This document shows positions 1-64,000 of a DNA stretch of 64,000 bases, in pieces. The stretch's first letter is position 1. Each line of letters starts with the position of its first letter. The stretch lies in assembly GCA_037379345.1 (NCBI GenBank), contig CM074516.1, forward strand, positions 372,001 through 436,000, in the 5' to 3' direction. The position numbers and the translations under genes were made by a program. A model generated the notes under the pieces. It did no database searches. It was not told where the DNA came from and worked only from the letters and a program-made list of their open reading frames with translations. The DNA is from Perna viridis. Taxonomy: Eukaryota.

Positions 1-239
1 CATTAAATAGTCAGATACCATTACAATTCATCAGTATTTAAAAAAAAAAAATTATCAAAATATCCAATATCACTGTTAGTGTAAATTCCGATGTGTTATT
101 AATAGAATTTCTTTCAACAACACGTGCAATTTTAAATTAATTAAATAAACAAATCAAACCATATGGAGTGTCAACAAATTAATTTTAAAAGCCACACTAA
201 TCGTTGTTAAAACACACTTCAATCATGGTTTGTAATAAA

Positions 240-478
240 GCAATCAGTTTACCGACTTATTAGTTGACTTTGAGATATCAGGGTTAATTAACCTCAAAGT
301 CCTATCAAGGGGACTGATTGATTACCTCGAGTTATCCGAGGTTTCAATTCATCCGACTTCGAATCATACAAGGTAAAATTATATTAGAGTAAGGGGATTT
401 TTGCTTGGACTTTGTAATCAGTTCAAGTTATCCAAGATTTCGACTAATCCGAGTTTGACACATCGAAGTTCGACTGTA
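240..478. mobile_element. Right end of a Tc1/mariner-type MITE
   Basis: Subterminal ttcgag/ttatccga motifs, ending gttcgactg followed by TA; left boundary not seen. Confidence 0.5.
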
Positions 479-805
479 TTTCAGAAAGAAATAAGACATG
501 GGATGATATGTCAGAAAGAAATAAGGAAAAGACATCTGTTGAGAATTTGGAAAACTAGGTCAGAAATGAATAAGGCATGGGATGATATGTCAGAAATTAA
601 TAAGGAAAAGACTGGACTGAAAATTTGGAAACCTTTCATTAATTTGTGGGATTTAGTTTTGGAACTCCCATAGATAAGTTTCAATCAGTGATATTCACAA
701 ATAACTGATGTGTGCTTCCTGTTATCCAGATACCAGATATAGGGGAGTTAATTTTGAAGAATTTTTTTTCTTTTTTTAAACCATTTTACTCATTTGTTTT
801 TCCAG

Positions 806-973
806 GTGACAAAAGGAAAGAATAACCTAGACAAAGCTTTGAAGGTGGCCAAGAAACTTCACAAAGAGGTCAACTCTATTCAGAAATTTATTAATTCAGT
901 AAATGATGAACTTGACTCAAGGGACAAAACTCCTGCAGCCAAAAACTCTGATGCAACTCTTATATATATTAAG
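806..973 (+). CDS. DMD: Dystrophin exon A (about DMD exon 34), VTKGKNNLDKALK...TLIYIK
   Basis: ttttccag acceptor, AAG|gtttgt donor, 168 nt, phase 0-0, helical spectrin-like peptide. Confidence 0.88.
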
Positions 974-1491
974 GTTTGTATTTTTCATGCAGAAACCTCC
1001 TCAGCTATTAAGATAAAAAGTTGGGTTACTTTAAAATTATAATACATGAATACATCAGTCAACAGTTTAAAAGTTCAAACTTCAAGAGTTTTAATTACTA
1101 AATGATACATGAAAATGAAGCTTAAGAGAAACATAATAAAGACTTAAATTTGTATAAAAACCAAAGATATGTTTATGTGTATCAAATACTTACATACAAA
1201 CCTTGACTGTAACTTGGCTGTTAAACTGTGTAATGTCTTTAAAGAGGAAAGGCTACACTGATTTCATCCATTTTAGCAGCTGTCTGTAATGAAATGTTTA
1301 TTCTTATTTTTACAACTACTCTACACATACACTTTTGTATTCTAAGTGATGGATTTGTAGATAAAGATTGTATCATTTGATTAGATTCAGACACTGGATA
1401 GAAACTGACATATTACTATCTTGCTCACTGTATATAAATCTTAAGTAGGCTCAATTTGAATTGCTACTATAAGTGTTGTTTATGGTTTTAG

Positions 1492-1674
1492 TCTGTCCAG
1501 GAAGAGATATCTAAGAGTAAGTCTAAACTTCCAAACACCAGAGAGTTAGTAATTCAGCTCCAGGAGCTGGCAGAGGATGAGGAACTGTCTGATGCTAGAC
1601 AAACTGTAGAAAATCTCTCAGAAAAATGGGCAGTTCTGGCAGAAAGATTGGAATACAAAAGAGAACAAATTCAG
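1492..1674 (+). CDS. DMD: Dystrophin exon B (about exon 35), SVQEEISK...LSEKWAVLAERLEYKREQIQ
   Basis: ttttag acceptor (alternative ccag ending at 1500), CAG|gtggga donor, 183 nt, phase 0-0, helix-C Trp; not in the ORF track. Confidence 0.88.
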
Positions 1675-2069
1675 GTGGGAAAGTAGTCCATAAGCTGAAA
1701 TAAACAGTGTACAATTTGAATGTCTAAAACATGAGTTGACTAAGTCTTGTCTGTTTATACTGCATTCTGTAACTATTCAGCAAAGAATTTTTGTTAAATA
1801 CACTGATATAACCATGTATAACTTGATTGTTACATTTTATGACAAGATAATGATAAAAATCTTCTACAATTCTTGTCTTCATGCTTCAAGATTTCAATAA
1901 GTCGTCCACGACACATGATGAAAAAAATATTTCCAACATAGATTTAAACACTTTCCTTTTTCAAATATTGACTGTGAGAGCACTATTACATGGTGATTAG
2001 TTTTATAACTATAAATAAATTATTTCAATCTGACTGTGTTTTACATTTGTCATCAATTTTATGTTTTAG

Positions 2070-2222
2070 GTTGAAATATCAGCATTAGAAAAACTGTTCA
2101 TTTCTTTCCAAACTACTATAATGAATGTGAAGGAATGGTTAAGTAAAGCTGAGAATACCATGGCAACTCAGGTTCAAGGGTCATCTGGTCAAATGTCAGA
2201 TGGTCAAAAGGACCAGTTTAGG
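2070..2222 (+). CDS. DMD: Dystrophin exon C (about exon 36), VEISALEK...VKEWLSKAE...KDQFR
   Basis: ttttag acceptor, AGG|gtaggt donor, 153 nt, phase 0-0, helix-A WL motif. Confidence 0.88.
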
Positions 2223-2440
2223 GTAGGTTGTAGAATAGTTTATTCAATGTGTTGTGAAAATATGAAACAAGATTTTTTTTTTTAATATGCATTCAGACGG
2301 AACAGTGTTATGGAAAAGGCAACCTTAACAGTTAATTAAGTATTGTGTTCTAATGTCTTCCCGGTGTTACAAACTACTACAAAACCAATAGTGGTAATTG
2401 TACAATCAGGATTTTATGTTTAAATTACCTCCCTTTATAG

Positions 2441-2599
2441 AGATTGCAGCTGGAGTCTAATGACCTAGGAAGTCAAGTGGATGAAGTTCGAGAAAAGGCT
2501 GTAAATATTATGAACCGTAGTGAGAGATACCAAAAAATGGTGGAACCAGAACTGACACATTTAAACCTAAGATGGGAAGATATCTCACAACAGATCAGG
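2441..2599 (+). CDS. DMD: Dystrophin exon D (about exon 37), RLQLESND...KMVEPELTHLNLRWEDISQQIR
   Basis: ccctttatag acceptor, AGG|gtaagg donor, 159 nt, phase 0-0; resembles human KLVEPQISELNHRF. Confidence 0.92.
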
Positions 2600-3419
2600 G
2601 TAAGGTCATTCAAAGTTAAATTTTTGGTATTTTATTCCACTAGCTACATTGTTTATATGTATGTGTCCCTGTTTCCTGTTTTAATTAACTTTTTGTTTCA
2701 CTGGCCATTTTTTCATGAAAACCAATTAGGAAGAGAGGTATTTATATTTACCCTTTTATTGTGCCAAAAATGTGGTTATGGTGGATTTCACATTATTCAC
2801 AGCCAGAAAAAATATTTAGGGAGATTTTTGTTTGATTTTTTTACTGATATGGCAATGCAATTGGTGATGAGGCCTTCTCACAAGAGAAAAGGAAGGGCCC
2901 AAGAAGCAAGACATTACTTTTGGTTGGCCTAATATGTGTTTGCCTGCCAATGCTAACAATAATCCACCTGTGAACCCATTTAATAATGTTTTATTAGTTT
3001 GACAACAATAGGATATAATTATGTAAAACAAAATTTTCTGATTTAAGCTTATTGTTGTTTTAAAAATCTCAAGGTCATCAAAATGATAAATTCATTACTC
3101 CAGTAGATCTTTTTATTTTTGGTTCTCACACCATTACCTTGGCAGTCAATGGAGAGGAAAGGCATTTTTTAACTAACTTTTTTATTGGCCTAAATGGTGT
3201 TTGCAATTATTTTAAATTCATAAAAATGATGAAGGTGGTGTGTTTTTTTTTTAATAGAAACTGATAAAGAGGTATTTTTAGATAAGATACAAAGAGATGA
3301 CTCCGAGAACCCTTGATCAATCAATTTGAGTTAGTTTTCAGCATGTCAATTAAATATTGTGTGCTACCAAAACAATGTCACAATGTTGAGGCACAGTTAA
3401 ACTAGACTTACTTAGTTAA

Positions 3420-4375
3420 CCGTCCCAATAACTCGTTAAATACTCTTACTGTCCCAATAACTCAAACAATATTCTTACTGTCCCAATAACACATAAAATA
3501 TTCTTACTGTCCCAATAATTTATAAAATATTCTTACTGCCCTAAAGACTTCAACAATATTCATACTGTCCCAATAATTCAAAAAATATTCTTACTGTCCC
3601 AATAACTCATAAAATATTCTTACTGTCCCAATAACTCATAAAATATTCTTACTGTCCCAAAAACTCATAAAATATTCGTAATGTCCAAATAATACAAAAA
3701 TATTCTTACTGTACAAAAGACTGAAATAATATACTCACTATCCCAAAGCCTTAAATAATGTTCTCATTGACCCCAACAATATTCTTACTGTCCCAATAAC
3801 ACATAAAATATTCTTACTGTCCCAATAACTTATAAAATATTCTTACTGCCCTAAAGACTCCAACAATATTCATACTGTCCCAATAATTCAAAAAATATTC
3901 TTACTGTCCCAATAACTCATAAAATATTCTTACTGCCCCAATAACTCATAAAATATTCTTACTGTCCCAATAATACAAAAATATTCTTACTGTCCCAATA
4001 ACTCATAAAATATTCTTACTGTCCCAAAGACTCCAACAATATTCTCACTATCTCAGACTCCAACAGTATTCTTACTGTCCCAGAGACTCCAACAATATTC
4101 TCACTATCCTAATGACTCAAACAATATTCACACTATCCCAAAGACTCAAATAATATATTCACTATCCCAAAGCCTAAATTAATATTCTCACTGCCCCCAA
4201 AGACTCCCAATAATATTCTCACTATCCCAAAGACTCAAACAATATTCTCACTATCCCAAAGACTCAAACAGTGTTCTCACTATCCCAAAGACTCCAACAA
4301 TATTCTCACTGTTTCAAAGACCCCAACAATATCCTCACTATCCCAAAGACTCAAATAATGTTCTCACTACTGACT
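3420..4375. repeat. Minisatellite, ~29-30-bp unit (attcttactgtcccaataactcataaaat), about 30 copies, diverging along the array
   Basis: Direct inspection. Confidence 0.95.
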
Positions 4376-4526
4376 CAACTATCACAGGAGAACAAATCAT
4401 TATGATTTTTTTTCAATTTAAAGAAAGTATGGGGAATTTTTCTTGTTAAAGGGTACCAGTATCTTTGTATATACTTGGTGAACTTTTTTTTTAACAGCCA
4501 AACTGTAGGTGTTTGTTGTATTACAG

Positions 4527-4955
4527 GAGAAACAAAAAGCAATGACTGTGATACCAGAAATAACAGAGATCAAACGTGTAACAGTAGCTCACATCTCATC
4601 TTCTCCTCTCCGTAACTCATCACCTGACCATAAATCCAGAACCTCTAATCAATCTCGCTCCTCCTTTGATCGTTCATCAGAATCACCAGAAAAAGCACCA
4701 ACCCCACCCAGACGCACATCAGCATCACTTTCACCAAGAGGCTCTCTTACACCAACAACACCAACATCACCGCTTTCACCATCACGGATCACGATTTCAC
4801 CATTAAAAGAACCATTCTGTGACATAACTGATGAAGAGTTCCAGGAATTCTATGACAAAGTGTTGAAAGATATTGTTGTGTTTGATCATGGAGTTGTAAA
4901 CAAAGGACAACTTACAAAGTCAGAGGTCAAAGGAAGTCCACAAAGTTTTATACAG
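4527..4955 (+). CDS. DMD: Dystrophin exon E (expanded exon-38 equivalent with Ser/Pro/Thr-rich insert)
   Basis: ttacag acceptor, CAG|gtgagt donor, 429 nt, phase 0-0, open frame; PLKE motif as in human ASIPLKE. Confidence 0.88.
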
Positions 4956-5101
4956 GTGAGTTGAAAGGTTGTTTAATGCAGAAGTTATAGGTGTAAGATA
5001 CTTTTATGATGATGATTATTGTATAGAGCTTATATGTAGATAGAACGGAGCAAATTAAGTCACACTGTGACACTCTCAGCAGTTTTTTCCTCACTGCATT
5101 A

Positions 5102-5491
5102 GGCCAAAAAAAAAATCTCTTTGTAGGGTTACATTCCTCCCAAAAATTGGGTAGGTCGGTCGGCATTTTCATTTTTTTTTTTTTTTCTTTTTTTTTTCAT
5201 TTTATTTTTTTCTCAACTAAAGTTGAGCCTATATTTGTAAAATAGCATCATGTTTAAGTCATGAAAGTGCATGGTTTTAAGTGGGAAGTTTAATTTTTAG
5301 GTCCCCTATTCAAATGCTATTGTGACCTGGTTTTTAACGTACTTCCAGTTTTACTGGAAATGATCCATATTATATTGGAAATTGGTGGAAATTACCAATT
5401 TTGTCAATTTGGGAGAAAAAATGTATTAGGGTCGGGAGAAAAAATTAGGGTCAGTTGGGAAACCCGAAACAGACGTATTTTTTTTTTGGCC
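5102..5491. mobile_element. MITE, PIF/Harbinger (Tourist)-like
   Basis: TIRs GGCCAAAAAAAAAA...TTTTTTTTTTGGCC flanked on both sides by TTA (5099-5101 and 5492-5494). Confidence 0.75.
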
Positions 5492-5499
5492 TTAGGATT

Positions 5500-5800
5500 A
5501 TTATTATACCCCTGCTCCAAAGGAGGGGAGAACTGTTTTACCCTTTGTCCATGTTTCCTTCCATAACATTTTTATTCCATTGCACTTTTTTCAGCAACTA
5601 CTTATCACAACAGCTGGAAATTTTAACACATTATCCCTGTAGGTATGCAACATGGTGGGTTTCTTTTTCATTTAAAAAAATTGACAGCAGCTTCCTGTTT
5701 GCCTGGAACTTTGTTTATTTTCCTTATTTTGTTTATTTTTCTAATATTGTGATTGAAAGCGGGTATCACTAGTGAGCCATCACTTACGGTTTTCTTGTTT
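5500..5800 (+). mobile_element. Non-autonomous Helentron/HINE-like element
   Basis: Starts ttatacccctgc; inverted subterminal gcggggtatc near 5759 followed by a short hairpin; relatives near 37200-37570 and 44985-45330. Confidence 0.5.
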
Positions 5801-6015
5801 GATATTCATAAGTTTCCTGGGGGTATAAATGACATAGCTCAGCATATTCCATGTTTTCAATCAAAAGTTGTATCTTACAGATGTCAAAAAATCAGTTACA
5901 AAAGAAATATGTTTTTGTGTGATTACACAACCAAACAATATTTTACTCATCCTTGAGTACAGGAATTCTAGATGTTACTATAGATAAGAGTTTCTCAATC
6001 ACTTATACATTTCAG

Positions 6016-6153
6016 AATATTGAGTTAGAAGAACAACAGTTACAATCTGAAGTTAGTACTGTGTCTGATAAAGGGAGACAACTCTCACACAGTATTGATC
6101 TATCTGATCATGATAAAGCTATCAGAATCTACAGACAGGTGGAAGATCTAAAG
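6016..6153 (+). CDS. DMD: Dystrophin exon F (about exon 39), NIELEEQQ...RQVEDLK
   Basis: tttcag acceptor, AAG|gtaaag donor, 138 nt, phase 0-0. Confidence 0.88.
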
Positions 6154-6510
6154 GTAAAGATTACAAACCTTTCAAAAAAATACAAGTACAAATAAAATGA
6201 TCTAAAAGTACTGTACATTATGCATTTTATCATTTATCAATTTAGGAATCACAAAATCAGTCAACGTTTGATGGAAAGTAACTCTCAACCAGTGATTGAT
6301 CATTCATCACCTTGTCTTTAATCAGTAATTATTTAGTCAAAGGCTAGGGTTTTTTTTTAATTAATCACCGGTGATTCAATAATCAGTCATTGATCTGTTG
6401 CCAAATAGTCATGAAATAGTTATTTATCAGTAACCAAGAAAACAGTTGTCAGTTTTGATCGGTCATCACCCAAATATCAATCAGTCATCAGGTTGTCAAT
6501 AATCATTGTC

Positions 6511-6722
6511 AGTAATTGTTAGATCACCACCTGGTTTTTACTTAATCATCAGATTGTTAAAAGTAATTGTTAGGTCACCACCTGGTTTTTACTTAATCAT
6601 CAGATTGTTAAAAGTAATTGTTAGGTCACCACCTGGTTTTTACTTAATCATCAGATTGTTAAAAGTAATTGTTAGGTCACCACCTGGTTTTTACTTAATC
6701 ATCAGATTGTTAAAAGTAATTG
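6511..6722. repeat. 51-bp tandem repeat x4
   Basis: Produces the 17-aa periodic ORF 6506-6742. Confidence 0.95.
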
Positions 6723-7119
6723 CTCAATCAAGACCTAGTTAATCAGTCATCAGGTTGTCAATGTTCAGATACCAAGTCATCTACAAGCCACTTATCAATC
6801 AACTATCAATCACAATGCAATCCTGTTAGAGTAAACCATCAAATAGCTGACAAGATTGGTTCAAGGATTATGTCAAAGCTTGTATTTATGTCTCCCCTTC
6901 TCCAGAAGGGGACATATTGTTTTAGTGTGAATTCTTCTTCTCCTTGTTTTCATGAATGTCGTAGTTATTAACGTTTAGACCATTAACAAAATTGACTCTA
7001 ACCTTTCATGTGATTGTTGGCAAAATGAATCTTAGTTTTGAACAGAATCAGTGATGTATAAATCATTAGGACTGTGATTTTGGACCAAACAATATTATGA
7101 TTTTTAAATTGTTGTACAG

Positions 7120-7287
7120 ACTAAATGGAACAGTGTGAAAACCAGTTCTGAGAACAAGAAACATACACTGCTCTCTGTTGCCCCAGAATGGAACCAGTTT
7201 AACAGGGATTTACAACAACTGTATGTTTGGTTAGATGGTGTTGATGAACAGCTGAAGTCACCTGACCTTGACCCTGAAACTGTAAAG
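7120..7287 (+). CDS. DMD: Dystrophin exon G (about exon 40), TKWNSVK...EWNQFNRDLQQLYVWLDGVDEQL...TVK
   Basis: gtacag acceptor, AAG|gtaaag donor, 168 nt, phase 0-0, canonical spectrin helix A. Confidence 0.92.
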
Positions 7288-7464
7288 GTAAAGGTCAATG
7301 ATAGAAATTTAAAGCTATAACCTTCCTCCAAATAACTTATATTGTAATTTTATATATTATTCCATACTTTTATCATTTCAATATTATGTTTTGGAATTAA
7401 CTGTGAAATGAATTGCTGTAGTTGCATTTATTTTCATTGGTTGCCTGAAAAATGTTCTGATACA

Positions 7465-8165
7465 TATTTATAACCCAAGCAACAAAGTTGCGAAGGGAAT
7501 AATGTTTTTGACCCGTACATCCGTCAGTCCATCTTCAGTTTTCCAGACTTTTTTTCTAAACGCTTGCAGATGTTGACATATGTTTTGGTATACAAGCTCA
7601 CCATGATAAGTTATTGGTCAAGTATAACTTTCGTTCAGCTCTGATGATTTATACCGAACTTACGGTCCTTGAACTTAACAAAATTCAAAGAAATAACAGG
7701 ACTTTTTTTCTATACACTTGCAGATATTGACATGATTTTTTATATATATAAGTTCACCATAATAAGTTGTAGGTCAAGTTTACATTTGTTTTGCTCGGAT
7801 GATTTTTACCAAAATTATGGGCATTGAACTGAACAAAATTCACAGAAATAAGTTTCCAAGATTTTTTTTAAAAAACGCTTGCAGATATTGACATGATTTT
7901 TAGTATTTAAATTTACCATGATAAGTTACAGGACAAGGCTGTAGTTGGTTCCACTCCAATGATTTTTACCAAAATTATGGACCTTGAACTTAGCTAAATT
8001 CACAGAAATAACCGTTTTTCTGACTTTTTTTTCTAAACGCTTGCAGATTATGACATTTTTTTTTTTTGTTATATAAATTCACCATGATAAGTTATAGGTC
8101 AAGTATATGTTTGTTCCGCTACAATGATATTTACTTGGATTAACTAAAACTCAAAGAAATCGCAG
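7465..8165 (+). mobile_element. HINE-like element with internal ~150-bp tandem units
   Basis: 5' tttataaccc..gcaac aaa gttgc hairpin and ccgtc motifs; four copies of cgcttgcagatattgacat...caccatgataagtt...ggtcaag. Confidence 0.55.
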
Positions 8166-8559
8166 TCTGGAGTTTTAAACTGCCATTAGTTAGAAGATAA
8201 AGGTCTAAAGCCTAAAAAACACTCTTATTCCTTTTTGCATCAGGATCCTTCTACATGTATTTCTTTAGTTTACTTTAGTATCCAACAATGGGAGCGTGCT
8301 CACTAAGGTTCTTTAATGTATCATGTTGTCCTTATTGTTGGTGTTGTTGTCAGTTTAAGTTCATTTATTTACAATAACTTTTTTACGGTTGGAGAAGAAC
8401 ATTAAAAACTTAATAGGTTTGCCCACATTTTTATTGCAATTATCACCATGATCAACGCTATTAGAAAACCAAAGTATTTTCATTGTCTTGTTTTTTTATG
8501 ACACATTTTTCATGACTCTGACATTTGAAAGTGTTCATGTGACAAAAGAAATTTCAGTT

Positions 8560-9295
8560 CAAATGTGAATTACATCACTTTGGGAATCCTATGTGAAATT
8601 ACATGTATATGATATATAGCTCTGTATATCAAATGCGAAATTCGATCAATATTATATATCATTTTGGGGATCAAATGTAAAGTTACATTCTATATAATAT
8701 ATCACTAAGGGGATGCAATGTTAAGTTTCATGTATATGATATATCACTTAGGGATTCAATGTGATCTTACATAGTATATATCACTTAGGGTATCCAATGT
8801 GAAGTTTTGTGTACATGGATATCATATATCACTAAGGGAATCCAATGTGAAGTTTCATGTACATGTATATGATATATCACTTAGGGGATCCAATGTGAAG
8901 TTTCATGTACATGGATATGATATATCACTTACGGAATCCAATGTGAAGTTTCATGTACATGGATATGATATATCACTAAGGGGATCCAGTGTGAAGTTAC
9001 ATGTATATGATATATCACTTAGGGGATCCAATGTAAAGTTTTATGTATATGGATATGATATATCACTTAGGGGATCCAATGTAAAGTTTCATGTACATGG
9101 ATATGATATATCACTAAGGGGATCGAATGTGAAGTTTCATGTACATGGATATGATATATCACTAAGGGGATCGAATGTGAAGTTTCATGTACATGGATAT
9201 GATATATCACTAAGGGGATCCAATGTGAAGTAACACTGTATATAATATATCCCTTTGGGGATCCAATGTGAAGTTTCATGTATCTGATATATCAG
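8560..9295. repeat. Minisatellite, 45/51-bp unit (gatatatcactaaggggatccaatgtgaagtttcatgtacatggatat)
   Basis: Direct inspection. Confidence 0.95.
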
Positions 9296-9389
9296 ATCAA
9301 AAATCCTCTTCTATATCCATGATTACAAAAATGTACCAAATGCCACTTTTAAGACTATCTTTAAAGAGTAATTAAGGGAATGAAGATTC

Positions 9390-9590
9390 TAGCAGTAATC
9401 CACAGAATATAATCTGGATACAAAAACCAGACATAGAAAACAGACAAACACAACAAAGAATATAAAATAACCAAACTAATACATACAAAATAACAAAAGT
9501 AGAAGAGCACCTTGGACTCCACTAAAAACTTGGAGCATGTGCCAGGTGCACCGGTAGGGTAAGCTGCTTTTCTAGAAACACCTGCCGAAA
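9390..9590. mobile_element. Dispersed repeat, copy 1 (bivalve-type retroposon remnant)
   Basis: Alignable with 39960-40170: gaaaacagacaaacacaacaaagaa...ggactccactaaaaa...caccggtagggtaagct. Confidence 0.7.
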
Positions 9591-12256
9591 AAAATGGATT
9601 AAAAATTGGAAAGATAGAAAAACTTTAGTTTCAGGATTTTTTTTTATATTAACAACAGAAAATTACTTATACTAAAAACACTGTTTGTGATTACATAACT
9701 TTAAAATCCCTCCTTTTCTTACTAATTAAATTAATTTCCTCCAATGTAGCAGTAACTTCATCTTCTGTGTTACCCATTAATACTTTTATTACTTTGGCTA
9801 CTAATTACAACTTAAGAGTTTCTGGTCTTATTTCCCATCAAACAAATTATTCTGAGAATAGTAATCATTTATACTGGTCGTAAAAATATTCGGTACTTTC
9901 TACTCAGGTAGAGGAGTGTGTTGAGATTAAATGATGCTTTGGTAATTATCTGTTCTGGAAAAGGGGCTTTTATGTGCATGATCATGAGCAGACTTATGTG
10001 CACTTTATAAAAACAATTAATTTCAGAATTATGAAGTTATTTCAGTAATTAAAATTAGTACAGGGGTTCAAAGATATTTTTATCATTAAAATCAGAAATT
10101 CTCTGTAGAATGAGAGTTGAGTTATAGAGTTCATTTTTGACTAATTAATTTGTAATCAGCCTTCTGATTGGTTGGTTTTCTTTAGACAGCACTGGTTAAT
10201 TGTATTGACTTATTTGGTTGTGTTTCATCATTACCATTTATCTGTCCCAGTAACATTTTAATGAAGGATCTGTTCTTTAAGTTAGACTGAAATTGATAAG
10301 AACTCTGACTATTAGGAATGTTTTAAATTTTGGACCCAGTTTATACGCTTGCACAACCAAACTGAGGCCAAGTGACACTAATTCATAAGCTGGCTTTATC
10401 ACTGAACTTTGTCAAACTTCAATATGTGTGCATGACACGACCTTTCAACTAATTTACAACCATAATGTAGAAACTCAGGATTTCAGAACTTTTTTTAGAT
10501 ATGTAGATTTATTTACCTGAAGATGGGTTTCTCACTACAAATACATATATCTATATATCTATACGTTAAATAGGCTGCTTCACTCACATAGTAATGTTAA
10601 CTGTAGAAGTTTATGAATAAGGCTTGTAAAATAAATCTTGAATAAGTTCTAAATAAAACTTAGAAGTTTAAAAAAACTAACTGTTAGAAGAGTTTTGTAG
10701 AGAAAAAACAAACTGTTTATTTCCAACTGTATCAACATGTAACACCTGTTTCAATTCTACCTGTTACAACACCAATGTACTGCACAAGATTATTTTCTTT
10801 ACTTATCATTAAGTGTATGTAAATACAATCCTGGATATATCTAACATCAAAAAATATTATTGCAATTATATTTTGGCATCAAAGAAGCTTCTAATTACCA
10901 TAGTATAATTAACATGATATCTTTTATCATGACTATTTCTGCTTACAATTATGCTTGTTTTTTACCAATACTCCACCTGTGTTATAATTAGAGGTCGCCA
11001 TCTCACTAATTATTACAAAGGATGTCTATCATCACACGCGTCATCTGCCATGAGTTTTGGCATGTATATTATATCTTGTCTCCTCTTACAGTACTACAGT
11101 TTGTAAGTTGGTTTTGATGATAGTAAAACTGGACTGTTTCTTCTTAGCGAGTACAATTAACTTTAGGGAGAATTGAAGGGTTTTGATTAATTGGATGTAT
11201 TACAAATTCAGAGATTATGGTTAAAGATGAGGGTTTTAGTAGACAGTACATGTAGTGCATACTGACTTTGGCTTTTAATATAAGAGAACTAAATTTGTGT
11301 TTAAAAGAAACTTTTGTGCAACAAAAGTTTTTAATTATGGTGGACTTCCGTGAAAATTTGACTTATTAGTGGGCTTCAGTAAAGTGAATTATGGTGTGGA
11401 CTTCAGGGTATTGACTTATCTGTGGACTTAGTCTTCAGCTCACAACTGAGCAAAACTATTCACTAACTGTCAATAGTCTTCAGCATACTACTGAGCAAAA
11501 CTATTCACTATCTGACAAAGTCTTCAGCATACATTTGTACTGCTTAGTGAAACTATTCATTGTCTGGCATGGTCTTTAGCATACTACATGGCAAAGATGT
11601 TCATTGTCTGACATAGTTTTCAGCAAAATACTGGGCAAAACTATTTTTAAGAACAACTTGTTGATAAGCCATGATAGGCAATTTTTCTGAACTGTTCCTT
11701 GAATGACTTTATAGTTTACTTGTTTACAATGATAACAAAATTGAACATTGCATCATTCGCCTTTTCATAAAGGGAGAACAAGCTATCTTTGAAGAAAAAA
11801 TGTGGAAAACACATCATAGTTTATTAATGAGGGATAATAGACAATTCTGATCTATTGAAGCTAACTAAAGGAACCTTGTGTGAAGTTTCATCTGATGATC
11901 TTTCATCTGTTTCTCCTTGTCAAGTTTACAAAGATAGTTTGAAGAGGCATATTGTTTATATGAAAAGTGGAAGAAAATTGGAATGTTATCTTTCTCATTT
12001 TTTATGGTTGTAGGAGAAAACAATACAAATTGTCTTAGATTGAAATAAATGAAAGGGAGTTTTCTTCACCAGCATCTGAGTTGGAGTATATTTGGTTAAT
12101 GGTTGTGATGTAAATAGTGATTACAATTAAAACTTTGGATTTAAACCTGCTGTAAATATCAAACCGATAGTGTTAATTAGCAGCAAAATTTACACCATAC
12201 TAAAAGTTTTAATTGTTTGGTAGAATCATTTTAACAGATTTCAAAGAAATATTCTG

Positions 12257-12367
12257 ATGAATAATGAGCGACATGTGGTATTACTTGTGTGCATCATGCA
12301 TAATTTTATGATAATCGGTCTGAACAGAGTAATTTGGACAAGGTTGTCTATCATTTCTGGACTGAGG
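12257..12367 (+). CDS. Candidate alternative first exon, MNNERHVVLLVCIMHNFMIIGLNRVIWTRLSIISGLR
   Basis: ATG-initiated 37 codons, AGG|gtatgt donor, phase 0, in frame with exon H. Confidence 0.35.
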
Positions 12368-12749
12368 GTATGTTTTCTATTAATACCTATTATGATTCTT
12401 GATGGGAGAGAATTCCTCTTTATAATACCTTCACAAAGAAAGATGGAACTTGGACGTGATAGTATGTGTGGTAGAATACTTCTATCACTTTACTTGTGAC
12501 ATCAGATTACATGCTAGTGAATGTATCTTTCACACTACTAGTGAATATATGATTCACACTACAAATGAATATCTTATTCACATACAAGTGAATATGATTC
12601 ATGCTGTTAGTGAAGTTTGATGACTTTTTTTATGCATGAACATCGTGGAATAGTTCTGATGAAGTAACTGAAACATGAATTCTGTAGGAATTTCATTTAT
12701 TTTGATACATATACCAGCAAAGACTAATTCACTGACTTTCTCACTACTT

Positions 12750-13320
12750 CTGTCTGTGTAATCAAGGAGACTCAGGTGACTAAGTGACTTGCCTGTGAAG
12801 TTCTGTGTAATCAAGGAGACTTGGATGACTTAGTGACTTGCCTTGGAAGTCCTGTGTAATCAAGGAGACTTGGATGACTTTGTGACTTGCCTCAGAAGTT
12901 CTATGTAACCTAGAATATGGGTGACTTAGTGACTTGTCTCGGAAGTTCTATTTAACTTAGGATATGGGTGACTTAGTGACTTGCCTCAGAAGTTCTGTGT
13001 AATCAAGGAGACTTGGATGACTTTGTGACTTGCCTCAGAAGTTCTGTGTAACCTGGGATATGGGTGACTTAGTGACTTGCCTCGGAAGTTCTATGTAACC
13101 TAGGATATGGGTGACTTAGTGACCTTGTCTCGGAAGTTCTATTTAACCTAGGACATGGGTGACTTAGTGACTTGCCTCAGAAGTTCTGTGTAATCAAGGA
13201 GACTTGGTGACTTAGTGACTTGCCTCAGAAGTTCTATTTAACCTAGGATATGGGTGACTTAGTGACTTGCCTCAGAAGTTCTATTTAACCTAGGATATGG
13301 GTGACTTAGTGAGCTTAGTG
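12750..13320. repeat. Minisatellite, ~47-48-bp unit in two variants (gtgacttagtgacttgcctcagaagttct...)
   Basis: Direct inspection. Confidence 0.95.
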
Positions 13321-14630
13321 ACAGCCCTCATTGTTTTGATCATTCTGGTGTTGCTCTGTTTTATGGGGATAGCTATAGGTTTTGGTGTATGGATGCTGAA
13401 AAATGTATGTACCAATGCTAATACTCCTATTTGCGCTGTTAGGTTGTAATCATGATGAATCACAAGTAGCAATGTTTTTCACAACTATCTGACCTGAATA
13501 CATTTTGCATTTACCATTTTTTATGTCCCCTTTCTTTAAGGTAATCTATTTTGCTACTGCCCATGTGGATACATCTGTCATAATCTAAACATAGGGGCTG
13601 AATTGCTCCCACTATCAAATATGCAGCCCCATTAATATGTAAACACTAAAAGGATGATCCTAGACTTTGGATCACTTCAACTCAACTTTAAAAAAAAAAA
13701 ACAATAAAATTGAACATATTGATATTTACTGCTCTGCAATCACTAAACAAAGAAAGATTCTAATGATTTGACCATGAAATACTTCTTATTCAATCAAAAC
13801 AAACTTCACATTGATATACTAGTAGCTCAGGGTTTATCATGTGGTGCACATTAACACTAGAAACTAAAAATCTAGTGTTGTTGTAGATCCCTGATGTTTA
13901 GTAATGCCAAGGTTAAAGTAGTTTCACAAAAGTATGGTTATAAGAAACTGGTATACAGGAATATACTCCTGAGATATACAACATATACTATAAGTAAAAT
14001 TTACTATTTCTTGATACATAAACCAGCAGTTAACATATGTTACCGAGGAAGAACTTAACAAATGATAATGGTAATGATAAGTACAGCCTTACAGGAGCCT
14101 TCATCACTCTAACTGGTAAATTCATCTTCATTCTATCCCTACCAGGCTATATTTTTGCCTCATCATTTTGATGCAAATGTATTGTGCAGCTCTTTGATAG
14201 CTCTGTTTTTCCCCTGTGTACAGGTGATTCATCTCAACCTTATATTTAACCTCTATACCTAGGGGAGACAACTGCACTAATTTGATAATTACTATTGTTT
14301 GCAGATGTAAGGATGTTTGCTGTTCTATTTAAAAATAACAAGGATTTCAAAAGGTTGTGAAATCTTTTAAGATCTTTCATGCTAGAACAATGTAAGAAGA
14401 AAAAAAATAGATATGTCATTGTGCTCTTTTGAGATATAAGCCTTTGAAATTGTGGTGGGAAAAGCATTTCTCTAGATTTTCCATAGGCTTTGTCTTAGTA
14501 GGTTTTATCTATTAAAAACACTGAAGAAAAGATAAGGATTTGATAAAAACTTCCGAAATAACATTTTGAGGTGTGTTTCGTAAAATATGAAAAGAAAAGA
14601 TAGAGTCACTGGGCAAAACATATTAATGCT

Positions 14631-14729
14631 ATGAAATGGATAAAACAAGAGGAGTCCGAAAATCTGACCAAAATGTCTGAACATGACCAGCAAACATCTT
14701 TAAGATTTACTTGGGAGTACTGTTCTACT
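14631..14729 (+). CDS. Candidate alternative first coding segment, MKWIKQEESENLTKMSEHDQQTSLRFTWEYCST
   Basis: ATG after an in-frame stop, 33 hydrophilic codons, ACT|gtaggt donor in phase 0. Confidence 0.35.
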
Positions 14730-15248
14730 GTAGGTATCTTATATTGAGATTAATAAGTCCATCAAAATTCGCCCTAAATTTCCAAATTTGAGTAAAATTG
14801 TGTTATGCTATAAACCTATGTATTTTAGCAGATACTTACTATCACTTTTATGGATATCAATTTGATTTTGCTATTATTTAATTCTGTAAACAAGTATTCC
14901 CTAACAAAAGGACTTATACATGGCTATTTATTTGGGTAATTTTTTTTCTTATTTCTTGTGAAATATAGCACAAAATTCACACTTCGTTTAAAAAAGTTGA
15001 TGGATAGTAGTTTTTACATCTGTATCCCTCCTACTGTTTCAAAACTTTTTAATTTTCTTGAAAATTTTGGTGCTTCAGAATTAATACATACCTTCTGTAA
15101 GACGTTGTAAAATGTCCAAAATTTGTTATTTTCTAACCCCACTATGTATGAATACCTAGTACTTTGTTAGAAGTTATTTATATATATCTTCTGATGAGTT
15201 ATTTCTGTTTTTTAATAGGAAAAAGTGTAAATTACTCATGTTACGTAC

Positions 15249-15694
15249 TATGGCAAGCCAAAGTGGACAAAAATCAATATTTTGTAATATTAGAAATTTA
15301 TTTTGTAATATTACAAATTTATTTTGCAATATTACAAATTTATTTTGTAATATTACAAATTTTTTTTTGTAATATTAAAAATTCATTTACTTAATCAGGA
15401 ATTTGTAATGTTACAAAATGAATTTCTAATATTGAAAATCATCATTGAATACGACAAATCTATTTTCTAATATTAGAAAATCGATTTCTAATATTCAAAA
15501 ATGTTTTTTTAATATTAGAAATTCAATTGAATTTGTAATATTAAAAAATGATTTTTTAATATTAAAAAAGTTTTTTGTGAAATTAGAAATCTAATTTGTA
15601 GTATTAGAAAATGAATTCGTAATATTAAAAAATCATGTTTTAATACATGTTGTATTAGCAAAATGATCGTTTTTGTTTACTTTGGCTTGCCATA
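15249..15694. mobile_element. MITE with 16-bp perfect TIRs and an AT-rich internal ~21-bp repeat
   Basis: TATGGCAAGCCAAAGT (15249-15264) and ACTTTGGCTTGCCATA (15679-15694); interior repeats of tttgtaatattacaaat; TSD unclear. Confidence 0.8.
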
Positions 15695-16059
15695 TAGATC
15701 TGCTTAACTAATCTGTTTTATCAATCTTTTGTGTAAAAGTTTAGATCATTGTTTCTAAATAGAACATTTATTGTTATTACCAGGCTTTTTCTAGAACGTA
15801 ATGTTATTTTTTTTTAATGAACATTCATTTCATATTTTAGACTACAATAATCATGGTCTTATAACAGACAGATCTCTATAAAACATTTGAATGATCACTT
15901 TTTCTTTCTGTGAATTTTTTTTATTTTGTTTTTGATTGATAGTCTTATCATAGATTATAACAACTGCTATACATTTAGTCCACCAACAAATAAAAAAGTT
16001 CAAATTATGGAATAAATTGCAATATAATGCAATAACATTCTAATATTGCTTTATTACAG

Positions 16060-16437
16060 GCATATGAAGATGAATTAAGAAGAAGACAGTCCAGTTTTAC
16101 TGCATTAACAAGAAAAGGGGAACAACTCTGTTTGGAAGGTGCTAATGAAATTACCGAACCAGAACTTGATTATTTGAGCAAACGGTGGAATGATGTTGAC
16201 AAAAGATGTGTTACTTATCGTCATAAAAAACAGGATGTTAGTGTGGCTGATAAGGTCATTTCAGTTAGGAGTCAAAATGTTTCGTCACGTAAGGATTCTT
16301 CCCCTTATCCGTCTCAATTTACATTGGACTTACAAAGTCTTATGGATAAAATTTCACATATTCAAAGTTCATTGAGGTCACCAGAACTCCATGGCAACGA
16401 ATATGAAGACCTTTCACAGCAGGATGCTATTTTAAAA
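16060..16437 (+). CDS. DMD: Dystrophin exon H (fused equivalent of exons 41+42), AYEDELRRR...LSKRW...YEDLSQQDAILK
   Basis: ttattacag acceptor, AAA|gtaagt donor, 378 nt (human 183+195), phase 0-0; LSKRW and EDL motifs as in human. Confidence 0.93.
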
Positions 16438-17729
16438 GTAAGTTTTTATCTAAAGCTAATAGTGATGTTTTAAACAATAGTTGACCTTCATTAGGTTACA
16501 GATCCTTCCTGCCATGGAATAAGGTTGGGAAGAAAAGGAGAAAAATTTAAAACACTCACAGATTACTGAAATGGAAACTGAAATATTCTCTCAGAAAAAA
16601 AATGATCAACCACTTTACAATATGCAACTAATAGTTTATACATGCTCCTTCTGAAAAAAAAAAAAAAACAAAAACATCTTCTTTTGTCTAATTAGTCGTT
16701 TTGCCAACCAAAGGACTAGCAATCCTTTGAAATTATAATCAAAAACATTTCCATCAGATATTAACCATGTTCGTTACTGAGATTAGATTATTTTATAATA
16801 TTGAAGATGATATTTCCATGTAAACTTCAGTAACAAGCTGTGACAAGTTTACATTAGCACTAATTATGACTTGCCTATAAACCTTGTTTTGGCAACCATG
16901 TAGAATCTATGTTACTTTGACATTTACTGAGGGTACAATCTTGTCCTCCCATTATGTTATCTTGGTATTGTAAGTATCAGCTACTAGCTCTTTTTATAAT
17001 GATTTATTGGTCAATAATGATAGTCTGATTCCTGCTTCTATCAAGGGATAAAACAGCACATATTTATGTATTAGATTTCTATAAAATCTGATATTACCAG
17101 TGCTCAGACCTGAAGGATAAAGGAATTACTTGCTCTTAGATCTTGGTTTTTTATGAAACTTTACTGACCATCATAAACTCTACATTACATTAGTAACCAT
17201 CTGTATTGACCATCAGGAAACTCACATGACATTTGTAACCATCTTTACTGACTGTTAGGAAATTTGACACATTTTGTGATTTTTTAAATACACTACTAGT
17301 CGAGATACTTCCAAACTGAATATTGCTACAGAAGGGGTCAATACACTTCAACAATGATGATAAGTATGCTGTTTTGGTATTCACCCAAATTCAGTTATCA
17401 CAATGAAGCTTGTCATTGATTTTCAATATTCACAAAGAAAGTGTATATTATACACTGGGGATTATTAAATGTTGAAAACATTTTTTTCCCCATGGGGATT
17501 CATCTGATTTACTGATATATTGACAATAATGCCTAATTTTCTTAAATGAACAAGAACAACAAATCTAATAAATCTGTAAGCTTTTCATTAAGAATGACAC
17601 CATACTGGTAAGATATCTCACAGCAGTGCACACACTTCATAGTTCAAGCAAAAATCCATATATTAACAGCCATTTTTCCCTTAGATTTTAGAAGGCTTTT
17701 CAATTGAGTTTTTAAATTTTGATTTCTAG

Positions 17730-17902
17730 AAAGTCCAGTCAGACCTACAGAAATTGGCAGGGCAGGTTGGAAAGTTGGATGATTTAAAAGTAGAAGTTTT
17801 ACCACAATGTACAGTTGATGAGGGGAGACAACTTCATGTAACTCTGGATCAATTGAATGCAGATTGGAAACAAGTGAACGATGACTTCCATATTAGTCAT
17901 AG
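17730..17902 (+). CDS. DMD: Dystrophin exon I (exon 43 equivalent), KVQSDLQK...LDQLNADWKQVNDDFHISH
   Basis: tttctag acceptor, AG|gtatgt donor, 173 nt, phase 0-2. Confidence 0.92.
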
Positions 17903-20900
17903 GTATGTAATTAATGACAGAAAATACCACACAGCACTATTCTTTTTATCATAAAGTTTGGTAATAACTCTTTGTTTCTCTCACAGTCTGTTTCACTGTC
18001 TGACTATGCTTCATTAGTTGTAAACAATGACTTTGTTTGAGGAGTTGTGGAGAAAGGAAGTTTTTGAGAGCCCATTTTATTTTTTTGTATTCCTCTAAAT
18101 TAATTCAACACTCTTTTAGGACCTTCATACAGAAATGAAGTGAGAGATGTAGCATGTGGGTGTGACCTTAGTGGATTGACATGTAGATAGAAAAGTTTTG
18201 ATTATGAAATGCATTGGTCATTTTTCATGCAGATGGCTCACGTTTTTAAGGTTGTTATACCCCCACAAAAGAAGTGGGAGGATATATAGATTTCACCCTG
18301 TCTGTCTGTCTATTTTCTAAGCAGATTGCAACATTGTCAAGAAACTTTGTGGGATATAATGTAACCATGTGGTGACGTGCATACTGTCAACAAAAAAATA
18401 TAGTACAGATTATGATGTGGAGTTGGGTGTTTTAGAAAGGGCAGTAAAATTGTGTATCAAAAATTCTTACTTTATCTCCAGTCAAATTATGTCTAATATA
18501 AATAGCATTGGTCCTCAAATGGTTCAACAAGGGGTATTAGTCCCTTTACAGGCAATGTCTAGTTTTTTCATAGGTAGCAACTTTTGTTCTAATTTTCCAC
18601 AGATGAAAAACTATTTAAATGTCTAATGAAATAAACTTACTGGTCAAGTTGAGGATTGAATTGTATTGACATCAGATTGTACACTTCATGTAGTTCTGTG
18701 ACAAGATGTATTATGATAATGTAGGTTTACAAAATGATCATACATAGTTCATGTCTCCTTTGTACATTGATGACTCTGTTTGATTAATAATATTATACCG
18801 GTACATATTAATAATACATATCAGATATTATATGTTGCTTATGATGAAATTCTATACTAGAAAAAATTGACAAAGGTTTTCAAATGGTTCAAAGTTAAGA
18901 TGTGTATCATGGATGACATTGTTTAAATAGTGGGAAATATACATACTATAAGTAGATAGTGGGATATTTGGGATTAGAATACGGCTTACTATGGAATCAA
19001 AGTACTAAAGCATCCATTGACATATAGCTAAATGTACAGTTGTAAGAGAATGATTCTTAAATCTCCTGAGACGACATTCCAAACCAGCTATGAATGAATG
19101 ATATATTAGAGAAAATTGGAATATTTCATTTATTTATTATTTATGTAAAAATAAACATTGGTAATGGATGCATTGGGTATAAATAGTGAAGTTCATTTGA
19201 CTGGTAATATTGAAAATTAGTTAATGCTGAAAATATACCTTTTCTATGCTTTTTGTTGAGGACAAAAATGTGTTTTATGTTTTGACTGGTTTCAGTGGTT
19301 TGCTGTTTATTAACAGTATAATGAGGAATATTAAATCTGACAGTTCAAAAGGAGCATAGTAAGGGATAATTCAAAAGGAGCATAGTAAGGGATAATTCAA
19401 AATGGAGCATAGTAAGGGATAATTCATAATGGAGCATACTAAAGGATAAAATATTGAGTGAATATCCATGTCTTAATTAGTCACAAAAACTTTATGATTA
19501 ACAACAATGGAAGCTTTTGCAGGATTTAGCCTTGTCACTATGTGCTGAAGTAAACGTGTATTTTGAGAAATAGCTGTTCACTTGGGACAGCATCAATTTA
19601 GCAATATTTTACATTACTGGACTGATCAATATTGATACCATCCCAAGCACTTTCTGTGAATTAAAAATTTCACCAACATCAGCTGATTTCTGTAAACATA
19701 AGTTAAATAGTCCAGTTATTATAGATCCATTGCTGGTAGATGAATTAAACAATACCAAATATATTTGATCAGTTGATATTTTTGTGAACATCAACCAATT
19801 TGCTTGGATGTTTTATTCTGTAGAAAATTTACAAAGGCAGCTATTGAGTACAACAGAATGATGTGTTCTTTCCAAAGATAATTTTATGTATAAAAGGATC
19901 TTAACAGAGCTTTGGAATACACATGGATTTTGTTATACTACATAATCTGAAGCACTTTTAATGTTTGATGTTACAACATGTAGTCATTACATTTACATTG
20001 TCATTCTGTCAATGAATAAGTCATCAGATAAATTTAATGTTCAATATAGCAGGTATTATTCATCTTTGATAAAGTGAATTTGATTTCTGGTATTTATAGA
20101 CAGATACTGTATTTCGTAAAGGAGAGATAGTGTTTCACGCCAACTTATGAATTAGATTTTGACAACAGTATTACCACCTGTACAATACCTTATTGTATAC
20201 ATCATATCAAACTTTATCACAATTCAGTAAATATCTGGTTCTGTACTAATCTCTTATAATAAGTTATTATCACCCTCTCCCAGATGTAAAAGAACCCTTT
20301 GTAGAACCTAGTCTCTGTATACATCTGGTCCAACCTCTTCTATTGACAAGTTATTACCAGAAGGTCCTCTGTCAGCCTTTGTAGAACCTCTAGGGTAGGC
20401 AAGCTTATACTGTGGATGATACAAATGAACCGGTGTACTATGGAATACTACAGATAGTGTGATGAATTTCTTCTGATACTTTAATTTAGAATTATATTGA
20501 TGTTACTTTGCCCAGTGTGAAACTCTTGGACCAAGTCAACTGCATGACCTTGTTGTGTTGTTCTTATAGCTGATTTGATGTCACTTAAACAATGACATTG
20601 TGAAGATACATGTATGACATTACTCAGTAATCATTTCTCAATATCAGATACAAGATTTATAACACATTGTTATTTATCATATATCTATAAAGTTCATTAG
20701 TGGACTTTCATTGAAAAGAAATTATTTAATGAGATATTTGATATGTAGTCCATTGTATTGCTGGCTTTAAGACTGAAAGATGATCCTCTAAGAATACATT
20801 GTTTGGAGTGACTAGGATGTTAAATGTGTTGTCTTAATGTAAATCGCTCCTTTAAACTATTGTGGATTTGTTGGGGGAAAATGTGCTAGAATCATGGAAT

Positions 20901-21944
20901 TCTTATGGAAATGCAAGAAAGTATTTTGGGATTTATATTTAGGCTTACTACCCATAGTGCTGGAATCGTGAACATAATGGAAATCTAGTAAAGTAGAGAA
21001 TATTGTTGAGAATTCAGATCAAGCTGTTAGCATTTGTTGGTTGTTTCATCAGCTCAGTGATAAAACATACATTTATTACCCTTTAATGTGGACTGTGAAT
21101 GCAAAATTTGCAACAAGACTGACAACATGCCTGTAGTATAAAGTTACAAATAGACCTTATTATTTACAGACATAATAGTAACAGCAGTATTGTCTGGAAT
21201 AAAGGGAGTTTGAAATATTACTGCTTTACTGGTTCTAAAGATGTATAGGATTGTCAAAGAATTCATCATGTTGAAGTGATCTGTCAGAAACAATTAGTGA
21301 TTCTAAATATTTCCCTTTGTTTGTTTGTTTACAATAATTAGACCTAAATTATGAACCTCTATTAGCACATGCATGGAATGTGAGACATGGCTAGAATAAT
21401 ACAGGGTAGAATTGTAGTCCCTAATGACTTGAATCTCATCAAGTGAGTATGAATCATGGTCTTAGCCATCTATTAATGTATAGTGTGTGTATTTATATGA
21501 TAAGTAAAAGTACTATTGGTTAGGATGAGAAATACTTAGATCAAGGTGGAAAAATATTTAGTTCAAGGTGGTTGCAAATACACAGGTCAAGGTGGTTATG
21601 AATACATAGATTAAGGTGGTGAAACACTTAGGACAAGGTGGTGAAATACATAGGTCAAGGTGGTGAAATGCATAGGTCAAAGTGGCAAATACATGTACAT
21701 AGTTAAGGGTGTAAAACACATAGATCAAGGTAGTTAAAATAACTATAACCCTGGTAAAACAGACAGGCTCAACTTACACTGGGCATACAGAATTTTACAA
21801 ATCAAAATTTAATTTTTCAGAGAGTTTTTCAAGAAGTATTCTACCTCATTCTAGTCAAATTCTAGTAAATTACCAATAGTACAAATTCAATTTTAAGAGT
21901 ATATTTTTTTTATTTGTGAGTATCAAATTGCTGCCATTTTACAG

Positions 21945-22077
21945 GAGATGGACCAAGGCAACAGAACAATGGCAACAGTTCCATGGTGATCTCAAATCTC
22001 TCACAACATGGCTTACAGTGACAGAAGACACACTAAAAACTATATCTAACAACCCTGATCAAGAAGCTGTGTACAAG
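21945..22077 (+). CDS. DMD: Dystrophin exon J (exon 44 equivalent), RWTKATEQWQQFHGDLKSLTTWLTVTE...VYK
   Basis: ttttacag acceptor, AAG|gtagga donor, 133 nt, phase 2-0; resembles human EKWRRFHYDIK..QWLTEAE. Confidence 0.93.
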
Positions 22078-22164
22078 GTAGGACTGTTACATTTAACTGA
22101 AAATATGTTATGAGCTGAATTCTATTGAATTTTTTTTCAATTTTCCCAACTTCCTTTTTCACAT

Positions 22165-22860
22165 TGCATTCGTCATCCTCATTTTTAACAATTTTACAAA
22201 AATCTTCTCTGAAACTACTAGACCAATTTGATCCAAACTTTTTGTGAATTTTCCTTGGGGTAACCTGCATGGAACTGGTATGGGGATTTTTGATCCATTG
22301 AAAAACATTGCCACCATTTGGCAATTTTTAAATGTTATTTCTCTAAAAAAATCTTCTCCTCTGACAATACTTGACCAATTGAAACCAAATTTGGTATGAA
22401 TGTTCCTTGGGGTATCCTGCGTAGATGTGGGGATTTTTGATCTATCAAAAAAACATGGCTGCCGTTACTAAAATAGAACATAGGGGTCAGACAGTAGTTT
22501 CTCACTTAATATATCTCCAAAACCGTTAGGTTTAGCCAAATTTTTTCAATGGCTGAATTGTTCCTTATTATAAGGCCTACAAAAGTCTCCAGGGATCAAA
22601 GTTGTCATACGACTCCTTGTAAGAGTTATTTCCCTTGAAAGATAAAAAATGACAGGGTTTTTTTTTTTACAGTTTTCAGCCAATATCTTGAAAACTATAA
22701 TAGATGGAAAGAAACTTTCAGTTACTGGAATGATCCTTATGATAAGTCCTACCAAAGTCTTCTTTAGTCAAAATTTTTGGACAACTCCTTGTTAAGTTTA
22801 TTGCCCTTAAAAGGCAAAGTTTAACAAGGTGAGCGATTCAGGCTCTTAGGAGCCTCTTGT
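22165..22860 (+). mobile_element. Helentron/HINE-like element, 5'-truncated
   Basis: 3' end aggtgagcgattc followed by hairpin AGGCTC-ttag-GAGCCT; internal cttctcctctga...gaccaat...accaaa units shared with 31090-31950. Confidence 0.7.
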
Positions 22861-22864
22861 TGCT

Positions 22865-23110
22865 CTGCTGTTTTATCCTCAGCCTCCAAATATAACCATA
22901 GCCCTGATGTTTTATTCTCAGCCTCTAAATATAACCACAGCCCTGGTGTTTAATCCTCAGCCTCCAAATACATCCACAGCCCTGATGTTTTATCCTCAGT
23001 TTCCAAATATAACCACAGCCCTGATATTTTATCCTCTGTCTCCAAATATAGCCACAGCCCTGATGTTTTATCCTCAGTCTCCAAATGTAACCAAAAGCCT
23101 GCTATTTTAG
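22865..23110. repeat. 39-bp tandem repeat
   Basis: gttttatcctcagcctccaaatataaccacagccctgat units. Confidence 0.9.
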
Positions 23111-23159
23111 CTGGGAATGTAAACAACTTATATGGGTAATGGAATGTTTTGGAAAGGTA

Positions 23160-24075
23160 ATTAACTCATGTGAGTTATTGAATGATCAGGTAAGTTAATA
23201 GACTCATGTGAGATATTGAATGATCAGGAAAGTTGATAGATTCATGTGAGTTATTGAATGATCAGGAAAGTTAATAGACTCATGTGAGTTATTGAATTAT
23301 CAGGAAAGTTAATAGACTCATGTGAGGTATTGAATGATCAGGGTAGTAAGATCACATGAGTAATGGATTAAGTATGACTAACTTGAATGAATATTTGACT
23401 GATATGGGGAGGTAATCAACTCAGGTTAGGTTATTGATTGATTAGTGGAGGTAATCATCTCATGTTGGGTAATTGAGTGATTAGGGGAGGTTATCAACTC
23501 AGGTTAGGTTATTGAGTGATTAAGGGTGGTTGCTGGGGGGTATAATCTTGTGTTTGGTTATTTAGTGATGTTTTGAGGTATCCATCTTTCGTGAGTTATT
23601 GAGTGATTTGGGGGTAATCATCTTTAGTTGGGAATTGAGTGATTAAGGGAGGTATTCATTTGTGTGAGGTTACTGAGTGATTAGGGGAGGAAATGAACTC
23701 GTATTGAGTTATTGAATGATTAGGAGAGGTAATCAACTTGTGTTGGGTTATTAAGTGATTAGGGCAGGTAATCATCTTGTATTGGGTTATTGAGTGAGTA
23801 TGGTAGGTATTCATTTTGTGCGAGTTATTTAGTAATTGGGGAGGTATCATAAGTTATTGAGTGGTAAAAAGTTTTATCTTCTTTTGTTGGGAATTGAGTG
23901 ATTAGGGGATGTAATAACTTGTGTTGGGTTATTAAGTGATGAGGAGAGGTAATCATCTTGTGTGAGTTATTGAGTGATTATGGGAGGTAATAATTTGTGT
24001 TGGATTATTAAATGATTAGGAGAGGCACTCATCTTGTAATGGGGTATTGAGTGGTTAGGGGAGGTAATCAATTAA
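23160..24075. repeat. Degenerate ~37-40-bp minisatellites running up to the exon K acceptor
   Basis: gagttattgaatgatcagg and gttattgagtgattaggggaggtaatc units. Confidence 0.85.
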
Positions 24076-24115
24076 TGTTAGGTTATTGTTTGATCAGAGT
24101 TATATATTATTGTAG

Positions 24116-24291
24116 GATTTAGAAACAGAAATTAAGAAAAAACAGGGGCAGGTGAACAGTTTGAATGCTTCAGGAAAAGAAATCATTAGACACTCAGCCG
24201 CCATTGATGCCTCAGTATTGCAGGAGAAAATTGAGGTTCTAAATGAGAGATGGAAAGTAGTTTGTTCTACCGTGGTTGACAGACATGACAA
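24116..24291 (+). CDS. DMD: Dystrophin exon K (exon 45 equivalent), DLETEIKKKQ...LNERWKVVCSTVVDRHD
   Basis: ttgtag acceptor, AA|gtttgt donor, 176 nt, phase 0-2; strong similarity to human exon 45; not in the plus-strand ORF track. Confidence 0.94.
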
Positions 24292-25093
24292 GTTTGTTCC
24301 ATTTAGTATAACTGTTGTTTTTTAAGATGAGATGGTTATATTTATAACTCCCCAATAAACCTTTCTCTTTGATAGTGCATATTTAATTTAATGATGGAAG
24401 ATATAAACCACACAATCATTTAATCTTGTAATAGTATAAATACCAGTTTATCTCCTGAATTACCAATATAAATTATCAACAAAAATTAAATGTAGCTTTT
24501 GATGTCCATTGTTTTGAGTTTATTTTTAGCACAAATGGAATAATTTAATGAAATTTAATCACTAATTAAAGATGCACTAATTCCAGAAGCCCTTAGAACT
24601 GCCTAAAACCCCTGCATTTACTATAATAGACATTGAATTATAGAAGTTAGGGCATGTGTTCATTCATATAAACCCAGTGTAGGTTTTTCAGCATTCTTGA
24701 TTGACATGTGTCATTTTCAGCAAAGTAGTTGAATACAGGTACTCTCCATATCACTTACTGTAACGTGAGACTGTATCCATGTTAACCATTGCATTTAAAT
24801 CTTGATTAATTCTACCATTAAAATTGAATTTGCAGTTTGATAAACAATACTTTTGCAATTTTATGAACTTGTAAAGATTTCCAAGTCACATCATTTGTTT
24901 CAAACAAAACTATATTATATGACTAGAATTTCCATTTCTCTGATTTTCTATGGATTTGACAGTTTAAGGAATTTAAGCTTACATTGAGTGTCAAACTGTT
25001 TTCCTATGATTACTTGGGGAAAACATTGCAAAATTTACTTTCAAGTAATGCTGGAATTGTAATTCATCTCAAAAGTTTGAATTCTATTTTTAG

Positions 25094-25244
25094 ATTTGAC
25101 AGTGACATTAGTAGTGTGCGAACAAGTGAGTTCACTGAGGATATGGATGAGTTATTTTTCTGGATTGATGATACTGAGAACATTCTCACAACTTTCGTTA
25201 CTTTAGAGGAGGATGCTCTAGAGGATTTTCTAGAAAAACTTAAG
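25094..25244 (+). CDS. DMD: Dystrophin exon L (exon 46 equivalent), FDSDISS...EFTEDMDELFFWIDDTENIL...LEKLK
   Basis: tttttag acceptor, AAG|gtttgt donor, 151 nt, phase 2-0. Confidence 0.92.
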
Positions 25245-26801
25245 GTTTGTTTTGATGCCAATTTTTTTTTTTTTTTTGCTTTTTTAATGAAATTTTCAAA
25301 ATGATGTTTTGAGGTATTGAAACATGCTTTTATTGGACGTTACTTGTTTGTCAACAGATGACAGTTACTTAAAGTGTTAATTACATCATTGGATGGACCA
25401 CTTCCAAGTATAAAATTAATGGGTTGATAGACTTTGTCAATAAATGAATTTTTCTTCAAGCATTAAATATTGCAGTATTTTTTTTACACAAATTCAGGTT
25501 CTATAGTTATGAAATTTTCTCTTTTCTCATGAACATAAACATTCACTGCAGGAATGCAATCAAATTGATTAGATTACTTTATTATTGCAATATGATCAGC
25601 ATTGGTAATTATGAAGCTTATTTGATTTGGTTTTTTAATGGCAGCAATGCAATGATGTAATTTTAATTAAAAACACAGTTAATTAGGTAATTAGTAAGGA
25701 TTTCTTTGTTCATTACTGTTGTTGTGTAGATTTAACATGACTTAGACTGTTAACTTGGCTTAGTGACCATCATCTATGTTTATTCTATTTTTCTTAATGT
25801 ACCAATCACAATATGAATGTACCGATCACTATATAAATCTACCAATCACTATATAAATGTACCAATCACTACATAAATGTACCATTTACAATATAAATGT
25901 ACCAATCACAATATAAATGTACCAATCACTATAGAAATGTATCATTCACTATATAAATGTTAGGTTTTGATTTCTTAGTCCTGGGTTCATCTTTGTGGGA
26001 AATTGCACGACACAAAATTTTACACTTTGTTTTTACAGATTGAATAAGAAATTAATTCACATGTAATACATAATCCAGCTGAAAATCAAAAACATGAGAA
26101 TATTCTTTGTAATCATAGAACATTAACTTTTGTTTATCAGAACATTCACCTATGTATAAAGATCCTTGTCAGTAAAGACCAGTCATAAACACAGTTACCT
26201 CTGTATAAAGATCCCTTGTCTGTTAGTATTGATAATTGATCAAAATTTCCATATTGATGATCATTGTGTTAACATCTACCAATGATCAATGATGGGTGTT
26301 CTGGGAGTTTGATAAGGATGAACCTTCAATGCCGTATTGCCAGAATGCCTCCATTACCAAGTTTGGATATTATTATGTCTTATGTAAATGCATGATATCA
26401 TCATTAATACAGTCGCATGTTAATTTGATGACAGACAACCAATAGAATCGTCTAATGTTACGGTTAAAAATAGAACAACTGTCTGTCATCAGAAAGATAA
26501 AAATTCCGGTCAGACTAGAGAAAAGATGGCTTCCAAAAGAAGGATAAAGAAAAAATCTTCATATTTTATAAGACATGAACGAATCAATTTTGGTATCTTG
26601 AAATCAATCATCGAATCAATAAGCTCCCCAAACAACCGATAACTCAATGATCCCAATGATTAGTGCGCCTCTACTGTCTAAAGTGATCTTTTTATGAAAC
26701 AGGTTGTTACAGAATAAGTTGTCCATGGAAACATTCACCTAATTTATCCTCCAGATGTTGTAGCCAGGAATAATTTATTGTTATAATTTTCTTTTTACAA
26801 G

Positions 26802-26948
26802 GATCGAGATGATGAGGTGGAGGCTCGTCAGCAGACACTAAATGCTGTTTTACGGAATGGACAGGCTATGCTCAAACAAGATGTTTCTGCAGAGGATAAA
26901 GATAATATTAAAAAAGACTTGGAAAATCTTCAATCAAGATTTGATACG
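26802..26948 (+). CDS. DMD: Dystrophin exon M (exon 47 equivalent), DRDDEVEARQQTLNAVLRNGQAML...LQSRFDT
   Basis: ctttttacaag acceptor, ACG|gtaaat donor, 147 nt, phase 0-0; not in the ORF track. Confidence 0.9.
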
Positions 26949-27870
26949 GTAAATTATTGATATCAAAGGTTGGTAAATCTTGTGTATTGTCAAGTATGAC
27001 CCACACAAAATAATGTGGGAAGTTAGGAAATCTTAGTTATGTTAAGTATGACCCACACAATATAATGTGGGAAGTTCAGATATCTTAGTTATGTTAAGTA
27101 TGACCCACACAATATAATGTAGGAGCTTTGGGAAATAGAGAAAAAAGGGCTATATTCATATTGGGATCTGTAGTGAACTCATTTTGTAGGTAATATTTTT
27201 CAATCAAACATTAAGATAAAAACAATATTGCAGGACTCGTAATCACAAATCAGAGGGACATTAAATAATACACAAACTTGCAAAGTCAAGAGAATTCAGT
27301 TGAACTGTTTTGACTGAATTCCCCATTCTATGTATACAAAACTAGTATTCTTATTATACATATGTCCTTCTGAAAGATTTTGAGCTCATTTGAAAGTTGA
27401 CAAAACAATTCTTGTTTATTTGAATCTGAATTAAAATAGCAGTCTTAAGGAGGTAATTCACTCATGTCAAAAATCCATAAAATCATGTCTAGAGTCCATG
27501 AATCATATCAGTCTGGTTTAAGTGAATAAGAGAAAATGTAAGGATAGGACAAATACCCTTTGTTTCTGTTTTCATGGTCTCACCATATTTATCCTATTTT
27601 TATGGTTGGGATACTCACACCATATTTATCCTATCTTCGTGGTTGGGATGGTCACACCATATTTATCCTGTCTTCATGGTTGATTGGTCACACCATAATT
27701 GGTAAATGTGTTTATCATATTAACTGATTTAATTTTGTACCAATTTACAACCAAATTAAATCTTTGAAAATGCATTTTGTATTTCTCACTGATTGTTAGT
27801 TTCTTAATTTGTCATTGAAGATATGAGGATTTTTTTGTATTAGCTGTGTAATGTGTAATATGTATTATAG

Positions 27871-28059
27871 GTTGTTAAAGATATTCCAGTCAATATAAAA
27901 CTTACAGAGAACAGACTTCACAAGTTACGTACATTCCAACTAGAAATAGATGAAATACAATCATGGTTGTCATCAACGAGATTAATTTTAGAATCACAGC
28001 GAACACCAGGGTCGGCTACATCAGCTGAAGGAGATGATTCAGTTGTTGTTGATCCACAG
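27871..28059 (+). CDS. DMD: Dystrophin exon N (exon 48 equivalent), VVKDIPV...EIDEIQSWLSSTRLILE...VVDPQ
   Basis: attatag acceptor, CAG|gtaatt donor, 189 nt, phase 0-0; not in the ORF track. Confidence 0.9.
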
Positions 28060-28828
28060 GTAATTTATAGAACAAACATGATGGCCTGAACAGTTTTATG
28101 CTGTGGTATTTTTTGTCTCATCTAGTATCAAATTCCAGAAGGCTAGACTAATAGGTATCACATGAATGTCCTTGATAAAAAATTTTTGTTATATTTCAAA
28201 ATTTACTACATCAGTTTGATATAAACTTCTTGTGCTAGATCAGTCATATTTGATAGATAGTTGCATTAACATGACAACATTACAGTTATATATCTGTATT
28301 ATACACATGCCCCCATACTCTGAGTCAGAACAACTCATGTTAGGTCAAAGCTAGTAAGTTTATAGTTGAATTAGGATCACTACATTTCTTTTCCATATCT
28401 ATTCAGTTTTTGACCACATGTCACTATGACATTTTAATTAACAGTGACCAATCTCTGTTTATATTGTTCTCTCTTATCAGTATTTGGAATCTTGAAATGC
28501 ATGTCAGTTCTTTCATTGTGTTGAGCCCCAAAAACAAAATTGAAATATATTGCTGCTAGTCTCTGATAATCAATATGTACAGGATCCTCTGTATTCTGAC
28601 ATTTGTAAGATTGACGTTATTCATATTAATGTGTTCTAAACCTAAAGATTTTTTTATTTGTGCATAGGACATTGCTACAGGTACTTTTGAATATATCAGC
28701 ATTCTGACAATTCTTCAGCTTTACCCAATCACATTTCGGAAAGAATAATTGACAAGACCATAGCTAAATACTGATAAATGAAATTTTTGAATGTATGTTT
28801 TGATATTTGTTATGTGTTTTGTTTGCAG

Positions 28829-29045
28829 ACAACTAAGGAAGCTATAGAATCCAGAAGACAAAATGTTGAATATATAAATAGTGATTATGGAATTCTAATG
28901 GAAGAATGTGCAGAACAGGAAGTGATCATTCCAGATGCAATTCAGCAGCAAATCAATAATCTTAATTCTGATTGGGAGATAATCCAACAGTTGGCAACTG
29001 AACTTCGACCTGTCACAGAGGAAAAAATGGAAGTTATGTCCCAAG
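28829..29045 (+). CDS. DMD: Dystrophin exon O (fused equivalent of exons 49+50), TTKEAIESRRQNVE...LNSDWEIIQQLATELRP...MSQ
   Basis: tttgcag acceptor, AAG|gtgaac donor, 217 nt, phase 0-1; resembles human LSSEWKAVNRLLQELR. Confidence 0.9.
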
Positions 29046-29284
29046 GTGAACTGAAAAATGTATTATATTAATGCTAAATAGATGAGGCTACTGGAATTTC
29101 TTAATTCCCAGGCCATATATGTTTGTTATTTTTAGGGGCTCATTACTCAGTTTTATGGCCATATTAATAAAACCTCTTTCATCATTTTGTCTGGTTAAGA
29201 GTGTTATAACCTCCCTCCCCTACCCTTCCCCACATGTTTTGGAAGCAATAAAACAATACAAAGTAATGTCTCCTTTATCAAAAA

Positions 29285-30500
29285 AAGGCCCAAGAACCAA
29301 AACATTGGCTTAAAAATGACCTGATAACGAGACACTAGCCCAAGATCCAAGACATTACTTCAAAATGACCCAAGAAGCAATACATTAGCTTAAAAATGGC
29401 CCAAGATCCAAGACATCAACTTTAAAATGGCTGAAGAACCAGAATGTTAGCTTAAAAATGGCCCAAGAACCAAAACATTGGCTTAAATAGGCCCAAGAAC
29501 CAAAATATTAGCTTAAAATGGCCAAAGAACCAAGACATTGGCTTAAAAGTGACCTAATAACAAGACACTAGCCCAAGATCCAAGACATTAGCTTTAAAAT
29601 GGCTGAAGAACCAAAACATCAGATTAAAAAGGCCTTTAAGTCTTGATTTGATATTGGCTAAAAAGTAGTTTTCAAAACTGATTTAGCTGTAAAATGACTC
29701 CCATTATAGATAATCCTATTCGATAGTGACTCCCATTATAGATAATTTCAGTGGACTTCAGTGACTTCCATTAGAGATAGTCCTATTGGACTGGTGTCTC
29801 CCATTTTAGATGATCCCATTGGACTGTTGACTCTATAGATAATCCCATTGAACCTTTGACTCGTTATAGAAAATCCCTTTGGACTGGTGACTCCCATTAT
29901 AGATAATCCCATTGTACTGGTGACTCCTATTATAGATAATCCTATTGGAAAGCGACTCACATTACAGATAATTCCAATGGACTGGTGACTCCCATTATAG
30001 ATAATCCCATTGGACTGGTGACTCCCATTATATATAATTCGTGGACTGGTTACTCCCAATTTAGTTGATCCCATTGGACTGGTAACTCCCATTATATATA
30101 ATTCCAGTGGACTGGTTACTCCCAATTTAAATGATCCCATTGGACTGGTGACTCCCATTTAGATAATATCATTGGACTGTTGACTCATTATAGATAGTCC
30201 TATATTGGACTGGTGACTCCCATTTTAGATAATTCCAGTGGACTGGTGATTCCCATTGAATGGTTACTCCCAATATAGATAATTCCAGTGGACTTGCGAC
30301 TCCCATTTTAGTTGATCACATTGGACTGTTGACTCATTATAGATAGTCCTATTGGACTGGTGACTCCCATCATAGATAGTCCTATTGGACTGATGACTCC
30401 CATTTTAGGTGATCCTATTGGACTGTTGACTCATTATAGATAATCCCATTGAACTGTTGACTCATTATAGATAATCCCTTTGGACTGGTGACTTTCATTA
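29285..30500. repeat. Two adjacent minisatellites (~30-bp ggcccaagaaccaagacatt; ~36-bp ggactggtgactcccattatagataatcccatt)
   Basis: Direct inspection. Confidence 0.9.
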
Positions 30501-30789
30501 TTATGATTAATCAATTATGGATTATACCTGGTTATTGCCATTGAAAAATATTTTAACTGAACTGACAACAAATAGTACTTAGATTTAATTATGAAGGAGG
30601 AATTATATTATATAAAAACTACCGCATGATATGAGAAACTGATTTCATTGATACAGTATTGAACATACATCCAGTTTAATTAAGTTGTTTTTGCAATCAA
30701 TAGTTTATTTTTCTAATTTACACCTTCAAGATTATCTATGTGGTGTAATTAATGTTACTTGGCTTAGAATTGAAACAATCTTTTTTTAG

Positions 30790-30992
30790 TGAAAGCAGAA
30801 GCCTTGCATATTAAAAAAGTTTCTGTAGAAACAGTTCAAACTGAGAGCACCAAATCTTCCCAATGGCCAGATTTCGACAAGTCTATTGCAGAACTTCGAG
30901 ATTGGTTGACTTTGTTGGAACGTATGCTTAAGTCACAGAGAGTCACAGTGGGTGATATTAAAGATATTGAAGATATGAAACAGAAAGAAATG
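30790..30992 (+). CDS. DMD: Dystrophin exon P (exon 51 equivalent; hinge 3 end and R20), ...DFDKSIAELRDWLTLLERMLKSQRVTVGDIKDIEDM...
   Basis: tttttag acceptor, ATG|gtaagc donor, 203 nt, phase 1-0; close to human DFNRAWTELTDWLSLLDQVIKSQRVMVGDLEDINEM. Confidence 0.95.
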
Positions 30993-31088
30993 GTAAGCTT
31001 GGTTTGAATTCTTCATCTTTAAAGCTTTTGTTTTGTCTGCAAAGTCCAGCTTCAAGTTAAGTTTGGTTGAACAAAAAACTATAGTTGA

Positions 31089-31950
31089 TTTTTAGCTCAC
31101 CAGGCCCAAAGTGCCATGTGAGCCATTGCCATCACTTGGCGTCAGTCATCATTGTTTATTATCTGTCCCCGGTAACATCTTCTCCTCTGAAATTACTTGA
31201 CCAATTAAAAACCAAACCTGGTATGAATGTTCCTTAGGAAGTTCTGCATAGAATTGTTGTGGGGTCACTAAAAGTAAAACACAGGATCCAGGCAGAAATT
31301 TTTTGCCTATATCTAAAAATTTGTTAGGTTTAGCCTTATTCTTACATGGTGTAAAATGTTCAGCCTGATGGGATCTATCTATTTATGGTCAAATTTTCAT
31401 GTTAATTTATTAAGCCATGTTGTAGTTATTGCCCTTTTTCAATATTTTTTCACAAATTTTAATGTTTTTTCTTTAAAACTCTCCTTCTCTTACAATACTG
31501 GACCAATTAGACCAAACTTGGTATGAGTGTTTCTAGGGGTATTGTGCATAGAACTGATCTGGGGATTTTTTATCTGTTGAAAAATATTGCTGATCTTACA
31601 AAAATAGAACATAGGGGTCAATCCGGAATATTTTGCATATATGTCTAAAACCATTAGTTTAGCCAAATTCTGATGGGGTAAAGGTGTTCTGTATGATGAG
31701 ATCTATATGTGGTCAAATGTTTTAATTAATCTGCTCCACCATGTTGGAGTTATTGCCTTTTTTTTTTCCACATTTTATCACAATTTTTAATGTTATTTCT
31801 TTCAGAAATTTCTGGTCAGAATTCAGTGAAAATTGATATGATTGTTCCTTTGGTATGAACATTAGGAATTTTGTCTAAGAAAAAGCCATGGCCACTTTTA
31901 CAAAAATAGTATGTTGGTTATCAATCCAGTTGAGCAATTCAGGCTCTTTA
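31089..31950 (+). mobile_element. Helentron/HINE-like element
   Basis: 5' ttttagctcacc...gtgagc, 3' ttgagcaattcaggctc; homologous to 22165-22860. Confidence 0.7.
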
Positions 31951-32362
31951 AAAACAACCTGTCTGTTGACAGATATATTACTATGGTACATTGCATGCTG
32001 GTTCATCAGTACATAAGTCCTTTGATAATTAAAAGTGCTTTGAGGGATTTTGATGATTTTTGCTGCAATTTTTGTTAAATATGGAGGAGCTCTTTTGCAT
32101 TTTGCATTATTATATACTTTATCCCCAGAATTTTAGAACATGTAACACCAAAAATAGGGAGAGAATGGTGTTAGATGATGCATTATTTAGGACAGCTATT
32201 CATTAGGCAATTATTTAACTTTTTAATTTGATTTAATTTAATTTTGTTAAGTCTTTTACAATACCTGAAATGAAAGTTCTATCTTTTTTTTTTTGCACTA
32301 AACTGCTCATTTTTGTATATAAGCAGCTTGGACAATAACTGTGCATTTTTCTTTGCTGCTAG

Positions 32363-32470
32363 GAGGAGACAACTCCAATTGCTGCTATACAGCATGTGAT
32401 TGCCTCCCTTGATTTTGATGATGTGCAAGCACTGATCTGTGATATTAACAATCAGCTTTTAAAGCTACAG
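32363..32470 (+). CDS. Putative in-frame cassette exon, EETTPIAAIQHVIASLDFDDVQALICDINNQLLKLQ
   Basis: Pyrimidine tract catttttctttgctgctag, 108 nt open, CAG|gtgtgt donor, phase 0-0 matching the host intron. Confidence 0.55.
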
Positions 32471-33429
32471 GTGTGTCTCTTACAATGTCAGAATTACCTC
32501 CCCTTACATTGTGTATATTTCGTATTTAATATTGTAAATGGAAATAGATGACATTCAGTTCATTCAAAAAATTTATTTCAAAAGAGGAAAAAATAGTCTT
32601 TTAGGAACTTGGTCAATATCCTTTGGAATGTCAGGCTTCAGAAATTTCTAGAATGCCCTTTAAGATCAAGTTTAAATCTTAATTTTTTTCCTTAATGTAA
32701 GCCCAACCTATCAACCATTGATTTGTAAGTCTGACATTGTTGTTTTGTTCTAGCTTAAACTAACATATCGTTTGCTTTTGTTTAGTGATCGCTCTTCTCC
32801 TTGCATGCCTTCTAATGACAACTAAATCTACTCCTTCTTTGATTTGTAAAGGCAATATGCTGAAGTACATGACATTGTTATTGTACCCCACACAAACAAT
32901 TTTCAGGAATCACCCCATCTTGTCTGTTGTACCCCACACAATGTTGAGGAATCACCCCGTCTTGTCTGTTGTACCCCTCCCAAACAGTGTTCAGGAATCA
33001 CTCCATCTTGTCTGTTGTATCCAACACAAACACTGTTCAGGAATCACCCAGTCTTTCCTTCCATTTGTCTATCCACATATTATATTGCAACTCCTTTGAA
33101 GAAAGGTCATGGTTATATATTTGTTGAGGGATTTTAACTTCTTTTATTTTACAGATTTTAATTTTGTAAGTGCAACTCCTCATAAAATTGATGGATTTTG
33201 ATAAATCCAATTTTTAGAAGGGTAGACATCATATGATAGATGTGCATGAAGGAGTATAATACCTGTACTACTCCTCAAAAGGGAGATAATTCAACTTCCA
33301 TTTGAAGTCTTGTTATCTTAGTGAGTTTGCTCTTAGTATTTCTAGTTTATTCAGGGTTTTGTTTTAACAGTTTCAGGTTTTCATGGTTTGGTTCAGACAG
33401 GTTTCCCTCAAATTGATGTTTTGGTTAAG

Positions 33430-33735
33430 ACGGGTTCCATTTTATTCAGGGATTTGTTTAGACATGTTATCTTATACAGGGACTGGTTAAGACAGGTTTT
33501 CCATTTATCCAGGTTGAGAAAGATAGTCCAATTATCCAGGAATTGGTTTAGACAGATTATTCATTTATCCAGGGATTGGTTTAGACAGGTTATCCATTCA
33601 TCCAGTAATTTGTTTAGACAGGTTATTCATTTATCCTGGAATTGGTTTAGACAAGTTTTCCAATTATTCAGGGATTGATTTAGACAGGTTATCCATTTAT
33701 CCAGGGATTAGTTTAGACAGGTTATCGGTTTATTC
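33430..33735. repeat. 36-bp tandem repeat
   Basis: tttagacaggttatccatttatccagggattgg units. Confidence 0.85.
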
Positions 33736-34389
33736 ATAGCTTAGATAATGTCAGTGCTGTGCATGGAAATGCCCTGAACCTTATTGGATCAGATTTATTT
33801 CAATATGTTCTGTTCATTTTAGTGTTAAGTATTGTATAAAATCCTTTTGACCAAGCTTGGCTGAATATATAGGTATGTACATATGATATAGGTTTTATGA
33901 AGCTATGAACATTTGAAGAATGACAGTTTGGTCATGAATATAGATTTTGTTTGGGGCAAAATTCTACTCAATTTAATCTAATGTGCATGTTTGATAGGAA
34001 ATTTGTACTATGTATGAGGTCTAAGAAATCTAAAAAGGTAGGAAACTGAAAAAAAATATATATATCTGAATTAGTTTAAACAAATTTATGCTTATTCTGT
34101 TTCTATTTTGCAATAACAAAGATTTATTTTAATTTTCAGCTGTTAAACCACACATTTAGTCATCAGAATAAAGGTACAAGATAGAGAGATATGGTCTCTG
34201 AACTGAATTTAATGTCAATAAAATGCAACCCCTTTTTTTATGTGCATATAGCTGGTAAGGCATCTACTCAACACTACAGGGTCATTTTGGCACAACTAAT
34301 CAATTAATGAAAGTCTAAGTCCAAGGATATTTATATATGATCTTTAGCTTGGTGGTTAATTATGTCAGAATTGTATGTTTTAATTGCAG

Positions 34390-34507
34390 ACAGTGCTACA
34401 AGATATGGCTACCAAGAGAGTACAGTTAGAGGATGTGCTGAGTACTGCTGAGGATCTTCAGAAACATGCAGTTGCTGAAGCAGAAAAACAGGGGCTAAAA
34501 GAAAGAG
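34390..34507 (+). CDS. DMD: Dystrophin exon Q (exon 52 equivalent), TVLQDMATKRVQLEDVLSTAEDLQK...GLKER
   Basis: ttgcag acceptor, GAG|gtaagt donor, 118 nt, phase 0-1; not in the ORF track. Confidence 0.93.
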
Positions 34508-34848
34508 GTAAGTTGACAAGATGGTATAGATGATGTTTTGAGTACAGCTGAGGATCTTCAGAAGCATGCAATCAGTGAAGCAGAATGAAATGGGGCTTTA
34601 ACAGAGATGAATGTTGACAAATTGATATAAGAGTTTTGTTAATTGGGGAACAATCCTATTTTGATTTTTTTTGTATAATATGCTCTGTGTTGTATATCAG
34701 TAATGTGTTGATAAATGCCATCAACTGTTTCTTATGGCTGTCTGCTCTTCAGATAACCAACTGTTTCTATGTACTGTCTTAGCTGTTCAGATAAAACTTT
34801 CGAACTCTTTTCACCCTCCCTTATTATTTTGTTCTTTTAACACTTCAG

Positions 34849-35057
34849 TTGACAAACTACGTGAACATTGGGAGCAAGCCTATGCCAGAGTTAACCAGAG
34901 GAAGAACCAGTTAGATGATATGTTGTTGGAGTGTCGCCAGTTTGACGAGATGTATGCAGAGTTCAACAGGTGGATCTCACAGATTGAGGATGAGTTAGAC
35001 ACGGGTAAAATTGATCCTAAAGCAGAAGACATTGATAAACAGATTGCAAAGCAGAAG
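34849..35057 (+). CDS. DMD: Dystrophin exon R (exon 53 equivalent), VDKLREHWEQAYARVNQRKNQLDDML...IAKQK
   Basis: cttcag acceptor, AAG|gtatta donor, 209 nt, phase 1-0. Confidence 0.93.
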
Positions 35058-35429
35058 GTATTAAGAAAATATATATAGGGGAATAAAATGGAAGAAAACA
35101 GAACAAATTGAGCAGAGTACTATGTATATATTATGTAAATAAAATATTTTTAATGGTTTACTATGATATTCTGCAATATTATTTCTCAAAAATCTACAAA
35201 AATTTGCAACACAAAAAATTTTAAAAATATGTTTAAAGTAAATAAATTTGTATCAATAACAATGAAAAATGTGTAAAATATTTCTTTAAAATTAATTATG
35301 TTATATCCTAAAAAGTATCATTTTGTAAATACGTTTTTAAGAAAACAAGATAAATTTTAGATCTTCCAGAATATTTAGTTCTGAAGAACAAATTCCTTTA
35401 GATTTGACTGCATATTACTTTGTGTCTAG

Positions 35430-35584
35430 TGGTTACAGACAGAAGTTGATGATAGACAGAAGATGATAGACAACCTGAAGAAAATGGCCAGTAAATTGAT
35501 AGACGAATACAATCAAGAAGACACCAGTAATATGAAGCTACTACTAGAAAAAGCCATGAATAGATGGTCTTCATTGCTACATAG
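35430..35584 (+). CDS. DMD: Dystrophin exon S (exon 54 equivalent), WLQTEVDDRQKMIDNLKKMASKLIDEYNQEDT...RWSSLLH
   Basis: gtctag acceptor, AG|gtctgt donor, 155 nt, phase 0-2; resembles human LALKLLRDYSADDT...SWRSIHKR. Confidence 0.92.
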
Positions 35585-36175
35585 GTCTGTGTTTAATTGT
35601 TTATAAATAGCCATGAATAGATGGTCGTCATTGCTACATAGGTTAGTGTTTAATTGTTTATAAATAGCCACAAACAGATGGTCCTCATTGCTACAAAAGT
35701 CAGTGTTCAATTGTTTATAAATAGCCATGAATAGATGGTCTTCATTGCTACATAGGTTAGTGTTCAATTGTTTATAAATAGCCATGAATAGATGGTCCTC
35801 ATTGCTACATAGGTCAGTGTTCAATTGTTTATAAATAGCCACAAACAGATGGTCCTCATTGCTACAAAAGTCAGTGTTCAATTGTTTATAAGTAGCCATG
35901 AATAGATGGGTCTCATTGCTACATAGGTCAGTGTTCAATTGTTTATAAATAGCCATAAATAGATGGTCTTCATTGCTACATAGGTTAGTGTTTAATTGTT
36001 TATAAATAGCCACAAACAGATGGTCCTCATTGCTACATAGGTCAGTGTTCAATTGTTTATAAGTAGCCATGAATAGATGGTCTTCATTGCTACATAGGTT
36101 AGTGTTCAATTGTTTATAAATAGCCATGAATAGATGGTCCTCATTGCTATCTAGGTCAGTGTTCAATTGTTTATA
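35553..36175. repeat. 57-bp tandem array x11 derived from the 3' end and donor site of exon S
   Basis: Units start at 35553 and recur at exact 57-nt spacing to 36123. Confidence 0.97.
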
Positions 36176-37706
36176 ATTAAGTTTTTGACAAGTTTTCTGA
36201 TTGGTTGGTTCCCTTCACTGTTCTTGAATCGTAAGCTCCATAAAGTTAGCTAATTACACAGACCTTTGTCAAGAAATTGTTAGCAAAACTTAACTAATTA
36301 AATATAATATGAGAGGATGCTACCCTCAATGTTGGTAAGGAACTTTTTTATTGCAAACCAATTTTAGGAGTTGTCGACCATAGCTTTTTTGCTTGGTTTC
36401 AGTCTTGTATACAAATTTTACATTTCTACATGGTTGACATTGATATGAAAAGATGGTCTTCTATGCTGCATCAGTGATTGTTTCATTTGTAACTGATAAA
36501 ATCTATGAAAAAAGTTATCTTCATTGTTGTATGGAGTAGTATCTTGTCTGTTTATTGGTGTAGCTACAGTGACTAGATGAAATATGGATTGTCCCCCTAT
36601 GCTTTACTATGTAATTGTCAGTATCCCACTATTTGTGAGTATTTTCATGATATAGCAGTAAAGAATTTGTAAGATAGTATCTGATTATAATTTGGTAATG
36701 TACTGTATGGTAAATTCTTGGTGTGAGGAAATCAATAACACCACAATTGCATAAGCACAATATAGTTAAAACTTAAAGTGGGAAACTTTGATAAATCATC
36801 CCAATAATTGTTTGTTTTTGCCAAATTAACCATAACAGTGTGATGAATAATAGGATAATTAATTGGAAAGAGTGAATAACCAAAATATGAAGTGCTGAAG
36901 AAAGCCTAGATTTAATGCATGTGTGAAACTTGTTCCAAGCACGAGTTAATTCTTAATACGTTCTTGGTACAAGTGATCAAATTTAGGTTATTCACAATAA
37001 CTTACTGATTATTTTATTTATTATATAGATTTCCTCCAATATTCATCATTATTTTCAACATCAATTTAAAATTTTGTGAACGGCAAATTGATATTTGTGT
37101 TGTGACGTTTTGGTGGGAGAAAGGGCGAGAGTGAAATTACCAAATTTATTTAATTAATTTTATTTGTAATTATCCAAAGAAATTACACTGGGAACATTCA
37201 GTAAATCAGTGCTATATATACCCCCTGCTTTGGGTGAGGTATATATATACCCCTTGCTTTGGGAGAGGTATATATATATACCCCCTGCTTTGGGTGAGGT
37301 ATATATATACCCCTTGCTTTGGGAGAGGTATATATATATACCCCCTGCTTTGGGTGAGATATATAGTGATGATGATGTTTGTCTGTCAATTTGTCTGCAG
37401 ACACCTTTTTTATAGTTTTTTTAGGAACTACTTATCACAGCCACTTGATATTTTGACAGAAGCTTCGTATGACATTCCATTTCGGACACACATTTTGACC
37501 ATAATTTATGGTCACTGTATCAGGGAGCAGGGGATATTTATTAGTCAGCTTTGCTTATGGTTTTTGTAATTTCTAAAAAGATCTTCAAAACTGACATAAA
37601 ATCATTCTTTTTTTCAATGGTCATCATTATCCTTAACCATGTATATGTTCTGTATCAGTAGCTAGGCAGAGAAGTAGTCTTATTATTGATGTAAATCCTG
37701 TTTTAG

Positions 37707-37896
37707 GCTGGCATACAATATAAAGGTATTACAGACTAACAGAAACTCCCTACAGCAGGTAGATAGTACACTTGATGGATATATCAATTGGATGAAAGGT
37801 TTGGAGAACAGTTTCGCTCGTCTTGTCTCAGAAACCAGTAAACCTGGAGTACTGGAGAATGACGAATTGTGTAAAGAATATCTGGAACAGTTTAAG
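37707..37896 (+). CDS. DMD: Dystrophin exon T (exon 55 equivalent), LAYNIKVLQ...YINWMKGLENSF...KEYLEQFK
   Basis: cctgttttag acceptor, AAG|gttggt donor, 190 nt, phase 2-0. Confidence 0.92.
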
Positions 37897-38079
37897 GTTG
37901 GTGTCAAATATGTAAAAGTCATCCAGTATTGAATTCAGTCTTTTATTTTTCAATTACACAAAAGATAAAATCCTATACTATTTTTAAAAATCATGAATAG
38001 AAGAGTAATTTCCCTGTATGCCACATGGATGATTGAATTCAAATTATTGAGGGTCTGAAAGGGTCAAGTAACAAGTACT

Positions 38080-38780
38080 TTAATGGTGTCCAGGGCTATC
38101 TGTGAATATATTTAATGGTGTCCAGGGCTCTCTGTAAATATATTTAAGGGTGTCCAGGCTCTCTGTGAATATATTTAATGGTGTCCAGGACTCTCTGTGA
38201 ATATATTTAATGGTGTCCATGCTATCTATGAATATATTTAATGGTGTCCAGGACTATCTGTGAATATATTTAATGGTGTCCAGGGCTGTCTGTGAATATA
38301 TTGAATGGTGTCCAGGCTATCTGTGAATATATTTAGTGGTGTCCAGGCTCTCTGTAAATATATTTAATGGTGTCCATGCTCTCTGTGAATATATTTAATG
38401 GTGTCCAGGGCTCTCTGTGAATATATTGAATGGTGTCCAGGCTATCTGTGAATATATTTAGTGGTGTCCAGGCTGTCTGTGAATATATTGAATGGTGTCC
38501 ATGCTCTCTGTAAATATATTTAATGGTGTCCAGGGCTCTCTGTGAATATATTGAATGGTGTCCAGGCTATCTGTGAATATATTTAGTGGTGTCCAGTGGT
38601 GTCCAGGCTATCTGTGAATATATTTAGTGGTGTCCAGGCTATCTGTGAATATATTTAATGGTGTCCAGGGCTCTTTGTAAATATATTTAATAGTGTCCAG
38701 GCTCTCTGTGAATATATTTAATGGTGTCCAGGGCTCTCTGTGAATATATTTAATGGTGTCCAGTTTATCTGAATATATTT
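38080..38780. repeat. Minisatellite, ~34-35-bp unit (tgtgaatatatttaatggtgtccagggctctc)
   Basis: Direct inspection. Confidence 0.95.
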
Positions 38781-39959
38781 CTTTGAGATTGCACCACCAG
38801 ATGACATTTAGAATGTGTAAAATTCTTAATCTATTAATATAAGATGGTTCATGATGAAATCATTAACTTGGCATCATCATTAAAGGCAGCAAGTGGCACT
38901 AAAGACAGAACTTAATATCTATTTGTTGTTGGCTGTAATGACAATGTCATGTCTGTCTGATGTCTACTTCCTGTATTGTATTATTGAAGGTACTAATCAC
39001 CCTGTAATGACAATGTCATGTCTGTCTGATGTCTACTTCCTGTATTGTATTATTGAAGGTGCTAATCACCCTGTAATGACAGGAAATTAATCTTGGTGTC
39101 GCTTTCCAGGTGCATTGTGGGTAAAATTCTAATAGGAGTAATACTTCGTTAATATTGAAAATAATTCAATGATATAAGATTTATTGATGTTTAAAGATGG
39201 AATTTTCAAAGAACATTAGCTCAAGAAAACTGAAAAAAAAATGAACAAATCATGAAAGCAATATTTAAAAATGATTTGTGCCAAATCAAAATGATTACTT
39301 ATAATAAAAAATAACTTGAAAACTATGCATATTCAGTGGAATTATGATATGAAAACTAAGTACATTAATTAGCTATAATAACCTGAAAACTAATTTACAC
39401 TTAGTGGGTAAAATCAATACAATGTAGGTGGAACCTGTAAGAGAACAAAGTTGAATATTGGCATTTTTTTTAAGAATAATTGTACCTTTTACAGTTTTAG
39501 CTAGGGTTATTATTTTACTTCACAGCTTTAAAAAACTTTATTTGAAGTGATTTGTTAAAGAAATGAAACCCTTTATTACTAGTTGCCATCTGCTTATGTT
39601 ATCCATTTAGTTTATCAGTATATCTTCCTTAGGTTAACTGAAATCAGGCTCTCGGTACAGTTCTAAGGTGTATTGATTACCAGTATGAGAACTTATTCCT
39701 CTATAATAACCTGAAAACTTAGTATACTCAAAGGCTATGATAACCTGAAAGTTAAGTATACTCAGTTGCTTTGGTAACCTGAAAACTAAGTACACTCATT
39801 TGGTAAAAATAACCTGAAAACTCAATGGGTAATAAATTAAGTACACTCAGAGGGTAAAAATGTAAACAGACACATTAAAGGATAAAATTTACTGTTAGAT
39901 TATTATGTTGGATTATCTTCCCTTAAGCTTGCAAAGAGTTAAATTATGGGAACTAAGAT

Positions 39960-40260
39960 TCTAGTGGAAATCAAAATAATGTAATCCAGGGACAAAGACA
40001 TGGAAAACAGACAAACACAACAAAGAACATATAATAAATAAAGTAATACATACAAAGTAACAAAAGTAAATGAGCAACTCGGACTCCACTAAAAATTGGG
40101 AGCATGGACCATGTACACCGGTAGGGTAAGCTACCTCTACTTTTGTGGAAACACCGGCCAAGTTGCTCATAAAAGGTCAAGTCTGGGGTAGACATAAAAG
40201 GAAAACTATCTCGATGAAAACAAACATCTTCTATCATACACAGCTGCAATTTGTGGCAAA
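39960..40260. mobile_element. Dispersed repeat, copy 2
   Basis: Same family and orientation as 9390-9590. Confidence 0.7.
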
Positions 40261-41934
40261 TAGTTTTGTAAAATTCATCGGTCAGTTTCTGAGGAGTTTT
40301 GCTTAAGTTGTCAGTGAATATACTCTACTACAAATATCGTAACCATGTAAAAACAGCTTCATAACCAATGGGAATATTTCCCAGCAAAGTTTGGTGGCCT
40401 ATCTCTTGTGTAAATTTATAATCAACCTAAGAATATTTTTTTTCATAGAAATTGACTTTAGTTTGACATCATGTCAGTTACTTTAAAACATCAGACTCAT
40501 GTGTTTACCATGGGATTAAGTTTACTTATCTGATGGATGGTTTGAGAAGATATATAATGAATGTTTCTGCAATGATTTTATTTTGTAGCACAAGTTTCTA
40601 AGCTGCATAAAAGTAATAGAATTAAAACATGGATGTCATTCAATACTTAAATTTTCATACTGCATTTATTTAAAACTTTAGTTGCTTTGCTCAGTAAATC
40701 AGGAAGATTTTAAGTCTTCTAATTTTGTTTCTATAGATTGCCTAGAGATTGCTCACATTAAGTGAGATTTGTCCCCATTTCACAGTAAATGATTCCCCCT
40801 GAGGAATTTAGCCTATACTATCAGCTTATGTTGACCCCATGTTGATCATTATGTCTCCCCTTTCTAATCCTTTTCAGTCTTTCTTTTTGTCTAATTGTAC
40901 AGTAAATGTCTCCTCCTTCTAATACTTTTTGGTCTATCTTTCTGCCTGTTTGTACAGTAAATAGTCAGCACAACTTAGAGTAGAATTCCATGATACTTTG
41001 TAGGTGTTAATAACCGTATTTTGTAGTTCACCACAAAATTTTGAGTTTCGTTGGAGTTATGCAGAATTGGGAGACTTACATTTTGGAACATAGTTTTAGG
41101 GAGAATTCAGACTAACATTTTGGAACATGGTTTTAGGGAGACACATATATTATTTTTCTTTCACACAATGGATATGAAGGGTTAAATCACATTGTTTTGT
41201 TTTTTTTTTAATTTTATTTCAGCCATTATGAACTTATGACACAGCATTACGTAAAACTTCTGACCAAACAAATATTTATACTCTGAAATAAGATGGCTGT
41301 GCAATTGATTATAATCTGAAACAATATAAAAATATTTGTAAGGCATTGAAAATCCCATATTTATACAAGATCTACAAATTTATTGTTTTTTTTCATAATT
41401 TGACAAGTTATAATTTTTGACAGCTTAGACTATAAATACAATTCTGCATTTGAAACACATGACAAGTCCTATACTAACGAAGTTACATATTTTTTGGAGT
41501 TACTATTCTAATAGCTTATTCTGTAATTATCCTTGGTTCCTTGGATTAGACACTTTCATGTTTGTAAAACCATTTATGTCATTTTTCAGAGGAAAGTAAT
41601 TGATTTGAATACATTCTCTTGGCATTTTCTAATGCATTAATTCCATGTTAAGAACATTGTTTTTGAACTGAGTTTAATGTCACCAAGTAAAACTCTGTCT
41701 TTTATTTGTGGGGTAAATTTGAATTCAGACCACGTAGGGGGCTTCCATTACTGCCAAGTAACTCTCATGTTTCATGAAGATTGAGCTTTTAGATTGAAAG
41801 TTCTAAAATCACAAAGTGAATTATAGGAGTTGATCCAGTCTGCATGTTTTGATAGATAGAATAATAATGAAGAACTTGGTTAAGGTTGAAACAAAATACT
41901 TTTTTCTTCTTCTGATGGCTTGTTTATAGATTTT

Positions 41935-42280
41935 TCACTAATGGTATACATGTATATACTGAATTAGGTAAACTCTCTCGCGTAGCACTGATGGTACACA
42001 TGTGTCTACTGAATTGGATGAACCATCTTGTGTAGCACTGATGGTATAAATGTATCTACTGAATTGGGTAAACTATCTTGTGTGTCACTGATGGTATGTA
42101 TACATGTATTTACTGAATCAGGTAAACTCTCGTGTATCATTGATGGCACACATGTATATACTGAATCGGGTAAATTATCTTGTGTATCACTGAGGATATA
42201 CATGTATATAATGAATCGGTTAAACTCTCTATTGTAGCACTGATGGTACACATGTATACACTGAATCTGGTAAACCTAAT
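41935..42280. repeat. Degenerate ~52-bp tandem repeat
   Basis: cactgatggtacacatgtatatactgaat..ggtaaact units. Confidence 0.85.
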
Positions 42281-43404
42281 TACTGAGCTTAGAATAGATT
42301 CTTTATCAAGTCCAATTATTATGATCTGTTTACAGTGTTCTAGAACTTTCAAAATTTTAGGTTTACACAGGAAAAGTCTAAATGATGATTAACTTTTCCA
42401 CACTTGGATCTCCCTTTCCATACTTAAATAATTATTTTAAAAAAATGAGTTTTCTACTTTCCAAAGGAAAAATGGGGCATAATTAAGAACTTTCCCACAT
42501 GAAGATTACACTTGCCCCAGGTGATGGGAATCCTAGGACACTCAAGTTAACTGTTGTTTATTTAGTTTACATGATGTTTAATTTCAGAAGTAAAACCTGT
42601 GGAAAGGTTAATAAGTTCAATGTAAAATACGAGAAAATCGTGACTAATTATTGCTTTAAATTATTATAAGACTGAATAATTATCCTTATTACACTTTAAC
42701 AAAATAATTATTCAAATAAAAACTTCATTTACCTAAAACAGATTGGTTTCTGTATGATGGATTTTGCATTTAGAATGAGTTACCAATATTTAGTTAACGG
42801 TTAAATTGTTGTCCTATTCACATTGAGTAATAGTATTAATTAGTCAATAAAGATGATTTTTACATCAGAACAGTTGGTATTCATCAAACCTTTCAATTGA
42901 CTTGTCTTTCAAAATGATGCAATTTCTGACAAATCAGGGATTTTTTATAACTGATATCTATTTCTGAGACAACACTTTTGACAGGATTCGGAAGAAACTA
43001 CCGAGTTTTGATGTCTCACCAGATGTCACATTATAACTTTAGTGACAGTATAGGAAACATTGGTTAGATTTCTTCGTGGTTTGAATCTAATCTCTAATTG
43101 TTTATTATGCATTTAGCGGAGTGGTTTGGACACAAATATAATTGCTGGTTTTGTTTTGTTCAGCAGTATCCTGTTGCTCTCAATTATAGCATCGTAATAC
43201 ATAATAATCCATCTTTTACCAAGATATTTGAAACCATTAGGGAGTGAATTCATGTATCTTTAGGAAAAGGAAGTGAAGTACCTGACAGAATGCCACTAAG
43301 TTGATACCTGTTGCTCAATTGTTACCAGTGGTCAGAGACGAGAATATTTTCTAAGTGAAGTGTGATTCTTAGAATATAAAGTTTTGATTGAAAAAAAGGA
43401 CATT

Positions 43405-45899
43405 ATTTGAGGTTTTTGATTAAGTACAGGACATAGATATTTAAGGATACTGTTATTAATAGATTTATCATTCAAATCAGATCAAACAAATGTTTACAGA
43501 TAGGTGTAAATGAAAGTGAATTGACTTCTGCTGTTAAAATTACATTATGTGAGAAAATGTGGGACATGAACTTTAACCCTGGCTATTAGTACTTATAGTA
43601 CTTGTTGATTCTGTTCTAACTGATAATATGTTGTAAGAAGTGTGATAGCACTAATAAACACCATTTAACTCCACGGCTTGTAGATACATGTAGTGTACTT
43701 CTTGTTTAGATTATTACATCTGTTACAATTTTGATCAAAATAATTGGTTAAGAAACTGTTCCTGTAGAATATACAATATATCCTGATAGAAACTGTGTTT
43801 TCTAGATAATGACCTTTGATGGAAACTGTTCCAATGAAAGTGCATGACAACAAACCTTGTTAAAACCAGAACACAAGTGTAATGACAAAAAAATTGTAAA
43901 TGTTGATTTATATAGTGTTAGTGCTGTTGCAATTAAACTAAAAACTACTTGTACCATGGATTACCATTTTTAAATTCAAAATTGATGAATGAAGCTAATG
44001 AGGAAATCAGTGATGTTTGCATAATGTTCAGCTTACATAATTGGCTGAAATAGTTTCACACTTTTGGTCCCATTTTAAAGTTCTATGATTACTGTAATGA
44101 GTAGAATGTGCATGCCTAATAATGTACCCATATTGTATCCTGTATTGCCAGTATGGAGATGACTCTCTATATTTTACTTGTCTCAGAAGAGTATGGATTT
44201 GAAAATTCTGGAAGAAATATATTGGGAAGAAGTAAAACTGTTTGAGGTAGCTATACTTATTATTTTACAGAGGTAAATAAGCTGAATTAAGTAATAAATA
44301 TTTAAATAGTACTTCTTTCATTGTAAATGTATGTATTTTTCTGGATACTTTTGTTTAAAGTACAAGATAATATTGTGACTGAGACTATGTTTACTTTTAT
44401 GTGATAACCATATGTTCAAAATGTCCAAAAGATGTGCTGTGTAGTGTAACAAATTTAATATGTGCTGTTGATATTTTGGGGCCAGTTGCCTATTGTTTTG
44501 AGGGTTTCCTCATCCTTCATTAAAGACCAAAAGGTGGCCGTGGGCTAACATTTTCATCCCAGTGTGGTTGTTGTCTCTTTGACATATGCACCATGCCTAT
44601 TCTGGTTATATGACTAGTTCTGAACGTTTTATTATTATGTAAAGCAGGTTAGGTGTTGTTTCTTGATAATCAACTCTATTGGTGCTGATTGGATTCTGTC
44701 ATTATGATACTTTGTAATCCCTGTCCAATTAATCAACTGGTAAAACAAACAGTAAAATATACTAAGTATTGGTTACCCATAAATAAAGATTGGAGTGTAA
44801 ATAACACTGTCAAACAGTCCTATCCATATATCTTTGGACATCGCCCCTCCTTCACACACTCTTGAATTGCATTTCTTTATTCAACATGTTTCTTTTTGTG
44901 ACAAACTGCTATGGTAGGGATGGTTTGGAAATAACATAGAAACCTGTTTCAAAACATTGGTTTTAGTCAGTTTTATATTTTATTATATCCCCTGCATTGA
45001 AGTGGGAGAAGTATAGTGATCATGGTGTCCATCCTTATCTCTTTGTCTTTCAGTCCTTCATCCATCCACAGTTACTTGATTACAGATTTCACTGCAACTA
45101 TTGGTCACAGTTACTTGTTTACAGATTTCTCTGAAACTACTGATTACAGTTACTTGATTACAGATTTCACTGCAACTATTGGTCACAGTTACTTGATTAC
45201 AGATTTCTCTGAAACTACTGATTACAGTTACTTGATTACAGATTTTTCTGCAACTACTGGTCACAGTTACGTGATTTTTTGGCAGAAACTTTTAGGTATA
45301 ATGTAGCATTGGACTTGACCATATTGTTTCTGTGTGGGGTACTTCTATGAACAGTTGTTGATTTAGGTAACCAATAAGCATTGGGTTTGTCTTGTGGTGG
45401 AAACGTATCATTCTGATTTAGAATTGTAGAAAGTTGTTAATACAATTTTGATAAAGTGTTATTTTCTATCAATATTTTAATTAATTGTTAAGAGCATCTC
45501 CTCGTGTGGATTAAAAGTGTGAGATATGAAAGTTTATTGCTGGAATCTATCATAAAATTGGGAAAACAATTATTTTCGAGATCTTTTTTAAAAAAGTGGT
45601 GTGATATAGCTCTTATCTTTGAAATATTTTATTGAGAAACAATGGTCTGAAGTCTAAAAAAAACTTCGGTAAGGTTTCAAATGTTAAAATACTTAAGAAG
45701 TGATAAAGCATGGTTTTAGTAGCATTTTAATTTATCTCAGGACTTTTTTGTCCCCAGTGATTTTTTACACTCCATTTGAAAGGCAATATATGTAAGTATA
45801 TTTGGTATGGTTTTAATTTTTTGATTCTAGAAATTCATTAAATCTTTAATAGGTTAAAAAATCATATCTATGTCCTGTACTTAATCAAAAACCTCAAAT
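43405..45899. repeat. Perfect 36-bp inverted repeat pair (43405-43440 and 45864-45899)
   Basis: atttgaggtttttgattaagtacaggacatagatat is the exact reverse complement of atatctatgtcctgtacttaatcaaaaacctcaaat. Confidence 0.95.
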
Positions 45900-48800
45900 T
45901 TGTAATCAAAATATGCCACAATTTATTATATGTGATTGAAACCATTTTCTTCCATTCTGAGTTGGTGATTAAAAATGAATGTGGTACACTGATTAAATTT
46001 CAGTGATTTACTGTCATTTTATATTTTCTAAGTTTTCTACAGATTTAATTGGTAAGTGATTGCCCTTTGGCCAATTCCTGATTTAAAATACTTTTCAACT
46101 CTCTATGGTAAAATTATGATTTTAACATGCTCCCTGTTTAAAATCTCAATTTCCCATATCCAGTGAAGAAAATAATTGAATTCATTACTGAAGGAGTTGT
46201 CTCTCAAACACAAATCTGTTGAAAGCACATCACTTTCTAATTTAACTTATATGTCTCTGGAACAGAAATCTATTAATAGTACATCACGTTCTAATTTAAC
46301 TTTTCTGCTTCAAATCTAATAAAGACTAATTTTGGATGCCCCAGTCATTAAATATTCTTTGTTCTATAAACCTATCCCTCTAACCATTATTTTAAAACTC
46401 TAAAAATGGATTTAAAATTTCAAAATGTTTTTGAAAATTACTGGAAGAAAAATTCAATGAAAAAATTACTTGATTAAAGACTGAGAGGTTTCTTGTCAGT
46501 GAAATCTGCGTAGAAATCAAGTTAGATAAATGGTGTTTGGATTTGAAGGTGATCAATAAAGTTCTGAGTTTTTAACACTGGTGAATCAGAAAGTAAATGG
46601 ATTTTTTATATGCTCCTAAATGTGGTCATAAATAGCAATTAGAATAACATCTTTGGTAAAAGGTTATTTCATACAAAGAAGTCACTGAATTGTTTTTTTA
46701 TTTTATTTTTTTTTTTTTTTACATTTTTTCCTTGAAATGTACATTTAAGCTTCCATAATAATCGTTTGTTATAATTGAGCATCTATGGCTTTCTCTGTGT
46801 GATGATCATGAAACAATCCTAAATAAATGTACACATTAGGAAAACTTGTCACATTGGCTGTTATAAATGTACCCATGTGAAAAAGGGGCATTGTATTGGA
46901 AGGCTGTCGGTAGTGGATACATAGCATTTGTTGGTCATTGAATGATTAATCAGGGTGATATGTTCCTTGGGTGAAAGTGAAGATTTTTTGTATTTTATTG
47001 GATTTATTGAAAGTCGATGGAGTTTAAGTACTTAAGGAAACATGCATTGGTAGTTTCTATGCTATCTTGTTGATAATTCAGTTTCAATTGTGATGAATGC
47101 CGTAGGATATAAAATTATTGGAATCTGTCAAATGGAGCACACACATTACAAAGCAGAAATGTAAACAATTGTTTTCTGTCGCTGGTATGCTAGACGTTCT
47201 TTCTAAGAACAATTGGGAATTGGAAACTGATTCATTTAAAAATATCATACTAGTGTTATATAGTAAAGTGCAAGTATGCAAATACATGATAGCACATTAA
47301 TTTTTAGGATTGTGTTCAATTTCTAATGGAAAATGGATGAGAGGTATCCTTGCGGAAGTCAGTATTATATTTCGCCTAAAAACAGTCGTAGACTAATGTC
47401 ACCAAAACATTCACCTAGATCATTATCGCTATCACCAAGGATTAATAAACCAAGGAGACGGGTCTATTTTCAGGTGTGTAGATTCCATTAATTAAAAGGG
47501 AAATCTTGTATCACAATACTATTAGGAAAAGCTAGTGTTTAAAAAAGTTTATGTAGTATATTGAATTATAAGGGAGTAAATTTTCATATTTCTTACTGAA
47601 GACTGTGTTATGATAATCACTCATAAAGCAAATTTTTTCTGTATTCCTGTCATTTTAGAGTTTTCTGTATGTGTGAATTTGTTAGTGTTAATTTCTAAAC
47701 GAACAACTTACATCACTTGTTTTACAGTTAGAACAAAGTTGATGGTATATAGGAATCATTCGTTTTGTTCACATTTCTCCTTATGGGAATATTGTTATTG
47801 TAAAGAATACTACAGTAAAGCAGGTTTGGTCATGACTCAGTTTTTGTCTTTATTGAATGACTTGTGATGTACCATGGATCTTAATCCCGAATGGGAAGAT
47901 TCGGAATTGATTTTATATACGATGAGGACATAACTTTTTGTAGGTTTAAACTGGTCTGGAGCTGGTATGTCAGTTAACTGCTAGTAGTCCTTTATGCCTT
48001 TGTGTAATGAATAATCAGTTTCTATGTTTCTGTTTTAACAAGGGACCTTTTGATTTTTAGGTATGTTTGATTGTGTAGTATTTTTTGGCCACATTTGTAA
48101 GGGGGTTGTGATCATGCCAAAGTAATTTAATCCCACCACATTTTTTGTGCCGGTCACAAGTCAGGAATTTTTGGCCTCTGTAAGTATTGATTTGTTTTCA
48201 CTTTCAGTTTACTTTTATGTTCCTGGAGTATGTACCAATATACTTCACTGTATCTGTGTATATTACTTTTATGTTGCTGGAGTATATACCAATATACTTC
48301 ACTGTACCCATGTATAATATTTGTTTGTTTCCAGAGTATATACCAATATACTTCACTGTACCTGTGTATAATACTTTTATATTGCTGATGTATGTAGGGG
48401 CAACTATATCACTGTACCTATGTATAATCTTTTTTGGGGGCCAGCTTCATCCTGTCCAGTGGTGTGAAGGTTTCCATGTTGTTCATTGAAAACCTATGGG
48501 TGGCCTTGAGCTAAAATTTTTCATCCTGATGGAGTTGTTTTTGACATCCATTCTCATTATACGGGTACCAGAATATGTCAGTTTTTGGGTATTATAATTA
48601 CCACAACATGTAAGTTTTGGGTATAAAACCACAGGATGTCAGCTTTTTAGTACATGTATATATGTCACAGAATGTCAGTTTTTGAGTTATTTTCTAAAAC
48701 CTGATTCTAATGTCACTTCAATGTCAATGACATTGATTCTTGATGTGGAAAAATAATCAGAAATACTGTCAATGTCAAAAAATGTTTCCATCAGCACCAA

Positions 48801-49239
48801 AGCACTCAAGCAGTCAGACCTAATTGCATTCTCCATTTCCAGGCCTTGGATTGCTTCCGCTGTTCGTCCGACAATTTCCTGTTCTGAAAATTTAATAACT
48901 AGCATGTTCATCACTATTATTCACTGTGGTATTACACTGTAGATTTGAAATTGATTGGATATTGATTTCATCAGGCGTTATTTTTGCAAATTACATGTTT
49001 TTTTTTTGTCAATTAAGCAGCTTTATTTTTTTATATGTAAAGTTACAATGGAACTGTTTGAATCCTTCCAAATTTTGGAGTGAATATGACAGGTCACTGA
49101 TTAAACATTTTATTGACCTATTATAATTCTATCAGACAGCATTCTTGAATTATCAGACTGTACATGGTAGATTCCATTGTACATGTATAAAAATTAATAT
49201 AAAGTCATTGTAAAGACATTGAGTATTTGTTTAGTATAC

Positions 49240-49700
49240 AAGGTTACCCGTTTGCTGTTCTGCAGACGTAAGATTGTTCCATGTGATAGGTTACCCGTTC
49301 GCTGTTCTACAGATGTAAGATTGTTCCGTGTGATAGGTTACCTGTTTGCTGTTTTGCAGATGTAAGATTGTTCCGTGTGATAGGTTACCCGTTTGCTGTT
49401 CTGCAGATGTAAGATTGTTCCGTGTGATAGGTTACCCGTTTGCTGTTCTGCAGATGTAAGATTGTTCCGTGTGATAGGTTACCCGTTCGCTGTTCTGCAG
49501 ATGTAAGATTGTTTCGTGTGATAGGTTATCCGTTTGCTGTTCTGCAGATGTAAGATTGTTCCGTGTGATAGGTTACCTGTTTGCTGTTCTGCAGATGTAA
49601 GATTGTTCCGTGTGATAGGTTACCCGTTCGCTGTTCTGCAGATGTAAGATTGTTCCGTGTGATAGGGTACCCGTTTGGTGTTCTGTAAATGTACGATTTA
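49240..49700. repeat. 47-bp tandem repeat, about 10 copies
   Basis: ggttacccgtttgctgttctgcagatgtaagattgttccgtgtgata units. Confidence 0.95.
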
Positions 49701-50844
49701 GACAGGAAATTTACTGTGCATTTGAAATTAATTGTACTTTCATGTTTTTTTTTTGTTTTTTTTTTTTTGTGCTCTTAATTATTCCATGTTTTTATACTAC
49801 ATAAGAATGAATAAGGATTATTAAAACTATTTAATTACACTTATGGTTGTAATTAGCTGTAACATTTTTAGTCCAGATTATTGTTGCATCTTTGAAGGAT
49901 TGGTTATTAGTCGAGATTATTGTGGCATCTGTGAAGGCATGGCTATTAGTCCATATTATCTTGGAGTCTGTGAAGGCATGGTTATTTGTTAACATTATCT
50001 TGGAATTTGTAGAGGCATGATAATTAGTCCAGATTATCCTGGGATCTGCAAAGGCATGGTTATTAGCCCAGATTATCATGGCATCTGCAAAGGCATGATA
50101 ATTAGTCCAAATTACTGTGGCATCTGTGAAGGCATGATTATTAATCAGATTATTGTGGCATCTGCGAAGGCTTGGTTATGACATTTTGACTTTAACTCTG
50201 ATACCACTTTCAATGTGTCTTACTTTATCGCTGTGATTTTTTTTAGGCAGACAGCTGTCAATTAGGATTACATAATGCTAGATTTCAGTTGTCTGTAAAC
50301 TTTAGTCCAAAGATGATGCTAAATGGTTTAAAACCTATACATGGGCCAAGATTTGTATTGGATGTTCTAATCACCATAATTAATCTGACTTCCTGATATT
50401 TTTGGGGTTTTTTTTGGTAAAAAATGTCATTTAAAGTTATCATTTGAATCCACAGAGATTGTAGATCATACATTTGAGGTTGAATATTTGTTATCTTTTG
50501 GTAGAATTTAACTTCTTTGCTCAGACAAATCATCAGTTACAAGAAAATATAGGAAGAAGATTTGATAATAGTTAATAATGATAAAGATTGAAATATCCCC
50601 AAGAAAGATCATCATATTTGGTCTGAAACCTGCCAATAACAGATAATGTAATCTTTCTCTAACTGATGTTTATTTGGGAAAAATAATTAATTGCTACAGT
50701 TAGGATTTACAATAAATAGCAACATTACTAGGCATTTTTTGTTGTAGGATCCAATTATTTTGAAGGGAGAACTTGCAATAGGAAAATATAAAGATAACGA
50801 TTTATCCAATCAATGTCCTAGCAGTAATAAAACTGAGAGAGAAT

Positions 50845-51122
50845 AAGTTAATACACATAGTCAAATCAGTTAAATGAAGATTGTTTACAAGTTAATACAC
50901 ATAGTCAAATCAGTTAAATGAAGATTGTTTACAAGTAAATACACGCAGTCAAATCAGTTAAATGAAGATTGTTTACAAGTAAATACACATAGTCAAATCA
51001 GTTAAATGAAGATTGTTTACAAGTAAATACACGCAGTCAAATCAGTTAAATGAAGATTGTTTACAAGTAAATACACACAGTCAAATCAGTTAAATGAAGT
51101 TAATACAGACAGTCAAATGAAG
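50845..51122. repeat. 44-bp tandem repeat
   Basis: aatacacatagtcaaatcagttaaatgaagattgtttacaagt units. Confidence 0.9.
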
Positions 51123-51651
51123 TTTAGGTAATGCTTGCTCACTTTTCACATGTATAAATTACATGCAGTTGCTGCAGGTTTAGTGTTTGGATGTTCATGC
51201 TTCAGTGGGTTCAGACATGTGTATGTCAGGTCTTGGGCCCTAAACTGCCACTGAAACTGCTGACTTACAACCTTTTAAACTTCATTTGCCTATGACCTTG
51301 ACCTTCTACCCTTTTTGATTTTCCGTAAGTGCACCATTGATTTGAAAAGTCCAGGACCTTCCACAAACATGTTTTAACAGTAAAACATAGGAAAGGGGGA
51401 CTAATGTTCTGGATTTTATTAAATAAATCTGGATGGTTACCGTTTACTAGTTCACTTCCAAATATTGTCTTTTTGTCACTTTTATTGTTAAACCATTAGA
51501 TTACTTCTATGTAGACTTATTGACTTCCATTTAAAGCATCAAGTTTACCTAATAAAATAGGTTCTTTAAATCTGTCAAATTAACACTTTTTCCTTATTGT
51601 ATATAAATCAGCCAGTTTTTCCTGACAGTATGGAAACAGTGTAGACATACA

Positions 51652-51860
51652 GATCAAACGTACATATAGTATCCCTGGTAATCAGGTTAAACTTATATAT
51701 AGTATCCCTGGTAATCAGGTCAAACGTACATATAGTATCCCTGGTAATCAGGTTAAACTTACATATAGTATCCCTGGTAATCAGGTCAAACGTACATATA
51801 GTATCCCTGGTAATCAGGTCAAACCTACATATAGTATCCCTGGTAATCAGGTTAAACTAC
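51652..51860. repeat. 33-bp tandem repeat x6
   Basis: acatatagtatccctggtaatcaggtcaaacgt units. Confidence 0.9.
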
Positions 51861-52789
51861 AGGAAACTGATCTTTGGCCAAGTCAATTAGAGAAGAAAAC
51901 ATTGCCAAGGCCAGGTTGTTTTATATGATAGGTGTCAAATACTTTAACATGAAAGATTGCTGCTTCAGAAAATTTAAAGCTGCATAATGTTTTTACTGAG
52001 AACAGTAGACACAAACATATCAAGGGTTTGGTGAAAATTGTCTGTTATTTGAAAGATACAAATTTCTCTAATGAAGCATTGCAAAATTGTCATACCTAAC
52101 CAAACGATAATTAACTCTTTTTTTTTCTTGTGACTTACTATTGTCTTTTTAAATACTATCAGTGCATTTGTTGTAGTCTTTTGAAGAATGCAATACATTG
52201 ACTAATTATTGCTTTTGTACTCATCAAACAGCAGAGTTGTGTGAGAGAAAGCTGAGACATTATATTTGCTGTTTTCCATAATGAATTAATCAACTTTTAT
52301 CAAATGTTTGCTTTATAATAGAATCCAATGCTTGGATAGAAGGTGCTTGAAAAATGAGATGGAATTGCATGAAAATTTGCATTGGTATCATAAAATATAA
52401 AGTTTTAAGTACATTACCATTAGAAATTCAGATCATAGTAAACTATTATGAATGAGCAAGTATGATTCTTCCTAAATATCATGCAGATGGTGTTTCTTTA
52501 TAGCCCAGGTAACAAAGTTGTGTTGTGTGTGTTGTTTTTGATATAACTGTTTGTATGTCTATAAGTACTCTTTGTCATATTACTGAAAAGAATCTCAAGT
52601 ATGTAGTAAGCTCACAGTATATAGTTGAATGTGCATTTTACCTGGTTACTCTTAAGTATTTATAGACCATTTTAGTGGTACCTGAGATGTATATTGTACA
52701 TTATCAGTAAGTGGTAATTGTTGAAATGTTACATTGTAAAATTTTGTATAAATTTGGGAGGAGGGGATTTTTAGGTATGCAGAATATAT

Positions 52790-53830
52790 AAGAGGTCTAT
52801 TCCTCAGTCAGACATGTAGGTGTAATGAGTATATTAGAGGTCTGTACCTCAGTCAGACATGTAGGTGTAATGAGTATATTAGAGGTCTGTCCCTCAATCA
52901 GACATGTAGGTGGACTGAGTATATTAGAGGTCTGTCCCTCAATCAGACATGTAGGTGGACTGAGTATATTAGAGGTCTGTCCCTCAGTCAGACATGTAGG
53001 TGGACTGAGTATATTAGAGGTCTGTCCCTCAGTCAGACATGTAAGTATACTGAGTATATTAGAGGTCTGTCCCTCAATCAGACATGTAGGTGTACTGAGT
53101 ATATTAGAGGTCTATCCCTCAGTCAGACATATAGGCGTACTGAGTATATTAGAGGTCTGTCCCTCAGTCAGACATGTAAGTATACTGAGTATATTAAGGT
53201 CTGTCCCTCAATCAGACATGTAGGTGGACTGAGTATATTAGAGGTCTGTACCTCAGTCAGACATGTAAGTATACTGAGTATATTAAAGGTCTGTCCCTCA
53301 ATCAGACATGTAGGTGTACTGGGTATATTAAGGTCTGTCCCTCAGTCAGACATGTAGGTGTACTGGGTATATTAGAGGTCTGTCCCTCAATCAGACATGT
53401 AGGTGTACTGGGTATATTAGAGGTCTGTCCCTCAGTCAGACATGTAGGTGGACTGAGTATATTAGAGGTCTGTCCCTCAGTCAGACATGTAGATGTACTG
53501 AGTATATTAAGGTCTGTCCCTCAATCAGACATGTAGGTGTACTGGGTATATTAGAGGTCTGTCCCTCAATCAGACATGTAAGTATACTGAGTATATTAAG
53601 GTCTGTCCCTCAATCAGACATGTAGGTGTACTGAGTATATTAGAGGTCTGTCCCTCAGTCAGACATGTAGGTGTACTGAGTATATTAAGGTCTGTCCCTC
53701 AATCAGACATGTAGGTGTACTGAGTATATTAGAGGTCTGTCCCTCAGTCAGACATGTAGGTGTACTGAGTATATTAGAGGTCTGTCCCTCAGTCAGACAT
53801 GTAGGTATACTGAGAATATTAGAGGTCTGA
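52790..53830. repeat. 47/48-bp minisatellite, about 21 copies
   Basis: gaggtctgtccctcagtcagacatgtaggtgtactgagtatatta units. Confidence 0.95.
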
Positions 53831-54484
53831 ATCTTTGAAGAAGATTTTCTGTCAGAGAGGATAGTTGTATTTGCATTGCTTTTAGATAAGTATGAACAAT
53901 TGTTGGTTTTCCCATTGAATTCATTGAGTCCTTTGGTTCTCTTGGAAGGCAGATGGTACATTTTGATAACTTAATTGTCTTCTGTAATATCTTCAGATTC
54001 CCCTGTGTAAACAGCTATTAATGATTATTATTGATGATAAATATTAAACAGATTTTACACTGAATTATGCAATATTTGAAATGAAGGGTGTTATTGATGA
54101 TTTTCCACTTGTCCTATTTGCAGGGAAATATTTATCAACCATCCCATCTCAATCTATTTGGTCAGCACTTCTGAAGGTTTTCTGGTCTTATACTTAACTT
54201 GTAAAAATTTTGTTTATTTTAAAAAATGTACTGATAAAAATTGTTGTGGTGTGATTGCCAATGAGACAGTCATCCAACTGAAGCCAAGTAACAAACAACT
54301 TATAATAACTTCTACAGGTCACTACATGGTCCCTGGATTACATTCTTAGATTACCACTATAACCTTGGTTCCCTTGATTACTATTTCAGTTATGGGTACC
54401 CATACCATAAAGTAAGCTGTAAACACCTCAAAATAAACGGTGAAAATATTCATAAATGACGAAAATCACCCTAATCTACAAAAA

Positions 54485-55180
54485 GTCCATCCTTTGTGGA
54501 GTACCATCTAGTACATGTAACCTGATCCATCCTTTGTGGAGTACCGTCTTGTACATGTAACCTGATCCATCCTTTGTGGAGTACCGTCTTGTACATGTAA
54601 CCTGATCCATCCTTTGTGGAGTACCATCTAGTACATGTAATCTGGTCCATCCTTTGTGGAGTACTGTCAAGTACATGTTACCTGGTCAATCCTTTGTGGA
54701 GTACCGTTTAGTACATGTAACTTGGTCAATCCTTTGTGGAGTTGAATATTAATCTTATTACACTTGGGTAACAATGCAGTCCTTCCAGTATTACACTTGG
54801 GTAACAATGCAGTCCCTCCAGTATTACACTTGAGTAACAATACAGTCTTTCCAGTATTACACTTGAGTAACAATACAGTCCTTCCAGTATTACACTTGGG
54901 TAACAATGCATCCAGTATCACACTTGAGTAACAATGCAGTCCTTCCAGTATTACACTTGGGTAACAATGCAGTCCTTCCAGTATTACACTTGAGTAACAA
55001 TGCAGTCCCTCCAGTATTACACTTGGGTAACAATGCAGTCCTTCCAGTATCACACTTGAGTAACAATGCAGTCCTTCCAGTATTACACTTGGGTAACAAT
55101 GCAGTCCTTCCAGTATCGCACTTGGGTAGCAATGCAGTCCTTCCAGTATTGTACTTGAGTAACAATGCAGTCCTTCCAGA
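54485..55180. repeat. Adjacent 40-bp and 36-bp minisatellites
   Basis: atcctttgtggagtacc...gtacatgtaacctg units, then ttacacttgggtaacaatgcagtccttccagta units. Confidence 0.95.
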
Positions 55181-57084
55181 ATATGTGTTGTGTGTTCCAT
55201 TTTATGTTTCCTTTGGGTTTTTTTTTCTTTCAATTGTTATATGTTAGTCTTCTTGTCATGTTTTCTTTCTCTCTCTTTTGATATTCAATGAAATTTCAAA
55301 TTGCCACTAAATAGAACACACACAATGAATATCATGAAAATCTTGAAACAGGCCTGATTGAAGTTGATCTCTGATTTTTATGCATTCTGTATTGTGTAAT
55401 TATTTTGGGTTTGGTCTTCTTTGGTGTCTGGGCTATGTAAACTTGCCTTACCCTAAAGCTTTCCAGTATAGTCACTCTATTCGATATGAAATAACCAATC
55501 TCATTCATGTAATTGAATCCTTGATGGAGTTTACACCTCCAAGATAGCAGATTGTGAATTAAATGTGAAGCCAACCTTGCCTGCAAGATTTAGTTTATCA
55601 CGGGCCAAGTTCATGTTTGGGTCATCAGTGTTATTAAATATCATTATTAAGATCAAAGGCAAATATCCATCCTGACAAACATTCTGAAGACAGTAATTTG
55701 CATGAAATTATGGGATCTTGACAGCTGTGTTTGCATTGGAAAGTCAGAATATCTGGAATTGTTGTCAGTATTGTGATTCTAAATACTCCATCACAGCATT
55801 TTGTCCCTCAGAAAACATTTATTACATCTTTTCTCTTTAATGTTGGTCTTCTATATCCAGTACTTTTTGTCCCAGACGAAGGCCAACCGTTTGGGCTTAT
55901 AATTCTGTTTTATTTAGTTTTATTTGTATTTAGTTCACTTAAAATTGTTCACGTATTTATTATTTTTATTTCCAAGGAACAACCACCTATACCAATATCT
56001 ATGTTTCTGCTATATAAGAGTTGGCCGTACCAACAATTTTAATATTCGGCCTTTTCTATGTTTGCCAGACAAACAAATTATTCTAACCATTGGCCTTCAA
56101 TGTTTAATGTAAGTTTCTCAGTTTTCTCCCCAATTAGGTTCAATTAAAACTTCAAGTAAGATAGATAATTTAAGGGATGGTGGAACGGATTATTTGGACA
56201 AAATTTATTCAACTTTAGTAGCTACTTAACTGAATTGAAATACATTTTGAACATGTTAATGCTCTGGTAGTCCAATGAACTCCTTGAAGATAAGATATGA
56301 TACACAGCTGAACACTGCAATAGCAAGTTAAAAGAAAAGTTTCTGAAATATGAAGTGGACTGCAGTTGACTGGTTCTATATGAAGATATTTTTATGACAA
56401 TCATGCCATTGTCACATCAATCACATCATTATTGATTTATCCATAAATATTTTCTGCTCTTTTCATCATGACTAAACTTAATTACAGGCACAATGCAATT
56501 TAAAACAGTTACTACAATTGCAAATTTTATCATCAGTTAATTTTTACACTTTCCTTTCTTAATCAAAGCTATAAAGATTGAGTTTTTACATATAACTCTG
56601 TGTTCTATAAAATTCTAAAGAATAGGAATTTTATTTTGATGTTAAGTTTTGATAAAAAGCCAAACACTGAAATTTACTTTGATATTAAAGCATTTTGAGG
56701 ATCCACAACCTAATCTCCCCTTCTGTTATTGCATGGTACAATCCACTTTTACTATTATGATAGTAATGTACATTTTCTCAATGAAATGGTCTATGATTTT
56801 TTTACAACTGTCAAAACAAGGCTAATTGGATTCATCCAGTAGGTATTTCATGTGTGTACCTTTGGATTAAAGTGATGAACTGTTCAAGTTCTCAACAAAA
56901 ACAACAATCTTTTTCCAAATGTTTTTGGTGAGAAATTGACATGAGTTTGGAATGTTGATTGAAAATTACAAAACATGGTATAAAGAACTTTTATCATATT
57001 GTTGGATTATTTCATTGAAAAATTGTACATCTCCAAATAATTCTGGCCGGTGCGAAGAAAATTTCGGTGGAATATTGTCCTCAA

Positions 57085-57135
57085 ATGTTGGTTTTATCTT
57101 TGAACCTCCGAAACCTACTTAATTACTTTGAGAAG
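57085..57135 (+). CDS. Putative Dp116-like alternative first exon, MLVLSLNLRNLLNYFEK
   Basis: ATG-initiated 17 codons ending at a consensus AAG|gtaagt donor in phase 0, in frame with exon U. Confidence 0.45.
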
Positions 57136-58878
57136 GTAAGTCAATTGTTAACATTGCTTGTCTCTATAGTAAGGTATCATATTGAACAGTAAAATTGGTC
57201 CTATTTCATTTCTTCCCATTTTCCAGGAGAATGAAAAACTAATATGAATAGAAAATACTCAGTGGTTGTCCATGGTTACTGATAGGTGTTGATATTTACT
57301 GCTGACCAAATTTAACCATAAACAAACATTTATTTCTTTTCTTTTGAACATCAGACTCATCTTTATTAGTCCCCTACCAGCTTTTGCCGAAGGGGACTTT
57401 AAATTCACCGAATTTTGTCTGAGTTGTGGCCTTTGAATTTACCGAAATTTAAGTTTTCTGCACTTTTTTCTTGGTACTGTATTTGAGTCTACCTTGATGA
57501 GTTACAGATCAAGTTAACATTTTTTTCTGGTTTGCTGATATTTTCCAACTTTCAGTTTTACAGGCTATACCAAAATTTCAGTTTTACACAGTTTTTTCTA
57601 AAGACTTAAGATATTGAGTTGTTTTTTTTTGACAAATCAATCAACCTTTATTTGAAACCTAAGGCTACAATTAGGTACAGAATAATGGAAAGTTATCAGG
57701 AAGTAACATGACGCAAAGAGAATGCAAAATAACAAGAAATGTCCCTGATAATTATTTCGAAAACTTCAACGACGTCTGAAAATATATCAAAGAGGATTGG
57801 AAGTACATATAATCTTTACTGAATGAGAACCTCACAATGTAATCAATGTCTTCCCTTTTACTTTTGTCCCAGACTCAGCAATAAGAAAATGCCAGAATTT
57901 TATTTTAAAGAATAAATGCATTTATGGTTCAAAACACACATGAATAATTAATTTATTCATTTTAATGATAAATTTTATTTCTAATATATAAGAATATTTA
58001 AGGATCTCTGCTGATGCATGTTCTGTTTTATTTACAATTAAACCTATTACTCGTCAAAAAGAAACGCTGTGCTTACTTTTAGGTAATGCCTACTCTATTT
58101 ACTCCATGCCAAGATACTCTTATGTAAAATAAAAATCAGTTGATTTTGCATTTGGTCTGGAAAAAAAACTCTTCCTATTTGAGCTTTACTATAGCCTTCA
58201 ACCCCCTATTCCTATTTGAGCTTTACTATAGCCTTCAACCGCCTACCTTGTACAAATAAACCACATTATTAACTTCATTACTACATGTTGTACCTTCATT
58301 TAGAATGAAATTGATGGCTTATATCAAATTCACCATCAATCTTAAATACATTATTTATATATATATATATGTAATTTATTAACATGACCATGAACTAAAT
58401 ATTAATATGTGCCTTCAATTAATCCAATTTTCTTTAATGGATGTAGATTTTGTGTGATTACCTAGTTCAGCTGTTCTTGGCTGTGATACTGTGCCTCATC
58501 AACGGTTCTTTTGTTTTACACTGAAACTAGAATTTGTAAATTACATCTTCTTTGAAAGGTTCTGACCATATAAGGAATTTTTATTTAATTGCAGTTGCAG
58601 GATTTATTGCATCCTTTTGTTGATATATACAGAGCTGTTTGTGTTGTATGATTAAGTTCCACTTAGAGTAAGGGCCAAAATTTATGTTGATAAAATAAAT
58701 TATACATATTCAGAAACATAAAGGGGGTGATGAAACTTGTAAAAAGGAGTATTGTTTTGTAATCTTCTCACCCCCTGTAATGACCTCTGTCATCTGCCTG
58801 TATGTGTATGTCAGTTATTCATCTGTTAGTGTTTGTCAGTTATTCATATGTCAGTGTCAGTCAGTGTTTGTCATCTGA

Positions 58879-59190
58879 ATACGGAAAACCTGACTGCAAA
58901 CCAGTGGTGCACCGTGTTTGGAAAGATGCTACGTTCCTCACACGTTAAAAAACCCTGCTGTGGTATTCAATGGGAGTGGGAACCTTTGCACTCCACCATA
59001 GGAGGCTAAATTGCCCAACCCTACCCATCCCTCTTTTAGGAGTGGCAATCAAAATGTGTTGACCCTTTTATCCTTGTGTCCCATCTTTTTTTTTTCATTT
59101 CATCATCATTTATGTGCATTTTATCATCCATTTCATGTTCATCACCTGAAATATAGCTGCTCGGACGTTAATCCCCAACAATCAATCAGT
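58879..59190 (+). mobile_element. SINE-like 3' fragment inserted in a minisatellite
   Basis: GC-richer segment ending ggacgttaatccccaacaatcaatca (CAAT tail); flanked on both sides by the same gtcagtcagtgtttgacagttatt repeat. Confidence 0.5.
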
Positions 59191-59532
59191 CAATTATTCA
59201 TCTGTCTGTATGTCTGTGTCAGTCAGTGTTTGACAGTTATTTATCAGTCTGTAGTTCAGTGTCATTCAGTGTTTGACAGTTATTTATCAGCCTGTAGTTC
59301 AGTGTCAGTCAGTGTTTGACAGTTATTCATCTGTCTGTATGTCTGCGTAAGTCAGTGTTTGACAGTTATTTATCAGTCTGTATATCTATGTCAGTCAGTG
59401 TTTGACAGTTATTTATCAGTCTGTATGTCTGTGTCAGTCCATGTTTGACAGTTATTCATCTGTCTGTATGTCTGTGTCAGTCATTGTTTGACAGTTATTT
59501 ATCAGTCTGTATATCTGTGTCAGTCAGTGTTT
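59190..59532. repeat. ~43-bp minisatellite (continues from 58790-58878)
   Basis: gtcagtcagtgtttgacagttatttatcagtctgtatgtctgt units. Confidence 0.9.
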
Positions 59533-62132
59533 AATAGAAGTGTGGAGAAACCCTTAACAGTTTGAATACACAGGAAAAATATTATAGTTTATACTTGATT
59601 TTCACATGAGTTTCATCTGCATTGAGTAAATCAGTTTTGTGACTGAGTAAATCAGTTTTGTGACTGAGTTCATGTGAAGTTCAAGTGAAGCAATCCTTTT
59701 TATGAAAACCACCTGAAAATTACTGTGAAACTTTTGAATTTTATAAGAATAACTTGTATAGCATCTGAGTTGTAAAATCTTACCATCTCTGAATGAGAGC
59801 AGTCATAATGTTTGGGGTTTTCTTACTACTCTTTTACTTCATCATATTAGTGAAAATATTTTTACAGTAAATATTTGAACATATAGAAATGTCATGGCTT
59901 TAGGTAACTTTCTGTTTTAGCTGAAATCATCAAGTCTCCATTGAGATGATTCAGCTCTTCGATCCTACTTATGTCTGACTATCAATGGAATTATTGAATT
60001 GATTCAATTTACTGGTACATTTCTAAGTCTTGTTCTATATGGCTTGGAGTTCAGTAATACACCTGGTACTTTCTGTAAATATTGAGGTTTAAATATTTAG
60101 AAAGGGGGTTTTAGATTTTCATTGTTTAAAGTTTCCCTTTAGAAAATTGTTAAAAGTGCTAAAGGTTGAAGCACTACAATACTTGTTGTTGAGGTCTATA
60201 ATGATATTACAGTAATATATGTTAGGAATTCAAGAACTTATAAACATACAATCAAAACATCCAATAGAAGTAAATTAAATCGTAGATTAATGTCCAAAAT
60301 TACTGGATATCACAACATAATAATTATAATAAATCAAGGTATATAGAACGGTTCATTCTACCAGCTATAGAAAAAGCTCTGTCCACCCTGGCTGTAAGAT
60401 ATTTCTGAAATGAGCCATACAATGTATAATTTGTTTTTATTTCATGCAATGAGAAATTGTTAGAATGCAGTTTGTTTTGGCATCAGCAGATAATCATTAG
60501 AGCATATGTTTTATATCTGGTTAATAGGTGGGGGTGCTTTCTTTGTTGTTAATCACAATGTTGTGTACAGATGTAGGATCTTGATTGATCATTTCAACAG
60601 AGGCTACATATTATCTGTGACTTGAAACATATTGTGATCTATACCTAGTGAGTACTTTTGTTAAAAGAATAAGGTGACAATTGTATCTTTGGTATGGATC
60701 ATGGATGGTGGTTAAGTGCTTGTTTTTTTTTTTCATTGAGTTGAGCAAATAAAATTTCTGACTATTTACATGTGGCATGAACTTCATGTTAGTGGAAAGC
60801 GGAGTTCAAACCTTCACATGCAAATCATGTTAAAGTCTTGTGAATTACCTGTTACTCAAAATTCACATTAATTTCATGTGAACCTTTTTTGCCTGTGTTT
60901 GTCTGTATCGATATGATAGAAAAGAATTCAGAGGCTTATATGTCATCTTGAATTATTTGTAAAAACACTTAAGGTCAAAGGTAAAGGTCATAGTTTGAAA
61001 CCAGTGTACATCTATTTATAAACTTACCATAAGATTGAAGTACATGTATAGATAATTATGGTAGACATATTGTTATGTTTAATGTTTTCATTTTCTTAAA
61101 AAAAAATAACTCTTTATTTGAAATAGCTTGAACTTTTGAACTTTTTAATTGAATGCATCTAATTGCAGATTACAACATGGGTGGGCTGTGTGTTCAGCAA
61201 CCATTGATTAATAGTGATAAAACTGTAGTATTTTAACAAAAGTACAAGATTTATTGCTCTAGGTTATAACTAAGATATGAAAGGTTTGCCCTTTGTTTTA
61301 AAAAGTCTGGTCTTTGAAGTAATGTAATGAAGTAATGTAATGGATTGATATGCTATCAGAATTAGGGGGAATATGACTGTATAAAGGTTATGTTTCTCGG
61401 ACAACCCTAGTGGTACTGACTGGATGTCAACACCCTGTATGCCTAGTGCCTCATATTACATGTTATTTAGAGGTAATTATACATGTAGTTGACACATTAA
61501 TTACAGAAGGTCATGTACATGTAGTGAGAAAATGGACACTAATGCATAAATAAGTAGTGATTAATGTCACTCTAATGTCAAACAAATCTGTCATTAACAT
61601 GCAAATTTAGACATTTTTATAAAGGGATACATAGTTGATTTTCTCTAATGCTTGAAAAATAACCTGCCTCCCTTACCTCAGAGATCCATATATAGCCAGA
61701 ATTGACCAGTTATTTATGAGTTGATAAAATTCCAATTAAATGGTACAAATGGGTAACAATGTAATTATCTCTCATAAAGAATGTGGAGGATAAGATTTTG
61801 TAGTGATAATTGATAGCTGGACTATTAATTAAATTCCATAATTTTGTTCTGGGGAATTTATCAGATATATTATTGACTCAATGTGTGAGAATTGACATCT
61901 CAAATTCTTTAAGTCAATATAAAGTCATGAGTGGTAAAATTAAAGGAAATAATGAATACTGGTAAGAAAACATCATTCTATACTGATAAAAAAATGATTC
62001 TGTTCTATTTTTAAGTTATTTTCCTGAGCTCTATGAGTTGGAATATACATTAGCCCTCGTGTTCATTGACTTGTTCACCATTTGTCCATCCTTGTGTCAC
62101 ATTCATAGGTTTCTGGATGATAATTAAAGAAC

Positions 62133-62310
62133 CAGTGGCTGTGGCGGATCCAGGGGGAGGGGGGCTGGCACCCCTCCTTTTTATTGGAAAATTTCTCATT
62201 TTCATGTGTAAAATTGCCAAAAATGGTAAACAATGTCCTAGCACCCCCTTTTTCTGAGGAACCCTGGCTGGAACCATTTTTTCAAAATGACTGGATCCGC
62301 CCCAGCCCTG
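62133..62310. mobile_element. Short hAT-like MITE
   Basis: GGCGGATCCAG (62143-62153) and CTGGATCCGCC (62291-62301), with outer CAG...CTG ends. Confidence 0.7.
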
Positions 62311-62569
62311 AAATACAATAATATGACAAAATGACTTAACATAAGTTTCAGTAGTCTGCTTGCTACAAGTGTTGGAGATAAAAGGTTTGATCCCTGCCTT
62401 AGTCACACTGATGATTTTCTGCTTGTCACTTCTTCTCTATAAAGCAAGCAATATATTATTAAGAGATAGAGTGATGACATGTTAGTTTGGAGTTTAAATC
62501 CAGATCAGTCAGTGTAATAAACAGGGTCTGTTAGCCATGAAGCATTATGAGTCTTTCTTTTCATTATAG

Positions 62570-62739
62570 GACCTTCAAGCTGAAGTTGATGCTAACAAAG
62601 GAACTTATGATTCATTGAACACGGCCGGTAATCAGCTGACAAGAACCATGGTTGCTGCAGATGCTCAGCGATTACAGAAAAGACTTGAAGAGATGAATCA
62701 ACGTTGGATCAATCTAATGACCAAATCAATGGAAATCAG
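62570..62739 (+). CDS. DMD: Dystrophin exon U (exon 56 equivalent), DLQAEVDANKGTYDSLN...LQKRLEEMNQRWINLMTKSMEIR
   Basis: ctttcttttcattatag acceptor, CAG|gtactt donor, 170 nt, phase 0-2. Confidence 0.95.
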
Positions 62740-63460
62740 GTACTTGTACTGTAGACAATTTGTACTTTATTGGAAAAAGATGTGTATTTATAAGTTCTAA
62801 TCTTGAAAAGCAGCTTTTCCCTTTATTATGTGAGTGGATGCTAAAATAAGACTTTTCTCCCTTTTTGTGAGTGAATGCTAAAATCAGGAGTATTCTGTTA
62901 GTAAATGACAAAAACTTGGAGGGACTTGTGGTTTAATTATAGTTATCTTGAGAAAACATTTAGTATTAAGTGTTTTCAAAGGATACAATTCTAGATATTT
63001 TAATCTCCAAAACTTAAATTTATCAACATATTTCTGTCTTTACAACCCAAACTTCCAAACCTATGTACACAGATATAGGTAGGTGTCTCTTTATCTACCC
63101 TCATGAAGTAACGTCATATTTTCAAGGATTAATTCATGATCACATAATTTTCATGTCTGGGAATTAATTAGTGTGAACATTATCAAGGTGTCACCTTCCC
63201 AGTAATTATCAAGGCAGAGATAATAAGGATTTATTTGGGAACATTAAGTTTTATACAATACAAACTGAGCTCTCATTAGCTATGGTTTATATTGTGTTTT
63301 TTTCCTTATGTAACTGTGCTTGGGATTGCTATTAAAGTCCTTAGTAGAGGGATATTTTTGTTTTTTTTATTGTCTTTTGCAAAATGGAAAATTAGTTTGT
63401 TGAAAAGGATTAGATTCGTCTCAGTGATTCTAAACCACTGAAGTAATAATTCTGTGAGAA

Positions 63461-63753
63461 ATGAGAGTAATAGCATTAGTCGGACATCAGGATGATACCC
63501 AAAATGGGAATAATCATAATTGCCCTAGTGATGGAAAGTCTTCATGTGAATGTACAACAATCCAAAGTGTTGATAAATGTTCTGTTTATGGGGAACCAGA
63601 TTATATCAATATATATGGCCATAGAAGGACTCTTTCTGAGCCAGAGTTATTTGTGGCTGTCGTTGGGCAGTACTCTAATAAGACAACAAGTGTTGAACAT
63701 TTGAATAAGTGTTATAGTCTTTCACCAAAGAAGAAGAAGAAAAAAGTTCATTG
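63461..63753 (+). CDS. Putative alternative first coding exon of a short dystrophin isoform (unique 98-aa N-terminus)
   Basis: ATG preceded by an in-frame TGA (63455); 97 non-repetitive open codons; ends CAT TG|gtaggc in phase 2, the same phase as the host intron; motif-rich peptide. Confidence 0.65.
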
Positions 63754-64000
63754 GTAGGCTGACTAATAGTAAACTTAGATCTTTGGACAATATTTTAATA
63801 GATGCTTCAAATCTTTTGGTTTCCTTGTTTGGTTTTCATATTACCGTAAAGAGTGACTCTGTCATCGTCGTCCACTTTTCATGCAATAACTTGAATATTA
63901 TTTGGTTGATAATTATAAAAAGATAATATTTAATTAGAATGTTCCAAACCACAAAAGAAAGGTTAGTATTGATTTTGGGGTTTATGACCCAAACTGTTTT

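Follow-up and report, generated by a model that had tools for sequence, protein, structure and literature searches.

A candidate Dp116-like alternative first exon in the intron-55 equivalent of the Perna viridis dystrophin gene

Short dystrophins and utrophins starting before exon 56

Dp116 is a short dystrophin of vertebrates which is expressed in Schwann cells and which uses an alternative start in intron 55. Exon S1 and the Dp118 extension have been described for this form, with S1 encoding 10 or 24 basic residues and being located 755 bp before exon 56, to which human Dp116 is joined at residue 2740 (PMC5664101). The same paper calls the role of the unique N-termini of the Dp116 type unclear. 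In the utrophin family, G-utrophin (Up113) has the same join point, with a first exon whose peptide is strongly helical (PMC1790709). Two further short isoforms, Dp205 in Drosophila and SuDp98 in the sea urchin, also start in the orthologous intron (PMC1790709), and a list of fly isoforms is given in PMC2840664.

The Dp116 and G-utrophin promoters were followed across vertebrates in PMC1790709, where an ancient promoter in this intron was argued from position alone, by way of SuDp98 and Dp205; molluscs are mentioned there once, in another context. A literature search that had most subscription journals outside its reach yielded neither a paper on a short dystrophin of molluscs nor one on a 17-residue first exon in protostomes. 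The kind of isoform is already known, and for the first-exon peptide presented here no description was found.

The dystrophin locus of Perna viridis and the candidate exon

The window, which is the whole stretch of 64,000 nucleotides analysed, covers the middle of a dystrophin gene, which is encoded on its plus strand. In a comparison by similarity, mollusc references reached 983-1,087 bits, an annelid 995 and other references 777-925, which is in favour of a mollusc. The canonical upstream exon, equivalent to exon 55, was located at 37707-37896 by tblastn of P0002 and P0303 and by its border sequences. P0303 is a full-length bivalve dystrophin from Potamilus, and its consecutive residues 2388 and 2389 map to 37896 and 62570, thereby flanking an intron of 24,673 nt (37897-62569, plus strand) in which this mapping identified no canonical exon. 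The intron is the largest gap of the P0303 exon map. The next largest gap, of 19.3 kb, contains more exon-like open frames, and the mapped gaps 3' of the following exon are at most 7.9 kb. Two long open frames of the rod region, 4509-4961 (rich in Ser, Pro and Arg) and 16036-16470, lie in the 19-kb gap, unmatched by P0303; they are possible lineage-specific rod insertions.

The following exon, designated exon U, comprises the 170 nt of 62570-62739 on the plus strand and is the equivalent of DMD exon 56. It starts in phase 0 with DLQAEV, encodes the remainder of helix B and helix C of a spectrin repeat (positions 45-95 of 105 in the Pfam Spectrin model), has its best match in residues 2733-2789 of the solved dystrophin chain 9c3c_D and is covered by RNA reads. 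The first residue of exon U aligns with the one that directly follows exon 1 in vertebrate Dp116, and the parallel to Dp116 drawn by the first-pass annotation thus holds for the join point, which is at the same codon boundary (PMC5664101). The P0303 mapping, the 9c3c_D match and the alignment of the Dp116 junction together identify 37897-62569 as the intron-55 equivalent. Exon U gave two matches in the 723-Mb genome, and a second dystrophin gene was rejected, since both are within this same gene. Exons for the last repeats, two of them full, and for the WW, EF-hand, ZZ and C-terminal coiled-coil regions follow downstream within the next 46 kb, which is the domain content of the Dp116 type.

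The candidate exon is located in this intron, between the exon-55 and exon-56 equivalents, as in Dp116-type genes. As described in the first-pass annotation, a 17-codon peptide led by an ATG ends at a phase-0 donor: the ATG is at 57085-57087, the 51 nt of 57085-57135 (plus strand) encode MLVLSLNLRNLLNYFEK, and the donor GTAAGT (AAG/GTAAGT) follows at 57136-57141. It would be a unique coding first exon, in frame with exon 56, and the predicted first intron of the short isoform would extend over 5,434 nt (57136-62569, plus strand), from this donor to the exon U acceptor TTTTCATTATAG. Nothing was found by Pfam in the peptide's own frame. The region 56900-57350 has itself as the single match in the genome, in a search that gives lower bounds, and an origin of the candidate from a repeat was rejected on the basis of this one match. 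Dispersed repeats are present at 57340-57560, 58850-59190, 62160-62280 and 63740-64000, where they attract many diverged RNA reads from other loci, and tandem arrays occur at about 52.8-55.2 kb and elsewhere in the window.

Scored by a simple weight matrix built on textbook frequencies, the donor at 57136 reaches 7.81, the highest value among the 1767 plus-strand GT sites of the intron, whereas the canonical donors on either side score 1.99 and 2.41. On the minus strand, which served as a control, a donor scoring 7.66 is present, and an in-frame ATG precedes two of nine good donors there and four of seven on the plus strand. The occurrence of good donors with in-frame ATGs on both strands is what would be expected if an ATG, a short frame and a donor had come together by chance in an AT-rich intron; taken alone, these three elements are barely above chance, and the case for the exon rests on conservation.

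The upstream sequence had been annotated as unique and AT-rich. Uniqueness agrees with the single genome match, but the sequence is not wholly featureless, since five ATGs are present in the region 56860-57084 (plus strand), possibly a 5' UTR as delimited by an RNA-run contig described below and by scans for ATGs and acceptors. No good acceptor was found in this region by the acceptor scan. An upstream open frame of 56 codons at 56952-57122 is out of frame and overlaps the ATG at 57085; four short upstream open frames were also observed, and one TATA-like hexamer, without proven meaning, is located at 56606. The five upstream ATGs suggest either a start site near the ATG at 57085 or a damped translation, and translation would be hindered by them if the transcript began before 56975. 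Upstream ATGs are also in agreement with a coding exon which is real and not the first one, being preceded by an untranslated exon or used as a cassette between exon 55 and exon U. A phase-0 AG at 57056-57057 in the open frame could be the acceptor of such an exon; however, it has no pyrimidine tract (pyrimidine fraction 0.47), and the RNA-run contig is unspliced across 56860-57110.

RNA coverage was analysed in six distinct runs of P. viridis, of which four (X1, X5, X6 and X7) were mapped on 55300-64000 and four (X1, X6, X8 and X9) on 56150-58330. The first-pass annotation had joined the peptide to exon U before DLQAEV and had named junction reads from 57135 to 62570 as the check; the frame and the start of exon U fit this join, but the splice was absent from the RNA of the six runs, with no such joint in X1, X5, X6 and X7 and no loose read end at 57135 in X1, X6, X8 and X9. 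In three raw RNA runs, sense reads were absent from the candidate exon, while exon U had a sense depth of about 14-, 31- and 22-fold. This sets a rough ceiling of <5-9% on the share of the candidate exon in those three samples, for which tissues are unlabelled and 19-25% of each run was read.

In X1, which is an RNA run by the guess of the tool, a single contig of 251 nt (56860-57110, depth 2.4, without mismatches) spans the ATG together with 225 nt in front of it and ends 25 nt before the donor, without proof of a splice. At 97% likeness, no other long piece was obtained in 56150-58330, and this contig could be derived from pre-mRNA or DNA. X1 has no depth in 16 of the 30 bins of 55300-64000, and a contig of 14,269 nt runs through exon U. 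Further depth in X1 at 56464-56754 and 57628-58209 was lost once 97% likeness was required and was set aside as coming from diverged or repeat sequence, and depth in X6 at 57046-57336 was rejected as an exon signal, with the reads being intronic and starting from about 57200.

The absence of the junction from the six runs, and of exon reads from the three raw runs, would also be explained by an ancestral first exon that is still recognisable and out of use in P. viridis. This explanation is quite improbable. The ATG, the open frame, the length, the apolar pattern of the peptide and the near-consensus donor are all intact, and the separation of bivalves and gastropods is not recent, so that an exon of 51 nt out of use should have decayed in this time. 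Human Dp116 is likewise confined to few tissues (PMC5664101). Expression of the P. viridis exon is likely tissue-restricted or low.

Conservation of the peptide in snails, horseshoe crab and hexapods

In a set of 407 proteins, the start of exon 56 was identified in register in 216, and in 82 of these the sequence in front is not that of exon 55; the 82 contain redundant isoforms and open frames reading through introns, and the fish protein P0238 was left out, being below the cut-off. The best four of the 82 by ungapped score are Bradybaena P0301 (37), Candidula P0043 (37), Bulinus P0008 (35) and Tachypleus P0062 (26), and all four have a Met at position -17. The snail proteins start with MIQLTANIWKLLRHFEN in P0008 and with MIELTFVIKNLLRHFEH in P0043 and P0301; each has exactly 17 residues before the exon-56 sequence, with seven of the 17 being identical to the candidate. 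In P0062, a RefSeq isoform, the Met at -17 lies inside a start of 32 residues, and again seven of 17 residues are identical. The snail and horseshoe-crab models KAH9509038.1, CAG5122950.1, BFZ24844.1 and XP_076307918.1 have the same type of peptide, length and junction. All homologues are automatic gene models known from the protein only; the exon has no name or function in them, and the literature search gave no paper dealing with them.

The next six proteins, with scores of 13-17, are hexapod models which carry a segment EDARF...FE[KE] at the end, with a version of 11 residues in three bee isoforms. These hexapod homologues run 100-300 residues further upstream and have no Met at -17, which is in favour of a real coding exon that is not the first. 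In contrast, exactly this Met starts the three snail models, and in none of the 216 proteins with an exon-56 start is the peptide found behind exon 55. An exon that is not the first is therefore considered unlikely. For the present analysis, a class of protostome 17-residue helix exons was defined by apolar residues at positions 1, 2, 4, 8, 11, 12 and 15 and a Glu at position 16, with the end at the exon-56 junction, and the candidate has all of these features.

Eleven mollusc models in the database lack exon 55 in front, and three of them have the 17-residue peptide. Another start, common to land and freshwater snails, is present in P0009, P0012 and P0032, while P0013, P0014 and P0045 have other starts and P0010 and P0044 have none or only a Met. 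Among the 407 proteins, the peptide was not detected in any model from a bivalve, cephalopod, chiton, limpet or annelid; for the bivalves, the start is a different one in Mya P0014 and lies within exon 56 in Sinanodonta P0046, while Potamilus P0303 is full length. A HMMER search over 50% representatives gave no further 17-residue homologue and yielded the G-utrophin-like P0238. When other alternative N-termini were compared to the intron by tblastn, only short matches at the level of chance were obtained besides the candidate.

The candidate was ranked among all 49,246 six-frame windows of 17 codons in the intron. It is first against the two snail peptides (36, the next window having 25) and first against five arthropod references (17.4 vs 15.4), third against four hexapods and fifth against Tachypleus alone. 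Among the 954 stop-free windows which end at a GT, it ranks first for the snail, arthropod, Tachypleus and hexapod references alike. Shuffles with the Met fixed gave p values of 8e-5 and 4e-5 for the snails, 8.5e-4 for Tachypleus and 0.002-0.01 for the hexapods. The reference sets were picked after the scores had been seen, and after correction for about 80 comparisons the snail match is near p 0.005 while the single arthropod matches are marginal, so that the link to arthropods is carried by the agreement of several lineages in register. When a profile was moved along the 120 residues upstream, its best position was precisely the junction in all four hexapod proteins (p <=0.001).

For a chance origin, it can be added that a degenerate exon pattern gave two matches in metagenomes; both were rejected as chance matches, having no dystrophin exon nearby and, in one case, a stop. 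However, the first rank against both the snail and the arthropod references, the identical length and register in three snail models and the Met at -17 in the top four of the 82 make a chance origin highly improbable. Past the junction, the proteins carrying the peptide and those carrying exon 55 are identical over 938 of 938 residues in Bradybaena, 945 of 945 in Tachypleus and 975 of 975 in a moth pair from Logan contigs. Such identity is the pattern given by alternative starts of a single gene, and the peptide end and exon 55 are the two alternatives in these snail, horseshoe-crab and moth proteins. Together with the ranks among the intron windows, it largely refutes the chance reading.

On this basis, the alternative first exon is probably real and protostome-wide, and it appears to date from the common ancestor of molluscs and arthropods. 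The first-pass assignment to the intron-55 equivalent of an alternative first exon that is Dp116-like is supported by the conservation in register in the snail and horseshoe-crab gene models. It had left open whether the exon is ancestral or convergent: for protostomes, the exon appears to be ancestral, but no kinship to exon S1 of Dp116 is detectable in its sequence. Against the S1 peptides, the candidate scores 3-6 and ranks 493 of 49,246 and 23 of 954, with p 0.22 in the profile slide. Compared to the basic S1 peptide close to exon 56, the P. viridis exon encodes 17 amphipathic residues at a distance of 5.4 kb; the alternative start in intron 55, the short coding first exon, the join point and the predicted domain content are shared.

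G-utrophin has the same join point, and in the fish model P0238 a helix led by a Met resembles the candidate in its apolar pattern. However, the G-utrophin first exon comprises 45-48 residues, its helix ends 16 residues before the junction, and the match of this one fish sequence to the candidate (shuffle p 0.057, rank 60 of 49,246 and first of 954) is not significant and is outside the junction register. SuDp98 is unlike the candidate in its use of an internal start. Certain insect exon ends, which we take to be of the Dp205 type from the size of P0147 and from the fly isoform list of PMC2840664, have an FE-like motif at the end, in register. These exons encode hundreds of residues and match weakly (rank 134 of 49,246 and fifth of 954; shuffle p 0.06-0.63 over five references), and the candidate, with only 17 residues, does not have the long N-terminus ending in an LF.EILD.QERF-like motif that characterises them. 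A second insect exon type, ending in LLAE...FEK, fits the mollusc exon better than the Dp205 type does (third of 49,246 and first of 954).

Predicted product and further starts in the intron

The region 57085-57141 is likely to be an alternative first exon which is spliced to exon U and gives rise to a short, Dp116-like dystrophin, with a new start predicted to form an amphipathic helix continuing helix B. An internal promoter, putatively located upstream of 57085, would drive a transcript of this exon and exons 56 onward, leaving out the actin-binding domain and the greater part of the rod. The predicted product would comprise about 950-1,100 residues (955-1,091 in the homologous models), with a partial repeat, two full repeats, WW, EF-hand, ZZ and coiled-coil regions. 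By analogy to Dp116, it may act as a scaffold at the membrane, on dystroglycan, syntrophin and dystrobrevin, with no link to actin.

The peptide would take the place of the start of helix B, which exon 55 supplies in the long form. Residues 7-78 of P0008 were matched by Pfam to positions 35-104 of the Spectrin model, with the snail peptide portion at positions 35-44, which are the start of helix B. AlphaFold2 predicted residues 2-43 of this snail protein as one helix at moderate confidence (pLDDT about 65-73). For the candidate, a hydrophobic moment of 0.39 at 148 degrees was calculated, compared to 135 degrees for the start of exon U, and the moment of the peptide is aligned with that of the following residues both in the window and in three homologues with a Met at -17. 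In the model considered most likely, the conserved apolar face (positions 1, 2, 4, 8, 11, 12 and 15) lies against helix C, stabilising the truncated repeat, which lacks helix A; alternatively, this face would bind a partner or the membrane. A homodimer prediction for residues 1-155 of P0008, made without use of an alignment, gave a score of 0.00 and speaks neither for nor against a dimer.

Capping of the cut spectrin repeat by the peptide is suggested as a structural reason for the exon. The conservation of the peptide between molluscs and arthropods is direct sequence evidence for a short dystrophin with a defined N-terminal helix in the protostome ancestor, and in invertebrate models the exon can be used for an isoform-specific primer or epitope and as a target for knock-out; the known roles of dystrophin are unchanged by the finding. 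It is doubtful, but worth stating, that the intron-55 start is one ancient bilaterian module, in which the 17-residue helix exon of molluscs, chelicerates and hexapods would be ancestral to the first exon of G-utrophin, with the helix targeting neuronal short dystrophins to a partner or the membrane. If so, this intron would have two conserved starts in molluscs, at 57085 and 47333, and Dp116-type N-termini could be tested in the large identified neurons of molluscs.

The second of these is a candidate alternative first exon of 47 codons at 47333-47473 (plus strand), ATG-led and rich in Ser-Pro and basic residues. Its phase-0 donor CAG/GTGTGT at 47474, by which the feature spans to 47479, has the second-best donor score, and the sequence has one genome match. 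In a post hoc comparison, the last 17 codons rank first of 954 in register against the end of the other snail first exon, and second of 1,480 and second of 1,948 at shorter lengths; against five other references the ranks are 25 or worse. The RNA mapping covered 55300-64000 and 56150-58330, which are both downstream of this site. The chances that 47333-47473 is a second alternative first exon are about even.

The other snail start, found in P0009, P0012 and P0032, comprises 45-51 residues before exon 56 and is common to Biomphalaria and Bradybaena; in Bradybaena, the two start types are on two different dystrophin genes. The Aplysia RefSeq isoforms P0048-P0052 and P0322-P0326 all start shortly before the WW domain, which reflects either a Dp71-like start or a scaffold break. 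Four mirid-bug proteins (P0366, P0368, P0373 and P0375) have PRFK before exon 56, as in the vertebrate Dp118 extension (P0099), with local scores of 24-27, which may be due to chance. Unrelated starts at the same junction were observed in P0047, P0060, P0309, P0135, P0136, P0014 and P0045, which derive from nemertean, sea urchin, decapod, clam and caenogastropod. This suggests a repeated gain of first exons in the intron, with some of these starts maybe being artefacts of prediction.

What the first reader, a model, noticed from the sequence alone, without database searches (positions are those of the whole stretch)
63461..63757. Candidate short dystrophin isoform with a signalling-motif N-terminus (14-3-3, NLS, PP1 RVxF) starting in the intron-56 equivalent
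Seen: a 98-codon non-repetitive ORF 720 nt after exon U. An in-frame stop lies just before the ATG and there is no pyrimidine-rich acceptor. It ends CAT TG|gtaggc in phase 2, which is the phase needed to join the next dystrophin exon (exon 57 equivalent). The peptide contains DYINIY (YxN SH2-type site), RRTLSEP (RxxSxP, 14-3-3 mode I), SPKK (CDK consensus), PKKKKKKV (SV40-like NLS) and KVHW (RVxF PP1-docking consensus) at the junction. Known: dystrophin genes make short C-terminal isoforms from intronic promoters, but the classical vertebrate ones lie in introns 29, 44, 55 and 62, not 56. Inference: a lineage-specific isoform that fuses a phospho-regulated, possibly nuclear, PP1-recruiting module to the last spectrin repeats and the WW/EF/ZZ region. 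If unspliced, the donor reads TGG TAG and gives a free-standing 98-aa ORF.
Basis: partly seen in the sequence, partly recalled or inferred. Interest (0 to 1): 0.85.

Follow-up and report, generated by a model that had tools for sequence, protein, structure and literature searches.

The report
Conserved mussel coding exon inside dystrophin intron
A 98-codon reading frame inside a dystrophin intron is a real protein-coding sequence kept by selection in several mussel lineages, and it fits a short dystrophin's first exon, but no RNA from it was seen, so it could also be a small separate gene.

Summary
The ORF exists exactly as described: 63461-63757, ATG start, TGA two codons upstream, single copy, not repetitive. 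Its length alone is not unusual, since the window holds 27 ORFs of 90 aa or more.

What makes it real is conservation. Intact ORFs of 98-115 codons, all ending ...PKKKKK[KR]VHW plus a stop, occur at the same place in at least four deep lineages: after the exon-56 equivalent and before the exon-57 equivalent, on the same strand. Synonymous sites are saturated (pS about 0.77) while pN is 0.13 in the C-terminal half. A non-coding block of about 120 nt, 210-330 nt upstream, is also conserved.

RNA reads fix the next dystrophin exon at C6:439939. Its first base is G, so TG|G reads Trp and stays in frame, here and in a deep-sea mussel.

However, three RNA-seq libraries carry 60 reads on the normal exon-56 to exon-57 junction and no read on the ORF or from its donor.

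My reading is a first exon of a lineage-specific short dystrophin (about 0.5) against a free-standing nested small-protein gene (about 0.3).

The RxxSxP, polybasic and [KR]VHW motifs are conserved. SPKK is not, and YxN only partly.

The parts
62570..62739 (+). Dystrophin exon U (exon-56 equivalent), 170 nt, ending in phase 2 (ATC AG|gt).
   Evidence: Sequence and translation DLQAEVDANK...SMEIR. RNA reads join its last base to C6:439939, with 11+31+18 reads plus an 11-kb transcript contig. It is 98% identical in protein in the relative's contig L016.
63133..63251 (+). Conserved non-coding block (CNE1), 210-330 nt upstream of the ATG. The core is GAATTAATTAG..CATTATCAAGGTGTCACCT, followed by TAATTA, AGATAA and ATTTGGGAAC. 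It is a candidate promoter or enhancer of the ORF exon.
   Evidence: It aligns to L016:789-907 and L021:520-648 at 67-75% identity, while the rest of the intron is at background, 33-41%. Its function was not tested.
63455..63457 (+). In-frame TGA two codons before the ATG.
   Evidence: Conservation of the peptide begins exactly at Met1 in all lineages.
63461..63753 (+). Coding part of the candidate first exon: 97 codons plus the TG of the split Trp codon. Read as a free-standing ORF, the coding part is 63461-63754, followed by TAG at 63755-63757.
   Evidence: Orthologous ORFs of 98-115 codons occur in at least 4 deep lineages. pN is 0.127 against pS 0.774 in the C-terminal half. The first 8 residues are identical despite 7 synonymous changes. 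Only this frame is open in all lineages.
63754..63759 (+). Donor-like GTAGGC, which read in frame is G + TAG stop.
   Evidence: TTG|GTAGG(C/A) in three lineages and TTG|GTAATG in the fourth. No read uses it.

Best explanation
The ORF is a real protein-coding exon. So far it has been found only in mussel-type bivalves. It sits with its own conserved upstream control element in the dystrophin intron between the exon-56 and exon-57 equivalents.

The most likely mechanism is as follows. An internal promoter near 63130-63460 starts a transcript whose first exon encodes about 98 residues. This exon is spliced from TG|GT at 63753/63754 to the exon-57 equivalent at C6:439939. The product would be a short dystrophin with a unique N-terminal segment fused directly to the start of the last two spectrin repeats, followed by the WW/EF/ZZ/coiled-coil region. 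That layout resembles Dp116, DRP2 or Drosophila Dp205.

The N-terminal segment is predicted to be mostly disordered. It carries three short hydrophobic strands and conserved linear motifs: RxxSxP, a polybasic PKKKKK[KR]V, and [KR]VHW at the junction.

Shown: the coding constraint, conserved position, frame compatibility and conserved upstream block. Inferred: the promoter activity, the splice and every motif function. Expression must be restricted, because the exon is silent in the RNA sampled.
For: (1) Orthologues: P0002/P0003 (100 aa), P0007 (99 aa), and P0008 and P0010-P0012 (110-115 aa). All start M-x-x-IAL[VI]G and end PKKKKK[KR]VHW.
(2) Selection: pS is 0.77-0.80 (saturated) against pN 0.127 in the C-terminal half. 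Third-codon positions carry 25 of the 41 differences there.
(3) Conserved position and strand: the exon-56 equivalent lies upstream in L016, L030 and L031. The exon-57 equivalent lies 2.46 kb downstream in L021.
(4) Frame: exon U and the ORF both end in phase 2. RNA joins exon U to C6:439939. That exon starts with G in the window species and in L021, giving TG|G = Trp and then GRLESNAEQW.
(5) A conserved upstream non-coding block, and A at -3 of the ATG in all three lineages aligned upstream (sp1-sp3).
(6) GTAGG follows the TG in three of four lineages, and the last 8 exon bases GTTCATTG are invariant, including a fourfold site.
(7) Dystrophin genes are known for intronic promoters with conserved coding first exons. 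Drosophila Dp205 has a unique N-terminal domain plus two spectrin repeats (PMC1790709, PMC2840664, PMC5664101).
Against: There is no RNA support. Depth on the ORF is 0 in X4-X6 (5.4 Gb read), against 7-17x on the flanking dystrophin exons. There is no joint from 63753. At 60 canonical junction reads, the donor's use there is below about 5%.

The 17 further runs of this species that the tool guessed to be RNA (it warns they may be DNA) hold none of its words.

Every database protein stops at ...VHW, and none continues into dystrophin sequence. However, clustering and length limits could hide long isoforms.

The donor is weak by the usual consensus (+4 G, or +5 T in one lineage). The stop after Trp and the GT are each implied by the other, so they do not discriminate. 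About one ORF in four or five would end NNG+T.. and so be phase-compatible by chance.
Confidence: 0.5

Rival explanations
1. A free-standing nested gene. An intronless or separately terminated transcript within the dystrophin intron encodes a small protein of about 100 aa. The protein is largely disordered and ends at Trp with a C-terminal polybasic [KR]VHW motif. It could, for example, be a small phosphatase-docking or nuclear regulator. Its position is conserved only because the host intron cannot be broken.
For: All lineages have a stop codon directly after Trp, TAG three times and TAA once. All database proteins are 98-115 aa. Conservation ends at the stop. The donor-like site is weak.
Against: There is no RNA for this form either.

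The only hint of a discrete unspliced transcript of about 3 kb was six contigs with the same ends, finishing about 22 nt after an AATAAA. That hint fell away when one of those runs proved to be a seawater DNA metagenome (PMC9357000).

A sense-strand transcript carrying a GT at its stop, with a strong acceptor 2.5-4.2 kb downstream, would tend to be spliced.

The phase match with exon 57 would be a coincidence of about 0.2-0.25.
Confidence: 0.3
2. The first coding exon of some other nested multi-exon gene, or of a dystrophin transcript that joins a different downstream exon.
For: The donor-like GT is conserved. A second conserved non-coding block lies further down the same intron.
Against: A translated comparison of the whole intron with four other lineages found no further coding-like conservation between the ORF and the exon-57 equivalent. 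No reads support it.
Confidence: 0.12
3. A chance ORF in AT-rich intron DNA with no coding function.
For: ORFs of this length are common in the window, 27 of 90 aa or more. No Pfam family matches. No RNA was seen. The structure model has low confidence, with mean pLDDT 43.
Against: The same frame is open, with the same start and end, in at least four lineages whose synonymous sites are saturated and whose surrounding intron is unalignable. The other two frames hold 4-20 stops.
Confidence: 0.03

Closest known systems
Dp116 (DMD exon S1 in intron 55), G-utrophin and DRP2
   Same: All are N-terminally truncated dystrophin-family products that keep the last two spectrin repeats and the WW/EF/ZZ/coiled-coil region. 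They are made from an intronic promoter with a unique coding first exon conserved across species (PMC1790709, PMC5664101).
   Different: The exon here lies one intron further downstream, after the exon-56 equivalent rather than before it. It would therefore join exon 57 at the very start of repeat 23. It encodes about 98 residues rather than a handful. It has no detectable relatives outside the mussel lineages found. The transcript has not been seen.
Drosophila Dp205, Dp186 and Dp117
   Same: These are invertebrate short dystrophins with unique N-terminal domains conserved among related species. Dp205 keeps two spectrin repeats (PMC2840664).
   Different: No sequence relation was found. The Drosophila isoforms are experimentally established, whereas this one rests on comparative sequence only.
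Sea urchin SuDp98
   Same: An invertebrate short product arising from a promoter in this part of the gene (PMC1790709).
   Different: SuDp98 arises in the intron-55 orthologue and uses an internal initiation codon. Here a dedicated coding first exon is proposed, in the next intron.
Small RVxF-type phosphatase-1 docking proteins, such as inhibitor-3/PPP1R11 (recalled from my own knowledge)
   Same: Short, largely disordered, with a polybasic run directly before a [KR]VxW motif and a cysteine cluster.
   Different: The order of the elements differs. No Pfam match was found. Binding was not tested. This is a resemblance only.

Membership tests
Short dystrophin isoforms from intronic promoters | Lies in an intron of the dystrophin gene on the sense strand | tested here: met
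   It lies between RNA-verified exon U (62570-62739) and the exon at C6:439939. The EF-hand_2 exons of the same gene lie downstream on the same strand.
Short dystrophin isoforms from intronic promoters | The first exon has its own ATG and ends in the phase of the next constitutive exon | tested here: met
   A TGA lies upstream of the ATG. TG|G + GGA CGG CTG GAG is in frame here and in L021.
Short dystrophin isoforms from intronic promoters | A transcript exists that starts in the intron and is spliced to the downstream exon | tested here: inconclusive
   Depth on the exon is 0 and there is no joint from its donor in three RNA-seq libraries and one transcriptome assembly. The tissues are unknown. 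The exon is silent there, so donor use could not be judged.
Short dystrophin isoforms from intronic promoters | The coding first exon is conserved among related species | tested here: met
Dp116 / G-utrophin first exon (orthology) | Position in the intron-55 equivalent, joined to exon 56 | tested here: not met
   The ORF lies after the exon-56 equivalent. The intron-55 equivalent is the 24.7-kb intron 37897-62569. It is therefore not filed as a Dp116 orthologue.
RVxF phosphatase-1 docking motif | [KR]-[VI]-x-[FW] after basic residues, conserved | tested here: met
   KVHW or RVHW is present in all lineages. This holds at sequence level only.
RVxF phosphatase-1 docking motif | Binds the phosphatase-1 catalytic subunit | not testable with these tools
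   No phosphatase sequence could be used without joining exons. No complex job was sent.
14-3-3 mode I / basophilic kinase site | R-x-x-S-x-P, conserved | tested here: met
   R56-T-[LY]-S59-[ED]-P61 is invariant at R, T, S and P. Phosphorylation was not tested.
Classical monopartite nuclear localisation signal | Run of at least four basic residues of the form K-[KR]-x-[KR], conserved | tested here: met
   PKKKKK[KR]V is present in all lineages. Localisation was not tested.
CDK site S-P-x-K | Ser-Pro conserved | tested here: not met
   The Ser is Pro or Gly in all other lineages, and Pro in another allele of the same species.
Grb2-type pYxN site | Tyr-x-Asn conserved | tested here: inconclusive
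   DYIN in three lineages and DFIN in the fourth.

The most novel reading that the evidence does not exclude
Mussels have evolved their own short dystrophin. A promoter in the intron after exon 56 would add a 100-residue, phospho-regulated, polybasic, phosphatase-docking head directly onto spectrin repeat 23. This would give the dystroglycan-binding end of dystrophin a signalling or nuclear function not described for any dystrophin isoform.
Probability: 0.15. Interest if true: 0.65.

Novelty: new variant of a known kind. Interest (0 to 1): 0.45.

Why it matters
If the splice is real, it adds a lineage-specific internal promoter to the dystrophin gene at a new position. That would extend the pattern that the region around exons 55-57 repeatedly gives rise to two-repeat short dystrophins. 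The new N-terminal domain has conserved motifs that give directly testable partners.

If the ORF is instead a separate gene, it is an unannotated, selection-maintained small protein hidden in a giant gene's intron. Gene finders miss that class of gene.

Either way, the case shows that comparing raw contigs from other sequencing projects can rescue a real coding exon for which no RNA is available.

Tried and rejected
- Pfam on the ORF and on all eight orthologues: nothing meaningful.
- Rfam on 62700-64000: only a sub-threshold SECIS-like hit at the exon U donor.
- Paralogues in the genome: none.
- Profile search of 1.84 billion representatives: only two more orthologues and one spurious bacterial repeat protein, P0009.
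- JGI metagenome contig scan with the alignment: no confirmed locus.
- Protein Atlas: unavailable on both tries.
- AlphaFold2 with the 8-sequence alignment: mean pLDDT 43, pTM 0.18, only three short strands (4-6, 48-53, 64-69). No fold search was made on it.
- Six equal-ended contigs L023-L028, ending about 22 nt after an AATAAA, looked like an unspliced 3-kb mRNA. I rejected this because run SRR13892607 is a seawater DNA metagenome from a mussel-covered cold seep (PMC9357000). The common ends are therefore assembly breakpoints.
- A 500-nt block downstream of the ORF, shared by two other lineages, has no match in this genome apart from a short core.
- Search for further coding exons in the intron by translated comparison: none.
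- No complex prediction was sent, because no phosphatase or 14-3-3 sequence was available without joining exons.
- The ORF was never joined to the exon-57 equivalent for any search, fold or pattern.
- Earlier scan notes by words: nothing.

Full report
**The observation**

The window is G000:C6:372001-436000. The ORF at 63461-63757 is there as described:
- It has an ATG start, 98 codons and a TAG stop.
- An in-frame TGA sits two codons upstream, at 63455-63457.
- No pyrimidine tract or AG acceptor precedes the ATG.
- It ends CAT TG|GTAGGC.

Exon U is 62570-62739, 170 nt, and ends ATC AG|gt in phase 2. That leaves 721 nt between it and the ATG.

The ORF is single copy in the 723-Mb genome. It has no tandem repeat. 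An interspersed repeat family begins only at 63876.

Length alone is not evidence. The window holds 27 ORFs of 90 aa or more.

**The next exon and the frame**

Open-frame scanning of the DNA beyond the window found the exon-57 equivalent, which encodes GRLESNAEQWLHLVNTLQELISWL.... Its acceptor is cttttccag|G at C6:439939.

RNA reads confirm this. Laid on L019 (C6:434500-440250), exon U's last base joins exactly that position with GT..AG ends. The support is 11, 31 and 18 reads in three RNA-seq libraries, plus an 11-kb transcript contig in a fourth run.

The first base of that exon is G, so the ORF's split codon would read TG|G = Trp and continue in frame. The same holds in a distant relative, where L021 has ...tttcag|GGGACG.

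My equating of exon U with human exon 56 rests on my own recollection of the human sequence, in which Dp116 starts at DLQGEIEAH. It also rests on the statements that Dp116 uses exons 56-79 from a first exon in intron 55 (PMC5664101, PMC1790709).

**Conservation is the key result**

A search of 5.8 billion proteins found a 99%-identical allele from the same species (P0001) and a 100-aa protein at 56% identity (P0002).

A profile search of 1.84 billion representatives added P0007 (99 aa) and P0008 (113 aa). A second word-indexed search added P0010-P0012 (110-115 aa).

All of these:
- begin M-x-x-IAL[VI]G;
- share Y-x-EPD[YF]IN[IV]Y-x-H-x-RT-x-S-[ED]-P-x-LFVAV[VI]G[QE]Y;
- end SL-x-PKKKKK[KR]VHW followed by a stop.

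A cysteine-rich middle part varies freely in length and sequence.

The contigs that carry these proteins are genomic. L016, L030 and L031 have the exon-56 equivalent 840 nt upstream of the ORF, at 98% protein identity. L021 has the exon-57 equivalent 2.46 kb downstream, at 92%. Place and strand are therefore conserved.

Between the window and L016:
- Synonymous sites are saturated. pS is 0.64 in exon U and 0.77 in the ORF's C-terminal half.
- pN in that half is 0.127.
- The first eight residues are identical despite seven synonymous changes.
- Only this frame is open in all lineages. The other two frames hold 4-20 stops.

Intron sequence around the ORF is at background identity (33-41%), against 73% in the ORF's C-terminal half and 85% in exon U.

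This is a coding sequence under purifying selection.

One of the carrier runs is a seawater DNA metagenome taken above deep-sea mussel beds (PMC9357000). At least that lineage is therefore probably a bathymodioline mussel. No relative was found outside these lineages.

**Other conserved elements in the intron**

A block of about 120 nt at 63133-63251 is conserved in three lineages. Its core is GAATTAATTAG..CATTATCAAGGTGTCACCT, followed by TAATTA, AGATAA and ATTTGGGAAC. It lies 210-330 nt upstream of the ATG. It is the natural candidate for a promoter or enhancer, but that is inference.

A second conserved block with CAnCTG and TGATAA elements lies at L006:4290-4425, about 0.5 kb before the exon-57 equivalent.

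A translated comparison found no further coding-like conservation in the intron.

**Expression**

No listed holder of the stretch is on record as an RNA run. The three runs that hold it are of unrecorded kind, and at genome-sized contig totals they are probably DNA. The 17 runs of the species that the tool guessed to be RNA (it warns they may be DNA) hold none of its words.

I read three raw-read RNA-seq libraries, about 5.4 Gb in total. The flanking dystrophin exons stand at 7-17x. The ORF (L019:962-1258) has depth 0, and no joint leaves its donor.

With 60 canonical junction reads, use of the ORF exon in those samples is below roughly 5% of dystrophin transcripts. The tissues are unknown. 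This does not exclude narrow expression, but it leaves both the 'isoform' and the 'separate gene' readings without direct support.

**First exon or separate gene?**

The stop after Trp does not help. Any GTR donor after TG reads TGG TAR or TGG TGA.

Points in favour of a first exon:
- The phase match would be only about 0.2-0.25 by chance for an unrelated ORF.
- It is on the sense strand, with a strong acceptor next in line.
- GTAGG follows the TG in three of four lineages.
- The last eight exon bases are invariant, including a fourfold-degenerate site.
- The join falls exactly at the start of a spectrin repeat.
- This gene has a known habit of making short isoforms with conserved coding first exons. 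Drosophila Dp205 has a unique N-terminal domain and two repeats.

Points in favour of a separate gene:
- Every database protein ends at Trp.
- The donor is weak by the usual consensus.
- Conservation stops at the stop codon.

Six equal-ended contigs ending about 22 nt after an AATAAA looked like an unspliced mRNA. One of them comes from a DNA metagenome, so I dropped that argument.

I put the first-exon reading at about 0.5, the free-standing gene at about 0.3, another splice partner at about 0.1 and chance at 0.03.

**The peptide**

There is no Pfam family. AlphaFold2 with eight sequences gives mean pLDDT 43 and only three short strands. These fall on the conserved hydrophobic stretches IAL, YINIY and FVAVVG. 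The segment is best read as a largely disordered, motif-bearing stretch.

- RxxSxP, the polybasic run and [KR]VHW are invariant.
- YxN is lost in one lineage.
- SPKK is peculiar to this allele.

Roles in 14-3-3 binding, nuclear import or phosphatase-1 docking are plausible but untested.

**Verdict**

The finding is a new variant of a known kind if the splice exists, or otherwise an unannotated small nested gene.

Noticed in passing
window 37897-62569: RNA reads entering exon U all carry one upstream sequence, with agreement 1.0 in 15 and 22 reads. That sequence maps to an exon ending ...GAACAGTTTAAG|gttggt at 37896. The intron before exon U (intron-55 equivalent) is therefore 24.7 kb, and nothing between 37897 and 62569 is included in the main transcript of these libraries.
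   Followed up: partly
window 57085-57141: Another first-stage note (s1-751546) proposes a Dp116-like first exon here, MLVLSLNLRNLLNYFEK with a strong GAGAAG|gtaagt donor. No reads entering exon U from such an exon were reported in the three RNA-seq libraries.
   Followed up: partly
L006:4290-4425 (C6:439290-439425, beyond the window end): A second non-coding block in the same intron is conserved in three lineages, about 0.5 kb before the exon-57 equivalent. It carries CAGCTG/CATCTG E-box-like and TGATAA elements and also aligns to L021:2340-2480 and L016. It may be an enhancer.
   Followed up: partly
window 63876-64000 and onward: An interspersed repeat family starts here, with at least 40 copies at 76-83% identity across the genome. 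Most RNA reads laid on the intron downstream of the ORF are partial matches to such repeats.
   Followed up: no
L017, L018 (same species) against window 63722: An allele of the same species has Pro instead of Ser at residue 88 (YSLPPKK). This matches the state in two of the three other lineages (the third has Gly), so the window's SPKK is a derived polymorphism.
   Followed up: yes
L021:1585-2085: A tandem-repeat array of about 60-70-nt units lies downstream of the ORF in the deep-sea mussel lineage. It is absent from the window species.
   Followed up: no
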